From an uncultured Chloroflexia bacterium (GTDB lineage Bacteria; Chloroflexota; Dehalococcoidia; UBA2979): a stretch of DNA of 64,000 bases. The translations under genes and the position numbers were made by a program. A model generated the notes under the pieces. It did not search any database and was not told the origin of the DNA. It worked only from the letters and a program-made list of their open reading frames with translations. The stretch covers positions 1,280,001 through 1,344,000 of the forward strand of contig CAVSIV010000006.1 in the NCBI GenBank assembly GCA_963728205.1, in the 5' to 3' direction. Positions 1 to 64,000 of this stretch are shown here, piece after piece; the stretch's first letter is position 1; the number at the start of each line of letters is the position of its first letter.

Positions 1-125
1 TCCTGGCGCAGGAGCGCGTCGAGGACGGCGTCCGAGACCTGGTCGCACAGCTTGTCGGGGTGGCCCTCGGTGACCGACTCGCTGGTCAGCATCATCGACG
101 GCGAGCTCATGAACGAAGTGGTCAT
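1..125 (-). CDS. metK: S-adenosylmethionine synthetase, N-terminus (partial, runs off the window edge)
   Basis: Manual translation [39 protein letters not shown] contains the TSESVxEGHPDK signature; GAGGAG RBS upstream. Not in the ORF track. Confidence 0.95.
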
Positions 126-311
126 GTGGTGCTCCTCGGCGCGGGCCCGATGTCCGCCGGCCCGGTGCGTCTGCGTGGAAGTATGCCTGCGCTGGGCGGT
201 GGTGTCCTGTCGTGCGAGCGGAAGGGGCGCCCGGGCTGTGGGCGGCATCCCGCGGGGCGTGGCCGGCGGGGGTGCCGCAGGACCGTTGCCGCCGGCGTCC
301 GCCGGCTGTGC

Positions 312-335
312 ATCGGCGGCATGTCTGCCGCCGCT
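312..335. repeat. REP-like palindrome (TCGGCGGC-N6-GCCGCCGCT family)
   Basis: ATCGGCGGCATGTCTGCCGCCGCT; the same unit recurs in at least 5 other intergenic regions of the window. Confidence 0.7.
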
Positions 336-354
336 GGCGACGGGGTGATCGGGC

Positions 355-2568
<2,214 letters not shown>

Positions 2569-3453
2569 TCACGCGGGGCCCCAGTAGCGGCGCAGGAGCA
2601 GGTCGAGCCGGCGCCGCGTCGCGGGTGGGACCTGGTCGGGCGGCGTGACGAGCGCAGTCGCCAGGGCGTCGCCGCAGCCGCACGCACGCGGCCGGTCGGC
2701 CAGCGCGCCGAGCGCAGAGGCCACCACGCGCTGGGCGTGCGCGACGTTCGCCTGCAAGTTCACCACGACCGCATCCGCGCTCACATCCGCCTCGGTCTCG
2801 TGCCAGACATCGTAATCGGTGACCAGGCTCAGCGACGCGTAGCAGAGCTCCGCCTCGCGCGCGAGCTTCGCCTCCGGCAGGGCCGTCATGCCGATCACGG
2901 CGGCGCCCCACGAGCGATAGAGGCGCGACTCCGCGCGTGTCGAGAACGCCGGTCCGTCAATCACGATCATCGTCCCGCCCTCGTGCGTCGTGATGCCGGC
3001 GTGCTCGCTCTCCGTCGCGAGCACGCGTGCCACCTCCGGGCAGAACGGATCGGCGAAGCCGACGTGCGCGACGATGCCGTCGCCGAAGAACGTCGAGCGG
3101 CGGCCGCGCGTGCGGTCAATCACCTGGTCGGGCACGACGGCGTGCTGCGGCGCGACGTCCTCGCTCAGCGAGCCGACGGCGGAGATCGAGAGCACCTGGC
3201 GCACGCCGAGCTGCTTGAGGGCGTGGACGTTCGCGAGCGCGGGGAGCTCGGAGGGCAGCAGGCGGTGGCCGCGGTCGTGGCGCGCGACGAACGCGACGCG
3301 GTGACCGTGCAGCGTCCCGAGCGTGATCGGCGACGAAGGCGAGCCGAACGGCGTCGAGACCTCGAGGGTGCGGACGTCGGTGAGGCCGTCGAGGTTGTAG
3401 AACCCCGACCCGCCGATCACGCCGGTCTCGGCCGTCGGTTCGCCCTGATTCAC
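2569..3453 (-). CDS. mtnP: S-methyl-5'-thioadenosine phosphorylase
   Basis: GVIGGSG, TPFGSPS, ARH, SAVGSL, GPAFSTRAES, IGMTALPEAKLAREAELCY, VTDYDVW. Confidence 0.93.
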   Translation of the reverse strand: MNQGEPTAETGVIGGSGFYNLDGLTDVRTLEVSTPFGSPSSPITLGTLHGHRVAFVARHDRGHRLLPSELPALANVHALKQLGVRQVLSISAVGSLSEDVAPQHAVVPDQVIDRTRGRRSTFFGDGIVAHVGFADPFCPEVARVLATESEHAGITTHEGGTMIVIDGPAFSTRAESRLYRSWGAAVIGMTALPEAKLAREAELCYASLSLVTDYDVWHETEADVSADAVVVNLQANVAHAQRVVASALGALADRPRACGCGDALATALVTPPDQVPPATRRRLDLLLRRYWGPA

Positions 3454-3512
3454 CGCTCTGCTCCTGCTGTGTCGGGGGGCGGGGAAACCGTATCACCGGG
3501 GGCCGGTACGCG

Positions 3513-3716
3513 ACGCGGCGAGCAGGGCGTGTGAGCCCGCTGTTTTCGGGCGGCGGGCGGTGAGGGGTCGCCCGGCACGAAGGGGGGTCGCGAGCGGGCG
3601 CGAGGGAGGCGCGCGAGACGGGGAGCGGGTGGCGGGTGGGGGGCGGGGCGAGGAGGGAACACCTGCGGGTGGGTTGTCGCCGGAAACAGCGGCCTGACGA
3701 CCCCTGCTCGCCGCGT
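3513..3716. repeat. imperfect ~40-bp inverted repeat pair (MITE/REPIN-like) between mtnA and mtnP
   Basis: ACGCGGCGAGCAGGG...CCGCTGTTT at 3513-3553, with its imperfect reverse complement at 3676-3716. Confidence 0.5.
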
Positions 3717-3786
3717 GGGGTGGGCAGCCGTCTTCGCGTGCGGCGGCGCGCGTGGTTCCCCCCGTCTTTTTCCCCGCCGCCGCTCT

Positions 3787-4833
3787 TTAATCCGGGCCGA
3801 GCACGTCGGCGAGCGCGCGGTCGTATGGCGCCCGCAGCACGCCGGCTTCCGTGACGATCGCGGTGATGAGGGCGGCGGGGGTGACGTCGAAGGCGGGGTT
3901 GCGGGCGCGCGCGCCCGAAGGCGCGACGCGCGTGCCGGCGAGGCCCAGCACTTCGTCCTCCGCACGTTCCTCGATCGGGATCGCGGCGCCGGTGGGGGCG
4001 CGGAGGTCCACGGTGCCGAGGGGAGCGACGACGTAGAACGGGATCGCGTGATGACGTGCGGCGATGGCGAGGCCGTAGGTGCCGATCTTGTTCGCGGTAT
4101 CGCCGTTCGCGGCGATGCGGTCGGCGCCGACGAGGACCGCATCGACCTCGCCGGCGGCCATCAGCGCCGCGGCCGCGCCGTCGGCGATCACCGCGCAGTC
4201 GACGCCGTGCTGCGCGAGCTCCCACGCGGTGAGGCGGGCGCCCTGGAGGCGCGGGCGGGTCTCGTCGACGAGCACCGAGGCGACGCGACCCGCGCGATGC
4301 GCGGCGATCACGACACCGAGCGCGCTCCCGTAGCCGCCGGTCGCGAGCGGTCCCGTGTTGCAGTGCGTGAGGACGCGGCTGCCGGGCGCGATCAGCGCCG
4401 CGCCGGCGTCGGCCGAGCGGCGGTCGACGTCGAAGGCGTGCGCGTGGACGCGCCGTGCCTCGGCCAGGGCGGCGTCGCGCGCGGCCTCGTCGTCGGACGC
4501 GTCGACGCAGGCGGTGGCGACGTGTTCGAGCGCCCAGCGCAGGTTGACGGCGGTCGGGCGGGTCGCGAGCAGGCGCGCAGCGGTGGTCGCGACGGCGGAG
4601 CGCACGCCGCCGCGCGGTGCGGCGCGTGCGGCGAGCGCGAGTCCGTACGCGCCGGCGATGCCGATCGCCGGCGCGCCGCGGATGCGCATCGTCGCGATCG
4701 CCTCGGCCATCGCCTCCGGCGTTGCGATGTCGATCGTGCGCTGCTCCGCGGGGAGGAGGGTCTGGTCGAGGAGGCGGACGCGACCGTCCGCCCAGGCGAT
4801 GACCTCGTACGGAGGACGGTCCGGGGTTGTCAT
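3787..4833 (-). CDS. mtnA: S-methyl-5-thioribose-1-phosphate isomerase
   Basis: LLDQTLLP, IRGAPAIG, RPTAVNL, LTHCNTG, DETRPRLQGARLTAWEL, GADRIAANGDTANKIGTY, NPAFDVTP. Confidence 0.95.
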   Translation of the reverse strand: MTTPDRPPYEVIAWADGRVRLLDQTLLPAEQRTIDIATPEAMAEAIATMRIRGAPAIGIAGAYGLALAARAAPRGGVRSAVATTAARLLATRPTAVNLRWALEHVATACVDASDDEAARDAALAEARRVHAHAFDVDRRSADAGAALIAPGSRVLTHCNTGPLATGGYGSALGVVIAAHRAGRVASVLVDETRPRLQGARLTAWELAQHGVDCAVIADGAAAALMAAGEVDAVLVGADRIAANGDTANKIGTYGLAIAARHHAIPFYVVAPLGTVDLRAPTGAAIPIEERAEDEVLGLAGTRVAPSGARARNPAFDVTPAALITAIVTEAGVLRAPYDRALADVLGPD

Positions 4834-4942
4834 GCCGCCATGGTGGCACGAGCCGGCGTTCTCCGGGCGAGCGGAGGATGCGCTGCTCCTTCGGGCGAGT
4901 GGGGAGCTGCCGTGAGCAGCGGGCGTCACGCCCGCGGCGCGC

Positions 4943-5467
4943 CTAGTACTGCAGCAGCGCGGTGACGGGGTGCGGCGCGAGGCGCACGCGTCCGCCGAGG
5001 TCGGCCAGCTCGATGACGAAGGCGAAGCCGGCGACGGTGCCGCCGAGCTCCTCGACGAGGCGGGCGGCGGCCTGCGCCGTGCCGCCGGTGGCGAGCAGGT
5101 CGTCGACGACGAGCACGCGCTGGTCCGCGACCGACGGATCCCGGTGCAGCTCGAGCGAGCCCTGCCCGTACTCGAGCTCGTAGAAGACCGACGCGCGCAG
5201 CCCCGGCAGCTTGCCCGGCTTGCGGACGGGCACGAACGGCACGCGGAGCCGCTCAGCGACGGGCACGCCGAAGATGAAGCCGCGTGCCTCGACGCCGGCG
5301 ACCACCGTCGCGCCGAGCGCGCGGCCGGCGTCGGCGAGCGCGTCGTTCGTGGCGCGCAGCGCGTCGGGGTCGTGGAGCAGCGGGGTGATGTCGCGAAAGA
5401 GGATGCCCGGCGACGGGAAGTCGGGGATCGCGCGAACCAGCGTGCGCAGGCGGGCTTCGTCGAGCAC
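4943..5467 (-). CDS. apt: adenine phosphoribosyltransferase
   Basis: IPDFPSPGILFRDITPLL, EARGF, RKPGKLP, YELEYG, VVDDLLATGGT; GTG start inferred. Confidence 0.95.
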   Translation of the reverse strand: MLDEARLRTLVRAIPDFPSPGILFRDITPLLHDPDALRATNDALADAGRALGATVVAGVEARGFIFGVPVAERLRVPFVPVRKPGKLPGLRASVFYELEYGQGSLELHRDPSVADQRVLVVDDLLATGGTAQAAARLVEELGGTVAGFAFVIELADLGGRVRLAPHPVTALLQY

Positions 5468-5585
5468 GCGCGGATGCTCGCGAGCGGCGGGCAGTGCGTC
5501 AAGCGCGCCCCTGCGCGCGGCGATGAAGGGTGGCGCGGAGTCGCGCGCAGGGAGCGCAACGGGGGGCGGTGCTAGCATCGCGAGC

Positions 5586-6380
5586 GTGAACCGATCGTCC
5601 GACGCGCCCTCCGATCCGTTCGCCGCGGTGGCCGGGTTCTATGACCTCGATCTCGACGGCTTCGATGCCGACGTCGCGCTCTACGAGCGCCTGTCCGACG
5701 CCGGCTGGCGGAGCGTGCTCGAGCTCGGGTGCGGGACCGGCCGCGTCGCGGCCGCGCTCGGGCGCGCGGGGCTCGCGGTCACCGGCGTCGACGTGAGCGC
5801 CGCGATGCTCAACGCCGCGCGCGAGCGCGTCGGCGGGCTGCCGGTGCGGCTCGTGGCCGGTGACATGCGAACGCTCGCGCTCGGCGAGCGCTTCGACGCC
5901 GTGATCGTGCCGCTCGGCGGGCTGCAGCACCTGGAGAGCGTCGACGACCTGGTCGCGACGCTGGGGGTGGTAGCGGGGCACCTCGCGCCGGAAGGGCTCG
6001 CCGTGATCGACGTCGAGGCGCCGAACGCCGACGACTTCACGCCGGGGACGCAGGCGCTCGTCGAGCACTGGACGCGCCGGCGCGACGACGGTGCGCAGGT
6101 GACGAAGCTCGTCACCGTCGACGCGCGCCCGGCGGAGGGCATGCGCGACGTGACGTGGCACTTCGACGTGCAGCCGCCGGAGGGCGCGCTGCGCCGCGTG
6201 ACGGAGCGGTTCGCGTTGCGCACCTACACCGCCGCCGAGATCGATCTCGCCGCGCGGCTCGCCGGGCTCGCGATGACGGGCGCGTTCGGCGGCTACGACC
6301 TCGAGCCGTACGACGACGCGTCGGAGCGGCTGATCGTGACGCTGGAGCACGCTGAAGACGGCGCGGAGGACGGCGCGTGA
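5586..6380 (+). CDS. class I SAM-dependent methyltransferase
   Basis: VLELGCGTGRV, GVDVSAAML, GDMRTL; start trimmed to GTG 5586. Confidence 0.88.
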   Translation: MNRSSDAPSDPFAAVAGFYDLDLDGFDADVALYERLSDAGWRSVLELGCGTGRVAAALGRAGLAVTGVDVSAAMLNAARERVGGLPVRLVAGDMRTLALGERFDAVIVPLGGLQHLESVDDLVATLGVVAGHLAPEGLAVIDVEAPNADDFTPGTQALVEHWTRRRDDGAQVTKLVTVDARPAEGMRDVTWHFDVQPPEGALRRVTERFALRTYTAAEIDLAARLAGLAMTGAFGGYDLEPYDDASERLIVTLEHAEDGAEDGA

Positions 6381-7432
6381 CGGTCGTCGCGCTCGACGGC
6401 ATGGGCGGCGACTTCGCGCCGCAGGCGACGGTGGCGGGCGCGCTGCTCGCCGTCGCGGACGGCATCGGCGTGGCGATCGTCGGCGACGAGGCGACGCTGC
6501 GCGCGGAGATCGCGCGGCACGGCGGCGCGCCCGACGCGCTGCGCGTCGTGCACGCGCCGGAGGCGATCGCGATGGAGGCGCACGCCGTCGCCGAGGCGCG
6601 GCGGCGGCGCGGGTCGTCGCTGTCGGTCGGCGTCGAGCTCGTGAAGAGCGGCGGGGCCGGCGCGTTCGTCTCGATGGGCAACACCGGCGCGGCGATGGCG
6701 ACGGCGCTGATGACGCTCGGCCGCATCCGCGGCGTGGAGCGGCCGGCGCTGTGCGCGATCCTGCCGACGCCCGGCGGACCGACGCTGCTGCTCGACGCCG
6801 GGGCCAACGCCGAGGCGCGGCCGTCGCACCTCGTGCAGTTCGCGCACCTCGGGAGTTCGTACATGCGCACGCTGCACGGCATGGACGCGCCACGGGTGGG
6901 GCTGCTGTCGATCGGCGAGGAGGCGAGCAAGGGCTCCGCGCTCGTCGTGGAGGCGCACGCGCTGCTGGCGGCGGACGCGCGGCTGCGGTTCGCGGGGAAC
7001 GTCGAGGGGCGCGACGTGACGGCCGGGACGGTCGACATCGTCGTGACCGACGGGTTCACCGGCAACGTCGTGCTGAAGCTGCTCGAGGGCACGATCGGCA
7101 TGATGTTCGAGCAGCTGCGCGCGGCGGCGCGGTCGTCGGTGCGGTCGCGGCTCGGCGGCGCGCTGCTGCTGCCGGCGCTGGGGGCGCTGCGGTCGCAGTT
7201 CGACTACCGGCGGTATGGGGGCGTGCCGCTGCTGGGGGTGAACGGGGCGGTGTTCATCGGGCACGGCCGCAGCGACGCCGAGGCGGTGGCGAACGGGATC
7301 CGCACGGCGGCGCGGGCGGTCGACGGCGGGATGATGGCGGCGATGACGGCCGCGATCGGCGAGCTCGGTGCGCGGGGCGGCGGCTACGCCGGCGAGGGCG
7401 CATCCGGGTCGGCGTCGGGCAGCGGGGAGTAG
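6377..7432 (+). CDS. plsX: phosphate acyltransferase PlsX
   Basis: VALDGMGGDFAP, SMGNTGA, LLDAGANAE, GEEASKG, GNVEGRD, DGFTGNVVLK, GGVPLLGVNG, HGRSD. Confidence 0.95.
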   Translation: MTVVALDGMGGDFAPQATVAGALLAVADGIGVAIVGDEATLRAEIARHGGAPDALRVVHAPEAIAMEAHAVAEARRRRGSSLSVGVELVKSGGAGAFVSMGNTGAAMATALMTLGRIRGVERPALCAILPTPGGPTLLLDAGANAEARPSHLVQFAHLGSSYMRTLHGMDAPRVGLLSIGEEASKGSALVVEAHALLAADARLRFAGNVEGRDVTAGTVDIVVTDGFTGNVVLKLLEGTIGMMFEQLRAAARSSVRSRLGGALLLPALGALRSQFDYRRYGGVPLLGVNGAVFIGHGRSDAEAVANGIRTAARAVDGGMMAAMTAAIGELGARGGGYAGEGASGSASGSGE

Positions 7433-7746
7433 GCGCCGACCTCGTCGGGGGCCGCGCCCATGCCGCCGGCGGAGGGCGCGAAGCGCCACCACAGCCGCAT
7501 GGCGTCGCGCAGGGCGTCGACCTCGCGCTGCGGGGTGGCGTTGCCGAGGCACGACCCGAGGTGGCTGTCGAGCACGAGGGCGCCGACCGTGTCGAGGCTC
7601 GAGCGCACGGCCATGAGCTGCGTGACGATGTCCTCGCAGGTGCGACCGGAGTCCAGCATCTTGGCGATGCCGCGGACCTGGCCCTCGATGCGGCGCAGGC
7701 GGGCGCGGAGCTGCTCGTTGGTGACGGGCTGATCGACGTAGCTCAT
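7384..7746 (-). CDS. CsoR/RcnR-family metal/thiol-sensitive transcriptional repressor
   Basis: RLRRIEGQVRGIAKM...CEDIVTQLMAVRSSL...HLGSC (C-H-C fingerprint). Confidence 0.9.
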   Translation of the reverse strand: MSYVDQPVTNEQLRARLRRIEGQVRGIAKMLDSGRTCEDIVTQLMAVRSSLDTVGALVLDSHLGSCLGNATPQREVDALRDAMRLWWRFAPSAGGMGAAPDEVGAYSPLPDADPDAPSPA

Positions 7747-7789
7747 GGGTGGGCTCCCGGGCTGGTGTTCTGCGGCGGGGCTGCGAGGG

Positions 7790-7818
7790 TTGACATACCC
7801 CACCGGGGTATCTATGAT
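7790..7818 (+). promoter_or_regulatory. sigma70-type promoter for trxA with a CsoR-type operator in the spacer
   Basis: TTGACA(7790-7795)-17 bp-TATGAT(7813-7818); palindrome ATACCCC-ACC-GGGGTAT at 7795-7811 has the C/G-tract form typical of CsoR/RcnR operators. Confidence 0.85.
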
Positions 7819-7843
7819 GCAACCAGTGGAGCCGCGGTGTCAA
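7814..7843 (-). promoter_or_regulatory. opposite-strand sigma70-type promoter for the CsoR-family gene
   Basis: Minus strand TTGACA-18 bp-CATCAT; its -10 overlaps the trxA -10 and the operator lies just downstream. Confidence 0.6.
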
Positions 7844-7982
7844 CCTGCGAAGCGGGTGGCAACGAAGTCTGCCCACTGACACACCAGGCCGAGCCGCGGG
7901 CGTTTTCCCGGAGCCGGCAGACCGCCGCCGCCGGCGCGTGCCGCGCGCGAGGCGGCGAGTTCCACCAGAGAGGACGCAGCCC

Positions 7983-8315
7983 ATGGCACACCCGACCGAC
8001 ACCAGCGACAGCACCTTCGAGACCGACGTCCTGAAGAACGACCAGCCCGTGCTCGTCGACTTCTGGGCGCCGTGGTGCGGCCCCTGCCGCATGGTCGCCC
8101 CGGTGGTCGAGGAGCTCTCGAGCGACTACGACGGCCGCGTGAAGTTCGTGAAGCTGAACACGGACGAGAACCCGCAGGTCGCGGGCAAGTACGGCATCCG
8201 GTCGATCCCGACGCTCCTGATCTTCAAGGGCGGCGAGCCGGTCGGCCAGGTCGTGGGCTTCCGCCCGAAGAGCGACCTGTCGAAGCGCCTGGACGAGGTG
8301 CTGACGAAGGCGTAA
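7983..8315 (+). CDS. trxA: thioredoxin
   Basis: [27 protein letters not shown]; GAGAGGA RBS. Confidence 0.97.
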
Positions 8316-8389
8316 TCCCGTGCTTGCCGCTCGCGCCGCGCGCTCGCTGGAGCGCGTGGGTGGCGCGAGGCGAGGCGCGCGGACTGAGA

Positions 8390-8425
8390 AAGAAGAAGGG
8401 CGGCCATGCGGCCGCCCTTCTTCTT
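8390..8425. terminator. bidirectional intrinsic terminator between trxA and the FTR gene
   Basis: AAGAAGAAGGGCGGCC-ATGC-GGCCGCCCTTCTTCTT, a perfect 16-bp stem between convergent genes. Confidence 0.8.
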
Positions 8426-8501
8426 GGCGCGCGGCAGGCGTCTGAGCCTGCCGTGCGTGGTCCGCGCACGCGACACGGCGGGCCTGGAGCCCGCCGCGCG
8501 C

Positions 8502-8963
8502 CTATTCGTCGGCGCGCGCGCCCTTGTTGATGGTGCGGCCCTGCTTCTCCTCGAGCCGGCCCAGGGCGCGGCCTTTGTCCGGGTGCGGGTCCTTGCGGAG
8601 GCCGTACGCCTCGCGGCCCTCGTGGTCCTCTGGCAGGTACTCGGTGACGGGAAGACCTTCCTCGTCGCAGAAGAGCAGTCAGTGGCAGAACTTCCACTTC
8701 TGCATCTCTTCGCAGGGGCAGATCCACTGCTTCTTGCGGATCTCCTCCTGCTTGTCCTCGAAGAACATGCACGGGCAGAGCGGCTTGCCGACCTCGTCGA
8801 TGTTCTTCGCGAGCCCGATCACCAGGAACTCGGTGATCTCGCGCTGCGGGTGCAGGTAGGAGCCGCTCTTCTCGGCGAAGTTCTCGACGAACTTCCACAT
8901 CCGCTGGATGTTCTTTTCGGAAGCCTGGGCCCGGTCGGCATCGGATGGCTGATCGATGGTCAC
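8502..8963 (-). CDS. ftrC: ferredoxin:thioredoxin reductase catalytic subunit, probable selenoprotein (UGA=Sec at 8679-8681), 153 aa
   Basis: GLAKNIDEVGKPLCPC...WICPCEEMQKWKFCH[TGA]LLFCDEEGLPVTEYLPEDHEGREAYG...; the TGA sits exactly at the second Cys of the FTR CHC motif; the frame stays open for 58 more codons to TAG; GGAGG RBS before the GTG start. Confidence 0.88.
8646..8666 (-). promoter_or_regulatory. bacterial SECIS-like hairpin
   Basis: 12 nt after the UGA: GACG(A)GGAA-GGUC-UUCCCGUC; the apical AGGUCU resembles the E. coli fdhF SECIS loop. Confidence 0.75.
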
Positions 8964-9048
8964 GCCGCGCCTCCAATCCGCAGAGAGTCTCTGTGGGGCG
9001 GGCGAGGGAGCGCAAGTGCGCGGGGGACCCGGCTGCCGCCGCAGGTCT

Positions 9049-9072
9049 GTCGGCGGCATGCCTGCCGCCGCT
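9049..9072. repeat. REP-like palindrome
   Basis: GTCGGCGGCATGCCTGCCGCCGCT. Confidence 0.7.
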
Positions 9073-9100
9073 GTGGGTCGGCCGCACGATCCTGGGCGCG

Positions 9101-10231
9101 TTACCCGTGTAGCGCGGAGACGGCCGGGCGCGGCGGCTCGGGCGCGACGCCGTTGAGGACGTCGACGGCGCGAAACAGGTCGCCGACATCGTAGAAGTTC
9201 ACGGCGATGATGTTCGGTCGCGTGGCGTGCTCGTCCTCGCACTGGTGGGCGCGTGCGAGCAGGACGTCGAGCTGGTTGACCTGCGCCGCGTCGGCGCGGT
9301 CGGGCCGCCGCTTCGCGATCCAGTGGTTGAGGAGCAGCAGCGCGCTCGACGGCGCACCACGATTGACCGCGCAGGTGAAATCGGCGGTGCCGTGGAAGTC
9401 GTACGGCGTGTCCCACGCCTCGCTGTAGAGGTGGGTGTACCAGTCCGGCGGCGGCCCGGCGTGCTCGGCGCCGACGATGACGCGGCGGTGCCGCGCGATC
9501 AGCTCGCGCAGCGTCGGCCAGGGAGTGTTGGGCCGGTGGGCGTAGACGTCGTCGATGAGCCCGCTGGCGCGGAAGGCAGACTCGGTGTCGGCGGGGCTGA
9601 CGGCGTCCTGGAGGTCGAGGATGAGGACCTCGTCGTGATGGGTGGCGAGGAAGGCGCGGATGTCGCGGAGGGTGTCGACGAACGGCGTCGCGCCGAGCGT
9701 GCAGACGACGTGGCAGAGATACACGCCGGCGGGCGGGGCGGCGAGCGCCTGGCGGTCCGCGATGGCGGAGCGGTCGGCCGGCGCGAGCGATGCGGCGAAC
9801 CGTACGTAGTCGTCGGGGCGCTCCCAGTAGTGCGTGTCGAGGAGCAGCGCGCGCACGCCGTCCTGGAGCTGACGCGGCACCGCGTAGTCCTGGTTGGGCC
9901 AGGTGAAGCCGAGCGCGGCGGCGGCCATCGCGTTGTGCGTGCCGGCGAAGACGACCTGGTCGACGCGGCGGTCACAGAGCTCGGCGAAGCCGTTGCAGCG
10001 AAGCGGTGGCGGGCCGTCGGCGATCGTGAGCGCGCGGGACGCGGCACGCGGATTGGGACGCGCGGCCGCGGCCGAGGGCGCGCAGGTGCGAGCGGCGGCC
10101 GGGCGGCAGCCGGAGCGCGTGCCGGTGACGGGCGTGGCAGCGGAGGCCAGAGCGCCGACGGCCGCGAGTAGTGCGACGACGACGGCGCGGCGCGGGGTGC
10201 GGGAGAGACGCCGGCCCAGCGCCTCGAACAT
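9101..10231 (-). CDS. secreted PI-PLC X-domain-like phosphodiesterase
   Basis: Signal-like N-terminus; CNGFAELCDRRVDQVVFAGTHNAM, NQDYAVPRQLQDGVRALLLDTH, YLCH, PNIIAVNFYDVG. Confidence 0.75.
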   Translation of the reverse strand: MFEALGRRLSRTPRRAVVVALLAAVGALASAATPVTGTRSGCRPAAARTCAPSAAAARPNPRAASRALTIADGPPPLRCNGFAELCDRRVDQVVFAGTHNAMAAAALGFTWPNQDYAVPRQLQDGVRALLLDTHYWERPDDYVRFAASLAPADRSAIADRQALAAPPAGVYLCHVVCTLGATPFVDTLRDIRAFLATHHDEVLILDLQDAVSPADTESAFRASGLIDDVYAHRPNTPWPTLRELIARHRRVIVGAEHAGPPPDWYTHLYSEAWDTPYDFHGTADFTCAVNRGAPSSALLLLNHWIAKRRPDRADAAQVNQLDVLLARAHQCEDEHATRPNIIAVNFYDVGDLFRAVDVLNGVAPEPPRPAVSALHG

Positions 10232-10417
10232 CTGTGACTCGCCCCCGGTGCGAGGATGATCGTGATCGACGGTTGGCGGCGCGCATCGTAGCCGCTTGCC
10301 GCCCGGCGGGTGAGCGGCGGTTCGGCGGAGCGACGCGGAGCGGATCGACGAGCGCGGGCGGGGCGAATGGCGGGCGGCCGGCCGGCGGGCGATGGCCCGC
10401 GCGACCGGCCGGTGTGT

Positions 10418-10579
10418 CTAGCGCGAGTCGCCGTCGTGGTCGACGTCGCCGCGCGCCTGCGCGCTGAGCGTGATTCGGTCCTGGGCCGGCGGACGCGCGG
10501 CCGGACCGGCGGCCTGCGGCTGGGGAGCGGCCTGGGCACCGTAGGTGCGTGCTGCGCTCGAGATGGCTCCGACGTTCAA
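10418..10579 (-). CDS. small hypothetical protein, 53 aa
   Basis: AGGAG RBS plus TTG start; MNVGAISSAARTYG...QDRITLSAQARGDVDHDGDSR. Confidence 0.55.
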   Translation of the reverse strand: MNVGAISSAARTYGAQAAPQPQAAGPAARPPAQDRITLSAQARGDVDHDGDSR

Positions 10580-10877
10580 GGTGGATCTCCTGTCGCCCGT
10601 GGGGAACGGCCGGGCGACGCCGTGCGGCGAGGCCCTCACTGCGGTGATCCTCGACGGCTCCCGGCGGGACGGCAGGGCACGGGGCTGCGTCTTCGCGCAG
10701 GGTTGTCGTGCGCGGCAGCGCGGCGGGTGTGGCCGGCTGGCTGGCGACCATGCGCCGTTCCGCGATCGTGGCCGCCGACTGCGGCGAGACGGCCACTCCA
10801 GGGCTCGCCGCCGCTCGCCGCCGTCACGGCGGCCGTTGAGGGGCGCCCTCGCCACGCTTGCCCCGGTCGTTCGCCGG

Positions 10878-11768
10878 CTACACGAAGATCGACGCCGTCA
10901 GGCAGTGGAGCGATCCGCCGAGGTGGCGGGTTGGCGAGGCGATGAACGACGGCCGAAATCCGTGCCCCCGCAGGGCGGCTTCGACCGTCCGCCGATCGTC
11001 GGGTGGTGTGATGTCGTAGGTCGGCACGAGCACCCGGTTCCCGATCTGGACCCAGTTCAGGGGGCTCGCGTAGCCGTCTTCGTCCGCGCGCAGCGGGAGC
11101 CGGATGATCTCGACCGCGGGGAGCGTGGTCCGCACGAGCGCCTCGATCGCGAGGCTCACGTGCTGGTCGGCGGCGTCCTCCGGCCAGGCGACCGCGGCGA
11201 GGTTCGCGCAGAGGAAGCGCACGTACACGTCCGCGTGCCCGCTCGGCTCGCGCGCGAACGGTGGAAACACGAGCCAGCGCCGGATGCCGAGGCCGGCCGC
11301 GTGGCCGTCGAGCGCCGTCCCGTCGAGCCCGTTGTCGACGAGGGCCGTCGCCGACGACAGCGCGACGCCGGCAGGGCCGGCGACGACGTTGCCGTGCGCG
11401 AGCACGAGCGCGCCCCGTTTCGCCTCCCGTGCGCTGACAGCCGCGAACAGGCGATCGTCGGCTGCGCGCCCGAAGTCCGGCAGACGGGGCAGCACCCAGC
11501 GGACCTCGCCCGTCGCGTCGCGCAGCGCGATCGGCGAGCGGTCGCGAATCCACGGCGTGTCGTATGCCGCGCCGACGATCGAGAACCGGTCCGGGTGGGC
11601 CTGCTCCCGGACGAAGGCCTTCGCCCGGTCCGGATCGGGCGTGACGAGAATCACCCCGATGTCCCCGGATGCCTCCACAGCGACACGCCGGAACAGCGGC
11701 AGCAGCTCCGTCTCCGCGAACGGGACCATGAGTGCTGCCGGCTCCGCGTAGTCGGGCACGATCCGCAT
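10878..11768 (-). CDS. agmatine deiminase / peptidylarginine deiminase family protein
   Basis: DTPWIRDRSP, HGNVV, SGHADVYVRF, NWVQIGNRVLVPTY, GGSLHCLT (catalytic Cys). Confidence 0.8.
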   Translation of the reverse strand: MRIVPDYAEPAALMVPFAETELLPLFRRVAVEASGDIGVILVTPDPDRAKAFVREQAHPDRFSIVGAAYDTPWIRDRSPIALRDATGEVRWVLPRLPDFGRAADDRLFAAVSAREAKRGALVLAHGNVVAGPAGVALSSATALVDNGLDGTALDGHAAGLGIRRWLVFPPFAREPSGHADVYVRFLCANLAAVAWPEDAADQHVSLAIEALVRTTLPAVEIIRLPLRADEDGYASPLNWVQIGNRVLVPTYDITPPDDRRTVEAALRGHGFRPSFIASPTRHLGGSLHCLTASIFV

Positions 11769-11840
11769 GGCCGCCGTCGCACCCCCCGCCCGTGTCTCCT
11801 GCGACCGTCGACTCGACCAGGTCGGCCGCCTCCCGGCGCA

Positions 11841-12284
11841 TCAGCCCGCTGAGATCGTCACGTCCGTGCACCAGCGGATCACGGTCGTCGGGTCGCCCGA
11901 CTTCCGGACGAGCGCCGTCGCGCAGGCAGTCGCGTCGTCCCCGGGCGCGACCGTTCCGTGGCCCACGGTCTCGGTCACGACCTCCCAGGCCTCGCCCGCG
12001 AGCGTCGAGCACGGCAACACCTCGCGACCCATCGCGATGGCGCGCGAGTCGTGATCGGTGAGCTTGACGTGCATCGCGACGGTGGCCCCGTCCGGGCACC
12101 AGCCCGCCGGCCCGCCCACGGCGACCGACCGCGCATCGAGGGCCGCGGCGCTGGCGATGCCCCATCGGCCCGGGTGGCGCTGCGCGGCCTGCACCGTCGG
12201 GCCGACGAGGCCGGCGACGGGCATCGACACGAACGCCGCGGTTGCCACAGCCAGGCTCGCTGCAATGCGCTTCGCTCTATTCAC
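11841..12284 (-). CDS. secreted hypothetical protein, 4-Cys family (paralog of 21448-21885)
   Basis: Signal peptide; C..C..ACATA..WCTDVTI pattern; GGGGGGAG upstream. Confidence 0.7.
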   Translation of the reverse strand: MNRAKRIAASLAVATAAFVSMPVAGLVGPTVQAAQRHPGRWGIASAAALDARSVAVGGPAGWCPDGATVAMHVKLTDHDSRAIAMGREVLPCSTLAGEAWEVVTETVGHGTVAPGDDATACATALVRKSGDPTTVIRWCTDVTISAG

Positions 12285-12599
12285 GGTGCTCCCCCTCCGA
12301 CGTCGCCGCCATTTCTCTACGGCGGTCCGCCGACCCTAGAGAATCGTCACGCGGCGGGGCATCGGACGTTTGTCCGATCTGCGCCGTGCCACGGGACCTT
12401 CGCTGTAGGGACACGTCGTCTATCCTCGCCGCTCGTACAGCGCTGGAGGGGTGCGGGAGGTACGGGCGGGCTGCTGTCAGTCGGCGATCGAGCGATGGAG
12501 CCGAGGCGAGACCGTCAGATTGCATGAGCGATCGGCCGGCGGGCGCGAGATACTGGCCGTTGCTCAGGCTGTGCCACCCGCGCTGTCCGACGATCGCGA

Positions 12600-12696
12600 G
12601 GGAGTGGATGTTGTCCGGTGATGGCCGCGGTCTTCAAAACCGTTGCGGGGCTACGTCGTAGTCCTGGGTGGGTTCGACTCCCACGCACTCCCGCCA
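12600..12696 (+). tRNA. selC: tRNA-Sec (anticodon UCA)
   Basis: Folded by hand: acceptor GGGAGTG/CACTCCC-GCCA; 6-bp D stem GTTGTC-CGGT-GATGGC; anticodon arm GCGGT-CTTCAAA-ACCGT; long variable arm; T arm GTGGG-TTCGACT-CCCAC. Confidence 0.95.
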
Positions 12697-12820
12697 GATC
12701 GCAAGGTCGCGCGTTCGCCACGGAGCGCGCGCGTGCGCGCGCGATCTCGCGATTCTGCGCAGCCCACTCAACGACTGGCTGAGCGCCGAGCAGCCTCGGA
12801 TCGGGCCGATCCGCGCTGAG

Positions 12821-12853
12821 TTGCCACCCATTTGCCACCCGCCTTGGTGGCAG
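12821..12853. repeat. short direct/inverted repeats resembling integrase arm-type sites
   Basis: TTGCCACCC-AT-TTGCCACCC followed by inverted GGTGGCAG; another TGCCACCC at 12572. Confidence 0.45.
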
Positions 12854-12890
12854 TCGATGGACCGAACGGCACCCGGCGGCACGAGATCGC

Positions 12891-13882
12891 ATGGACGCCG
12901 TTGTTGCGACGGTCGGCGGGATCAACCGACGGAAGGCACCTCGCGCCGAGCGGCCTTCACGCCCCGCGCTCACGGCAGGCCCCCGTTCGCGGGGTCTGCC
13001 TCGTACACCCGACGTGCAATGCGTAGCGGTCGCACCGGTAACACCGACTCCAACGCAGACCCCGATAGCGACGGTTCCATCGACTCCGGTTCCGACCTCA
13101 GTCCCTCCAACTGCAACGCCGACCCAGGCCACCCCGGCCTCAACGCCCTCGCCGCTCTACGTCCCCATCGCGCCCACTACGCTCTATGTCAGCAACGCCA
13201 CTTCGACCGGCTATGTTTCCACCTCGTCGGGCGCGGCCCTGGTGCCGGCTTATGCGACGTGCTCGTTTGCTGACGCCTCACTCGGGTTCGGATACCCGGA
13301 CGGACGCAGCTGGTAGAGACGGGGAAGGGCGTCGGCGTCTGTGACGGCTGGTATTGGTTCGCATCCACACGGGGTAACTTCTGGATCTCCCTCCTCACCC
13401 TTTCGTCGCAGCCCCTTGCGTCACCCGCTCCGACAGCGTCCGCGTTGGTCGTCCAGACCTGCATCGACGGTGAGTTCGACGGCTGGGAGGGAGATACGGC
13501 CTTTCTCCTGTGCAAGGGTGACGTTGTTGTGCAGACGGACGGCAAGTACACGTACCACTACGCGTATCGGCCCGCCGTCACGCTCGTGAGCAGCGGTACG
13601 ACGTGGATCATGTCCGTCGAAGGCATTTCCGACACGATCTCGGTCGTGCCGGTCTCCGGCTTCGAGACATGCATGAGTGGGGAGTTCAAGGAGTTCGAGC
13701 ACGGAGCTGTTTTCCCGCTTTGCAATGGGCAGGCCTGGCAGCAGACTGACTACCAGATCTCGCTCGCGCTCGCCCTGGGGCCGCGTGTGCTCGTCTACCG
13801 GAGCCCGTACGGGGGCGGCTACCTGATGAAGGTGCTGCTTTCGACCTCGCCGCGCGCGGTGAGAGTCTCGCGCATCAGGTGA
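12891..13882 (+). pseudogene. Pro/Thr-rich putative exported protein, frameshifted near 13303 (start uncertain)
   Basis: ORF 12891-13316 (PT-rich) continues in another frame as TQLVETGKGVGVCDGWYW... into ORF 13445-13882, which has two similar C-x-GEF-x-x-W/F-E...LC-x-G subdomains. Confidence 0.5.
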
Positions 13883-14046
13883 CGTGCGGTTCGAGCGCGA
13901 TGCAACGAAATCAAAGCCGCGCCGACGAGGTTCTGTTGCCAGACCTCGATGCGACGGTGGCGATGCACTATGAGGCGATCGTCGCTGAGGCAGCGACCAG
14001 GCCACCTGGATCTCCACTGTCCGCCGTTTGTCGGTAGTTTGTCGTC

Positions 14047-15150
14047 ATGCCGAAGGTTGGGCGAAATGATCCCTGTTGGTGCGGAAGTGGCGCCAAGTTC
14101 AAGAGGTGCCACTATCGGCGTGCGGATGACCGCGCTCCGACCGTTCAGGACAGGATCGAAGCGGCCCGAAGGACGAACCCGACGGGTTGTCTGGCCCCGG
14201 GCGTGGACGTGCCTCGTCCGGAACCGGCGATCCGCGCCCACTCGATAACACGAGCGAGCAGCCTGAGCCGCATCGCGACTGCAGGAAAGGTCTATGTCTG
14301 GAAGCCCCGGCCCGGGCAGCCAAACAACCAGGCCGGTTATCCTGTCGCCGAACTCGAGGGCATCCGGAAGGCGACGACCTTCACGGGGTTCTGCGCGGAC
14401 CACGACCGAAGACTCTTCACTCCCATCGAACTCGCCGACTTCGATGGGACCAAGGAGCAGGTTGGCCTGCTGGCGTTCCGAGCCCTCTCTCGCGAGCTGC
14501 ACGCCAAGCGCCGAGCGCGAGCGCTACTTGAGCACACCCGAACAGCCGATCGCGGGCGGGCCATTCATGACCAGCACAGGATTCAGGAGGCCCTCCAGCT
14601 GTATGGACGCGGGCTCGACCAGGGACTCGCCGACTTGGAACAAGCGAAGACCGCCTACGACCGGCTCGTCCGTCATACGCAGTATGAGCCCATCCGCGCT
14701 CTCGTCGTCTGGACGACAGACACGCCCGACTTCGTCTCCGGAGCAGGCCTCCTTCCGGAATGCGATTTCGAGGGACGCGGACTCCAAGATCTTCGGGCGC
14801 AAGGAACGCTGGAGTCCATCTTCTTCTCCGCCATCGCGTACGGCGACGGTGGAGCGTTCGTCTTCAGCTGGCTGGAGGGCGAGAACTCGCCTGAACGCCT
14901 GGCGCGCTCGCTCGCCAGGATCGCGCCAGAGGACATTCCTCATGCGATCACTCGCTTCGCATTCGAGTTCTTCGAAAACATCGCGATCGCCCCAGCTTGG
15001 TGGGAGGCTCTCGATCGTTCGAGTCGAGATGCTCCAATTGCTCGTATGCACGCGGGCGCAGATCCAATGAGGGTGCGAAGACCAGACTGCCTACTCGACG
15101 ACGACGTCCGCGCCGCGCGATGGTCAGTTTCAAGGATGGGATGGTTGTAG
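14047..15150 (+). CDS. SEC-C motif-containing protein with an uncharacterised, possibly nuclease-like domain
   Basis: KVGRNDPCWCGSGAKFKRCH at the N-terminus; AIRAHSI and GFCADHDRRLF motifs. Confidence 0.8.
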   Translation: MPKVGRNDPCWCGSGAKFKRCHYRRADDRAPTVQDRIEAARRTNPTGCLAPGVDVPRPEPAIRAHSITRASSLSRIATAGKVYVWKPRPGQPNNQAGYPVAELEGIRKATTFTGFCADHDRRLFTPIELADFDGTKEQVGLLAFRALSRELHAKRRARALLEHTRTADRGRAIHDQHRIQEALQLYGRGLDQGLADLEQAKTAYDRLVRHTQYEPIRALVVWTTDTPDFVSGAGLLPECDFEGRGLQDLRAQGTLESIFFSAIAYGDGGAFVFSWLEGENSPERLARSLARIAPEDIPHAITRFAFEFFENIAIAPAWWEALDRSSRDAPIARMHAGADPMRVRRPDCLLDDDVRAARWSVSRMGWL

Positions 15151-15410
15151 CAGAGCTACGATCACGATGACGGCATCGTGTGGCAGTGTGCCCTCAACCC
15201 GGGCGCGTCACCGCCGTCGCGTTGAGTTGTCAGCCGACTCGGGGCGCCACGACGTTCTGATTGCCGCGGACCGGTCGGGTGGCTCGGTCCGTTAACTGGG
15301 ACGTAACCGGCCGTCGGTGAGCGTCCCACAGCGGCGGCCCCCGCGGTACTGAGAAAGAGAGCCGGGCCGCCGGTATTCACAGTCTGCTGCACACCGGGCG
15401 CGGGGGCAAT

Positions 15411-16979
15411 ATGCGCTTGCTGACGGCAATCTTCTTGGGGGTCACGCTGTTGGCCGCCGCAACATTGTCGGACTCAACAGGTTGGGCGGAGGCGGCGCCG
15501 GGGAACGTGCTCAGCAGCCTCACCCGGGATGTACCTGATCGCTGCCCCGGTCCGGCCGGCGTGGGTGTCGCCTATCAGCCACACAATATGGACATGCCCG
15601 TTAGTCATCTCTGGTACTCCTGTCAGGATCCAGAAACCAGAACTTCTTCGAATATCTTGTTTACTGTTCTGTCGGGAGACTCAGCGACACCTCGATCCGA
15701 GTGGATCGCGGTCACGGATGGCCAAGGTCACGACGTTCCACTCGAGGCGTTGGCCTGGGACTCGAATGAACAAACGCTCTGGACCGTGGATCGGATTCTC
15801 ACCGGCCCTAAGAGCGGTAACACAGGGCATGGTACTTGCGCGGTCTGGCGGGGGGTGGACGGTCAGCACACAGTCAACATCGGCGGTCAGTGGCTGATCC
15901 TCGCCAGCCTGGCATTCACGTTCAAGTCTGGAGACGATTGCAATTACCCATCGACGCAATCGAACTTCTTTGACGGACTGACTGTCGATCCAGCGACGAA
16001 CACGCTCTATCTCAGCCCTGCCCGGGGAGCGGTCATTCGACATTTCAATAAGGACGGCACGCCCGCGGCGAATGATCCCATTGACTTTTCGGCGCTCACC
16101 CGCGGAATTTGTGGTGGCCGCGGCTGCCGCAGCTCGGGACTGCTTCTGGGCAGGAACGGTCATCTTCTCTCGGCCACGGGAACGAGCGGAAAGCTCGTCG
16201 AAATCGATCCGAGCGGACCGTCAGTGGTTGCCGTCTACGACAGCGGGGCGGGGCGGGATTGGGGTCTCAGCTGTGGCCCGGCCTTTGTCCTTCCGGATCG
16301 AACGCCCGTGAACGCTATCTTCTCTGCCGATCTCCTCTCGCCGAAGCTCAACATCATCGAGGCGCCTCCTGGAATCTGCGACGCACCTGACTATGGCGTG
16401 CGCAACCTCGTGGTATCGCCGCGTGAGGTGAGCGCCGTGCAAGGCCAGGTAGTGACTGTGTCCCTAAGCGGTGAGTACATCGGATTCGGCTCGGAGATCG
16501 TCGCAGCGGGGGACGTTCCGGTGCGAATCCGTGTCCGAGGCGAGGCAACCCGAAGCCGCATCGTGGCCGCGCCCGGCGATCTTTGTTTTGAATACTTCAC
16601 CCCCGTTTCTGATATCAGCCACACATTTCCGGTTCCCTGCGCGGAAGGAGATGTGGGCGGCCCCCCGACGTACCCGCCGTCTATCGGTGGTCAGGCTTGT
16701 CTTGACGGCATTGACAATGACGGCGACAGCCTCGTCGACGGAGCTGACGCGGACTGCCAGATGACCATCACAGAAGCCGATTTCAGGGGACCGTCAACCG
16801 GGAAGTTCGAGACATTCCACCGGGATGTCTCCTTCCTCTGTTACTACCCCGGAGAGTGGTTGATCGGCGCCAGCGTCGACATCACACGGGCGGCCTCAGA
16901 TCCATCCTCTTGGTTGGAGACAGACTTTAGCAATAACAGCGAGTTGACCTACTTCACCTTCGTCTGCACGTCGAACTGA
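15411..16979 (+). CDS. secreted Cys-rich, beta-propeller-like protein with a Ca-binding-like motif
   Basis: Signal peptide; ALAWD, DGLTVDP blade-like repeats; CLDGIDNDGDSLVDGADADC. Confidence 0.65.
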   Translation: MRLLTAIFLGVTLLAAATLSDSTGWAEAAPGNVLSSLTRDVPDRCPGPAGVGVAYQPHNMDMPVSHLWYSCQDPETRTSSNILFTVLSGDSATPRSEWIAVTDGQGHDVPLEALAWDSNEQTLWTVDRILTGPKSGNTGHGTCAVWRGVDGQHTVNIGGQWLILASLAFTFKSGDDCNYPSTQSNFFDGLTVDPATNTLYLSPARGAVIRHFNKDGTPAANDPIDFSALTRGICGGRGCRSSGLLLGRNGHLLSATGTSGKLVEIDPSGPSVVAVYDSGAGRDWGLSCGPAFVLPDRTPVNAIFSADLLSPKLNIIEAPPGICDAPDYGVRNLVVSPREVSAVQGQVVTVSLSGEYIGFGSEIVAAGDVPVRIRVRGEATRSRIVAAPGDLCFEYFTPVSDISHTFPVPCAEGDVGGPPTYPPSIGGQACLDGIDNDGDSLVDGADADCQMTITEADFRGPSTGKFETFHRDVSFLCYYPGEWLIGASVDITRAASDPSSWLETDFSNNSELTYFTFVCTSN

Positions 16980-17375
16980 TTCGCGGTGCACATGAACCGC
17001 AGGCGTGCACGAAGGGAAGACACCGATGCCACATGGTCCGGCTGACGTGGAGAGGCATGACGATGCGCCCAATCTCGCCGCCGCTCTGCGCCGCTCGGTC
17101 CCGAGACGCGGCACGCCGGTTGGGGTGGCTCTTCATGTTCTGGACGCAATGGACTCACGGCGGGGCGTTGCTACCGGGCCCGTAAGTAGTGAGACGCCGA
17201 CGCGCGAGCTCGGAGTGGTATCCCGCCCCGCGGGAGTCACCGGTAGAAGATCCGATCGGGGACCCGGTCCGCCGATCGAAGCCGTTGTCGTAGATAACGT
17301 CTCTGCTCGCCCGGGCCGTGACCGGCACCCGAGGACGAGCACTATTGCGAGATAGTGAGGCGCGCTCGGGCGCAG

Positions 17376-17590
17376 CTATTTCATGCCAGCGAGGGTGGCT
17401 ACCTCCCGCGCCGCCTCAGTCGGTGAGAGATTCGTGACATCGAGTCGCAGTCTGGCGCCGAAAGGAATGGGCGTCGCGAGGTCGAGCCTGGACATCATGT
17501 CGCGCAGTCGCGGCACATCCTGCATCTTTTCCCGCGCCGCCCTGCCCGGGGACTGGACACGGCTCTCATGTTGAGCCTGCTCACAGAGGA
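17376..17590 (-). pseudogene. C-terminal fragment of a P-loop (AAA/shikimate-kinase-like) protein
   Basis: SRVQSPGRAAREKMQD...DLATPIPFGARLRLDVTNLSPTEAAREV; no P-loop upstream. Confidence 0.4.
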
Positions 17591-18043
17591 CGGCGCAGCA
17601 CGAGCGGGGGCGAGGCGGGTGCGAGGTGGAGGAGGCTGAGCCGCTGCAGGTTCGAAACGAGGACGCAGCGTCACCGGCGGGGATCCCGGCGAGCACGACA
17701 GCTGTCGTGAGGCGATGCGGTGACGCAATCTTCGCAGCGGCATTGGCCAACGGTGCGGGGACGGGCAAGTCGTTCCCGACCGGGCGAGGTGCCGGAACTG
17801 GGTAACCCTGTCACTAGCCTCGGGCGTCGCGGTGCGTCCGCGTTGCCGCGTCACGATGACCTAATAGTGCACCGGCGGATGTGTGCTCACGGTCGGCGTG
17901 AAGGCGTTGCGGCTAGTTCGCTGACCATCTCGATCGCGGCCCCTCGCTTCTCGTGCGCATAGAATCGGCGGTCGACATCTCGACGGCCAGCTCGCCCAGT
18001 GGCATGCAGTTCGGGGTATACGACCGACCGAATGGAGGGTGGC

Positions 18044-18373
18044 ATGGCACAGGGCGCGCTCGAACCGGCGGAAGCGCACCGCCTCACGGCACTCGTGGAC
18101 TACGGCGCGGGCGCCATCGTCAGCCGCGTAATCGGCCGCGGCGACGGCACGAACATCACGCTCTTCGCTTTCGACGAGGGCCAGGAGTTATCCGAACACT
18201 CGACGCCGCAGGACGCCTACGTGGTCGTTCTCGACGGCGAGTGTCGTCTCACGGTTGGAGGCGAGGCGGTGGTTGCCGGACCAGGTGACATTGTGCTGAT
18301 GCCGGCGAATGTCTCTCATGCCGTGCTGGCGGTGACGCGCTTCAAGATGATGCTGGTGATGGTCCGTTCCTAG
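18044..18373 (+). CDS. cupin domain protein
   Basis: ITLFAFDEGQELSEHSTPQDA, MPANVSHAV; GGAGGG RBS. Confidence 0.88.
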   Translation: MAQGALEPAEAHRLTALVDYGAGAIVSRVIGRGDGTNITLFAFDEGQELSEHSTPQDAYVVVLDGECRLTVGGEAVVAGPGDIVLMPANVSHAVLAVTRFKMMLVMVRS

Positions 18374-18440
18374 CTGTTGGACATGCATCCGCCTGCGGCT
18401 TCATACGGCCGGAGGCGATCGTGGCCGCCAGCCGGACCCT

Positions 18441-19341
18441 TCACATATCGAGTTGAGCCACGGCGTCGGCCGTTCTGAGGAGACCACGGCCGAGAGGTTG
18501 GAGCTCCAGGCGGGTGCACCACAGCCCCGAGGACAGCCGTTCGACGGCGGCCCATTCCCAGGTAGCGGTCTCGTCGAGCCCGGTGCCGTGGGCGAGCCCG
18601 CGAGCGGAGGCGCGGGGATCAGCGGGGTCGATGGGGTCCTGGCGCATGATGACGCCGAGGTCATACTCCGATTCGGCCAGGAGGCCGTCGGGGTCGGTGA
18701 GCTTGTAGCCGTGATCCGCCTTCAGCGCGTTCCATTCGTGGATGTCGCCGTGGACGAGGACGCTGGAGGCGTCGTCGTGCGCGGCGATACGGCGTCCGGC
18801 AGACTCGACGGCGTAGGCGACTGCCTCCTTCGAGCAGGGCCGGTCGAGCTGCTCCCAGGTCCGCGTGATGAAGCCGATGAGCCAGCGGCCTTTTGCGGCG
18901 CCGGTGGGCAGGGGCGAGTCGGGGACGAGGCGCCAGAGCCGCTCTGCCGCCGCGCAAAGAATCTCACGGCGCTGCGAAGCAGGCAGGCCGCTTCTCACCG
19001 AGACGGGCGCCGAGGCGCTCGATGAGCATGGCGCCGCGGGAGAGGTCGGAGCGAAGGAGACGAGCACAGCCGTCACCGTCCGCGAGGCGCAGCACGGTGA
19101 TTTCGTTGCGTGCGCCGTCGTCGTCACGGGGGATGCACACCTTCAAGACAGCGCCGGAGCCGTCCGCCAGGCTCGCGTCCGCGACGAACGCTTCGTTCCC
19201 GCCGTCGTAGGAGCGCCCGACCATGATCGACCACTCGCGTTCGAGTTCGGCGACGAGCTCCGGGAGTTGCTCCAGCCAGTCCTGGTGGCCGCCGGCGATG
19301 GCGTGCTTGTGGACGGCCTCGGGAACGCTGCTGATCGACAT
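18441..19341 (-). pseudogene. aminoglycoside/hydroxyurea resistance kinase (APH(6)-like), frameshifted near 18993
   Basis: N-terminal WLEQLP..W...GG...AVLKV in ORF 18964-19413; C-terminal VLVHGDIHEWNAL, TDPDGLLAESEYDLG in ORF 18441-19127. Confidence 0.75.
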
Positions 19342-19539
19342 GCCCGGCTGAACCCCTCGGAGGCGCATCCTACGCGCAGCGGAAGATGCGCACGATGACG
19401 GCATCGTGCGCACGGCGTGCGGCCCGCCGCCGGGCGATGCGCCGCTACGAGAAGGTCACCGCAGTCGACCCATCGGTCCCAGACTAGAATCGTCTGGTCG
19501 TGTTCGATCCAGGCGGACGGGGAGCGGACGGCAGCGGTA

Positions 19540-21102
19540 ATGAGGCTCGGCATCGACTTTGGGACCACGAGCACGGTGGTCGCAGCCTGTGACCGCGGCA
19601 ACTTCCCGGTCGTGAGTTTCGTCGGCGACGACGGGGACGCGACCGAGGCGTACCCGTCCCTGGTCGCCGAGCGGGAGGGACGACTGGTTTACGGCCTGGA
19701 TGCTGCAGCCCGCATGGGCGAGCCGGGCTGGGTGATCCTCCGCTCCTTCAAGCGTCTGCTCGCTCTGCCCGGCGCGAACCTTGCGCAGCCGGTCAGGGTT
19801 GGGACGAGCGAAGTGATGCTGATGGACCTGCTCAGCGGGTTCCTCGCGACGCTGGCGAACGACCTCCGCAAGCGCTCGAACGTGCCGGTGCCGCTGCGAC
19901 CGCGTGAACGCATCGCGGTCGCGGTCGCTACACCCGCGACCGCGCGCAGCCCACAGCGCCTCATGACGCTCGAGGCCTTCCGGAGCGCGGGCTTCGACGT
20001 GGTGGCGATGCTCGACGAGCCGTCGGCGGCAGGCGTCGAGTACGCCCACCGCTACGCCCGGACGCTGACTGCCGGGCGGCAGCGCATCGTGGTCTACGAC
20101 CTGGGCGGCGGGACGTTCGACGCCTCCGTCGTGGACATGCGCGACCGGGCACACGGAATCGTCGCCACGGCTGGCGAACCCTCGCTCGGCGGCGACGACT
20201 TCGACCGCGCGCTCGCTGCGCTCGTGCTCGCGGACCAGGGACGAGCGCAGGAATCCCTCGGCGTCGCCGAATTCGACGCGCTGCTCGAATCCTGTCGGGA
20301 ACAGAAGGAGCGGCTCCACCCGAATTCACGTCGCCTCGTCGTTGAGACGGAAGAGGGGGCGGTCGCAATCTCGGTGCAGCGTTACTACGCGGCAATCGCG
20401 CCCCTCGTCGATCGCACCCTTGCCACGCTGGAGTCGGCGCTCGCCGCCGCAGGCACGGACGGGAGCGACCTTGCCGGCGTCTACGTCGTGGGAGGCGCCA
20501 GCCAGCTTCCCGCGATCGGCCGCTCGATTCGCGCACGCTTCGGGCGCCGTGTGCACAGCTCGCCCTACCCGTCGGCGGCGACCGCCATCGGCCTCGCCAT
20601 CGCGTACGACGCGACATCGGGTTACACGGTCCGCGAGCCACTCGCCCGCTGGTTCGGCGTCTTCCGCGAGGCAACGGACGGCACCGAAGTGACGTTCGAC
20701 CCGATCTTGCCCTCGGACACTCGACGGGCAGAGCACGAAGGGATGCCGGCGCAGGTCGTGCGGCGCTACCAGCCGCGGCATAACATCGGCCACTTCCGTT
20801 TCGTGGAGTGCAGTGGCGTGGATGCGTCCGGCGCGCCCGAGGGCGACCTCTTTCCGGTAGGCGACGTCCTCTTCCCGTTCGATCCCGCGCTCCGCGAGCG
20901 AGGTGATCTGTCGCGTGTGCCAGTCGAGCGACTCGCCGGCGAGGGAACGCCGGTCGAAGAGCGCTACACGGTGGGCCCCACGGGGCTCGTCACGCTGGAA
21001 ATCGTCTCCCTGGACACCGGGTACGCTCGACGCTTCCCGATTGGTGCGTCCTCCGCAGAACGCCCTCAGCGACCGCAGGCCGCCAACCCGCAGGCCTCCT
21101 GA
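19540..21102 (+). CDS. Hsp70 family protein (atypical, non-DnaK)
   Basis: LGIDFGTT, LDEPSAAG, VYDLGGGTFD, LGGDDFD, VVGGASQLP. Confidence 0.88.
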   Translation: MRLGIDFGTTSTVVAACDRGNFPVVSFVGDDGDATEAYPSLVAEREGRLVYGLDAAARMGEPGWVILRSFKRLLALPGANLAQPVRVGTSEVMLMDLLSGFLATLANDLRKRSNVPVPLRPRERIAVAVATPATARSPQRLMTLEAFRSAGFDVVAMLDEPSAAGVEYAHRYARTLTAGRQRIVVYDLGGGTFDASVVDMRDRAHGIVATAGEPSLGGDDFDRALAALVLADQGRAQESLGVAEFDALLESCREQKERLHPNSRRLVVETEEGAVAISVQRYYAAIAPLVDRTLATLESALAAAGTDGSDLAGVYVVGGASQLPAIGRSIRARFGRRVHSSPYPSAATAIGLAIAYDATSGYTVREPLARWFGVFREATDGTEVTFDPILPSDTRRAEHEGMPAQVVRRYQPRHNIGHFRFVECSGVDASGAPEGDLFPVGDVLFPFDPALRERGDLSRVPVERLAGEGTPVEERYTVGPTGLVTLEIVSLDTGYARRFPIGASSAERPQRPQAANPQAS

Positions 21103-21447
21103 CGGAGCGACCGACCGCCGGCGCACTTGAATCCGTGGAACGCTACCGCCTTCGCGCTGGAGGACGTGGTCGCCTCGTACCGCCTGCGCGCCCCGTACCG
21201 ACCGAAGCTCGGGCTCAACCCAGTGCTGCGGGTCCGCAGCGCGCCCGTGCCGGTTTGCACGGGCCGCTTCGCTCGCGGCATAGCCTGCGCCGCTCCACGC
21301 CGAGGCCGGCGACCACACTCTGCCAGTCCGCATCGGATCGGTCAGACGTCCGATGCGATGGATGGCGCGCGGCTCGTACGGTCACGCAGCATGGCCGCCG
21401 CGTGCGCCCCACGTCCGCGGATAGCCGCAGAGAGGAGAGTGACTCAG

Positions 21448-21885
21448 ATGGCATTCACGACACGACACATCGCGAAGCGATCGTTCGCCGCTGCGCTGCT
21501 CGCGGGCGCGATCCTCCTGTGCCTCGGCGCTCCGGCGCGCGGCGGGACCTATCTGAACACGATGCAGCCGACCGCGACGCTGCGCGGGCGCCAGCTCGAC
21601 GTGACGGTGATCTACGGCTGCGATGCCGGGCAGCACGTCGCGGTGCGCGTCACGGGCACCCAGCGGCACGTTGGGGCGGTCGCCGAGGGAACGTGGCAGG
21701 GCACGTGCGCCCCCCAGCCACAGCAGATCGCGGTGTCGCTCAACACCAGTGGCGCGCTCGCGTTCGTGCCATCGGCATCGGCGCACGAGGTCGTCGAGGC
21801 GTGCGCTCTGGCGGTGACGATGACGCGCGGACTGCCCGACGACAGTCACCAGTGGTGCAAGGACCTGACGCTGATCTCCCCCTGA
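21448..21885 (+). CDS. secreted hypothetical protein, 4-Cys family (paralog of 11841-12284)
   Basis: Signal peptide, AGGAG RBS; GC..TC..ACALA..WCKDLTL. Confidence 0.7.
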   Translation: MAFTTRHIAKRSFAAALLAGAILLCLGAPARGGTYLNTMQPTATLRGRQLDVTVIYGCDAGQHVAVRVTGTQRHVGAVAEGTWQGTCAPQPQQIAVSLNTSGALAFVPSASAHEVVEACALAVTMTRGLPDDSHQWCKDLTLISP

Positions 21886-22028
21886 TCGCCGGTGTCCCGG
21901 CGGCCTGCGACGTCGTCGCAGGGGCGCGACTCGGGGCCGCGGTCGATTGCGGCGAGCGCGCGAGTTGGTGGGCCGGGGCCCCCGCGCGCGCAGCATGGCG
22001 TCCGGACGGGCCGCGGTGGTCGGCCGAA

Positions 22029-22057
22029 TGGATTGCACTTCCGCTACCCACTACAGT
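22029..22057 (+). promoter_or_regulatory. putative promoter of the small basic protein, copy 1
   Basis: TGGATT-17-TACAGT; the same geometry (TGGATC-17-TATGTT) precedes copy 2. Confidence 0.45.
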
Positions 22058-22095
22058 CGCGGACAGGGCTCCGACTGAAGAGAAGAGGAACCGCG

Positions 22096-22390
22096 TTGCC
22101 GAAGTTCGCGCAGCTCAAGCCCGAGGAAGTTCGCATTGGCCGTGAGCGTTCTGCGGAAGAGGCTCGGAAGCCGTACCTCGACGCCCTGCAGGTGAGCGAC
22201 GCCGGCCAGATCGATCTCGACCGCGGCGAGATCCCCTCGACCGTGAAGCGCCGCCTCGCGGACGCCGCGGCTGAGCTCGGTGTCAAGGTTCGATTCGAGC
22301 TGGACCGACGCGAACCAGCGCAGCCTGGTCTGGAAGAAGTCGGGCAAGGGCGCCGCGTCGCCGCGTCGCGGTCGGCCCCCGAAGAAGTAG
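22096..22390 (+). CDS. small basic hypothetical protein with a C-terminal AT-hook-like PRRGRPPKK, copy 1 (1-nt frameshift near 22293)
   Basis: TTG start; near-identical to 53703-53990; removing one T restores SSWTDANQRSLVWKKSGK...PRRGRPPKK-TAG. Confidence 0.7.
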
Positions 22391-22393
22391 GCC

Positions 22394-23251
22394 TCAGCGG
22401 TGGTCGCGGTCGTAGAGCGCGACGGAGAGCACGGCGTCGACGCGGCGCGCGAGCCATGATTCGCCGCCCAGCCGGTCGAGCGCGAGCAGCGGACGCTCCA
22501 CGAGCCAGGTGAGGCCGGACTCGGGCGCCGAGGTGCGCCCGACCTCCTCCCCGAAGCCGCGCACGACGGCGGCCATGCGCGCCCGTGCGACCTGGCTGCC
22601 GAGCTTCCGCGGGCTGCCCACGACGTCGTCCATGCCGGCCGGGTAGGCGCAGACCTCCGAGAGCCACGGCGGCAGATTCCAGCGGAGCGCGGCCGCCCCC
22701 GCGAGCTCGGGCAGTGAGAAGCCCGCCACCTCGCGGACGGCGTCGTCGATGCCGATGTCCTCGCGCTCGCTCCGCTCGATGCTCCGCTCGAGCGTCGAGG
22801 GCGCGTGCTGGTCGAGGAGCAGCAGCCCGAGGCGGTGCAGCAGGCCCGCGGCGAACGTCTGGTCGTGGTTCATGCCATCGGTCGTGGCGGTGAGCACTCC
22901 GAGCACGCCGACCGCTGCCGCGTTTCGCCAGAAGGGCGTCGACCGGAGCACGCCGCCGCCATCGTGTCCCAGTTCCGAGGCAACCGCGGTGGCGATGGCT
23001 GCCGAGTGCACGGGGCGCCATCCAATCTCCTGGACGGCACGGCCGAGCGACACCGGCGGTGGTGGGAGGGGCATCCCGAAGGCTCGGTAGACCCGCACGA
23101 TGAGACCGCGGTCCGCCGCGAGGAGATAGCGCTCGAGCTGCGCGTCCGCCTCCGGGTCGTCGCCGCGGATCGAGAGGATGTCGTTGAGGCGTCCGAGTGA
23201 CGGATGCGTTGCCGCTACGTCGCGGATGATGCGGTCGAGGTCCGTGGGCAT
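22394..23251 (-). CDS. HDOD domain protein, copy 1
   Basis: VSLGRAVQEIG, FWRNAAAVG, TFAAGLLHRLGLLLLD, EVAGFS, WNLPPWL. Confidence 0.8.
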   Translation of the reverse strand: MPTDLDRIIRDVAATHPSLGRLNDILSIRGDDPEADAQLERYLLAADRGLIVRVYRAFGMPLPPPPVSLGRAVQEIGWRPVHSAAIATAVASELGHDGGGVLRSTPFWRNAAAVGVLGVLTATTDGMNHDQTFAAGLLHRLGLLLLDQHAPSTLERSIERSEREDIGIDDAVREVAGFSLPELAGAAALRWNLPPWLSEVCAYPAGMDDVVGSPRKLGSQVARARMAAVVRGFGEEVGRTSAPESGLTWLVERPLLALDRLGGESWLARRVDAVLSVALYDRDHR

Positions 23252-23810
23252 CTGCTCTCGCTCTCGTTCCAACTGCTCGTGCCGTGCCACCGTGGCCGTC
23301 GGGGGCATCCCGGCGGGTATGCCGCGCCGCACCGGCGCGATGCGCAGCGATCCGGCGCCACCAGGCCGCTCCGGGCATGGCGCGGAGCGAAGCGCTGTGC
23401 GGTGTCTACGTGAGCGGAGATCGAACCGGCCGGTCCCGTACGACTCCGGAAGTTCAGGAAGCGGCCGGGCACCGCCTCATGCTCCCTCCCCCGGACCCTC
23501 CACGGATGCTAGGAACGTGAGCCCGCACGCGACAGCGCGCTGTGCGCGGTGAAACCCGCGAATCGACCGCCGCGCGACGGCACGACGAACCAGCGGCCAC
23601 CGGCGATCCGACGCCGGAGCTGGCGGATCCGGGTCGTTCCCACCACCGAATCCGGGTCGCCATGCGCTGGGCCGGCATCCGGGGTGGCGGAGTCCGGCTC
23701 GCCGGCTCGCAGGTGGCTTGCGCTGCGGCGAAAGCGTAGAGCGAGCCACCGATAATGTGGTGGCCGTGGGCTCGGCCACGGCCACCACGTCGGTTCGGAC
23801 GGAGGGAGCC

Positions 23811-25068
23811 CTACCGGCCGAGGAAGCCGCTGGTCTCCCAGATGCGCTGATCCAGGTAGCTGCGAACGCGACTGATGTAGCCGTCGGCGGCAGACGTGTG
23901 CCAGCGGCCGGAGAACCAGACACCGAGGCAGCCCCACGCGTCACCCGCAGCGTACGTCCCCACGTGCTCGCTTGAGTTGAGCCACGTGTCCTTGCCCTCG
24001 AAGCAGCTGCGCCAGACCGCGTAGGCGTAGTCCAGGTTGTAGGCCGACGAGTGCACGGCGTTTCCGTTCACAAACGCCGACGAGTGGTACGGGTACCTGA
24101 CCTGCACCAGCCCGACGGATTCGGGGCACTGGCCGGTCGACGTCCGCACCTCCGGGTAGCACTGCGTCTGGTCACTGGTCATGTCGCCGCCAGCGGTCTG
24201 CTGCCACCACGACTCGATCGCGACCTGCGCGCGGACGATGTCTTCGTCGAATCCCCCATTTGCACGCGGCCCACTGGATGAGCTCATCCGTCGTTCCGGT
24301 GAAGTTGCCGGTGACGCGAGGGAACTCGCTGTTTGCCGACGTTCCGCGCGTCGCGTTGTAGGAGGCGTTCCCCGGACGCACCTCGGGGGCCGGCCGAACG
24401 AGCGCAGCGCAGGTGCTCTCGGACGGGAGCGTCGCCCCGACCGGGAGGGTCGCGAAGTGCGCGGCCGACGGTGTCGACGGTGCGGGGGTGGGCGATGACG
24501 TTGGCGACGCCGTGGGCGATGCCGTCGGAGAGGCGGTCGGCGACACCGTCGGAGAGGCGGTCGGCGACACCGTCGGCGAGGTGGTCGGCGAAGCGGTCGG
24601 CGAAGCGGTCGGCGAAGCGGTCGCCTGCGTGGTCGGCGACGAGGTCGGTGACGACGTCGGCGACGTGGTTGGGGGTGCCGCCGTCGGCTGCGGGGAGGGC
24701 GGCGGTCCGGCGGACAGTGCGGCGAGGCAGCGCAGGACGACGATGGTGTTCGTCGTGAGCTCTGAGCCCGGGAAGAACGCGTTGAACCCGGCGTTCACGA
24801 ACGCGGGGGCGCCGACGATGTAGCCGGCCGGCGTGCCCGCGGGAAACGCCCAGATCGATTGCGCGTTACAGCCCTGTGCCGCCGCGGCACTGGCGAGCGC
24901 GTCAACACTCCCGCCGCCCCACACGATGGCGCCGAAGCCGTCTCCAGCGGGTAGCGATCCCGAGATCGCGCCGCGCGCTGCTCGTGCGGGACCGGGGGCC
25001 AGCGCGAGGGCCGCAGCTACCAGCGCGAGCACGAGCCCGCCTCTCAACATCACTCTCACGGAACGCAT
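23811..25068 (-). CDS. secreted protein with a Pro/Thr/Ser linker and a lytic transglycosylase-like (SLT) domain, frameshift in a G-run near 24255
   Basis: Signal peptide; GTTDELIQWAACKWG / FDEDIVRAQVAIESWWQQ...SVGLVQV (catalytic E-S and GLxQ motifs) split across two ORFs. Confidence 0.7.
24490..24670 (-). repeat. coding tandem repeat (S/A/V-S-P-T)n, 12-bp unit
   Basis: TASPTASPTASPTTSPTVSPTASPT linker. Confidence 0.8.
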
Positions 25069-25740
25069 GAAACCGCCGACCTCTCGCAACTGAGAGCGGC
25101 GATGCGCCGCTCACGGGGGCGGGGAAACCGGGCGGTCTCCCATCTCCCTCCCGTAACGGGCGCGCCTTGCGGGGTGTTTCATCAAGATTCCATGAGAGTG
25201 TCTGCCGGCAGACTCGCTCCGCCGTCGCTTCCGCGGCGCGGGCGGCGTCGCGCCCGGTGGAACGCGACGCGGTGCGCATGCCGATCGGCCGGGTCGAAGG
25301 TCGGCAGGCTCGTCGAGGACGTGGGGGCGTCGGCGCGTGCGCGGCGGGTGCAAGCGCCGGCCGGACGCACGCTGAGCGCATTCCGCAGCCGGCGCACCGT
25401 CATGGCCGGGTGTGTCGGCGGGTTGGTGCGGGTGGGGGCTGGCCGGCGCCTCGGCGGTCCCCTCGTCGCGGTTGGGCCGGGGAGGGGGAGACGCCGACCA
25501 GACCACACGGCGCCCGGGCGGCCCCGGGTCGCGCGTGAGAAAGGGTCGCGGTCGGCCGTCGACGCGGCGTTGAGCGCGCGTAGCGACGTCGAATCGGCAG
25601 CCGCACTACGTGTTCCGGCGGATCGCACACCTGCGGTCGCCTCGGTCTCCGGGCGATCCGTGACCTTCGCCTCTGGTCGCCCATGACCGCGGATCGAATG
25701 GTGCGTCGGCCGAGCGGACCGCGGCGGGGAGGTTCGGAAG

Positions 25741-28083
25741 ATGGGCCGGGGACGGGTTGATCTCGGTGTACGCGCGCCTTTGGCTCCCGACGGCGTGGGC
25801 GCGCGAATGCTCGAACCGGCCGGCGACGGCTTTCGCGCGCTGTTCGCCGCGAATCCGCTGGCGATGTGGGTGTACGACCGGGAGACGCTCGCCTTCCTCG
25901 AGGTGAACGACGCCGCCCTGCGCCTGTACGGCTATTCCCGCGACGAGTTCCTGCAGCTCGCGGTCACGGACCTGCGTCCGCTCGACGACGCGGAGCGGGA
26001 GCACGAGCGCATCGCTCGCATCGAGTCGCCGTTCCTCGAGCCGGGCGACGTGCGCCACCGGATGAAGGACCGCGGAGCGGTCTGGGTGCACGTGGACGCG
26101 CAGGACCTCGACTTCGGGGGGCGCCCGGCGCGCCTGTGCACGGTGACCGACATCACCGCGCGCAGGGCGGAAGCGGACCGCGCAACGCACCTCGCGGCGA
26201 TCATCGAGTCTTCGGAAGACGCGATCACGGCCCGCGACCGGGAGGGCCGGATCATCGTCTGGAACCCGGCGGCCGAGCGGCTGTACGGGTACGCGGCCTC
26301 GGAGCTGCTGGGCACGCGGGCCACGTTCCTGGAGCCGTCGGACCGGCCGGGCGAGATCGCGGAGCTCGTTCAGCGAGCGCTCGGAGGCGAGCACGTGCGC
26401 GCGGAGACGGTTCGGCTCACGAAGTCCGGGCAGCGGGTCGATGTGATCATCTGGATCGTGCCCGTGGCCGATCCGGACGGCCGGCCCCTCGGCATCGCCG
26501 CGTTGCACCGCGACATCAGCCAGCGCAAGCAGCGGGTCGAGGAGATCCGACGGCTGATCTCGATCCTGGACGCCACGCCCGACTTCGTGGGCACGGCCGA
26601 TCCGGAAGGGAACGTGCTGTATCTCAACCGCGCCGCCCGCAAGATGCTGGGGCTGCACGAGAACGAGAGCATCGCCGGGCGCCGCCTCGTGCAGGACCAC
26701 CCCGCATGGGTGCTGCCGACCGTGCTCGAAGGCCTGGGCGTCGCGCTGGAGCGCGGCGCGTGGGAGGGGGAGTCGGCGGTCCTGCGCCGGGACGGCCGGG
26801 TGACCCCGACGTCGCAGGTGATCCTCGTGCATCGCGGTCCGGAAGGCCGCGTGCGCTACTTCTCCACGATCGCGCGCGACATCACCGTGCGACGACAGGC
26901 GCAGACCGCACTGCTCGATCGCACGCACCAGCTCGCCACGCTGCTCGACGTCTCGTACAACGTGTCGTCCGAGCTCGACCTCGAGCCGCTGCTCGGCCTC
27001 ATCCTCGATCAGCTCAAGACGGTGGTCGACTACGGCGCGGCCGCGATCCTCGTCCTGGAGGAAGGGGCCCTCGCGGTCCGGGAGTACCGCGGCGCATCGC
27101 CGCGCGAGGAGATGCTGGGGCTTCGCTTCCGTGGCGATGACATGCGCGCCTACGATGCGCTGCTGCAGGGCAGCGTACCGGTCGTCGACGACGACCTCAC
27201 CGACGAAGCGCGCACACACGCGTGCGATCCGCAGTTGCTGCTCGGCGCGTGGCCGGACGCGCGCTCCTTCCTCGGCGTTCCGCTGCAGGTCAAGGGGCGG
27301 ACGATCGGCCTGTTCTGCATCGACCACGCCGAGCCCGCCCGCTTCTCCGCGCACGACGCGGAGCTCACCCTGGCCATCGCGACCCACGCGGCGCTCGCGA
27401 TCGAGCACGCGCGGCTCTACGGACAGGCGCAGGCGTTCGCCGTCGCCGAGGAGCGGCAGCGGCTCGCCCGCGAGCTGCACGACTCGATCAGCCAGGTGCT
27501 CTTCGCCATCGGCTTCGGCGCGCACGCCGCCGGCCCGCTGGTCGACTCCGATCCGGATCGCGCGAAGGAGGCGATCGAGAACATCCGCTCCCTCTCCGCC
27601 GCCGGGCTGACCGAGATGCGCGCGCTGATCTTCGAGTTGCGACCGGAGTCGCTCGAGCGTGAGGGCCTCGTCGCCGCGCTCGGCCGCCAGCAGGTGCTGC
27701 TCGAGGTGAGGCACGGGATCAAGGTGGATCTCAGGCTGGGGCCCGAGCCGTCCGTGTCGCTGCATGCCAAGGAAGTGCTCTACCGCGTCGCGCGGGAAGC
27801 GCTGCAGAACGTCGTGAAGCACGCGCACGCCGGGCAGGTGTGCGTGTCGCTCGAGCAGACGTCGGCGGGGTCGGTCATGGAAGTGACCGACGACGGCATC
27901 GGATTCGACCCGACCGCCGCGTTCCCCGGTCATCTCGGGCTCCAGTCGATGCGAGAGCGAGCGGCGCGGCTCGGGGCGACCGTGGAGATCGCGAGCGAGC
28001 CGGGACGCGGGACGACCGTGCGGATCCGCGTGCCGAAGCCGGCCGAGGAGGCCGGGATGCGGGCCGACGCACCGGACGCGTAG
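25741..28083 (+). CDS. multi-PAS/GAF sensor histidine kinase (HisKA_3, NarX-like); start may be 25807
   Basis: Three PAS domains, a GAF domain, EERQRLARELHDS H-box, EALQNVVKHAHA, DDGIGFD, GHLGLQSMRERA. Confidence 0.9.
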   Translation: MGRGRVDLGVRAPLAPDGVGARMLEPAGDGFRALFAANPLAMWVYDRETLAFLEVNDAALRLYGYSRDEFLQLAVTDLRPLDDAEREHERIARIESPFLEPGDVRHRMKDRGAVWVHVDAQDLDFGGRPARLCTVTDITARRAEADRATHLAAIIESSEDAITARDREGRIIVWNPAAERLYGYAASELLGTRATFLEPSDRPGEIAELVQRALGGEHVRAETVRLTKSGQRVDVIIWIVPVADPDGRPLGIAALHRDISQRKQRVEEIRRLISILDATPDFVGTADPEGNVLYLNRAARKMLGLHENESIAGRRLVQDHPAWVLPTVLEGLGVALERGAWEGESAVLRRDGRVTPTSQVILVHRGPEGRVRYFSTIARDITVRRQAQTALLDRTHQLATLLDVSYNVSSELDLEPLLGLILDQLKTVVDYGAAAILVLEEGALAVREYRGASPREEMLGLRFRGDDMRAYDALLQGSVPVVDDDLTDEARTHACDPQLLLGAWPDARSFLGVPLQVKGRTIGLFCIDHAEPARFSAHDAELTLAIATHAALAIEHARLYGQAQAFAVAEERQRLARELHDSISQVLFAIGFGAHAAGPLVDSDPDRAKEAIENIRSLSAAGLTEMRALIFELRPESLEREGLVAALGRQQVLLEVRHGIKVDLRLGPEPSVSLHAKEVLYRVAREALQNVVKHAHAGQVCVSLEQTSAGSVMEVTDDGIGFDPTAAFPGHLGLQSMRERAARLGATVEIASEPGRGTTVRIRVPKPAEEAGMRADAPDA

Positions 28084-28222
28084 CGGGCGGTCTCGAGCGC
28101 GGTGGCTCGGACCGCGATGCGAGCCGCCCGGCCGCAACCGCGCCTTTCCGGCTCGTCGCGGAGTCGATTCTCATGGGGCCATGTGGTCGATCGCTGCTCC
28201 ACGGCTGCGCGCCGCGGCTTGG

Positions 28223-28896
28223 TCAGACCTTCGCGCCGCGCTCGAGCGCCCACAGCGCGAGCGAGACGACGCGCGGGAGCGGCTGCGTGCCGCGCAGGTA
28301 GCGGGCGAGCTCGCGTGGCTCGACGCCGAGCGCGGTGGCGAGCGCCTCGTCGCTGTAGCCGTGGCAATCCGCCCACGCGCGGAGCGGCGGCGGTGGGGGC
28401 TCGGGCCGCGGCGGTGACGGCGTAGCCGGCCGTGAGGGGGCGGCGCGGCCGGCGCGGCCGGTCGCCTCCGGGCGGCGCGCGCTTCGCGCTGCGCGGGCGG
28501 CGCCGCGCCGGCGGCGGGCTCGCGGCTCGCCGGGCGGTCGGGGATGACGACGGGCAGACCGCCGACCCGGACGTCCGCGAGCGGAACGGCCAGCGTGAAG
28601 CGACCCTGTCGCTCGCGCACCTGGTCCCCGAGCGCGCGCAGCGCGGCGTCGAGGAGCCATCGCTTCGCGTCGGCCTCGCGCTCCGCCCGCACCTCGGCCT
28701 TCGCGCTTCGCCGCTGGCCCCGCCCGCGCAGCTCGTGATCCCACACGCGCGCGAGGTCGCCCGGGTCGTGCTCGTACTCGTCGCACAGCGCGTCGAGCGT
28801 GCTCGGTCCCGCGCTCAGCCGCTCCGCGACGAAGCGCAGCGGCGACGCGAAGTCGAGCGCGTAGCCCTTGGCGAGGCCCGGATTCAGCAGCGGCAT
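28223..28896 (-). CDS. hypothetical protein with a C-terminal XRE-like HTH (frameshift near 28440)
   Basis: N-terminus in ORF 28171-28896; C-terminus GYSDEALATALGVEPRELARYLRG in the frame ending at 28223; homopolymer at the junction. Confidence 0.5.
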
Positions 28897-28984
28897 GCGC
28901 GCATGATCGCAGAACCCGGCGGGCGCCGTCGGGAGCCCCTGAGTCGAACGCGCCGGAGGCTGGCTCGCGCTCCCGTGCGCCCGG

Positions 28985-29443
28985 TCAGCCGACGGTCGGT
29001 CCGCGCTCGGCGCCGGCGCTCGCCGTCGTCTCGCAGCGGCGCTTGAGGCCCGCGGCCTCGGTCTCTACATAGCGACGCGCGGTGCCGCCGATGAGCGGCC
29101 AGAGCAGCCGCGCCACCGGCCCCGACGCCTCGAACGCCAGGCGGACCGACGTCCCGCCGTCGGGGCGTGGCGTCAGCTCATGCGTCCCCACCGAGCGCGC
29201 GCCGGGCACGTGGCTCTCCCAGGTGAACGCGGTGCCGGGCGTCATCGCGGTCACGACCCAGTCGGCGCGTGGAGCGAGCGGCTGGCGGACGCGGACGCGG
29301 CTGCCGACCGCGAACGGCCCGTCGTCGAGTCGCTCGACGCGGCGCATCGACGCCGTCCACTCCGGCCAGCGCTCGACGTCGACCGTGACGTCCCACACCC
29401 GTGCCACCGGCGCGTCGATGTCGACTGTCGTCTCGATGCGCAT
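28985..29443 (-). CDS. SRPBCC (polyketide cyclase/dehydrase) family protein
   Basis: IDAPVARVWDVTVDVERWPEW, EAAGLKRRCE. Confidence 0.85.
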   Translation of the reverse strand: MRIETTVDIDAPVARVWDVTVDVERWPEWTASMRRVERLDDGPFAVGSRVRVRQPLAPRADWVVTAMTPGTAFTWESHVPGARSVGTHELTPRPDGGTSVRLAFEASGPVARLLWPLIGGTARRYVETEAAGLKRRCETTASAGAERGPTVG

Positions 29444-29575
29444 CGCAGCCTCCTCCAGCTCCGCGTTGTGCATTTCGTCACAATCAGTGAACCACGCCGC
29501 GGGCCGATCCGTGCGGCGCGAAGTGCGTACGATCGCGCGCGCCCGCCGGCCGCGCGTCGAGCAGAGGAGCGAGCG

Positions 29576-29962
29576 ATGCCGCGATCACCCCGGTCGAAGC
29601 CTGCCGCCGGCGCGAAGATGCCGAGCCGCGACGACGCGCTGATCGCGCGGCTCGACGCGATCGCCGCCGGGCTGGTGGCGCATCGCAAGGCGATGTTCGG
29701 GACGGTCGCGTGGTTCCTCGACGCCAATGACCAGATGTTCGCGGGAGCGTGGGGCGACGAGATGAACGTGCGCCTCGGCGGGGACGAGGCCGCGCGGCTG
29801 ATCGCCTCGGGAGCCGCCGGCGCGTTCGCGCCGATGGCCGGCCGTCCGATGCGCGAGTACGTGCTGCTCCCGGCGGCGGCGCTCCCCGACGACGAGCTCG
29901 CGGCATGGCTCGACCGTGCTGCGGCCTTCGCCGCGACGCTCGCGCCGAAGCAGCGGCGCTAG
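29576..29962 (+). CDS. TfoX/Sxy N-terminal domain protein
   Basis: KAMFG, MFAG, GRPMREYV, LAAWLDRA. Confidence 0.8.
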   Translation: MPRSPRSKPAAGAKMPSRDDALIARLDAIAAGLVAHRKAMFGTVAWFLDANDQMFAGAWGDEMNVRLGGDEAARLIASGAAGAFAPMAGRPMREYVLLPAAALPDDELAAWLDRAAAFAATLAPKQRR

Positions 29963-29976
29963 CACGGCCCTCGCGC

Positions 29977-30606
29977 TCAGGGGCGGAGCGAGCGCACGAG
30001 CTCGGCGAGCTCGCGCATGTCCGCCGGCAGCGCCGGCACGGCGATGCGCTCCGCGCCGACGTGCTCGAGGTCGTGCGCGTCGCTGCCGCGGGTGAGCGGC
30101 TTGCCGAGCAGCGCGCCGACCGCGCCGGCGAGCGCGTTCTCGCGCGCGGTGCAGGCGGCGTTCACCGCCTCGATGGCGTCGACGCGCGCCAGTGCCGGGT
30201 CCTCCGCCAGCTGCTCCGCGTCGAGGCCGGGCGCGAAGGGCGGACGCTGGCTCGGGTGGATCGCGTCGAAGTAGTGACGGAACGGGTGCGCCCAGATCGT
30301 GGTGCGGTCGCGCGCGGCGGCGTAGTCGACCAGCGCGTCCACGGTGCCGGGGAGGCGCTCGCCGTGCTCGGCGCCGATCACGATCACGTGGCCGCGGTTC
30401 GTGGTGACCTCGACCGCGGGATAGAGGCGCACGCCCCAGCGGGCCTCGAAGGCGTCGCGCTCCCAGTCCGCCCACACGCGAAAGTGCTCGGTGACGACGA
30501 GCCCGCCGGTGCCGAGCGCCGCAGCGCGCTCGCCGAGCGCGTCGACGGTGACGCTGGAATCGGCGGAGCCGGCCTTGGTGTGGAGATGCAGCTCGAGGAA
30601 CGGCAC
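29977..30606 (-). CDS. PHP-domain phosphoesterase
   Basis: ELHLHT, VTEH, GHVIV, AHPFR, IEAVN, GSDAH. Confidence 0.85.
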   Translation of the reverse strand: MPFLELHLHTKAGSADSSVTVDALGERAAALGTGGLVVTEHFRVWADWERDAFEARWGVRLYPAVEVTTNRGHVIVIGAEHGERLPGTVDALVDYAAARDRTTIWAHPFRHYFDAIHPSQRPPFAPGLDAEQLAEDPALARVDAIEAVNAACTARENALAGAVGALLGKPLTRGSDAHDLEHVGAERIAVPALPADMRELAELVRSLRP

Positions 30607-30632
30607 GTGACGCGGCGCGTCGTACCCGGCGC

Positions 30633-31430
30633 CTAGCGGCCCTGGAAGTTCGGCGTGCGCTTCTCGGCGAAGGCGCGCGGGCCCTCCTTCGCGTCCTCGG
30701 TCTGGCGCAGCCGCGCGCTGATCGCCTCCTCGAGGCGCAGGCCGTCGGGCAGCGGCATGTACTGCGCGCGCACCGACAGCTCCTTAATCGCGCGGACGGC
30801 CAGCGGCGCCATGCCGCGGAGCTCGGAGGCGCGCTCCATCGCCACGTCGAGCACCGTGTCGTGCGGGACGACTTCGTTGATGAGGCCGAAGTGCGCCGCG
30901 CGCTCGGCCGTGAGGCGGCGGCCGAGCAGCAGCACCTCCATCGCGATCGGGTAGGGGAGCTGGCGGATGGTGCGCTGCGTGCCGCCGTTGCCGGGCAGGA
31001 TGCCGCGCTTCACCTCGGAGAGGTCGAACGCCGCGTGCTCGGAGGCGACGCGGATGTCGGTGGCGAGCAACAGCGTCATCCCGCCGGCGAGGCAGAGCCC
31101 GTTCACGGCGGCGACGATCGGCTTCCAGACCTCGAGGCCGCGGTTGAGGATCTGCTCGGCCTGCGTGTTCCAGAAGCGCGCGGCGTCCTGGTTCTGGTTG
31201 GGGATCGTGAGCTTGAGGTCGGCGCCGGCGGAGAAGACCTGGCGCTCGGGCGCGCGCTCGGGCTGGGGCGCGCCGGTCACGACGGCGACCCAGATGTCGG
31301 GGTTGTCGCGCACCTCGATCCAGCACTCGGAGAGGCGCGAGTACATCTCGGGGGTCATCGCGTTGAGCGCCTCTGGGCGGTTGATCGTGATCAGCGCGAC
31401 GCGGTTCTGGACGTCGAAGTCGATGGGCAT
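30633..31430 (-). CDS. enoyl-CoA hydratase/isomerase family protein
   Basis: INRPEALNA, FSAGADL, KPIVAAVNGLCLAGG, EGPRAFAEKR. Confidence 0.92.
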   Translation of the reverse strand: MPIDFDVQNRVALITINRPEALNAMTPEMYSRLSECWIEVRDNPDIWVAVVTGAPQPERAPERQVFSAGADLKLTIPNQNQDAARFWNTQAEQILNRGLEVWKPIVAAVNGLCLAGGMTLLLATDIRVASEHAAFDLSEVKRGILPGNGGTQRTIRQLPYPIAMEVLLLGRRLTAERAAHFGLINEVVPHDTVLDVAMERASELRGMAPLAVRAIKELSVRAQYMPLPDGLRLEEAISARLRQTEDAKEGPRAFAEKRTPNFQGR

Positions 31431-31455
31431 CGGTGTCCTCCATGGCCGGTCCGGG

Positions 31456-31509
31456 AGCGGCGGCAGGATGCCGCCGATCGCATCGGCGGCATCCTGCCGC
31501 CGCTTGACG
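31456..31509. repeat. inverted doublet of REP-like palindromes
   Basis: AGCGGCGGCAGGATGCCGCCGAT-CGC-ATCGGCGGCATCCTGCCGCCGCTTGACG. Confidence 0.75.
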
Positions 31510-31514
31510 GGTGA

Positions 31515-32681
31515 CTACGAACCGCTCCGCACGTTCAGCAGGTCGCGCGCCATGACGATGCGCTGCACCTCCGACGGGCCCTCGCCGATGCGGCGGATGC
31601 GCAGCTCGCGATACCAGCGCTCCAGCGGCAGGTCCTTGCTCATGCCGAGCCCGCCGAAGATCTGCATGCAGCGGTCGACGACGCGCCCGGCGCCCTCGGT
31701 GCACAGCAGCTTCGCCATCGACGACTCGAAGCGGAACGGCTCGCCGCGCTCCGCGAGGTCCGCGGCGGCGAGGGCGGCCCACCGGCCGGTACGGATGTCG
31801 ACCTCGTTGTCGACGAGCATCCACTGGATCGCCTGCCGGTTCGCGAGCGGCTCGCCGAACGTCACGCGCTGCTTCGCCCAGTCGACCGCCATCTCGTGCG
31901 CATACACCGCGACGCCGAGGCACGCGGCGGAGTAGGGGATGCGGTTGCGCGAGAGGTAATCGTTCGCCAGCGCGAAGCCGCCGCCCTCCTCGCCGAGGAT
32001 GTTCTCGTGCGGCACGCGCATGTCGGTGAACGAGAGCTCGGTGGTGTAGTGCGCGCGCAGCACCTGCACGAGGCGCTCGACGCGGAAGCCGGGCGTGTCG
32101 GTGTCGACGATGAAGGCGGTGATGCCCTGGCGGCCCCGCGTCGGGTCGGTGCGCACGTAGACGATGCCGTAGTCGGCGGTGTCGGCCCCGGAGTTCCAGA
32201 GCTTGCTGCCGTTGATCACCCACTCGTCGCCGTCGCGCACGCCGCGCGTCTGGATCGCGCGCGCCGGGTCGGAGCCGCCGGAGGGCTCGCTGAGGCCGAA
32301 GAAGCCGTGCTTCTCGCCGCGGATCGTCGGCCAGAGGTACTTCTCCTTCTGCGCCTCGGTGCCGAAGTAGAGCTGGCCCTGCGGGCCGGAGCCGAAGACG
32401 CCGTAGGCCGGGGCGTAGAGGCCGGCGCGGTGCTGCGACAGCTCCTCGGCGATCAGCGTGCGCGTGACGGTGTCGACGCCCGGCCCGCCGTACTCCTCCG
32501 GCACGTCCATCTGGTAGAGGCCCATCTCCTTGGTCATCGCGACCAGGCGGTCGCGGTCCGCCGGCGCCAGCGCGAAGGCGTCGGGGTCGAGGTCGGCCTC
32601 GAGCGGGCGGATCTCCTCGCGGATGAATCGCCGCACGTTCTGGATGATGAGCTGCTGCGCCTCGCTCAGCTGGAAGTCCAT
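31515..32681 (-). CDS. acyl-CoA dehydrogenase
   Basis: MDFQLS, LSEPSGGSD, INGSKLW, RVTFGEPL, QIFGGLG, RIGEGPSEVQR. Confidence 0.93.
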   Translation of the reverse strand: MDFQLSEAQQLIIQNVRRFIREEIRPLEADLDPDAFALAPADRDRLVAMTKEMGLYQMDVPEEYGGPGVDTVTRTLIAEELSQHRAGLYAPAYGVFGSGPQGQLYFGTEAQKEKYLWPTIRGEKHGFFGLSEPSGGSDPARAIQTRGVRDGDEWVINGSKLWNSGADTADYGIVYVRTDPTRGRQGITAFIVDTDTPGFRVERLVQVLRAHYTTELSFTDMRVPHENILGEEGGGFALANDYLSRNRIPYSAACLGVAVYAHEMAVDWAKQRVTFGEPLANRQAIQWMLVDNEVDIRTGRWAALAAADLAERGEPFRFESSMAKLLCTEGAGRVVDRCMQIFGGLGMSKDLPLERWYRELRIRRIGEGPSEVQRIVMARDLLNVRSGS

Positions 32682-33094
32682 GACGCCCCCTCGCTCTTCC
32701 AGTGGTAGCGCCCGAGCGGCGGCAGCGGCTCCGGGTCCTCGCGGTTCGCCGCGGGCAGCTCGCCGTGATCCTCGTGGTAGCGCGAGAGCAGCTCGATCCA
32801 GCGGCTGTAGTACATGTGGTTGACCTCGAAGCGGTACGACCGCGCGCGGCCGCGGATCGACGGCAGGTCGACGCCCATGCGCGGGTGCGTCCAGTTCTCG
32901 CGCGCCAGCCGCTCCGGCGTCGAGAAGTGCCGGAACAGCTCGCCGCGCAGCCCGAACGGCGAGCGCCCGTCGGCCTTGCCGATGTAGATCACCGCTCCGT
33001 CGGCGTCGGCGAGCTCGTAGACGCCCATCGCGCCGGGCAGCGACCGCGCGGGGATGTCGTCGTCCCACGCGGTCCACGGCTTGCGGATCGGCAT
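32666..33094 (-). CDS. small GIY-YIG-like domain protein
   Basis: PGAMGVYELADADGAVIYIGKA...LRGELFRHF...ELL...LPAAN. Confidence 0.65.
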   Translation of the reverse strand: MPIRKPWTAWDDDIPARSLPGAMGVYELADADGAVIYIGKADGRSPFGLRGELFRHFSTPERLARENWTHPRMGVDLPSIRGRARSYRFEVNHMYYSRWIELLSRYHEDHGELPAANREDPEPLPPLGRYHWKSEGASWTSS

Positions 33095-33104
33095 GCGGTG
33101 CCGC

Positions 33105-33548
33105 CTACCCGTCGCCGTCGCGGTCGAGCGTGAAGAAGAGCGCGGCGCGCTCGTCGGTCACGGCCTCGATGCGCGGGTGCACGCGCGCGCCGATGCGCAC
33201 GTCGGCGGGGTCGTCGAACAGCATCGCGGCGAGCATGCGCGGGCCGGCGTCGAGCCGCACGTTCGCGACCGCGTACGGCAGGTGCTCGGCGAAGGCGGGA
33301 TGGTAGCGCTGGTGCACGACGATGAACGAGTACACCTCGCCGCCGCCGTCGACGGCCACCCATTCGAGGTCGGTCGACGGGCACGCGTAGCAGAACGACT
33401 CCGGCGGGTACTGGTGCGCGCCGCAGGCGCGGCAGCGCTGCAGCCGCAGCTCGCCGGCGGCGAGGCCCTCCCAGTACGGGCGGTTGAGTTCGGTGACGTC
33501 CGGGAGCAGGTCGGCGAACGGGACCATCGCGGGGTCGACGGCGGCCAC
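33105..33548 (-). CDS. DUF35-type Zn-ribbon/OB-fold protein
   Basis: PYWEG, LQRCRACG..YPP...CYAC, GEVYSF, PYAVA, GPRM. Confidence 0.88.
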   Translation of the reverse strand: MAAVDPAMVPFADLLPDVTELNRPYWEGLAAGELRLQRCRACGAHQYPPESFCYACPSTDLEWVAVDGGGEVYSFIVVHQRYHPAFAEHLPYAVANVRLDAGPRMLAAMLFDDPADVRIGARVHPRIEAVTDERAALFFTLDRDGDG

Positions 33549-33550
33549 GG

Positions 33551-34690
33551 CTAGCCGCCCTTCGACAGGATCATCGTGGCGTGCGTCGTCATGATGCCGC
33601 CCTGCTGGCTGACGAGGCCGACCTCCGCGCCGTCGACCTGCCGCGGGCCGCCCTCGCGGCGCAGCTGGCGCACGGCCTCGACCACCAGCTGCGTGCCGGG
33701 CATGCCGGTCTCGGAGAGCAGCCCGCCCGAGGTGTTGCACGGCAGCTCGCCGCCGACCCACGTGCGGCGGTCCTCGTAGAACGCGCCGCCCTCGCCCTTC
33801 GCGCAGAAGCCGTAGTCCTCGAGCGTGATCAGCGGGACGACCGTGAAGCAGTCGTAGATCTCGCAGAAGTCGATGTCGGAGGGGCCGAGGCCGGCGGAGC
33901 GGAACGCGGCTTCGCCCGAGACCTTCGCGCCGCTCGTCGTGAGCGTGTCACGGCGGAAGAAGTCCCACGCGGGGTGGCCCTGGCCGAGGCCGTCGACGTA
34001 GACCGGCGCCTTCGCCAGGTCCTTCGCGCGCGCCTCCGTGGTGACGATGTACGCGGCGCCGCCGTCGGAGACGGGGCAGCAGTCGAGCAGGTGGAAGGGC
34101 TCGGCGACCCAGCGCGAGTGCTCGTAGTCCTCGAGCGTGATCTCGTCCTGGAACTGCGCGTTGGGGTTCATGCTCGCGTGGTGGCGGTGGGCGATGGCGA
34201 CGTTCGCGAGCTGCTCGTGGGTCGTGCCGTACTCGTGCATGTGGCGGCGCGCGATCATCGCGTAGGACGACGGCGCGCCGAAGAGGCCGGCGAGCGCGTC
34301 GTCGCCGCGCGGGCGCGCGTAGGAGGCGCGGGTGCCCGTGCGCGGGTTGTCGCCGTACGAGATCGCGATCACTTCGGCCTGGCCGAGCTCGATGGCGCTG
34401 ATCGCGTACTGGATGAGGCCGATGTTGCTGGCGCCGGCCTGGTCGAGCGTGCCCGTCACCTTCGGCACCACGCGCAGCGCCTCCGCGATGCGCGGGGCCC
34501 AGAGCATGGGGAAGGTCGAGGTGGGGGCCTTCGTCAGCACGCCGTCGAGGTCGCTTGCCTCGAGGCCGGCGTCGGCGAGCGCCGCGCGGATCGCGAGCAC
34601 GTTGTGGGCGACCTGCGAGACGCCGGGATTCATCCCGTAGGCGGTGTTGCCGACGCCGACGATGCAGTAGCGCTGGCTCAGGTCGCGCAT
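33551..34690 (-). CDS. thiolase-fold protein (SCP2/Ltp2-like), canonical Cys absent
   Basis: IVGVG, HASMNPNA, DCCPVSDGG, EIYDCF, NTSGGLLS, EAVRQLR. Confidence 0.88.
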   Translation of the reverse strand: MRDLSQRYCIVGVGNTAYGMNPGVSQVAHNVLAIRAALADAGLEASDLDGVLTKAPTSTFPMLWAPRIAEALRVVPKVTGTLDQAGASNIGLIQYAISAIELGQAEVIAISYGDNPRTGTRASYARPRGDDALAGLFGAPSSYAMIARRHMHEYGTTHEQLANVAIAHRHHASMNPNAQFQDEITLEDYEHSRWVAEPFHLLDCCPVSDGGAAYIVTTEARAKDLAKAPVYVDGLGQGHPAWDFFRRDTLTTSGAKVSGEAAFRSAGLGPSDIDFCEIYDCFTVVPLITLEDYGFCAKGEGGAFYEDRRTWVGGELPCNTSGGLLSETGMPGTQLVVEAVRQLRREGGPRQVDGAEVGLVSQQGGIMTTHATMILSKGG

Positions 34691-34875
34691 GCGGACCACG
34701 CGTGATCGCCTTCCCGTGCGGAGGGGGTCGCAGGGGCTCTTATACTCCGCGCCACCCGGCGGTGTCATGGCGACCTCCGGCGCGCGGCAGGCGGGGCGGC
34801 CGCGTTGGGACGTCGGCCGACACAGCGGCGGCGTGTCTGCGACCAGGGGTCGCGGCCCCCAGGGGCCGCGCTGGC

Positions 34876-34904
34876 GTCGGCGGCGTGTCTGCCGCCGCTT
34901 GACG
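34876..34904. repeat. REP-like palindrome (with a partial copy at ~34823)
   Basis: GTCGGCGGCGTGTCTGCCGCCGCTTGACG. Confidence 0.7.
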
Positions 34905-34931
34905 ACGACGTTTCATCGGAGGAGCGGCCGT

Positions 34932-36125
34932 ATGCCGGGAGCGCTCGACGGGATCCGCGTCCTCGACCTCGCGCAGGGGAGTTTCGCGTTCGCCGGGAAG
35001 GTGCTCGCGGGGCTGGGGGCGGACGTCGTGAAGGTGGAGCCGCCGGGAGGCGACCCGCTGCGCGCGTGGCCGCCGTTCCCGGGCGACGCGCCCGACCCCG
35101 AGACCGGCGCGCGGCACCTGCACCTCGACACCGGCAAGCGCAGCGTCGTCGTCGACCTGGAGAGCGACGCGGGCCGCGACCTGCTGCGGCGGCTGGTCGC
35201 CGCGAGCGACGCGCTGATCGAGAGCTTCGAGCCCGGCTACCTGGCCGCGCGCGGGCTCGGCTACGACGACCTGCTCGCGACGCGGCCCGATCTCGTGATG
35301 GCGTCGATCACGCACTTCGGGCAGGACGGGCCGTACGCCGGCTATCGCGGCGCGGAGATCGTCGACGTCGCGCTGGGCGGCTATCTCAAGCTGACCGGCG
35401 ATCCCGACCGCGAGCCGGTGAAGCCGTACGACGATCTCGTGCTGCAGCACACGGCGCTGCACGCGGCGGTCGCCGTGGTCGCCGGGCTCGCGCACCGCGA
35501 CGCCACCGGCGAGGGCGACTGGTTCGACGTCTCGGCGCAGGAGGCGGCGCTCTTCCTGCTCGGCGGCGTCGCGCAGGCGTACCACTTCGACGGCATCGTT
35601 CCGCGCCGCGCGGGTGCGCGGCTGATGTTCACGAACCCGCGCTACGCCTACCCGTCGACGATCCGGCCGTGCAAGGACGGCTACGTCCACGCGCACTCGA
35701 ACAACCGGCACATCGATCTGCTCGCGGCGCTGATGCCCGACGCCGGCCTGGAGCCGCTGCTCGACACGCCGATGGGCAACGCGGACGCGATCGACGCGGC
35801 GATGGACGGATGGCTGGCCGAGCACGACAAGTTCGACGTCGTGCGCCGCGCCCAGGAGCTGCGGTTGCCGTTCACCGAGGTGCTCACGCCCGAGGAGATC
35901 CTGCGCGACCCGCACCTCGCGGCGCGCGGGTTCCTCGTGGAGATCGCGCATCCGGCGGCGCCGGCGCTGCGGCAGCCGGGCGCGGCCGCGCAGTTGAGCG
36001 CGACGCCGTGGCGCGTGGAGCGCGCGCCGCTGGTCGGCGAGCAGACGCGCGACGTGCTCGGCGGGCTGCTCGGCCTCGGCGACGACGAGATCGCGCGGCT
36101 GCGCGAGGCGGGGGTGGTCGCGTGA
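34932..36125 (+). CDS. CaiB/BaiF family III CoA-transferase (subunit 1)
   Basis: LDGIRVLDL, LGADVVKVEPPGGD, GKRSV, ITHFGQDGPY, APLVGE. Confidence 0.92.
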   Translation: MPGALDGIRVLDLAQGSFAFAGKVLAGLGADVVKVEPPGGDPLRAWPPFPGDAPDPETGARHLHLDTGKRSVVVDLESDAGRDLLRRLVAASDALIESFEPGYLAARGLGYDDLLATRPDLVMASITHFGQDGPYAGYRGAEIVDVALGGYLKLTGDPDREPVKPYDDLVLQHTALHAAVAVVAGLAHRDATGEGDWFDVSAQEAALFLLGGVAQAYHFDGIVPRRAGARLMFTNPRYAYPSTIRPCKDGYVHAHSNNRHIDLLAALMPDAGLEPLLDTPMGNADAIDAAMDGWLAEHDKFDVVRRAQELRLPFTEVLTPEEILRDPHLAARGFLVEIAHPAAPALRQPGAAAQLSATPWRVERAPLVGEQTRDVLGGLLGLGDDEIARLREAGVVA

Positions 36126-37560
36126 GCGGGCCGCTCGCCGGGGTGCGCGTGCTCGAGCTGACGACGGCGGTCGCGGGGCCGGTCGCGGGCTGCACGCTCG
36201 CCGATCTCGGCGCGGAGGTGATCAAGATCGAGGCGCCGAACGCGCGCGCGGCCGCGCACGCCGCGGCGCCGCCCCCGGTGGAGGGCGCGCCCGACCACCC
36301 GTGGAACCGCGCGCCGTTCTTCAACGACCTGCATCGCGGCAAGCGGCTGCTGAACATGGACCTGGCGCATCCGGAGGGGCGCGCGCTGTTCCTGCGGCTC
36401 GTGTCGATCAGCGACGTCGTGCTCGAGAACTTCTCGCCGCGCGTGCTCGGCAATCTCGGCATCGACTACCCGCAATTGTGCGAGGTGCGCCCCGACATCG
36501 TGCTGGTGTCGATGCCCGCCTTCGGCAAGAGCGGCCCGTACGCGACGCGCTCGTCGTACGGGCCGGGCATCGACGCGATGAGCGGGCTGTCGCACCTCAC
36601 CGGCTACCCCGACCGCGGGCCCGGCAAGCCGGCGCAGTTCTATTGCGACTACAGCGCCGGCCTCACCGCCGCGCTCGTGACGATGGCCGCGCTCCGGCAC
36701 CGCCGCCGCACGGGCGAGGGCCAGCGGATCGAGCTGTCGATGCTCGAGGGCGAGATGCAGCTGATCGCTCCGGCGCTGATGGACGTCGAGATGAACGGCC
36801 GCGTGCCGTCTCGCGCCGGCAACCGGGACGCGCGGTACGCGCCGCAGGGCGTGTACCGCTGCGGGGCTGGTGGTGACGCCGGGATACCCGGCGGGGCTGC
36901 TGGTGACGCCGGGATACCCGGCGGGGCCGCAGGTGGCACCGGGATACCCGGCGGGGCGCAGGTGGCGCCGGGATACCCGGCGGGGCTGCTGGTGACGCCG
37001 GGATACCCGGCGGGGCTGCTGGTGACGCCGGGATACCCGGCGGGGCTGCTGGTGACGCCGGGATACCCGGCGGGGACGCGTGGGTGGCGATCTCGGTGCA
37101 GGACGACGCGCAGTGGCGCGCGCTGGCCGCCGCGATCGGCCGGGCGGACCTCGCGGCGGACGCGGCGTACGCGGCGCTCGACGGGCGGCGCGCGCGTCAC
37201 GACGAGATCGACGCGCTGATCGCGGCGTGGACGGCGCAGCGCGAGCCGCGCGCGGCGATGGCGGCACTCCAGGCGGCCGGCGTGCCCTCCGGCGCGGTGC
37301 TCGACGTCGCGGAGGTCTTCCGCGACCCGCAGCTCCTGCATCGCGAGGCGTTCGCGTGGCAGCCGCACCCCGAGATGGGCCCGTTCCCGCACAGCCGCAC
37401 GGCGTGGCGATCGCGGCGCGCCCACCAGGGCGTCGCCGGCCCGGCCCCGCTGTACGGCGAGGCGAACGCGTACGCGCTGACGCTGCTCGGCGAGCCTGCG
37501 CACCGCGTCGCCGCGCTCACGGCGGACGGCGTGCTCGCGACGGAGCCGCGCGGCGGGTAG
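36122..37560 (+). CDS. CaiB/BaiF family III CoA-transferase (subunit 2) with a tandem-repeat insert and a 1-nt frameshift inside the repeat
   Basis: PLAGVRVLEL, DLGAEVIKIE, ENFSPRV, PQGVYRC-[repeat]-DAWVAISV...APLYGE; overlaps the upstream stop (GTGA). Confidence 0.85.
36863..37075 (+). repeat. seven 30-bp tandem repeats, each with a GCCGGGATACCCGGC hairpin, inside a CDS
   Basis: GGGATACCCGG at 36881, 36911, 36941, 36970, 37000, 37030 and 37060; encodes GAAGDAGIPG; one unit is 29 bp. Confidence 0.92.
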
Positions 37561-37596
37561 CGGCCCGGACGGGCCTCGTCCGATATCCTGCGCGCC

Positions 37597-38085
37597 ATGG
37601 CGGACCTGATCGAGGACCTCTTCCGGCAGAACGAGTGGGCGAACCTGCGGCTGATCGAGGCGTGTCGCGGGCTGACCGACGAGCAGCTCGACGCGGCCGG
37701 GGTCGGCGCGTTCGGGTCGATCCGGCAGACGCTGATGCACCTCGTGGGGTCGGAGGCGGCGTACGTGCGGCGCCTCGGCGGGCAGCCGGCGCCCGCGTTC
37801 GAGCGCGGGCAGGCGTGGCCGGGGTTCGACGCGGTGGAGGCGGTGGCGCGCGCGGGTGCGACGGGGCTGATCGAGCGCGCCGCCACGCTGAACGTGATGC
37901 CCGAGTCGTACGACGACGGCGAGGGCTACGACATCGACCGCACGGTGGTCCTGGTGCAGGCGATGGACCACAGCACCGAGCACCGCGGCCAGATCTGCAC
38001 GATCCTCACGAGCATCGGCGTCGAGCCGCCGGCGCTCGACGGCTGGACGTGGGGCGAGGACACCGGGCGCATCAGGCCGAGGTAG
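37597..38085 (+). CDS. DinB family protein
   Basis: NEWANLRL, SIRQTLMHL, DHSTEHRGQI. Confidence 0.88.
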   Translation: MADLIEDLFRQNEWANLRLIEACRGLTDEQLDAAGVGAFGSIRQTLMHLVGSEAAYVRRLGGQPAPAFERGQAWPGFDAVEAVARAGATGLIERAATLNVMPESYDDGEGYDIDRTVVLVQAMDHSTEHRGQICTILTSIGVEPPALDGWTWGEDTGRIRPR

Positions 38086-38147
38086 CGCCGTCGCAACCGC
38101 GGCTCGCGCCCCGAGGGCCGAGCCGCCGCTCGTGGCTGTGCGGCCGG

Positions 38148-38181
38148 CGGCCGGGGATCGCCCATCGGCGATCCCCGGCCG
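38148..38181. terminator. GC-rich hairpin between convergent genes
   Basis: CGGCCGGGGATCGCC-CATC-GGCGATCCCCGGCCG; no U-tract. Confidence 0.5.
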
Positions 38182-38209
38182 CGCGGCGTTCAGCGCCGCA
38201 TGGCCCGCA

Positions 38210-40033
38210 TCACTGCGGCTTCGGCGGGACGAGGCAGGTGACGGCGGGCGAGGTGTTGCCCGCTCCGTCGACCGCCGTGACGACGGCGTCGCCGGTCCCG
38301 ATGATGTGAACGCTCACGGCCCCGGCCTGGCCGGACGACGAGCCCATGAGCTGGGCGCTCGGCGTGGCGTCGGGGTCCTGGGTGTACTTGATGTTCGTGC
38401 CGACGGCGTACGGGCCGAAGACCGTCCCGCCCCCGCTGTCGGTGACGAAGATCTGGATGCCGTCGGCGCCCCAGACCGCGTCGGTCCCGCCGAGGCTGTA
38501 GAAGCCGTCAGGGTTCACGGGGCCGTTCGTCGTCGTGCCCGGCGGCGTGGTCCCCGCCGGCGGCGTCTTCTGACCGTGCGGGTTCACCGACTCCACGCAC
38601 GCAGCCGTCGGCAGCGACGCGTCGACCCAGTCCTTCGTGACCTGCTCGCTGTCGGTCTCGCCCGCGGGCGTGCCCAGCGTCACGCTCGCGTCGATCGTGT
38701 CGGTGCCGAGGCTCGACGGCGCGACGGGCACCGAGTAGGTGAACGTCACGACGCCGGACGCGTCCGTCTTGCAGTCCGCCGGCGCGCAGGTGCCGGTCGC
38801 ACCCGCGTTCTGGCCGCCCACCGTGAACGCGACGAGGTAGCCTCCCACGCTCCCCGCGGGGCCGTTGAGGGTGGCCGTCACCGTGTGCTCACTCGTCGTC
38901 CCGAGGTCGTTGGTGGCGGTGGCGGGCGACAGCACGAGGTCGTAGATCCCGACGGTCACGCACGTCGTCGTGTCCGCTGAGCCGCCGGTGACGTCGGTGC
39001 CGGAGGCGGTGACGCAGAGTTCGTGAGTGCCGGGGTTGAGGCCGGCCGTCTGCGTCGAGTAGCTCACGCTCTGCGGCCCGCCCTGCGGGAGGTCCGGCGT
39101 GATGTCCGCGTTCGAGATCGTCGTCGGCGTGCCGCCGTCGACGCTGAGCGCGAGCGTGGTCAGCGTCGATCCGATCAGGTTCGGGATCAGGTCGGGCAGG
39201 GTGTTGAGGTCGGGCACGTAGGTGCAGGTGCCGCCGTTCCCGGCGACATCCGCCAGGTCGCCCGCGGAGCCGCCGGTGCAGGCGCTCGAGCTGCCGATGG
39301 CGAGGGTGTTCACCACGGCGCCGGTGGCGAGCACCGCGTTCCGGGCGGCCGCGAAGCCGGCGCCGCCAAGGTTGCTCAGGCCGTCAGAGGCGAACACGAC
39401 CAGTTTCGCCGGGTCGGAGCTGGCGTTCAGCACGGCGAGCGTCTGCTGCAGCGCCGCTGTGTAGTTGGTCGCGCCCGCGGAGCCCGACTTCGCGGTGTAC
39501 TGCCCCACGACGTAGTTCGAGCCGCTGAGCGACACGGAGCTGATCACCGTGTTTCCGTCGCCGGGCGCGCCGAGGGGCGCGTCGCCGGTCGATGGCGTCA
39601 TGTCGGCGGTCCGGGCGTCGGCGCCGAAGGCGACGAACCCGATCTGGTGCACCGAGCCGCTGGCGGCGGCGCTGCTGTTCAGGCTCGTGAAGAACGTCTT
39701 CTCGCACTGCAGGCGTGTGCCGCACGCGCCCGCGCTGGCACCGGTGCTGGCGGAGGCGTCGAGCACGTAGACGATCGTCGCCTGTGGCGCGCCGACGCCG
39801 ATGCTGGCGGTCCCGCTCACGGTGACCGGTACGGGGGCCCCATCCGCGAGGATCTGCGTGCCCGCGACGGGGCTGTCGAGGCTGACCGCGAGCGTTGCGC
39901 CGTTGGGCAGCGTTGCACTGCTCGAGCCTGCGAACGCCGCCGATCCGCCCAGCATGAACGACAGGGCGACTGCAAAGACTGCGAGCACCATCGCCGCCGG
40001 CCAGGCGGAGATGATGTGCTGTTTCCGGATCAC
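38210..40033 (-). CDS. secreted vWA-domain protein with Ig-like domains
   Basis: Signal peptide; VYVLDASAST MIDAS, TNYTAAL, VFASDG; beta-rich C-terminus. Confidence 0.8.
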   Translation of the reverse strand: MIRKQHIISAWPAAMVLAVFAVALSFMLGGSAAFAGSSSATLPNGATLAVSLDSPVAGTQILADGAPVPVTVSGTASIGVGAPQATIVYVLDASASTGASAGACGTRLQCEKTFFTSLNSSAAASGSVHQIGFVAFGADARTADMTPSTGDAPLGAPGDGNTVISSVSLSGSNYVVGQYTAKSGSAGATNYTAALQQTLAVLNASSDPAKLVVFASDGLSNLGGAGFAAARNAVLATGAVVNTLAIGSSSACTGGSAGDLADVAGNGGTCTYVPDLNTLPDLIPNLIGSTLTTLALSVDGGTPTTISNADITPDLPQGGPQSVSYSTQTAGLNPGTHELCVTASGTDVTGGSADTTTCVTVGIYDLVLSPATATNDLGTTSEHTVTATLNGPAGSVGGYLVAFTVGGQNAGATGTCAPADCKTDASGVVTFTYSVPVAPSSLGTDTIDASVTLGTPAGETDSEQVTKDWVDASLPTAACVESVNPHGQKTPPAGTTPPGTTTNGPVNPDGFYSLGGTDAVWGADGIQIFVTDSGGGTVFGPYAVGTNIKYTQDPDATPSAQLMGSSSGQAGAVSVHIIGTGDAVVTAVDGAGNTSPAVTCLVPPKPQ

Positions 40034-40367
40034 GATGTTTCCTCCCCATACCCGGCCCTGGCGGCGTCCGATCCCGTCGGGAGATTCCCTCGTCTACAGC
40101 GGCGCATCCCCCCTTCTCGTGGCGATGAAGCGTGCGCAGTCTCTCACGCAGGATGTGTCCAGGTGTCGCCGAGAGAGGCGCGATACAAACGTTGTTGTCG
40201 ACTCTTCGTCAAGCGCGACAGGGACGACTATCAGAAGAGGTATAGGAATTGCGGGCGAAGTGTACGGACGATGAGCCCGCTCCCGGGCGTGGCTTGTGCT
40301 CCCCGGCTGCTGCGCCGCGCCGTACCATCGGCTCTGCGCAGAGGCGCGAACGGCAGGAGGACGACCG

Positions 40368-41264
40368 ATGGGCAACATCGTCGCAGTCGACGAGCAGACC
40401 GGGCGCAAGTTCTTCCTCGACGAGCCCGACGACCTGCAACCCGGCGAGGAGGTGACGTTCCTCCTGAACCTCCACGGCGGCGGCTCCGTCGGGATGTGGC
40501 AGCGCCAGTACTTTCCCGCCTTCCACTACGCGAACCGGTATCGGCTCGTGATCGCGACGCCGTCGGCGGCGACGAAGGAGCCGTCGCGGCGGTGGGTCGG
40601 GGAGGCGGACGACGCTCACCTGCGCAACATCGTCAACTCCGTGTTCGCGAAGTACGGGCTCGAGCACATCCGCGCGTTCTGGCTTGTCGGGCACTCGCAG
40701 GGCGGGATGACGTCGAACCGGCTGCTTGGCGACGACTTCTTCAAGGAACGCGTCGATGGATGGCTGAGCCTGTCGGGCGGCCGCATCGGGCCGATCGAGA
40801 TCCCGGAGTCGTTCTTCCGTCCGGGCGTGCCGCGGCCGCCGCGGCCGGCCGGCGACAGCGGGCCGCGGCCGGGTCGCGCGAGCACGCCGGATGCGGACAT
40901 CTCGTTCATCTTCGCGAGCGGCGAGCACGAGATGGTCGCTCTGCCGGAGACCTCGCCGTGGGCCGAGAAGTACGGCGCGGGGCCGCGGATGCGCCTGCCG
41001 GACGTGGTCGACGAGGAGCCCGGCCAGATCTACGACACGACGAGCGAAGGCAAGTCGACGCCGGCCTGGGGGCTGCGTGCGCGGCCGGGCACGGCGCAGG
41101 TCTACGCCTACCCCGGAGCGCGCGACGGTCGGGTGATCGCCGACGTCGTGCGGCTGGACAAGGGCCACACCGAGGGCCTGGAGCCGCGCATCACGGAGAC
41201 GCTGATCAGGATGCTGGTCGAGGCGCCGGGCGGAAAAGCGCGCCGCGCAGGCGCCGCCGGCTAG
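40368..41264 (+). CDS. alpha/beta hydrolase (esterase-like)
   Basis: LNLHGGGS, GHSQGG nucleophile elbow, KGHTEG; AGGAGG RBS. Confidence 0.8.
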   Translation: MGNIVAVDEQTGRKFFLDEPDDLQPGEEVTFLLNLHGGGSVGMWQRQYFPAFHYANRYRLVIATPSAATKEPSRRWVGEADDAHLRNIVNSVFAKYGLEHIRAFWLVGHSQGGMTSNRLLGDDFFKERVDGWLSLSGGRIGPIEIPESFFRPGVPRPPRPAGDSGPRPGRASTPDADISFIFASGEHEMVALPETSPWAEKYGAGPRMRLPDVVDEEPGQIYDTTSEGKSTPAWGLRARPGTAQVYAYPGARDGRVIADVVRLDKGHTEGLEPRITETLIRMLVEAPGGKARRAGAAG

Positions 41265-41460
41265 CGCGCGGGCCGGGGCGCGGCGGGCGCGCATCGCCCG
41301 GCATCCCGGCTCGCATCACGGCGCCAGGGGGCCGACCGCCTCGAGATAGTCGCGCAGGGCACGGTCGTAGCGATTCGGATCGAGGTTCCAGGCCACGCGG
41401 ATTGACGGTCCATGGTCGGGACGGCGCGAGTTGCTGCGCGGGCCACCGCGCTGGACGAAG

Positions 41461-41506
41461 ACGACGATGGGGGCGGCTCGGCGCGCCGAGCCGCCCCCAT
41501 CGTCGT
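41461..41506. terminator. 46-bp perfect palindrome downstream of an SBP gene (probable terminator)
   Basis: ACGACGATGGGGGCGGCTCGGC-GC-GCCGAGCCGCCCCCATCGTCGT. Confidence 0.65.
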
Positions 41507-41520
41507 GGTTGCTGCGACTC

Positions 41521-43320
41521 CTAGGTGTTCAGCCAGTAGTAGATGAGCTGCTCCGTCGGACCGCCGTATCCGCGCGTCTGGCGGATGCCGCGGACGCTCG
41601 GCTGGTACGTGTACCAGATGGTCGAGTGCGCGGGCATCGGCACGTAGTACATCTGCTCGTCGCTGATCTTCTGGATCTGCTTGATGTACCCCTGCCGCGT
41701 CGGCCCATCGAGCTCGGTCGCCTGCTTGTGCGTCAGGTCGGTGATCTTCGGGTCGCTGATCTTGCCGTGGTTCGCGGGGTCGTCCCCGAACATGCGGTTG
41801 AAGTAGGAGCCCGCTTCCGGGAACGGCGTCTCGATGCCGTAGGCGAGACCGTGGAAGTCACCACGGAAGGTGTGCGTGATGTACTTCGACGAGTAGTCCT
41901 GCGTCTCCGTCTGCGGCTGCAGGCCGACGTCCTTCAGCCAGTTGCCGGCGGCCTCGGCGTATGAGACCCAGACGCTGCCGTAGCCGTTGCCCGTGTACTG
42001 GTAGGTGAACGGCTGGCTCAGGTCGCCGCCGATCGCCGCGAGCAGCTTCTTCGCCTCCCCCGGGTCGTACTTGAAGAACTTCGATGACGGGCCCTGGTCG
42101 GCCGACTTCGGGTCGAGCCAGAACTTGGGGCCGAAGCCGGCCGGGATGATGTTGTTCCAGTCCATCGACTCGTCGAGGCCGGCGGCCGACAGCTCCTTCA
42201 CGGCCGACTCGAGCTCGAGCGTGCCGTCGCGGTCCATCGCCATCGACACCGCCTGGCGGTAGCGCGCGTCGCGCCACGGGGCCTTCGGGTCCATCGACTC
42301 GGGCGAGAAGTAGATGAAGAAGAGCAGGGCGGTGTTGATGCCGGACCACTGTAGCTTCGTGTTCTGCTGCTTCATCGTGAGGACGTCGTCGGCCTGCGGC
42401 GCGAAGAAGGTGAGGTTGCCGGCCTCGAACTGCGCCTTGCCGTTCGCGTACTCGGGGATGATGGGCTCCTCGATGCCGTCGAGGTACGGGAGGCCCTTCT
42501 CGAAGTACTCGGGGTGCTTCTTGTAGGACATCTTCGAGGAGACGACGTAGTTCGACAGGATCCACGGGCCGCTGCCGATCGGCGTCTTCGCCGGGTCGAA
42601 CCCGCCGTCCGCTTCCTTCGGCTGGATCCAGAGGATGTTGGCGTCGGCGAGGAACTCGAGGAACGTCGGCGACGGCGCGGGCAGCGTGAACTGCATCGTG
42701 TGGTCGTCGACGGCCTTCGCCGTCATCCCCTGCGGGACGAGCGACAGCGCGGGCGACTTGGGGTCCGTGAGCCGCTGCCACGAGAACATGACGTCCTCGG
42801 TCGTGACCTCGCGGCCGTTGACGGGAGCGACGTTCTGGAACTTCGCGCCCTGCTTGAGCTTCACGGTCCAGGTGATGCCGTCCGGGCTCTCGGCCGACTC
42901 CGCGAGGTCGGGGATCGGCTCCTGGCCGTACGGGTTCTTGTCCGGCTGCGCGTCGATGCGGTAGAGGCGGCTGTAGACGTGCGCGGCGACGCCCTTGGCC
43001 GAGTAGCTGAGGTTCGCGTACGGGTCGAGCGAGGTCGGGTCGATGGCGAGCAGGTAGCTGTACGTGCCGCCGGTCTTCGGTCCCTGCGCGGCGGCCGTCG
43101 CGGATGCGGCCGCGGTGGCGCCGCCGGCGGCGGACGTCGATGCGGCCGCGGCGGTGGCCGTCGGCGTGCCGTTGCTGCTCGAACCGCAGCCGATCAGCGC
43201 GGCGCCGGCGATGCCCGACCCGGCGAGCGCCGAGTACTTGAGCAGTGACCGACGGCCGACGCGTCGCCGTATGGCACCGCTCCAGTAGCCCCCGCCTCGC
43301 CCATCGCTTCCGATTCCCAC
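41521..43320 (-). CDS. ABC transporter substrate-binding protein, family 5 (Tat lipoprotein), copy A
   Basis: GRRSLL...ALIGC Tat/lipobox; PDLAESAESPDG, GSGPWIL, LPYLDGI; GGAGGG RBS before GTG. Confidence 0.9.
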   Translation of the reverse strand: MGIGSDGRGGGYWSGAIRRRVGRRSLLKYSALAGSGIAGAALIGCGSSSNGTPTATAAAASTSAAGGATAAASATAAAQGPKTGGTYSYLLAIDPTSLDPYANLSYSAKGVAAHVYSRLYRIDAQPDKNPYGQEPIPDLAESAESPDGITWTVKLKQGAKFQNVAPVNGREVTTEDVMFSWQRLTDPKSPALSLVPQGMTAKAVDDHTMQFTLPAPSPTFLEFLADANILWIQPKEADGGFDPAKTPIGSGPWILSNYVVSSKMSYKKHPEYFEKGLPYLDGIEEPIIPEYANGKAQFEAGNLTFFAPQADDVLTMKQQNTKLQWSGINTALLFFIYFSPESMDPKAPWRDARYRQAVSMAMDRDGTLELESAVKELSAAGLDESMDWNNIIPAGFGPKFWLDPKSADQGPSSKFFKYDPGEAKKLLAAIGGDLSQPFTYQYTGNGYGSVWVSYAEAAGNWLKDVGLQPQTETQDYSSKYITHTFRGDFHGLAYGIETPFPEAGSYFNRMFGDDPANHGKISDPKITDLTHKQATELDGPTRQGYIKQIQKISDEQMYYVPMPAHSTIWYTYQPSVRGIRQTRGYGGPTEQLIYYWLNT

Positions 43321-43375
43321 AGTTCCCTCCGGAATCTGAGCGAGCGGTGGTGGGCGCGCGCGCTCGGTCGGCGCA

Positions 43376-43404
43376 TTCATAATGTCGCCTGTGATTGGGG
43401 TCAA
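43376..43404 (-). promoter_or_regulatory. conserved promoter-like element upstream of SBP copy A
   Basis: TTGACC-17-TATGAA; GACATTATGAATGC is shared with the element upstream of copy B. Confidence 0.55.
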
Positions 43405-43507
43405 CCGCCAGCACGGCTGCGCGGACAGCCGAACCGGCGCCGTTCGAAGCACGCCATGTGCCTCGAGCGGCGCCGGTTCGCGGCGTTCCTGCCGTGATGC
43501 GGACTCG

Positions 43508-45290
43508 TTAGGTGTTGAGCCAGTAGTACAGCAGCTGCTCCGTCGGGCCGCCGTAGCCTCGGGTGGCCCGGATGCCGCGCACCTGCGGCTGGTATGCCGT
43601 CCATGCCGTGGAGTGCGCCGGCAACGGCACGTAGTACATCTGCTCATCGCTGATCTTCTGGATCTGCTTCATGTAGTCGGACCGCGTGTTCGGGTCCATC
43701 TCGACGGCCTGCTTCTTCGTCAGATCGTTGATCTTCGGGTCGTTGATCTTGCCGTGGTTGGCAGGGTCGTCGCCGAACTGGCGGTTGAAGTAGCTCCCGG
43801 CCTCGGGGAACGGCGTCTCGATGCCGTAGGCGATGCCGTGGAAGTCGCCGCGGAACGTGTGCGTGATGTACTTCGAGCTGTAGTCCTGCGTCTCCGTCTG
43901 CGGCTGCAGCCCGGCGTCCTTCATCCAGTTGCCGGCCGCCTCCGCGTAGTGCACCCAGACCGAACCGTAGCCGTTGCCCGTGTACTGGTAGGTGAACGGC
44001 TGGCTCGACGACGCACCGACGGCGTCGAACATCTTCTTCGCCTCGGCCGGGTCGAACTTGAAGAACTTCGCCGACGGGCCCTGCTCGGCCGACTTCGGGT
44101 CGAGCCAGAACTTCGAGCCGAACGACGACGGGATGATGTTGTTCCAGTCCATCGACTCGTCGAGACCGGCGGCCTTCAGCTCCTTGACGGCCGACTCGAG
44201 TTCGAGCGTGCCGTCGCGATCGACGGCCATCGACACGCCCTGGCGGAAGCGCGCGTCGCGCCAGGGGGCGTTCGGGTCCATCGCCTCGGGCGAGAAGTAG
44301 ATGAAGTAGAGCAGCGCCCCGTTGCTGCCGGACCACTGCAGGTTGGCGTCCTGCTTCTTCATCGTGAGGATGTCGTCGGCGGCCGGGACGAAGACGTTGA
44401 GGTTGCCGGCCTCGAACTGCGCCTTGCCGTTCGCGTACTCGGGGATGATCTGGCTCCTCGACGCCGTCGAGGTACGGGAGGCCCTTCTCGAAGTACTCGG
44501 GGTGCTTCTTGTAGGACATCTTCGAGGAGACGACGTAGTTCGAGAGGATCCAGGGCCCGGACCCGATCGGCGTTTTCGTGGGGTCGAACCCGCCGTCCGC
44601 CTCCTTCGGCTGGATCCAGAGGATGTTCGCGTCGGCGAGGAACTCGAGAAACGTCGGCGACGGTGCCGGCAGGGTGAACTGCATCGTGTGATCGTCGACG
44701 GCCTTCGCGGTGAGGCCCTTCGGGACGAGGGACAGCGCGGGTGACTTCGGGTCGGTGAGGCGCTGCCACGAGAACATGACGTCCTCGGTCGTGACCTCGC
44801 GGCCGCTGACCGGCGCGACGTTCTGGAACTTCGCGCCCTGCTTGAGCTTCACGGTCCAGGTGATGCCGTCCGGGCTCTCGGCCGACTCCGCGAGGTCGGG
44901 GATGGGCGACTGCTCATACGGGTTCTTGTCGGGCTGCGCGTCGATGCGATAGAGGCGACTGTAGACGTGCGCCGCGACGCCCTTGGCCGAGTAGCTGAGG
45001 TTGGCGTACGGGTCGAGCGAGGTCGGGTCGATGGCGAGCAGGTAGCTGTAGGTGCCGCCGGTCTTCGGGCCCTGCGCGGCGGGGGTCGACGTGGGGGCGG
45101 CGGTCGCGGAGCCCGCCGCCGTCGTTGGTACGGAAGCGGTTGTCGTAGGCGTGCCGTTGCTGCTCGAACCGCAGCCGATGAGGGCGGCGCCGGCGATGCC
45201 GGAGCCCGCGAGCGCGCTGTACCGCAGCAGCGAGCGCCGACCGATGCGACCGCGTGCGGCGCGGCTCCAGTACGAGCGTTGCCGGTCCAT
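43508..45290 (-). CDS. ABC transporter substrate-binding protein, family 5, copy B (1-nt frameshift near 44452)
   Basis: Highly similar to copy A; split across ORFs 43644-45371 and 43508-44362 at LDGVEE/IIPEY. Confidence 0.85.
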
Positions 45291-45367
45291 TCCGGTGGGT
45301 TCGGTGTTCAACAGGCCCCTCCAGGTCTCGGGGGCGAATCGTGAAGGTGGACGCCCCCGAATTGGCG

Positions 45368-45399
45368 GCATTCATAATGTCGTATGTAATGGGCGTCAA
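45368..45399 (-). promoter_or_regulatory. conserved promoter-like element upstream of SBP copy B
   Basis: TTGACGCCCATTACATACGACATTATGAATGC. Confidence 0.55.
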
Positions 45400-45426
45400 C
45401 CCGGCGGTGCGTGGGAGTAGCGCGCG

Positions 45427-46737
45427 CTACTCCCGCTGCGTGACGACGCCGGCCGCCACCAGCGCCGCGACCTCCGCGTCCGCGAGCCCGCACTCGCGGA
45501 GCACCTCCGCGGAGTGCTGGCCGAGCGCCGGCGCCGGGCGGGTGGCAACCACCGGCGTCACCGACATGCGCGCGAGCGGGCTCACGACGCGCTGGGGGCC
45601 GGTCACCGGGTGCTCGAGCGGCGTCATCATCCCCATCGCTCTGACCTGCTCGTCGTCGGACATCTCCTCGGCGAGGTGCACCGTCGATGCCGGCACGCCG
45701 GCCTCGACAAACGTCGATTCCCACTCCTCGGCCGGCCTGGCCATCAGCTTGCCCTGGATCTCGGCGCGCCAGCCCTCCACGAGGTCGTCCGCGCCGGGCG
45801 CGGCGGCGTCGAAGTCGGGCGAGTCCGTGTCGTCGTGCATGTCGAGGATGCGGCGGATCGTGTCGCGATTCTGCTGCGTGATCGCGCCGAGGATGAGCGC
45901 GCCCTGCTGCGTGTCGTAGCCGCGGTAGTAGAGGCGGTGCGACGTCAGCCGCGTGGTGCCGTCGCGCAGCGCGAGCATCTCGCGATAGGACTTTCCCTCC
46001 GCGCGCGCCGCCCGCATGCGGGCGAGCAGCGGGTCCCGCTGCGTGGCGTCGTGCACCGGCTCGCGCATCACCTTGTTCGACATCAGCTCGAGCGCGGTCT
46101 GCAGCAGCGACAGCCGGATCTCCTGGCCGCGGCCGGTGCGCGCGCGCTCGAACAGCGCGGCGCAGATCGCCATCGCGGCGGCGAAGGCGGTGCCCCGGTC
46201 GATGAACGGGGTCGCCTGCAGCCACAGTGGCGCGCCGTCGTCGTCGATCTTCCCCTCGGCGGCGATCATCCCCGAGTACGCCTGTGTCGCGATGTCCGAT
46301 CCCGCGCGCGTCGCGTACGGCCCGGCGTCGCCGAAGCCGGTGATGCTCGCCACGATGACGTCGGGCCGCACCGCGCGCAGCGACGCGTAGTCGATGCCGA
46401 GCCGCTCGGGCACGCCGGCGCGGTAGTTGCTGAGCACGACGTCGAAGTGCGGCGCCAGCCGGCGGACGAGGTCGCGCCCCTCGGGCCGCGCGAGGTCGAC
46501 GGTAAGCGAGCGCTTGCCGCGGTTCAGCGACTGGAAGTACTTGCCCTCGTTGGGCACGACGGCGCCGCTGTTGCGGCGGTCCTCGCCGCCGGGCGGCTCG
46601 ACCTTCACGACGTCCGCGCCGAGGTCCGAGAGGTGAATGCCTGCGACGGGCCCCGCGATGATCTGCGAGAACTCGAGGACGCGGATGCCGCGCAGCGGCC
46701 CGCCCGGGGCGTCGTTGGTGTCGTCGACGGAGGTCAT
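45427..46737 (-). CDS. CaiB/BaiF family III CoA-transferase
   Basis: PLRGIRVLEF, DLGADVVKVEPP, LNRGKRSL, ITGFGDAGPY, PAPALGQHS. Confidence 0.92.
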   Translation of the reverse strand: MTSVDDTNDAPGGPLRGIRVLEFSQIIAGPVAGIHLSDLGADVVKVEPPGGEDRRNSGAVVPNEGKYFQSLNRGKRSLTVDLARPEGRDLVRRLAPHFDVVLSNYRAGVPERLGIDYASLRAVRPDVIVASITGFGDAGPYATRAGSDIATQAYSGMIAAEGKIDDDGAPLWLQATPFIDRGTAFAAAMAICAALFERARTGRGQEIRLSLLQTALELMSNKVMREPVHDATQRDPLLARMRAARAEGKSYREMLALRDGTTRLTSHRLYYRGYDTQQGALILGAITQQNRDTIRRILDMHDDTDSPDFDAAAPGADDLVEGWRAEIQGKLMARPAEEWESTFVEAGVPASTVHLAEEMSDDEQVRAMGMMTPLEHPVTGPQRVVSPLARMSVTPVVATRPAPALGQHSAEVLRECGLADAEVAALVAAGVVTQRE

Positions 46738-46803
46738 TGCCGCGTGCGCGGCACGCGCTCCGCGTGCGCGCCGTGCGGACGATGGCCCTCGCCGCCGTCT
46801 GGG

Positions 46804-47991
46804 TTATCCACGCGGCAGCCCGAGGCCCCGCGTCGCGATCACGTTCCGCTGCACCTCGGAGGTGCCGCCGCGGATCGTCGCGGGGACCGAGCGGATGTAC
46901 GCGTTCGTGTAGCCGCCGGCGGGCGTGCCGTCGTCCCACCGGTTCGCGGCGAGGCCGAACGCGCGCGTCGCGGTGAGCGCGAGACGCTGTCCGAGCTCCG
47001 AGGCGAACAACTTCGCCGTCGATGCCTCGTAGTTCGGGATCACGCCGCGGTTCTGCATCGAGATGATGCGCAGCGAGAAGTTGAACATCACCTCGGTCTC
47101 GACGTAGCGGTCGGCGATCGCACCGCGCGTCGCCGGCGGCGGGTTGCGGCGCTCGGCGCGCAGGTCGGCGATCAGGCCGTCGATGGTGCGCCGCGCGCCG
47201 ACGGCCGCGGAGATGTTCGAGCGCTCGAAGTCGAGCAGCGTCATCGCGACGTACCAGCCGCGGTTCTCGTCACCGACGAGATTGCGGGCAGGCACCCGGA
47301 CATCTTCGAAGAACGTCTCGTTGAAGTAGTGGTGCTCGCCCATGTCGATCAGCGGGCGGACGGAGAGGCCGGGCGCCTTGATGTCGTCGATCAGCAGGAA
47401 CGAGATGCCGCGGTGCTTCTCGGCGTCGGGGTCGGTGCGCACGAGCGCGAAGATGGCGTCGGCGGTGTGCGCGCCCGACGTCCAGATCTTCTGGCCGTTC
47501 ACGACGAAGTCGTCGCCGTCGCGCCGCGCTGAGGTCTGGAGCGAGGCGAGGTCGGAGCCCGAGCCGGGCTCGGAGTAGCCCTGCGCCCAGGCGACCTCGC
47601 CGCGCAGGATCGGCGGGAGGTACTGCGCCTTCTGCTCGTCGCTGCCGTGGACGATCAGCGTGGGGCCGAGCAGGCGCACGCCCGAGCCGCCCACGCCCGG
47701 GGCGCCGGCCGCGGCGAATTCCGCGTTGAGGATGAACTGCTCGTTGGGCGAGAGGCCGGCGCCGCCGTACTCGACGGGCCACTCCGGCGCGACCCAGCGG
47801 CGCTCCGTGAGCGCGGCCTGCCACGCGAGCGCGGCCTCGCGCGCGGCGGGGTCGTCCGACTTGCGGTCGAACTCCCACGCGCGCTCCTCGGGGCCCTCGC
47901 CGCGGCGGTAGCGGTCCGGCAGGCGCTCCTCGATCAGCGCGCGCACCTGCGCGCGGAACGCGGCCTGCTCCGGCGAGTCGTTCCAGTCCAT
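46804..47991 (-). CDS. acyl-CoA dehydrogenase
   Basis: [44 protein letters not shown]. Confidence 0.93.
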   Translation of the reverse strand: MDWNDSPEQAAFRAQVRALIEERLPDRYRRGEGPEERAWEFDRKSDDPAAREAALAWQAALTERRWVAPEWPVEYGGAGLSPNEQFILNAEFAAAGAPGVGGSGVRLLGPTLIVHGSDEQKAQYLPPILRGEVAWAQGYSEPGSGSDLASLQTSARRDGDDFVVNGQKIWTSGAHTADAIFALVRTDPDAEKHRGISFLLIDDIKAPGLSVRPLIDMGEHHYFNETFFEDVRVPARNLVGDENRGWYVAMTLLDFERSNISAAVGARRTIDGLIADLRAERRNPPPATRGAIADRYVETEVMFNFSLRIISMQNRGVIPNYEASTAKLFASELGQRLALTATRAFGLAANRWDDGTPAGGYTNAYIRSVPATIRGGTSEVQRNVIATRGLGLPRG

Positions 47992-48097
47992 GCGAGCACC
48001 TCCGTCGCGGCGCCCACTGTAATGGGTTCGATTCGAGGGGGCGTGCGGCGGCGTACGATGCGCGCCGCCCGGCGCTGACGACGAGGGGAGCATCGCG

Positions 48098-48886
48098 ATG
48101 CACGACGTGGACGGCCTGCGGTTCGAGCGCGACGGCGGCGTGGCGACGGTCACGTTCGACCGCCCGGAGAAGCTCAACGCGATCACCTTCGCGATGGTCG
48201 AGGGGATCACGGAGTTCGCGCAGGAGTGCGGCCGCGACGACGACGTGCGCGCGATCGTGATCACCGGCAGCGGGCGCGCCTTCTCGTCGGGCGACGACAT
48301 CGTCAGCGGCATGGGCGACCGCCCGGCGTTCCGCGGCATGAGCACCGACCGCGGCGCGCACTACCACCTCGTGCGGACGCTGCTCTCGGTGCCGAAGCCG
48401 GTGGTCGCCGCGCTCAACGGCCGCTGCCACGGCGCGGGCTGGGTGACGGCGCTGGCCAGCGATTTCCGCGTCGCGCGCTCCGACGTGCTGATTGGCGACA
48501 TCCGCTCGGAGAAGGCGATCTTCGCGAACCAGGGCGTGGGGCTGCTGCTGCCGCGGCTGATCGGCGCGTCGCGCGCGATGGACTTGCTGGTGACCGGCCG
48601 CGTGATCGACGCCGCCGAGGCGGAGCGCTACGGCATCCTCGTCCGCGTGTGGGAGCCCGACGCCTGGGAGCACGAGCTGGCGGCGTTCGTGGGCGCGCTC
48701 GCCGCCGGGCCGACGCGCACCTACGCGGCGTGGAAGGCGAGCGTGAACCGCGGGACGCTGATCGAGCTCGAGGCGTACACGGACCATGAGCGGATGCTGA
48801 ACCTGCAGCTCGCCGACTCAGAGGACCGCAAGGAGGGCGTGCAGGCATTCCGCGAGAAGCGCGCGCCGCACTTCAGCGGGCGGTAG
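48098..48886 (+). CDS. enoyl-CoA hydratase/isomerase family protein
   Basis: DRPEKLNA, GRAFSSGDD, KPVVAALNG, EGVQAFREKR. Confidence 0.9.
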   Translation: MHDVDGLRFERDGGVATVTFDRPEKLNAITFAMVEGITEFAQECGRDDDVRAIVITGSGRAFSSGDDIVSGMGDRPAFRGMSTDRGAHYHLVRTLLSVPKPVVAALNGRCHGAGWVTALASDFRVARSDVLIGDIRSEKAIFANQGVGLLLPRLIGASRAMDLLVTGRVIDAAEAERYGILVRVWEPDAWEHELAAFVGALAAGPTRTYAAWKASVNRGTLIELEAYTDHERMLNLQLADSEDRKEGVQAFREKRAPHFSGR

Positions 48887-48921
48887 GCGCGGCGTCCCGC
48901 ATGCCGCGTGGCCTCGTCGCA

Positions 48922-49084
48922 ACCGGCGGCAGACAGCCGCCGATGGGGGCGGCGCCGGTCGCCGGATTGGGCCAAGCGGCGGCAGACATGCCGCCGACGC
49001 GGGAGGCGGCGCCGGCCGACGAACGGCGGCGAACGGCGGCGTATCGCCGCCGGCACGTCGGCGGCGTGTCTGCCGCCGCTTGCG
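48922..49084. repeat. cluster (BIME-like) of REP-like palindromes between convergent genes
   Basis: CGGCGGCAGACAGCCGCCG, AAGCGGCGGCAGACATGCCGCCGAC, GTCGGCGGCGTGTCTGCCGCCGCTT. Confidence 0.75.
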
Positions 49085-49100
49085 GCAAGGTCACGCGGCG

Positions 49101-49346
49101 TCAGGGCGTCGGCTGGCCAATCAGCGTTGTCGTGGAGCGGATGCCGGGGATCGCACGCAAGCGCGCGAAGACGAAGTCGTGCAGGTCCTGCAGCGACGCC
49201 GCGTGCACCTTCACCACCATGTCGTAGGCGCCCATCACGTGGTGCGCGTCGACGACGCCGGGCTCGTCGCGCAGCGCGGCCTCGACGCCGGCGAGCGCGC
49301 CGGGTTCGATCACGAGCAGCGAGAAGGCGGTCACCTCTGAGGCCAA
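49101..49346 (-). CDS. Lrp/AsnC ligand-binding domain protein (standalone)
   Basis: GVVDAHHVMGAYDMVVKV, LRAIPGIRSTTTLI. Confidence 0.85.
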   Translation of the reverse strand: MASEVTAFSLLVIEPGALAGVEAALRDEPGVVDAHHVMGAYDMVVKVHAASLQDLHDFVFARLRAIPGIRSTTTLIGQPTP

Positions 49347-49473
49347 CGTGCGTCTCCCAACCGCGCGGACCGGCGGCCGGGCGTGGGGCGCGCGACCTCC
49401 GACAATCTCGCCTGTTCGGCGCAGCAGGGCAAGCCCCGGGGGGCAGCGGCGCGCGGTCGCCGACGCGTCCGTG

Positions 49474-49887
49474 CTACGGCCGGTACTCCATCACCGATTC
49501 GTCCGGTGTGGCGAAGCCGAAGCGCGCGTAGAGCCCGTGCGCGTCGCGCGTGTGGAGGAGCCAGCGCTTGACGCGCGGCCCGCCCTCGATTGCCTCGCGG
49601 ACCAGGGCGACGCCCAGGCCGCGGCCGCGCGCTTCCGCGACGACGTAGACGTCGGCCAGGTAGGCGAACGTGGCGCCGTCCGAGACCACGCGGCAGAAGC
49701 CCACCTGCGCGCCGTCGCGGTACAGGCCGACGACACGCGTGGCCTCGCGCACCAGCCGCGCGACTTCGGCCCGACTGCGCCCGAGCGCCCAGTACGACTG
49801 CTCGGAGAGGAACGCCTGCACGGCGTCGACGTCGATGCGCGCGGGGTGGTCGTCGAGCGTGAACCCGTCCGGGAGGTCGCGTCGCAT
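49474..49887 (-). CDS. GNAT family N-acetyltransferase
   Basis: SYWALGRS, QVGFCRVVSDGATFAYLADVYV, RGRGLG, TRDAHGLYARFGF. Confidence 0.9.
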   Translation of the reverse strand: MRRDLPDGFTLDDHPARIDVDAVQAFLSEQSYWALGRSRAEVARLVREATRVVGLYRDGAQVGFCRVVSDGATFAYLADVYVVAEARGRGLGVALVREAIEGGPRVKRWLLHTRDAHGLYARFGFATPDESVMEYRP

Positions 49888-50036
49888 CGGTTCACCTCCT
49901 GTCGGGGAGCGAGGCGGAACAGCCTAGCGCGGCCGGCCGCAGGTCCGCCCCTCCGGGCGACCGGGACGCGAAGAAGTCCATCGTGAGCGGGCCGCGCCGG
50001 GGCACTACCGTGCTCGGAGCGAGGAGGAGCCGGTCG

Positions 50037-50444
50037 ATGGCCGACCAGGACGACGTCCGCCGCATTGCGCTCGCGCTCCCCGAGACCGTCGAGGACGAGG
50101 ACCACTTCGGCTTCCACGTGCTGAGTCGCGGCAAGCGCAGGCAGTTCGCGTGGGCGTGGAACGAGCGCGTCGTGCCGAAGCGGCCGCGCGTGCCGCGGCC
50201 GGACGTCCTCGCGGTGCGCGTCGCGAGCCTCGCCGACAAGGACGCGCTCCTCGCCGTCGACCCCGACCGCTTCTTCACGGAGCCGCACTACAACGGGTTC
50301 CCCGCGGTGCTCGTGCGGCTCGCCATGGTCGAGCTCGACGAGCTCGAGGACCTGATCGTGGACGCGTGGCGCGTCCTCGCGCCGCGGGCGCTGGTGCGGG
50401 AGTTCGACGCCCGGGGAGAGGATGGGCGCGCGGCGCGGGCGTAA
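50037..50444 (+). CDS. MmcQ/YjbR family DNA-binding protein
   Basis: DVRRIALALP, FFTEPHYNGFPAVLVRL, LIVDAW. Confidence 0.85.
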   Translation: MADQDDVRRIALALPETVEDEDHFGFHVLSRGKRRQFAWAWNERVVPKRPRVPRPDVLAVRVASLADKDALLAVDPDRFFTEPHYNGFPAVLVRLAMVELDELEDLIVDAWRVLAPRALVREFDARGEDGRAARA

Positions 50445-50478
50445 ACGGTGCCGCGGCGCACGGAGGGAGGAGAACGCC

Positions 50479-50775
50479 ATGGACGAGCGCACGGAGCTGG
50501 GCTCACTGCTCGACGCGCGGATCGCGGACGCGACGGTCGTGGAGGTGGTGCTCGCGCTCGCCACCGCGTCTGCGTTCTTCACACTCCTGTCGCAGCTGGG
50601 TGATCGACTGTTCTCGTTCATGGACGCACGCTACCCGACGTACTCGAACGCGTTCCTGCTGGCGGCGGTGGCCGCGTTCGTCGTGTGCGGCGGGCTGCTT
50701 GTCCTCGCGACGCGGCGGCGCTTGCGCATCGACCGCGACGCGGAGGTCGACGCCGCCCCGGACGGCGCGCGCTGA
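50479..50775 (+). CDS. small membrane protein
   Basis: Two hydrophobic segments; AGGAG RBS. Confidence 0.6.
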   Translation: MDERTELGSLLDARIADATVVEVVLALATASAFFTLLSQLGDRLFSFMDARYPTYSNAFLLAAVAAFVVCGGLLVLATRRRLRIDRDAEVDAAPDGAR

Positions 50776-50783
50776 CGCCCCCG

Positions 50784-51311
50784 ATGTCGATCACGTGCGC
50801 GGGATGCGGGGCGTTCCTGCCGCCCGGCGACTGGGTCATCGACCCGCGCGTCAACGCGTCGGGTGCGTGCCTGGAGCGGCGAGCGCGCGTGCTCGGGTTC
50901 GAGGCCGACCACATGGTCGCGGTCGGGCACCTGCACCAGCTGACGGTTGACGCGTACGGCGCGCAGCACGGGGGGCCGCGCGCACCGGCCATCGCGGTGC
51001 CGTTCGCGCTGATCGGGCTGCACCTGGCGCTCGACGCCGGCATGAGCGGCCTCGCGGTGCGCGGTGCGCACCAGCACCTCGCGCGGGGCGGCGGCCCGTG
51101 GCCGGCGTTCGTCGCGCCGGCGGCGCCCGCGTGGTCGACGGCGGCCGACGTGGCCGCGGCGACCGGCGTCGCGGCGTACGTTGCCGCGGTGCACGACTGG
51201 GCGGCGTCGGTGTGGGCGGCGTGGCGTCAGGAGCACGAGCGGGTGCGCGCGTGGGCGGAGGCGGAGCTTCCGCCCGAGGTGCGCGCGCGGATCGCGGGCG
51301 GCGCGGCGTGA
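50784..51311 (+). CDS. hypothetical protein (DUF5946-like)
   Basis: CAGCG, HQLTVDAYGAQH, ALIGLHL, WAASVWAAW. Confidence 0.7.
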   Translation: MSITCAGCGAFLPPGDWVIDPRVNASGACLERRARVLGFEADHMVAVGHLHQLTVDAYGAQHGGPRAPAIAVPFALIGLHLALDAGMSGLAVRGAHQHLARGGGPWPAFVAPAAPAWSTAADVAAATGVAAYVAAVHDWAASVWAAWRQEHERVRAWAEAELPPEVRARIAGGAA

Positions 51312-51321
51312 GGACGAACCG

Positions 51322-51795
51322 CTAGGGACCGCGGTCGCGGCGCGTGACGCGCCCGTCCGCGTCGATCTCGCCCAGGTGCACGCGCGTCGCCTTGATCGGC
51401 CGGCCGTCGTCGGCCAGCACGTAGGGGGCGACGACGACGCGCAGCGGCGCCAGCCCGCGGCGCTCGCGCTGCGCGTTGATCGAGCCGGCGGTGCCCGCGG
51501 TCTCCGCCGTCACCGCGATGGCGTCGTACACCGGCTCGAGCGCGAAGCCGAACGGGTGGTCGATCGCCACGATCGTTGCACGCGCGGCATAGCCGTGGGC
51601 GGCCAGGAACGCCTCGAGATCGGCGACGCGCTCGCGCCACGGCCGCACGCGTCGAGCGCGGTGCGCGTTCGCGAAGTCGTCGGTGGTGACGCCGATCGCG
51701 ACGCCCTCGTCGCCGGCGGCGAAGGCGGCGTCCAGCAGCGCGTGGTGGCCGCGGTGGAGGACGTCGAAGGTGCCGCCCATCGCGACGCGCGTCAT
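51322..51795 (-). CDS. coaD: phosphopantetheine adenylyltransferase, archaeal/eukaryotic type
   Basis: VAMGGTFDVLHRGHHALL, IGVTTDDF, INAQRERRGLAPL, VLADDGRPIKATRVHLGEID. Confidence 0.75.
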   Translation of the reverse strand: MTRVAMGGTFDVLHRGHHALLDAAFAAGDEGVAIGVTTDDFANAHRARRVRPWRERVADLEAFLAAHGYAARATIVAIDHPFGFALEPVYDAIAVTAETAGTAGSINAQRERRGLAPLRVVVAPYVLADDGRPIKATRVHLGEIDADGRVTRRDRGP

Positions 51796-52056
51796 CGCGG
51801 CGGGCCCGGAGCGAGCGGCGTGGAGGAGCCGAGGCGGGACGGGCGGTCGTGCGGGCGGAGGCGACGGCGCGGGAGCGGGCGGCGGCGTGCGGCAAGCATG
51901 TCGACCCCTTTCGGGGGGCGCCGCCCGCAGTCTAGCGTGGCGCCCGTCACGCGGCGCGGTGGTCGTGGCGGTGAGCCGGCGGCGGGCGGTGGTCTTCTCG
52001 ACGTCGGGGCTCGATACAATCGTGGTCGCCCGCGTGACGGGGGAAGGCAGGCGCGC

Positions 52057-52461
52057 ATGGCCACCGTCCAGGTCCGGTACATCGTCCACGACGTCGACGC
52101 AGCGATCGCGTTCTACTGCGGGCAGCTCGGCTTCACGGAGGTCATGCACCCCGCGCCGGCCTTCGCCATGCTCTCGCGCGGCGACCTCCGGCTCGCGCTC
52201 AGCGCGCCGAACCCGCAGGGCGGCGGGGGCCAGTCGATGCCGGACGGCACGCGGCCGGAGCCAGGCGGCTGGAACCGGTTCTCCATCGAGGTCGACGACA
52301 TCGAGACGACGGTCGCCGCGCTGCGCGCCGCCGGCGCGCACTTCCGGAACGACATCGTCACGGGCGTCGGCGGGAAGCAGATCCTCGTCGAGGACCCGTC
52401 GGGCAATCCCATCGAGCTGTTCCAGCCGACGATCGCGGAGGCGCGCCTCGACGGCCGCTGA
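52057..52461 (+). CDS. VOC/glyoxalase family protein
   Basis: VRYIVHDVDAAIAFY, PGGWNRF, GGKQILVEDPSGNPIELF. Confidence 0.9.
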   Translation: MATVQVRYIVHDVDAAIAFYCGQLGFTEVMHPAPAFAMLSRGDLRLALSAPNPQGGGGQSMPDGTRPEPGGWNRFSIEVDDIETTVAALRAAGAHFRNDIVTGVGGKQILVEDPSGNPIELFQPTIAEARLDGR

Positions 52462-52489
52462 GGCGGCTGTCGTGCCGGCGCCGGCCGAG

Positions 52490-52843
52490 CTACACGGCCC
52501 GGCTCGGGCGGTCTCGTGCCAGCTGGACCAGGAAGCACGGGTGGCCGTCCACGTCGGCGACGGCGAAGACCTTCCCGAACGGCAGCTCGCGCAGCTCCAT
52601 GGTGACGCGGGCGCGCGACGCAAGCTCGCGGTAGGCGGCTTCCGCGTCGTCGACGAGCCAGTACAGCTCAGGTTCGCGGGTGCCGCCCAGGGCCTCGTCG
52701 CCGGCGATCGCGAAGTGATCGAACTGGACGAACATGGGGTGGTCGCGCTGGACGGTGAGGCCGAGCACGTCGACGTAAAAGCGCTTCGCGGTCTCGACGT
52801 CCTGGACGTACTGGATCGGAAATCCGAACTGCGGGCGTGGCAT
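52490..52843 (-). CDS. VOC/glyoxalase family protein
   Basis: YVQDVETAKRFYVDVLG, PFGKVFAVADVDGH. Confidence 0.85.
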   Translation of the reverse strand: MPRPQFGFPIQYVQDVETAKRFYVDVLGLTVQRDHPMFVQFDHFAIAGDEALGGTREPELYWLVDDAEAAYRELASRARVTMELRELPFGKVFAVADVDGHPCFLVQLARDRPSRAV

Positions 52844-52897
52844 GATCGCGTCCTCCCCGGTGGGCGTGGGCGGTTCACGAACGGAACGTAGCACCCC

Positions 52898-53518
52898 CTG
52901 CCGACGCAACCTCCTCCGCCGTCGTTTCGTGGCCGTCGCATCTGCGTCATCGGGAACGCCGGCGCGGGCAAGACAACGCTGGCCCGCGCGCTCGCCGCTT
53001 GTCTCGAACTGCGCTACATCGACCGCGACGCCACCGTGTGGGGCCCGGGCTGGACCGCGCTGCCGCGCGCCGAGCGCCCCGCCGCCTTCGACGCCGCGAC
53101 GCGCGACGGAGGCTGGACCTACGACGGCCACCTGCGACGCGATCGTCCCGACGAGCAGGTCGTCCTCTCGCGGTGCGACACCATCGTCTGGCTGGACCTC
53201 CCGCGCCGCGTCGTGGCGTGGACCGGACTTCGCCGCTCGCTGAGCCGCATCGTCACGCGCGAGCGGCTCTGGAACGGCAACGTGGAGACCTGGCGCATGC
53301 TGCTGTCGCGCGAGTTCTCGGTCGCCTGGGCCTGGCGCAGCCACGCGCGATTGCAGCGCGACTACGCGGCGCTGTTCTCGGCCGGAGACCCGGCCGGCCG
53401 CGCGCTCGTGCGGCTGCGGAGCCGCGACGAGGCCGACCGCTGGCTCGCCAATGTCTGTGGTCGCACTCGCGCCGAGCCCGGTGCATCGGCGCAAGACTCG
53501 GTTCGACGTAATGGTTGA
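52898..53518 (+). CDS. adenylate-kinase-like P-loop protein (FlaR/topology modulation type); start uncertain
   Basis: In frame upstream of ORF 53036: RRICVIGNAGAGKTTLARAL; WTYDG, DTIVWLDLP, LWNGNVET. Confidence 0.78.
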   Translation: MPTQPPPPSFRGRRICVIGNAGAGKTTLARALAACLELRYIDRDATVWGPGWTALPRAERPAAFDAATRDGGWTYDGHLRRDRPDEQVVLSRCDTIVWLDLPRRVVAWTGLRRSLSRIVTRERLWNGNVETWRMLLSREFSVAWAWRSHARLQRDYAALFSAGDPAGRALVRLRSRDEADRWLANVCGRTRAEPGASAQDSVRRNG

Positions 53519-53636
53519 GACACGGTCGAGGCGAGGAGCACGGCTTCGTCGCGCCGCCGCTGCCGCGTGCACGCGTCGTGTAGGAACCGTACTCACCCTG
53601 ACGCAAACGTTCGAACCGGCGCACGTACGATTGATG

Positions 53637-53665
53637 TGGATCGATGGCGGTTCAACGACTATGTT
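53637..53665 (+). promoter_or_regulatory. putative promoter of the small basic protein, copy 2
   Basis: TGGATC-17-TATGTT. Confidence 0.45.
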
Positions 53666-53702
53666 GCTCCGACACTCTGACCGGAGAGAGCAGGAACACC
53701 AG

Positions 53703-53990
53703 ATGCCCAAGTTCACGCAACTGAAGTCCGAGGATGTCGCCATCGGCCGAGAGCGCGCTGCGGAAGAGGCTCGGAAGCCATATCTCGACGCGCTGAAGGC
53801 GAGCGACGCCGGGCAGATCGACCTCGACCGCAACGAGATCCCATCGACGGTGAAGCGCCGCCTCGCGGATGCCGCCGCCGAGCTCGGGGTGAAGGTGCGG
53901 TCGAGCTGGACGGACGGCAACCAGCGCTCGCTGGTGTGGAAGAAGTCCGGCAAGCGCGGCGCGCCGCGCGGTCCCCGCAAGGCAGGCTAG
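53703..53990 (+). CDS. small basic hypothetical protein, 95 aa, copy 2
   Basis: MPKFTQLKSEDVAIGRERAAEEARKPYLDAL...PSTVKRRLADAAAELGVKVRSSW...WKKSGKRGAPRGPRKAG; AGGA RBS; paralog at 22096. Confidence 0.85.
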   Translation: MPKFTQLKSEDVAIGRERAAEEARKPYLDALKASDAGQIDLDRNEIPSTVKRRLADAAAELGVKVRSSWTDGNQRSLVWKKSGKRGAPRGPRKAG

Positions 53991-54104
53991 CCGCCCGTCG
54001 CGGCCCACGCGTCCGGGCGGCCGCGGCCTTCACGGGCACACGGGCGCCTGGGCAGTGGCCGGGTAGCGGTTCGCCGGCCCGTGCGCTCGGCGCTTCGTCG
54101 CGCC

Positions 54105-54917
54105 CTACGCGGCCGAGTGGTGCGACGGCGTCGCCTCGACCATGGACGCCGCGACGACGCGCTCCACGTGCCGGTCTACCCACGACCGCCCGCCGAACTG
54201 GCGGAGCGTCGCGATCACGCCCTCCGCGTAGGCGCGCGCCACCGGGGTCATCGGGCGTGTCCGCGGCGTCCCGTGCGGGATGCCGAGCACCGACGCCGCC
54301 GAGCACGCGGTGACGACCACGCCGGGGAACGCGTACGGCTGCGCCGGCGTGCGCGGGGCCGGGAAGCCGATCGCCGCGACGAGCCACCGCGGGAGCTGCA
54401 ACTCGGAGCCGATGAGCGCCGCGACCTCGATCTCCGTGAAGCCGAGCAGCTCGCGTTCGGCCGCCACGAGGTCGAGCGCTTCGGTCTCGGCGAGCGTCAT
54501 CGCGGCCTGGAGGCCGTGCGGGAAGTAGCGATCGAGCGCCAGCCGCCCGAGCCGGTGGGCGAAGCCCGCGACGAACGCCTGGTTCGCGCGGTCGGGGTCG
54601 GCCACGGCGGCCGCCGCCACCACGCCGGTCGCGGCCGCATGGCGCCAGAACGCGTCGCCGTCGAGCGCCTGGCAGGTGGCGCCCCACCACTGCGTCAGCA
54701 CGCGCGTGACGTCGATCAGGCGCAGCCGGTCGTAGCCGATGCCGGACTCCGCACGCCGCAGCGGCAGCCAGCTGCCGACGCGCGACTCGTGGCCCTCGAG
54801 CACCGAGGTCAGCGCGCGAGCGTCGCGCCCCGGCTCCTGGAGGAGCGCGCGAAACGGCCGGAGATCCGGCGCGTCCGCGACCGTCTGACGAACGACCGTG
54901 TCGAGCGCGAATTCCAC
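54105..54917 (-). CDS. HDOD domain protein, copy 2
   Basis: FWRHAAATG, AFVAGFAHRLGRLALD, ERELLGFTEIEVAA, LQLPRWL; GTG start with GAGGGG RBS. Confidence 0.75.
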   Translation of the reverse strand: MEFALDTVVRQTVADAPDLRPFRALLQEPGRDARALTSVLEGHESRVGSWLPLRRAESGIGYDRLRLIDVTRVLTQWWGATCQALDGDAFWRHAAATGVVAAAAVADPDRANQAFVAGFAHRLGRLALDRYFPHGLQAAMTLAETEALDLVAAERELLGFTEIEVAALIGSELQLPRWLVAAIGFPAPRTPAQPYAFPGVVVTACSAASVLGIPHGTPRTRPMTPVARAYAEGVIATLRQFGGRSWVDRHVERVVAASMVEATPSHHSAA

Positions 54918-55111
54918 GATGGGGCCCCTCGGTACGCGCCGCGCTCCCCGGCCGGGGTCGGCATCGCATTTGCCAAGTCGATTGCGTGGCAATCGTCGCG
55001 GACGCGGTGCGATGGACGGACCCTCCAAGGTCCCGCCGTATGGGGCCGAAGGTCCCGGGCGCGGGTGCGCCGATCCGCGCAGTCGCGGTCGGTGCGACGC
55101 ATCGCGCCGCG

Positions 55112-55999
55112 CTACAGCGCGCCGATGGCGGTCAGCGCACGCCGCACGTCCTCGACGCCCGCGGCCGAGAGCGGCGCCTGTGGCGGAAGCGGATCGCCGA
55201 CCGCGTACCCCTGCAACGTGAGGCCGCCCTTGATGCACGCCGCGAGGTGGTGGCGCGCGAACGCCTCGTTCAGCGCCCACAGGCGTCGCTGCAGCTCCAT
55301 CGCGCCGCGCCAGTCCTCGCGGCGGCAGCGCTCGTAGAGCTCGACGCTCTGCCGCGGCGCGACGCACGCGGGCCCGGCCATCCAGCCCACGCCGCCGATC
55401 AGCATCACCGCCGTCGCGACGTGCGCCGACGCGGCGAACACCTGCAGGCGACCCTCGACGCGGTTGAGGATCGAGAGCAGCCGCCCGGTGTTGGACGAAG
55501 CGTCCTTGATGTACGCGATGTTCGGCACGTGGCTGAGCCGGTCGATGACGTCGAGGCTGAGGTCGGAGCGCTGGAACGTCGGGTTCGTGTAGAGCACGAC
55601 GGGGATCGAGACCGCCGCGGCGACGGCGCGGAAGTAGTCGGCGACGCCGTCGTCGGAGAGCGGGAAGTAGGCTTCGAGGATTGCGAGGATGCCGGCGCAG
55701 CCCATCGCCTCGAACGCGCGTGCCTGGGCGACGGCGTCGGCGGTGGTGGTGGCCGCCACGCCGGCGATCACCGGGACGCGGCCGCTTGCGGCCTCGAGCA
55801 CCACCTCGACGACGCGCCGTCGCTGCGGCCACGAGAGGTACGCGAACTCACCGGTGGAGCCGAGCGGCGTGAGGCCGTGCACACCGGCCGCGACGAGGTC
55901 GTCACAGAGTCGCGCGAGGACGTCGGCGTGCACTTCGCCGTCGGCGTCGACGGGCGAGACGAGGTAGGGGAAGACGCCGTGGAAGCCGGAGTCGGTCAT
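55112..55999 (-). CDS. dihydrodipicolinate synthase family (class I aldolase/lyase)
   Basis: [26 protein letters not shown] (Schiff-base Lys). Confidence 0.88.
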
Positions 56000-56047
56000 G
56001 CGCGGGCTCGTCTCAACGAACCGGCCCGGACTTCCGTCCGGGCCGGC

Positions 56048-56075
56048 ATCGGCGGCATGCTGCCGCCGCTTGACG
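56048..56075. repeat. REP-like palindrome
   Basis: ATCGGCGGCATGCTGCCGCCGCTTGACG. Confidence 0.7.
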
Positions 56076-56088
56076 CGTCGCTGGTGGA

Positions 56089-57324
56089 TTAGCCGCGTGG
56101 CAGGCCGAGGCCGCGCGTGGCGATGATGTTCCGCTGGATCTCCGACGTGCCCGCGGCAATCGTCGACGGGACCGACCGCACGTAGTTCTGGGTGAAGTCG
56201 CCGTCGAGCGGCGCCCAGTGGTTCGGCGGGTCCTTGTACGTGTTGCGGGCGTCGTCGTCGTGGCCCCAGAACATGCTGTAGAGGCCGAACACCTGCGTGC
56301 CCGTGCGCGCCAGCTTCTGTGTCAGCTCCGAGTTGAACAGCTTCGACGTCGATGCCTCGTAGTTCGGGATCAGGCCCGCCGACTGCATCGAGATGATGCG
56401 GAAGCTGAACTGGAACTGGACCTCGGTCTCGATGTAGCGGTCTGCGATCTGGTGGCGCAGCGACGGCAGCGCCTCGAGCCGCGAGCGCTGCTTGCCCTCG
56501 TCGCTGTCGACGTAGTCGAGCAGCTTGCGGATCGACTTGCGGCTCGTGATCGCGCCGGTGATGTTCGAGCGCTCGAAGTCGAGCAGAGTGGCGCCGACGT
56601 ACCAGCCGCGGTTCTCCTCGCCGACGCGGTTCTTCGCCGGCACGCGGACGTCCTCGAAGAACGTCTCGTTGAAGTGGTGGTGTCCGCCCATGTCGATCAG
56701 TGGCCGGATCGAGAGGCCCGGCGTGTGGATGTCCATGAGCAGGAACGAGATGCCGCGGTGCTTCGGGGCGTCCGGGTCGGTGCGCACGAGGACGTAGAGC
56801 CAGTCGGCGTACTGGGCGCCCGAGGTCCAGATCTTCTGGCCGTTCACGACGTAGTCGTCGCCGTCGCGGATGGCGCGGGTCTGGAGCGAGGCGAGGTCGG
56901 AGCCGGCGCCCGGCTCGGAGTAGCCCTGCTGCCAGTTCACCTCGCCGGAGAGGATCTTGGGGAGGTGCTCGGCCTTCTGCTCGTCGGTGCCGTGGACGAT
57001 CAGGGTGGGGCCGAGCTGGCTGACGCCCTGGCCGCCGACGGCCGGCGCGCCGGCCTGGGCCATCTCCTGCTTGAAGATGAACTGCTCCATGGGGGTGAGT
57101 CCGGCGCCGCCGTACTCCTTCGGCCAGTGCGGGGCGATCCAGCCCTTCGCGGCGAGGGCGCCCTGCCACTCGGTCGCCGCGTCGCGGGTTCCGGCGTCGT
57201 CGGACTTGCGGTCCTGCACCCATTCGCCGTGCCCGGCCTGGTAGCGGGCGGGCAGCTTCGTTTCGATGAGGGTTTGCACCTCGCGGCGGAAGGCCGCCTG
57301 CTCGGGGGTGTCTTTCCAGTCCAT
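56089..57324 (-). CDS. acyl-CoA dehydrogenase (paralog of 46804-47991)
   Basis: [44 protein letters not shown]. Confidence 0.93.
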
Positions 57325-57599
57325 GTGGGGCTCTCCTTCGCTGCGAGCGAACTGGCGCGCCGTCTGACCGAGGGCTGCGCGGTTCGGCGCGGCGATGATG
57401 CGCGGCGTGAACACGCACGTCAACGGCGGACGGCGGCCCGGACCGCGGACGCGGCACGGGCTCGACGCGCGATGTGGCGCGTTGCGGCTTCGCCCGCCCC
57501 CCGCACCGTTTCTCCACCATTGCTCAACCAGTCGACGACGAATCGCTCATATCTTCGCGCGCAGGGGGGTGGGCCCCGGGCCGGGGCAGGGGGACGGAC

Positions 57600-58064
57600 A
57601 TGCAGCAGTACATCGATCGTCTGCGCGAGCGGTACGTCGATCAGCCCGTGAAGTGGGCGGCGATCGCGGGGTTCGCGCTCGTGGTGCTCGGCGCCTTCGG
57701 GCCGTGGGCGACCGTGGGCGTCGCGGGCTTCCACGTCTCGGCGAACGGCTTCGACTACAACGGGGCGCTCGTGCTGATCCTGGCGCTCGCCGCGCTCGGC
57801 GGCATCGGCGCCTACACCTTCGCGCGGGGCGGTGTCCCGCTGGCGACGCTCCTCTGGGCGCTCGTTGCCTGCGCGGCCGTGATCGACGTGCTGGTGCTCA
57901 TCAACTTCCTCGACATCGTCGGCACGCGCGGCGTGGGCGTCGGCTGGGGGCTGTGGCTGACGGTCATCGGCGCGGTTGCCGCCTCGCTCGGCGCCGTCGT
58001 GCCGATGTGGGCCGAGATCCAGGCGCGCGGCCGCGACCTGCGCGGCGGCTCGCACACGTCCTGA
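57600..58064 (+). CDS. 4-TM membrane protein
   Basis: GAFGPWA, GVGWGLWL hydrophobic helices. Confidence 0.7.
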   Translation: MQQYIDRLRERYVDQPVKWAAIAGFALVVLGAFGPWATVGVAGFHVSANGFDYNGALVLILALAALGGIGAYTFARGGVPLATLLWALVACAAVIDVLVLINFLDIVGTRGVGVGWGLWLTVIGAVAASLGAVVPMWAEIQARGRDLRGGSHTS

Positions 58065-58171
58065 GAACGCTCCGCCCGGGGGGCGTGCGCGACGGCGGAC
58101 GTGACGCCGTGGCGCTGCGCGGGGCCGTGCAGTCCGCCGCCCGCGTCGCCGTCGCATGCGACAATCGCCCC

Positions 58172-58543
58172 ATGGCGGTCGAGTCACTCAGCGCGATCAC
58201 GCTTGCGACGCGCGACATGGAGCGGGCGGTCGCGTTCTACGAGACGCTCGGGTTTCGTCGCGCCTGGGGACGGCCGGGCGGCGACTTCAACGTGCTCAAC
58301 GCCGGCAGCGCCTGGATCAACCTGTTCCTCGCCGAGCCCGACCGCGCCTGGGGCGCCTGGGGGCGCTTCATCCTGCACGTCGACGACGTCGACGCCGTCT
58401 ACGAAGCGCTGCGCGCCGCCGGATACGAGCCGGAGATGGCGCCGAGCGACGCGCCCTGGGGGGAGCGGTACTTCCACGTGAAGGACGCCGACGGCCATGA
58501 GGTCGCGATCGCGAAGCGGTTCCGCCCGCCGCGGACGGAATAG
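58172..58543 (+). CDS. VOC/glyoxalase family protein
   Basis: AITLATRDMERAVAFYETLGF, DAPWGERYFHVKDADGHEV. Confidence 0.9.
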   Translation: MAVESLSAITLATRDMERAVAFYETLGFRRAWGRPGGDFNVLNAGSAWINLFLAEPDRAWGAWGRFILHVDDVDAVYEALRAAGYEPEMAPSDAPWGERYFHVKDADGHEVAIAKRFRPPRTE

Positions 58544-58675
58544 GGCGAGCAGGCGCGTCAGGTCGCTGTTGCCGACCGGGCACGCACACGAGCGGCGGCC
58601 ACGCCACACGCCCGGCGGGTCCCAGCCCGAGCGGCCGCGCGCTTCCCTCGGCGCTCGCCGGCCGGAAGACCGGGC

Positions 58676-59767
58676 TCACACTCCCTGCGCGCCTCCGGAT
58701 CGCAGGCGCTCCGCGAGCGCTTCGCCGAAGGCGTGCGTGCCGAGCGGGCCGCCGAGGTCACGCGTGCGGTGCACCGGGTCCCCCAGCAGCGCGTCGACCG
58801 ACGACTCGATCGCGCGGGCGGCGGCGTCGTAGCGCGGGTCGGCGTGGCGGCGGCCGAGCCACTCGAGCAGCATCGCGGCGGAGAGAATCAGCGACGCCGG
58901 GTTCGCGACATCGGTGCCGGCGATGTCCGGCGCGGAGCCGTGCTGCGCCTGCGCCATGCAGTGCGCGTCGCCGGCGTTGACGGAGGCGGCGAGGCCGAGG
59001 CTGCCCGACAGCTCGGTGGCCTCGTCGGAGAGGATGTCGCCGTACATGTTCGTCGTGACGACGACGTCGTAGCGCGCGGCGTCGCGCACGAGCAGCGCGG
59101 CCATGGAGTCGACGAGCTGCTCGTCGTAGGCGACCGCCGGGTGCTCGGCGGCGACGCGGCGCACCTCCTGCAGGAACAGCCCCTCGGTGACGTGCAGCAC
59201 GTTCGCCTTGTGCACGGCGGTGACGCGGCGGCGGCGCGTCTCGGCGAGCGCGAAGGCGGCGCGCGCGATGCGCGCCGAGCCGGCCGCGGTGATCTTGCGG
59301 ACCGCGAGCGCGACGTCGGGTGTGGGCATGAACTCGCCGCTGCCGAGGTACATATTGCGGTCGGCGTAGAAGCCCTCGGTGTTCTCTCGCACGATCACGA
59401 GGTCCATTGCCGTGCGGCCCCAGTGCGGCACCGACGGGCGGGTGCGCGCGGGGCGGACGTTCGCGTAGAGGTCGAGCGCGAGGCGGAGGGCGCCCGACGG
59501 GTTCACGCCGCCCTCGGCCAGCGGCGGGTACTCGTGGTGCGAGACGGGGCCCATGAGGATGCCGTCGGCGGCGCGACAGGCGTCGAGCACCGCGGCGGGG
59601 AGGGTCGTGCCGTCGCGCGCGAGGCTCGCGAGGCCAATGTCGTGGGGCTCGAAGCGCAGGCCGAGCTCGAACGCGGCGTCGGCCGCCTCGAGGACGGCGA
59701 GGGTGGCGGCGGCGATCTCGGGGCCGATGCCGTCTCCGGCCAGGACTGCGATGCGCATGCGGCGCAT
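58676..59767 (-). CDS. isocitrate/isopropylmalate dehydrogenase family protein
   Basis: LAGDGIGPEI, DLYANVRP, VRENTEG, VHKANV, NMYGDILSD, HGSAPDIAG. Confidence 0.9.
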   Translation of the reverse strand: MRRMRIAVLAGDGIGPEIAAATLAVLEAADAAFELGLRFEPHDIGLASLARDGTTLPAAVLDACRAADGILMGPVSHHEYPPLAEGGVNPSGALRLALDLYANVRPARTRPSVPHWGRTAMDLVIVRENTEGFYADRNMYLGSGEFMPTPDVALAVRKITAAGSARIARAAFALAETRRRRVTAVHKANVLHVTEGLFLQEVRRVAAEHPAVAYDEQLVDSMAALLVRDAARYDVVVTTNMYGDILSDEATELSGSLGLAASVNAGDAHCMAQAQHGSAPDIAGTDVANPASLILSAAMLLEWLGRRHADPRYDAAARAIESSVDALLGDPVHRTRDLGGPLGTHAFGEALAERLRSGGAQGV

Positions 59768-59872
59768 CGTACGTGACGGGCCCGGGCGCGGGGGGTGTGA
59801 CGGGCGGGTGTAGGCTGCTGGGCGCGTCCGCTCGGGCGCGCGAAGAGGGAGGTCGCTCTGACCGAGGAAGTC

Positions 59873-61093
59873 GTGCCGGCGGAGGGCGCGCCCACGGCGG
59901 GCGCGCGCAGCGAGCACGGCTCGCCGCTCGAGGTGCTGCTCGTCGCCGGGCGGCTCGGCCTGACGTCGTTCGGCGGGCCGGTCGCGCACCTCGGCTACTT
60001 CCGCGACGAGTACGTCGTGCGGCGCGGGTGGGTCGACGATCACGCGTACGCCGACCTCGTCGCGCTGTGCCAGATGCTGCCGGGGCCGGCGAGCAGCCAG
60101 GTCGGCATCTCGATCGGGATGGTGCGCGCGGGGCTGCTCGGCGGGATCGCCGCGTGGCTCGGGTTCACCGTGCCGTCAGCGCTCGCGCTGATCGTCTTCG
60201 CCTACGGCCTGCGCGAATTCGACGTCACGAACGCGGCGTGGCTGCACGGCCTGCTGATCGCCGCGGTCGCCGTCGTCGCGAACGCGGTCTGGGGGATGGC
60301 GCGCAACCTCGCGCCCGACCGCGAGCGCGCGACGATCGCGGCGCTGGCGGCGATCGTGATGCTCGTCTCGCCGCACCCGCTGACGCAGATCGCGGTGATC
60401 GCCGTCGGCGCGGCGATCGGGTGGCGGCTGCTGCACGCGACGCCGCTCGCGCCTGAACAGGACACGGGGCTGCGCACGCCGGGGCGGCGCGTGGCCGTCG
60501 TCGCGCTCGTCTGCTTCTTCGCGCTGCTCGGGGCGCTGCCGCTGGCGCGGGCGTTCAGCACGAACCACGTGCTCGCGGTCGTCGACTCCTTCTATCGCGA
60601 CGGCGCGCTGGTGTTCGGCGGCGGGCACGTGGTGCTGCCGCTGCTGCAGGCGTCGGTCGTGCCGCCCGGCTGGATCTCGAACCACGCGTTCATCGCGGGG
60701 TACGGCGCCGCCCAGGCGGTGCCGGGGCCGCTGTTCTCGTTCGCCGCGTACCTGGGCGCCGCGATGACGCCCGAGCCGAACGGCTGGCTCGGCGGCGTGA
60801 TCGCACTCGTGGCGATCTACCTGCCGTCGTTCTTCCTCGTCACCGGGCTGCTGCCATTCTGGGGCGCGCTGCGCGCGCGCACGGCGGTGCGGTCGGCGCT
60901 GCTCGGCGTGAACGCGGCGGTGGTGGGGCTGCTGCTGTCGGCGCTCTACACGCCGGTGTGGACGAGCGCGGTGGCGCGACCGGCCGACTTCGCGCTGGTG
61001 GTCGCGACGTTCGCGCTGCTGGCGCTGTGGAAGCTGCCGCCGTGGATGGTGGTGGTGTTCGCCGCGGTGGCGGCGCAGGTGTTCTTGCGGTAG
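59873..61093 (+). CDS. chrA: chromate efflux transporter (long-chain CHR)
   Basis: LGLTSFGGPVAHLG, CQMLPGPASSQVG, FGGGHVVLPLL, GAAQAVPGP, GVNAAVVG. Confidence 0.92.
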   Translation: MPAEGAPTAGARSEHGSPLEVLLVAGRLGLTSFGGPVAHLGYFRDEYVVRRGWVDDHAYADLVALCQMLPGPASSQVGISIGMVRAGLLGGIAAWLGFTVPSALALIVFAYGLREFDVTNAAWLHGLLIAAVAVVANAVWGMARNLAPDRERATIAALAAIVMLVSPHPLTQIAVIAVGAAIGWRLLHATPLAPEQDTGLRTPGRRVAVVALVCFFALLGALPLARAFSTNHVLAVVDSFYRDGALVFGGGHVVLPLLQASVVPPGWISNHAFIAGYGAAQAVPGPLFSFAAYLGAAMTPEPNGWLGGVIALVAIYLPSFFLVTGLLPFWGALRARTAVRSALLGVNAAVVGLLLSALYTPVWTSAVARPADFALVVATFALLALWKLPPWMVVVFAAVAAQVFLR

Positions 61094-61116
61094 CGGGCGC
61101 GGGACTCCCCCCAACG

Positions 61117-61265
61117 CCCGGCGAGCGGAACGCGTTCCGCGTTCCCACTCAGCGTGCGTGTCCCGCCGTCGGCACCCACGCGGGTCGTGCGAGAACCGGG
61201 GTCGTTCGCGAGCCCGGCGGTCGTGCGGGCGAAGTCGGAACGCGGGACGCGTTCCGCTCGCCGGG
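61117..61265. repeat. 29-bp inverted repeat pair (MITE/REPIN-like)
   Basis: CCCGGCGAGCGGAACGCGTTCCGCGTTCC (61117-61145) and its reverse complement with 1 mismatch (61237-61265). Confidence 0.7.
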
Positions 61266-61390
61266 ACGACACGTGACCTCCGTCACCGGAACCGCGTGGC
61301 TCACGCCAGCGTTAGGCGTCTGTCCGGCGGACTACGCTGGCATCTCGCCGGGCGGGTTGCCGCGATTGGGGACTCCTCACGCTGCCCTCC

Positions 61391-64000
61391 ATGCGCCGCC
61401 GCAAGCGGCTCATCCGATGGCTGCCCCTGCTGGCCGCGCCGATCGGCGTCCTCGCGGCCGTCTTCGCGTACGCGTTCTTCGTGCCCATCGCGCCGCTCGC
61501 CGCGCGCGCCGCCGCGCCGGGCGCCGTCGTCCTCGACGCCCACGGCGCCATCCTCGACCGCGACGTCTCGCAGGGGACCCGCATCCCCGTCGCGCTCGAC
61601 CGGGTCGCGCCGTCGATGGCGCAGGCGACCGTCGCCGCCGAGGACCGCCGCTTCTGGATCCACCCCGGCTTCGACCCGCTCGCGATGCTGCGCGCCGCCG
61701 TCCACCTGCCTTCGCACCCCACCGGCGCGTCGACCATCACCCAGCAGCTCGCGCGCCGGCTCTACTTGGCCGACCAGTCGCCGCCGCTCCCGCTGCGCAA
61801 GGCGCGCGAGATCCTGGTCGCCATCCGGCTCGAGGCGCGGTACTCGAAGGCCGACATCCTCGACGCCTACCTGAACGACGTCTACTACGGGCGCGGGGCG
61901 TACGGCGTGGAGGCCGCCGCGCGCGTCTACTTCGGCGTGAGCGCCGCTGACCTCAGCGTTGCGCAGTCCGCGTTCCTCGCTGGCCTGCCGCAGCTGCCGT
62001 CGCGCTACGACTCCGCCGCCGACCCCGCGCCGGCGCTCGCCCGCCAGCGCTACGTCCTCGACCGCATGGTCGCGACCGGCGCCATCGACCGCGCGCAGGC
62101 CGACGCCGCCGCGACCGCCGACCTCCGCCCCATCCCCGCGGCGCCCGCCGACCCCGCGCCGCAGTTCGTGCAGATGGTGCGCGACGAGCTCGCGCAGGTA
62201 GCGCCGGGGCTCGACGGGCGGCGCGACCTCGTGATCGAGACGACGCTCGACGCCGGCCTGCAGGCCGAGGCCCTGCGCTCCGCGGAGGTGCGCCTCGTGC
62301 GGATCGCCGACCACGACGCGCACGACGCGGCCGTCGTCGTGCTCGACCCGCGCACCGGCGCCGTGCTCGCGCTCGTCGGCAACGCGCGCTCCGACGACCC
62401 GCGCACCGGCGACCTCAACCTCGCGCTCGCGACGCGGCAGCCCGGCTCCGCGCTCAAGCCGTTCCTCTACGCGACCGCGTTCGAGCACGGGTACACGCCG
62501 GCCACGCCCGTGCTCGACGTTCCCACCACGTTCCAGACCCCGTCGGGCCCGTACGCGCCCAACGACTACGACATGCTGTTCCGCGGCCCCGTCCCGGTGC
62601 GCGTCGCGCTGGCGTCGTCGCTCAACGTGCCGGCCGTGCGCACGCTCGACGCCGTCGGCGTCGACGCGTTCCTCGCGACCGCGCACCGCTTCGGGCTGAC
62701 GTCGCTCAGCGCGAGCGAGGCGTACGGGCTCGCGATTGCCCTGGGCGGCGGCGACGTGCGGCTGCTCGACCTCACCGCCGCGTACGGCGCGCTCGCGAAC
62801 CAGGGCGTGCGCGTCGCGCCGTACACGATTGCGCGCGTGCTCGACGGCCGCGGCAACGTCCTCTACCGGCGGCCGGCGCCGCAGCCGGTGCGCGTGCTCT
62901 CGGAGCAGGACGCGTTCCTCGTGAGCAACATCCTCAGCGACCCCGTCGCGCGCGAGCCCGGCTTCGGCGCGGGGTCCGTGCTCGACACGCCGCTCGGCGC
63001 CGCCGTGAAGACCGGCACGAGCAGCGACTGGCGTGACAACTGGACGCTCGGCTACACGCCCGAGCGGGTCGTCGGTGTGTGGGTCGGCAACGCCGACGGC
63101 GCGCCGATGGTCGACGTCTCGGGCGTGAGCGGCGCCGGCCCGATCTGGCGTGACGTGATCACCGACGCGATGCAGGGCGTGCCGAACGCGCCGTTCGCGC
63201 CGCCGCCCGGCGTGGAGCAGGTGCGCGTGTGCTCGCGCACCGGCCTGCTCCCCGGCCCCGACTGCGCGACCACGAGCGTCGAGTGGTTCGTCGACGGCAC
63301 GGCCCCGACGCAGCGCGAGACGTACTACGTCGCCGCCGTGACGCCGGGCTCGCCCGACGTCGCGCCACCCGCGGCCGCGCGCCCGTGGGCGCTGGACGCC
63401 GGGATGACGCTGGCGGGGAGCGGCGCGACACCGCAGCGCACCGCGGGCGTGCCGCCCGCGGCCGGCGCCGGCGGGGCAACGGCGGGCACGACACCGCAGC
63501 GCACCGCGGGCGTGCCGCCCGCGGCTGGCGCCGCCGCCACGCTGGGCGCGACACCGCAGCGCACCGCGGGCGTGCCGCCCGCGGCCGGCGCCGGCGCGAC
63601 ACCGCAGCGCACCGCGGGCGTGCCGCCCGCGGCTGGCGCCGGCGCGACACCGCAGCGCACCGCGGGCGTGCCGCCCGCGGGTGGCGCCGGCGGGGCAACG
63701 GCGCACGCTGCCACCGCCGGCGGCGCGCCAGCCGCCGGCGTGGACGCCGACGGTGCGCCGACGGCCGCCGTGCCGCCTGCCGTACCGCCGGCAGCATGGA
63801 CCGGCGCACCGCCCGGCGCACCGCCGGCGGCTGGCCTGGCGCCCGCCGCCAGCGGCGGTGGTGTGCCCGCCAACGCCCGCGCCGCCGGCGGTGCGCCGGC
63901 GGACGCGCGCACGGTCGCGATTGTCGAACCCGCCGACGGCACCGTCCTCTTCGTCGCGCCCGAGCTGCGCGACCAGCAGCTGTGGCTGCGCGCGTCGGTG
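61391..64000 (+). CDS. pbpC: penicillin-binding protein 1C-like bifunctional transglycosylase/transpeptidase (partial, runs off the window edge)
   Basis: Manual translation: MRRRKRLIRW plus TM; EDRRFWIHPGFD, GASTITQQLAR, RKARE, YLNDVYYG, RQPGSALKPF, SLN, KTGT. Not in the ORF track. Confidence 0.88.
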   Translation, partial: MRRRKRLIRWLPLLAAPIGVLAAVFAYAFFVPIAPLAARAAAPGAVVLDAHGAILDRDVSQGTRIPVALDRVAPSMAQATVAAEDRRFWIHPGFDPLAMLRAAVHLPSHPTGASTITQQLARRLYLADQSPPLPLRKAREILVAIRLEARYSKADILDAYLNDVYYGRGAYGVEAAARVYFGVSAADLSVAQSAFLAGLPQLPSRYDSAADPAPALARQRYVLDRMVATGAIDRAQADAAATADLRPIPAAPADPAPQFVQMVRDELAQVAPGLDGRRDLVIETTLDAGLQAEALRSAEVRLVRIADHDAHDAAVVVLDPRTGAVLALVGNARSDDPRTGDLNLALATRQPGSALKPFLYATAFEHGYTPATPVLDVPTTFQTPSGPYAPNDYDMLFRGPVPVRVALASSLNVPAVRTLDAVGVDAFLATAHRFGLTSLSASEAYGLAIALGGGDVRLLDLTAAYGALANQGVRVAPYTIARVLDGRGNVLYRRPAPQPVRVLSEQDAFLVSNILSDPVAREPGFGAGSVLDTPLGAAVKTGTSSDWRDNWTLGYTPERVVGVWVGNADGAPMVDVSGVSGAGPIWRDVITDAMQGVPNAPFAPPPGVEQVRVCSRTGLLPGPDCATTSVEWFVDGTAPTQRETYYVAAVTPGSPDVAPPAAARPWALDAGMTLAGSGATPQRTAGVPPAAGAGGATAGTTPQRTAGVPPAAGAAATLGATPQRTAGVPPAAGAGATPQRTAGVPPAAGAGATPQRTAGVPPAGGAGGATAHAATAGGAPAAGVDADGAPTAAVPPAVPPAAWTGAPPGAPPAAGLAPAASGGGVPANARAAGGAPADARTVAIVEPADGTVLFVAPELRDQQLWLRASV
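63422..63700 (+). repeat. five copies of a ~48-bp coding repeat with a CCGCGGGC-N5-GCCCGCGG hairpin inside pbpC
   Basis: GACACCGCAGCGCACCGCGGGCGTGCCGCCCGCGG repeated 5 times; encodes ATPQRTAGVPPAAGA. Confidence 0.88.

Follow-up and report, generated by a model that had tools for sequence, protein, structure and literature searches.

We identified a gene on the minus strand of a high-GC Dehalococcoidia genome, at complement(8502..8963) of the window (the whole 64,000-nt stretch of DNA analysed here), that is very probably best explained as encoding a 153-residue selenoprotein, a single-chain protein related to the catalytic subunit of ferredoxin:thioredoxin reductase (FTR), in which selenocysteine (Sec) at position 95 would take part in an FTR-type reaction cycle. 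That the gene product is a genuine Sec-containing FTR-type protein we regard as close to certain. Its action as a ferredoxin-dependent thioredoxin reductase is a narrower claim, which we favour with some reserve. The features on which the analysis is built are collected in Table 1.

Table 1. Positions, strands and supporting observations for the FTR-like selenoprotein gene, its recoding signals and its surroundings in the window
Feature	Position	Strand	Basis or remark
Selenoprotein CDS	8502..8963	minus	153 codons plus TAG stop; translated with TGA=U
In-frame UGA, read as selenocysteine	8679..8681	minus	Codon 95; third position of CH-U
First CPC motif, C63-P64-C65	8769..8777	minus	C63 on 1dj7_A position 55, C65 on 57
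Second CPC motif, C82-P83-C84	8712..8720	minus	C82 and C84 on 1dj7_A positions 74 and 76
C93-H94-U95 motif	8679..8687	minus	1dj7_A positions 85, 86, 87
Cys99 codon (TGC)	8667..8669	minus	Four residues past Sec; codon counts, Sec versus Cys forms
SECIS-type hairpin	8646..8666	minus	Minimum-free-energy folds; begins 13 nt past UGA; overlaps codons D100-V106
C-terminal extension, residues ~101-153	8505..8663	minus	Subfamily-specific; beyond the match to solved FTR chains
tRNA-Sec gene, anticodon TCA	12600..12692	plus	Rfam RF01852, 73.8 bits (gathering score 47), E 3.1e-13
WCGPC thioredoxin gene	7938..8315	plus	Pfam PF00085, E 4.7e-34; convergent with the FTR-like gene
Perfect 16-bp inverted repeat, 4-nt loop	8390..8425	.	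Between the convergent genes; candidate two-way terminator
plsX	6377-7432		Neighbour gene
CsoR-type repressor	7384-7803	minus	Neighbour gene

The gene and its place in the FTR family

The coding sequence opens with a GTG (8963-8961), six bases downstream of a GGAGG that lies outside the CDS span (8974-8970). The frame up to the TGA ends ...KWKFCH, continues past it as LLFCDEEGLPVTEYLP... for 58 codons and closes with a TAG at 8504-8502. The N-termini of homologues in an alignment of database proteins coincide with that of the 153-residue product, and likeness to relatives spans residues 1-153. Standard annotation had been expected to truncate such a gene, and it does: the table-11 ORF listing stops at FCH (ORF 8679..9416), and the 94-residue database protein P0119 stops at ...FCH as well. 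The databases thus hold both annotation outcomes, namely full-length Cys forms of ~150 residues that are named ferredoxin:thioredoxin reductase, and the 94-residue form ending in FCH.

The product matches the Pfam profile PF02943 with 81.9 bits (cut-off 22; E 4e-23; residues 19-102) and the FTR catalytic chains of plants and cyanobacteria with known structures at E-values from 7.5e-22 to 1.1e-18, which upholds its initial assignment as an FTR catalytic subunit. In a gap-free alignment to Synechocystis 1dj7_A, residues C63, C65, C82, C84, C93, H94 and U95 fall on positions 55, 57, 74, 76, 85, 86 and 87, respectively; codon 95 thus takes the place that the original prediction had given it, that of the second Cys of CHC (the Cys87 equivalent), and the full CPC...CPC...CHC signature is kept with Sec in place of the last Cys. 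The plant and cyanobacterial enzymes (PDB 1dj7, 2pvo, 2puk and 7bzk) share this spacing and the His in an alignment without gaps over ~86-89 residues, but have Cys at all of these positions and lack the 50-residue C-terminal extension. Among 128 distinct family members, C63, P64, C65, C82, C84, C93 and H94 are invariant, and the second CPC motif is replaced by CAC in many relatives.

In 1dj7_A, positions 55, 74, 76 and 85 are the ligands of the [4Fe-4S] cluster, and positions 57 and 87 form the redox-active disulfide, with 57 exposed and 87 in contact with the cluster. The roles of Cys55, Cys57, Cys74, Cys76, Cys85, Cys87 and His86, together with the two-step mechanism, were reportedly described by Dai and colleagues in 2000 and 2007. 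Given the conservation of all four ligands, the selenoprotein is predicted to bind a [4Fe-4S] cluster.

Evidence for selenocysteine at UGA95

The evidence for Sec at UGA95 is strong and comes from the comparison of relatives, from the Sec machinery of the genome and from a hairpin behind the codon. Of 41 related genomes, 24 contain the gene; in the best 20 loci from these genomes, with protein identities of 70-89% over residues 1-153, codon 95 is TGA in 18 and TGC in two. A scan in which each species was represented by a single genome yielded 579 confirmed relatives, the best 80 of which belong, judged by their record titles, to Chloroflexota save one labelled “uncultured bacterium.” The original prediction had proposed that homologues should align on both sides of the UGA with Cys or TGA at its column, and this is the pattern found in the 100 loci of the two sets taken together, where the column reads TGA 87 times, TGC 12 times and TGT once; these counts are not a frequency, because the subsets of 20 and 80 share genomes and the 80 were picked by likeness to the Sec form. 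Full-length Cys homologues align with the selenoprotein to its C-terminal end.

In a sample of 301 genomes spread evenly over Dehalococcoidia, the protein is encoded by 75 (E <= 1e-20), and TGA at the codon-95 column was confirmed in 41 after flagged rows had been fetched and checked. Three of the 44 rows flagged for TGA are not among the 41: G081 and G054 have Cys there, and the TGA for which they were flagged is a stop at the end of the gene or outside it; G260 is an unpublished genome, which is included in the tally of 75. The recurrence of the same TGA between flanks that are similar on both sides is far more frequent than chance would allow.

The genome carries the complete machinery for Sec insertion. 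The tRNA-Sec gene had been noted at 3.6 kb from the selenoprotein gene and lies 3,637 nt from its start, as placed by Rfam (Table 1) and by ARAGORN, which sets its bounds at 12600-12696. Profile searches recovered all three of the genes that the prediction had named as a check, selA (368 bits), selB (310 bits; cut-off 242) and selD (364 bits), each above its curated cut-off, and selD itself contains one in-frame TGA.

A hairpin had likewise been proposed to follow the UGA, and one does, with compensatory changes in relatives. It consists of a 5′ arm GACG-(A)-GGAA (8666-8658), a GGUC loop (8657-8654) and a 3′ arm UUCC-CGUC (8653-8646), which form four pairs, a bulged A and four further pairs, with the loop beginning 21 nt past the UGA. 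The bSECISearch literature gives a usual range of distances between UGA and hairpin and a rule for a G in the loop. Here, a stem-loop stands shortly 3′ of the UGA and has G in its apical loop.

In an alignment of 18 TGA sequences, 89.2% of the cells of the hairpin are paired, and both sides have changed in three of the eight pairs. The covariation score of the hairpin is 0.164, compared with 0.076 in shuffles, none of 500 of which reaches 0.164; registers slid along the alignment all score lower. Columns 18 and 34 hold U-A in 86, C-G in nine and other combinations in five of 100 distinct Sec-form genes, such that a G-to-A change at column 34 (a Val/Ile codon) is coupled to a synonymous C-to-U change at column 18 (an Asp/Asn codon). 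Furthermore, column 33, the synonymous third base of a Pro codon, is G in 36 cases, and in every one of them column 20 is C, which closes the bulge. The 12-base hairpin core GGAAGGUCUUCC is present in 100 of the 109 distinct Sec forms versus one of the 21 Cys forms. Different hairpins stand in the same place in a Sec clade of six genomes, which belong to another family within the class, and in one additional lineage.

Thermodynamic stability adds little to this picture. Of the 18 TGA sequences, 13 form the hairpin in their 60-nt minimum-free-energy fold; as a 27-nt element it folds with -9.5 kcal/mol (z -1.51), a value equalled by 21 of 200 shuffles. An 81-nt stretch is no more stable than its shuffles (z +1.33; 184 of 200 shuffles equal it). 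RNAalifold, applied to the 18-sequence alignment, proposes a different consensus (columns 21-50) with zero compensatory pairs, and a permissive search of 8560-8720 against Rfam returned no SECIS family, its matches being to microRNAs and sRNAs at chance level. We prefer the hairpin in Table 1 to the RNAalifold consensus because compensatory changes occur in the former alone. With unremarkable stability and a differing RNAalifold result, support for the hairpin therefore comes from conservation and covariation, and since both are seen in genomes that are kin and not independent, the counts exaggerate independence. Even with this limit, such a pattern is what typically marks a bacterial SECIS.

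Proposed reaction cycle and likely substrate

FTR is the textbook example of disulfide cleavage by an Fe-S cluster. The reaction takes two steps of one electron each, and the intermediate has one sulfur attached to the cluster. In the cycle that we propose, the hairpin at 8666-8646 would recruit SelB with Sec-tRNA(Sec), and selenocysteine would be inserted at UGA95, the codon that occupies the place of Synechocystis Cys87; Cys63, Cys82, Cys84 and Cys93 would, by analogy, hold the [4Fe-4S] cluster. The resting enzyme would contain a Cys65-Sec95 selenenylsulfide adjacent to the cluster, and this bond would be cleaved by one electron that arrives through the cluster from a donor of low potential, for which a ferredoxin is the most likely candidate. 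The freed Cys65 would then attack a thioredoxin at its disulfide, the product of the neighbouring gene being the most likely partner, and the selenium would stay on a cluster iron until a second electron frees the selenolate, which would resolve the mixed disulfide. Sec at position 95 would mainly make the cluster-coupled cleavage and the resolving step faster. The selenenylsulfide and the transient bond between selenium and cluster are modelled on the plant and cyanobacterial enzyme.

The thioredoxin of this scheme is suggested by the neighbourhood. A WCGPC thioredoxin gene, the true start of which is likely the ATG at 7983, converges with the FTR-like gene, and its product is the candidate substrate. 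A scan of 7800-9200 for consensus terminators and promoters did not flag the inverted repeat between the two genes (Table 1) and gave nothing useful for the FTR-like gene. Across the 100 loci, the FTR-like gene is adjoined by a thioredoxin homologue in 37 and by a csoR-like gene in 26; the thioredoxin neighbour is missing from the other 63 and from every Cys-form locus of that set. At one locus (L064), the FTR-like gene is flanked by a PAC2-like ORF, named by eye, and by rpsN.

Classical FTR is an enzyme of photosynthetic organisms. It works as a heterodimer of the catalytic with a variable subunit (PMC9025218). The profile of the variable subunit, PF02941, found no match in the window's genome (89% complete) and matched the control, Synechococcus elongatus; among the inspected loci, no variable-subunit gene stands beside the FTR-like gene. 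With no variable subunit found in this 89% complete genome, the protein does not count as a heterodimeric FTR of the classical type. A single gene of the genome matches PF02943. The genome also encodes a standard NADPH thioredoxin reductase (344.6 bits; cut-off 343.45), so that an FTR-type enzyme is not needed as the sole thioredoxin reductase. Taken together, these findings indicate a single-subunit FTR-type enzyme beside an NADPH system.

Where the classical enzyme has a second subunit, the selenoprotein has its C-terminal extension. Ten residues of the extension (G103, P105, T107, L110, P111, H114, E115, G116, Y120 and R132) are invariant in the 128 distinct members, and the match between the family profile and solved FTR chains is limited to positions ~11-102. 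A sequence search of the PDB with the last 58 residues alone gave zero matches at E-values up to 10. It is conceivable, although we consider it doubtful, that the ~50-residue extension stands in for the variable subunit by covering the cluster.

The same observations lend weight to the most serious competing explanation, which we consider unlikely and which accepts the FTR-fold selenoprotein but assigns it another electron donor, or another disulfide or small-molecule substrate, in place of electron transfer from ferredoxin to thioredoxin. Roles of this kind have been put forward for further FTR-like proteins from outside photosynthesis, among them the rubredoxin-fused form of archaea. An NADPH thioredoxin reductase is already at hand, the variable subunit was not found in the 89% complete genome, 63 of 100 loci do without the thioredoxin neighbour, and the protein has an invariant C-terminal module of its own, including H114-E115-G116, that has no solved relative by sequence. 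Moreover, Sec-containing FTR-like proteins of Chloroflexota come in several architectures (CYU with a rubredoxin-like tail, CPU with a glutaredoxin-like tail, and the double-Sec form CPU...CIU), which suggests a diversified enzyme family. However, all six cluster and redox positions of classical FTR are retained along with its His, and a canonical WCGPC thioredoxin is the only recurrent functional neighbour that we found. The ferredoxin-dependent thioredoxin reductase remains our preferred reading.

Alternative readings of UGA95

Two further explanations concern the codon itself. UGA95 might be decoded as Cys, Trp or Gly, all of them standard amino acids, through a reassigned code or a near-cognate tRNA, which we hold to be very improbable. 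The presence of selenium is deduced from sequence, and relatives with Cys at the column indicate that Cys is functional there. Nevertheless, TGA is the stop codon of six of the 21 long coding-like frames in the window, and four relatives end the FTR-like gene itself with TGA; the code is therefore not reassigned. The conserved, co-varying hairpin is tied to the TGA forms and the Sec machinery of the genome is complete, which also speak against such a reading and for Sec.

Protein similarity and purifying selection persist for about 50 codons beyond the TGA. For the 45 codons past it, a crude pN/pS ranges from 0.07 to 0.58 and is below 1 in each of 19 pairs with the window's gene, and the protein is at least as constrained after the TGA as before it. 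The idea that the TGA is a true stop, arising from a sequencing error, a pseudogene or a natural 94-residue protein with the downstream part untranslated, is the least probable of all and effectively refuted. Automatic gene calls, P0119 among them, do terminate there, but the same TGA was confirmed in 41 genomes sampled from the class, the downstream part shows selection in 19 of 19 pairs and ten invariant residues, and a 94-residue product would be left with a single redox-active residue instead of two. In addition, a DNA contig from another data set, run X1, which may be the source sample, spans the TGA over 198 nt with zero differences.

Another record, X2 record 13, includes the TGA with only 15 letters to one side. 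At most 0.20 of the sampled words were found in any sequencing run; we therefore make no claim about habitat or expression. Contigs of relatives from RNA libraries also span codon 95 (X15 records 3 and 5, and X17 record 10; 19-42 differences each), and these are not counted toward transcription, because such libraries may contain DNA, nor are they counted toward the TGA of relatives.

Exchange of Sec and Cys, and a possible role of Cys99

We inferred a quick maximum-likelihood tree of 128 distinct proteins, obtained from 145 loci by merging identical rows. It requires at least five changes between Sec and Cys, four of which are forced by well-supported branches. A large Sec clade comprises 100 Sec rows and two nested Cys rows, L110 and L114; both of the latter retain the Cys at +4, and L110 retains the exact hairpin core. 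L110 and L114 are recent Sec-to-Cys reversions. Elsewhere on the tree, a single isolated Sec row is placed among Cys forms, and Cys forms are sisters of the separate six-genome Sec clade.

The Cys at +4 is Cys99 of the window's protein. It is encoded in 100 of the 109 distinct Sec-form genes (83 TGC and 17 TGT; the other nine have Val or Thr codons) versus two of the 21 Cys-form genes, 18 of which have Val at this column. On the tree, it was gained once, at the root of the large Sec clade. The use of both TGC and TGT points to selection for the residue rather than for the RNA sequence. Cys99 may reflect lineage history or may be functional. A bolder and distinctly improbable proposal would combine these elements: Cys99 and Sec95 would form an alternative selenenylsulfide that parks or protects the selenium off the cluster, or relays redox equivalents, which would make the protein a three-chalcogen, Fe-S-coupled reductase, and the C-terminal module (H114-E115-G116, Y120 and R132) would replace the variable subunit and set a specificity for partners other than those of chloroplast FTR.

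Sec at the cluster-facing position is a natural probe of the FTR mechanism, because selenium can be followed by spectroscopy and bonds to sulfur and iron with a different strength. The Sec/Cys pairs, including the two recent revertants, are available for comparison.

Relation to known FTR-type proteins

The original prediction had cautioned that FTR-like Sec proteins might already be listed in surveys, and this caution was justified. According to the family description in Zhang and Gladyshev (2008), FTR is among seven new selenoprotein families found in Global Ocean Sampling reads; it was represented by two sequences, one of them with Sec at both redox-active positions, by 10 Cys homologues and by a predicted SECIS element (PMC2398784). 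Table 1 of a 2022 review by Zhang and co-workers places FTR, with the motif CxU, in its block “Predicted (71)” and not in the block “Experimentally verified (16),” with the 2008 paper as the sole citation (PMC9312934). As far as these entries describe it, this family shares with the protein reported here the Sec in place of the redox-active Cys in CxU, the existence of Cys homologues and a predicted bacterial SECIS; it is known from two metagenomic reads, and its comparison with the subfamily that has the long C-terminus is by description only. The passages on FTR in PMC2398784 and PMC9312934 give no taxon, spread, thioredoxin neighbour or experiments. Searches of the freely accessible full-text literature returned these two computational papers alone, with no experimental study of an FTR selenoprotein and nothing on the protein in Dehalococcoidia. 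The selenoprotein is thus a well-supported addition to a computationally known family and not a new kind. What is new is its wide spread in Dehalococcoidia, the anatomy of its SECIS with covariation, the repeated Sec/Cys switches, the hairpin core retained in a revertant, the C-terminal module and the +4 Cys.

A second relative in the same class is the family described by the NCBIfam model NF041072 (FtrB family double-selenoprotein), which shares the superfamily fold and carries one of its Sec residues in the column that corresponds to U95. It was found in 30 of the 301 sampled genomes of the class, each time with two TGA. This paralogue differs in having ~121 residues and the motifs CPU...CPC...CIU, with the second Sec at the equivalent of position 57 and Ile in place of the His. 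The window's protein scores 54.5 bits against the NF041072 cut-off of 160 and has one TGA and CPC as its first motif; no NF041072 copy is present in the window's genome. With a gene that is common in the class but truncated to 94 residues, and with curated NCBI models only for the double-Sec paralogue, annotation therefore under-reports this redox enzyme.

Finally, the FTR-like protein of Methanosarcina (PDB 4tpu) resembles the selenoprotein in coming from a non-photosynthetic organism and in having no variable subunit, and it matches query residues 15-119 (E 1.8e-09); it differs in the absence of Sec and in a C-terminal rubredoxin domain where the selenoprotein has its extension. In one sequence, L172 (G336), the search pattern matched no motif. 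Sec-bearing relatives with the rubredoxin architecture (CYU) occur in the class as well (L169 and L170), where they form a separate group.

Selenocysteine in FTR-like proteins

Either of the redox-active cysteines is replaced by selenocysteine (Sec) across several FTR-like subfamilies. A second FTR-like selenoprotein, the double-Sec FtrB defined by NCBIfam (about 121 residues, with the motifs CPU...CPC...CIU; e.g., loci L163-L168), was identified in 30 of the 301 sampled Dehalococcoidia genomes. In two genomes (contigs G054:C120 and G129:C122; loci L123 and L124), the double-Sec FtrB gene is divergently oriented relative to a Cys-type member of the family to which the FTR-like protein in the window belongs, at a distance of about 250 bp, and these Cys-type proteins contain a long insert between motifs 1 and 2. 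The two adjoining paralogues may work together. Additional Sec-containing FTR-like architectures were found within the phylum (L169-L171), including CPC...CPC...CYU with a fused tail that resembles rubredoxin (CxxC...CxxC), in two genomes of the class, and CPU...CPC...CRC with a glutaredoxin-like tail, in a different class.

Three loci (L110, L114, and L152) nested within the Sec clade carry TGC (Cys). All three retain the Cys located four residues downstream of the Sec position, and two of the three, L110 and L152, also retain the exact 12-base core of the SECIS-type hairpin. In these Cys forms, Sec appears to have reverted to Cys recently, leaving the SECIS behind as a fossil.

Genomic neighborhood of the FTR-like gene

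The FTR-like gene adjoins plsX, a gene for a CsoR-type repressor, and a thioredoxin gene, in this order (window 6377-8315), an arrangement that recurs in relatives: among the 100 related loci, plsX is a neighbor in 33, a csoR-like gene in 26, and a thioredoxin gene in 37. The CsoR-type repressor, whether metal- or persulfide-sensing, may regulate the adjacent thioredoxin gene together with the FTR-like gene. The perfect inverted repeat separating these two convergent genes is likely a two-way terminator; it was not flagged in a scan for consensus terminators. For the upstream ORF (window 9101-10231), no Pfam match was found, and a homolog adjoining an FTR-like gene was detected at 1 of the 100 loci searched, that of the window itself, many of these loci extending just 1.5-3 kb on each side. 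The tRNA-Trp and tRNA-Arg genes called by ARAGORN both score below the Rfam gathering threshold and are probably false positives in this sequence of 72% GC.

Features in the vicinity of the FTR-like gene
Feature	Window position	Strand	Remarks
ORF	9101-10231	-	Upstream of FTR-like gene
Inverted repeat	8390-8425		Perfect, 16 bp, 4-nt loop; between convergent thioredoxin and FTR-like genes
tRNA-Trp	8426-8523	-	ARAGORN, 98 nt; overlaps 3' end of FTR-like gene
tRNA-Arg	4626-4716	-	ARAGORN, 91 nt

Selenophosphate synthetase

The selD match in the genome that contains the window (G000:C4:155115-156053, locus L012) includes one in-frame TGA; therefore, the selenophosphate synthetase is probably a selenoprotein itself.
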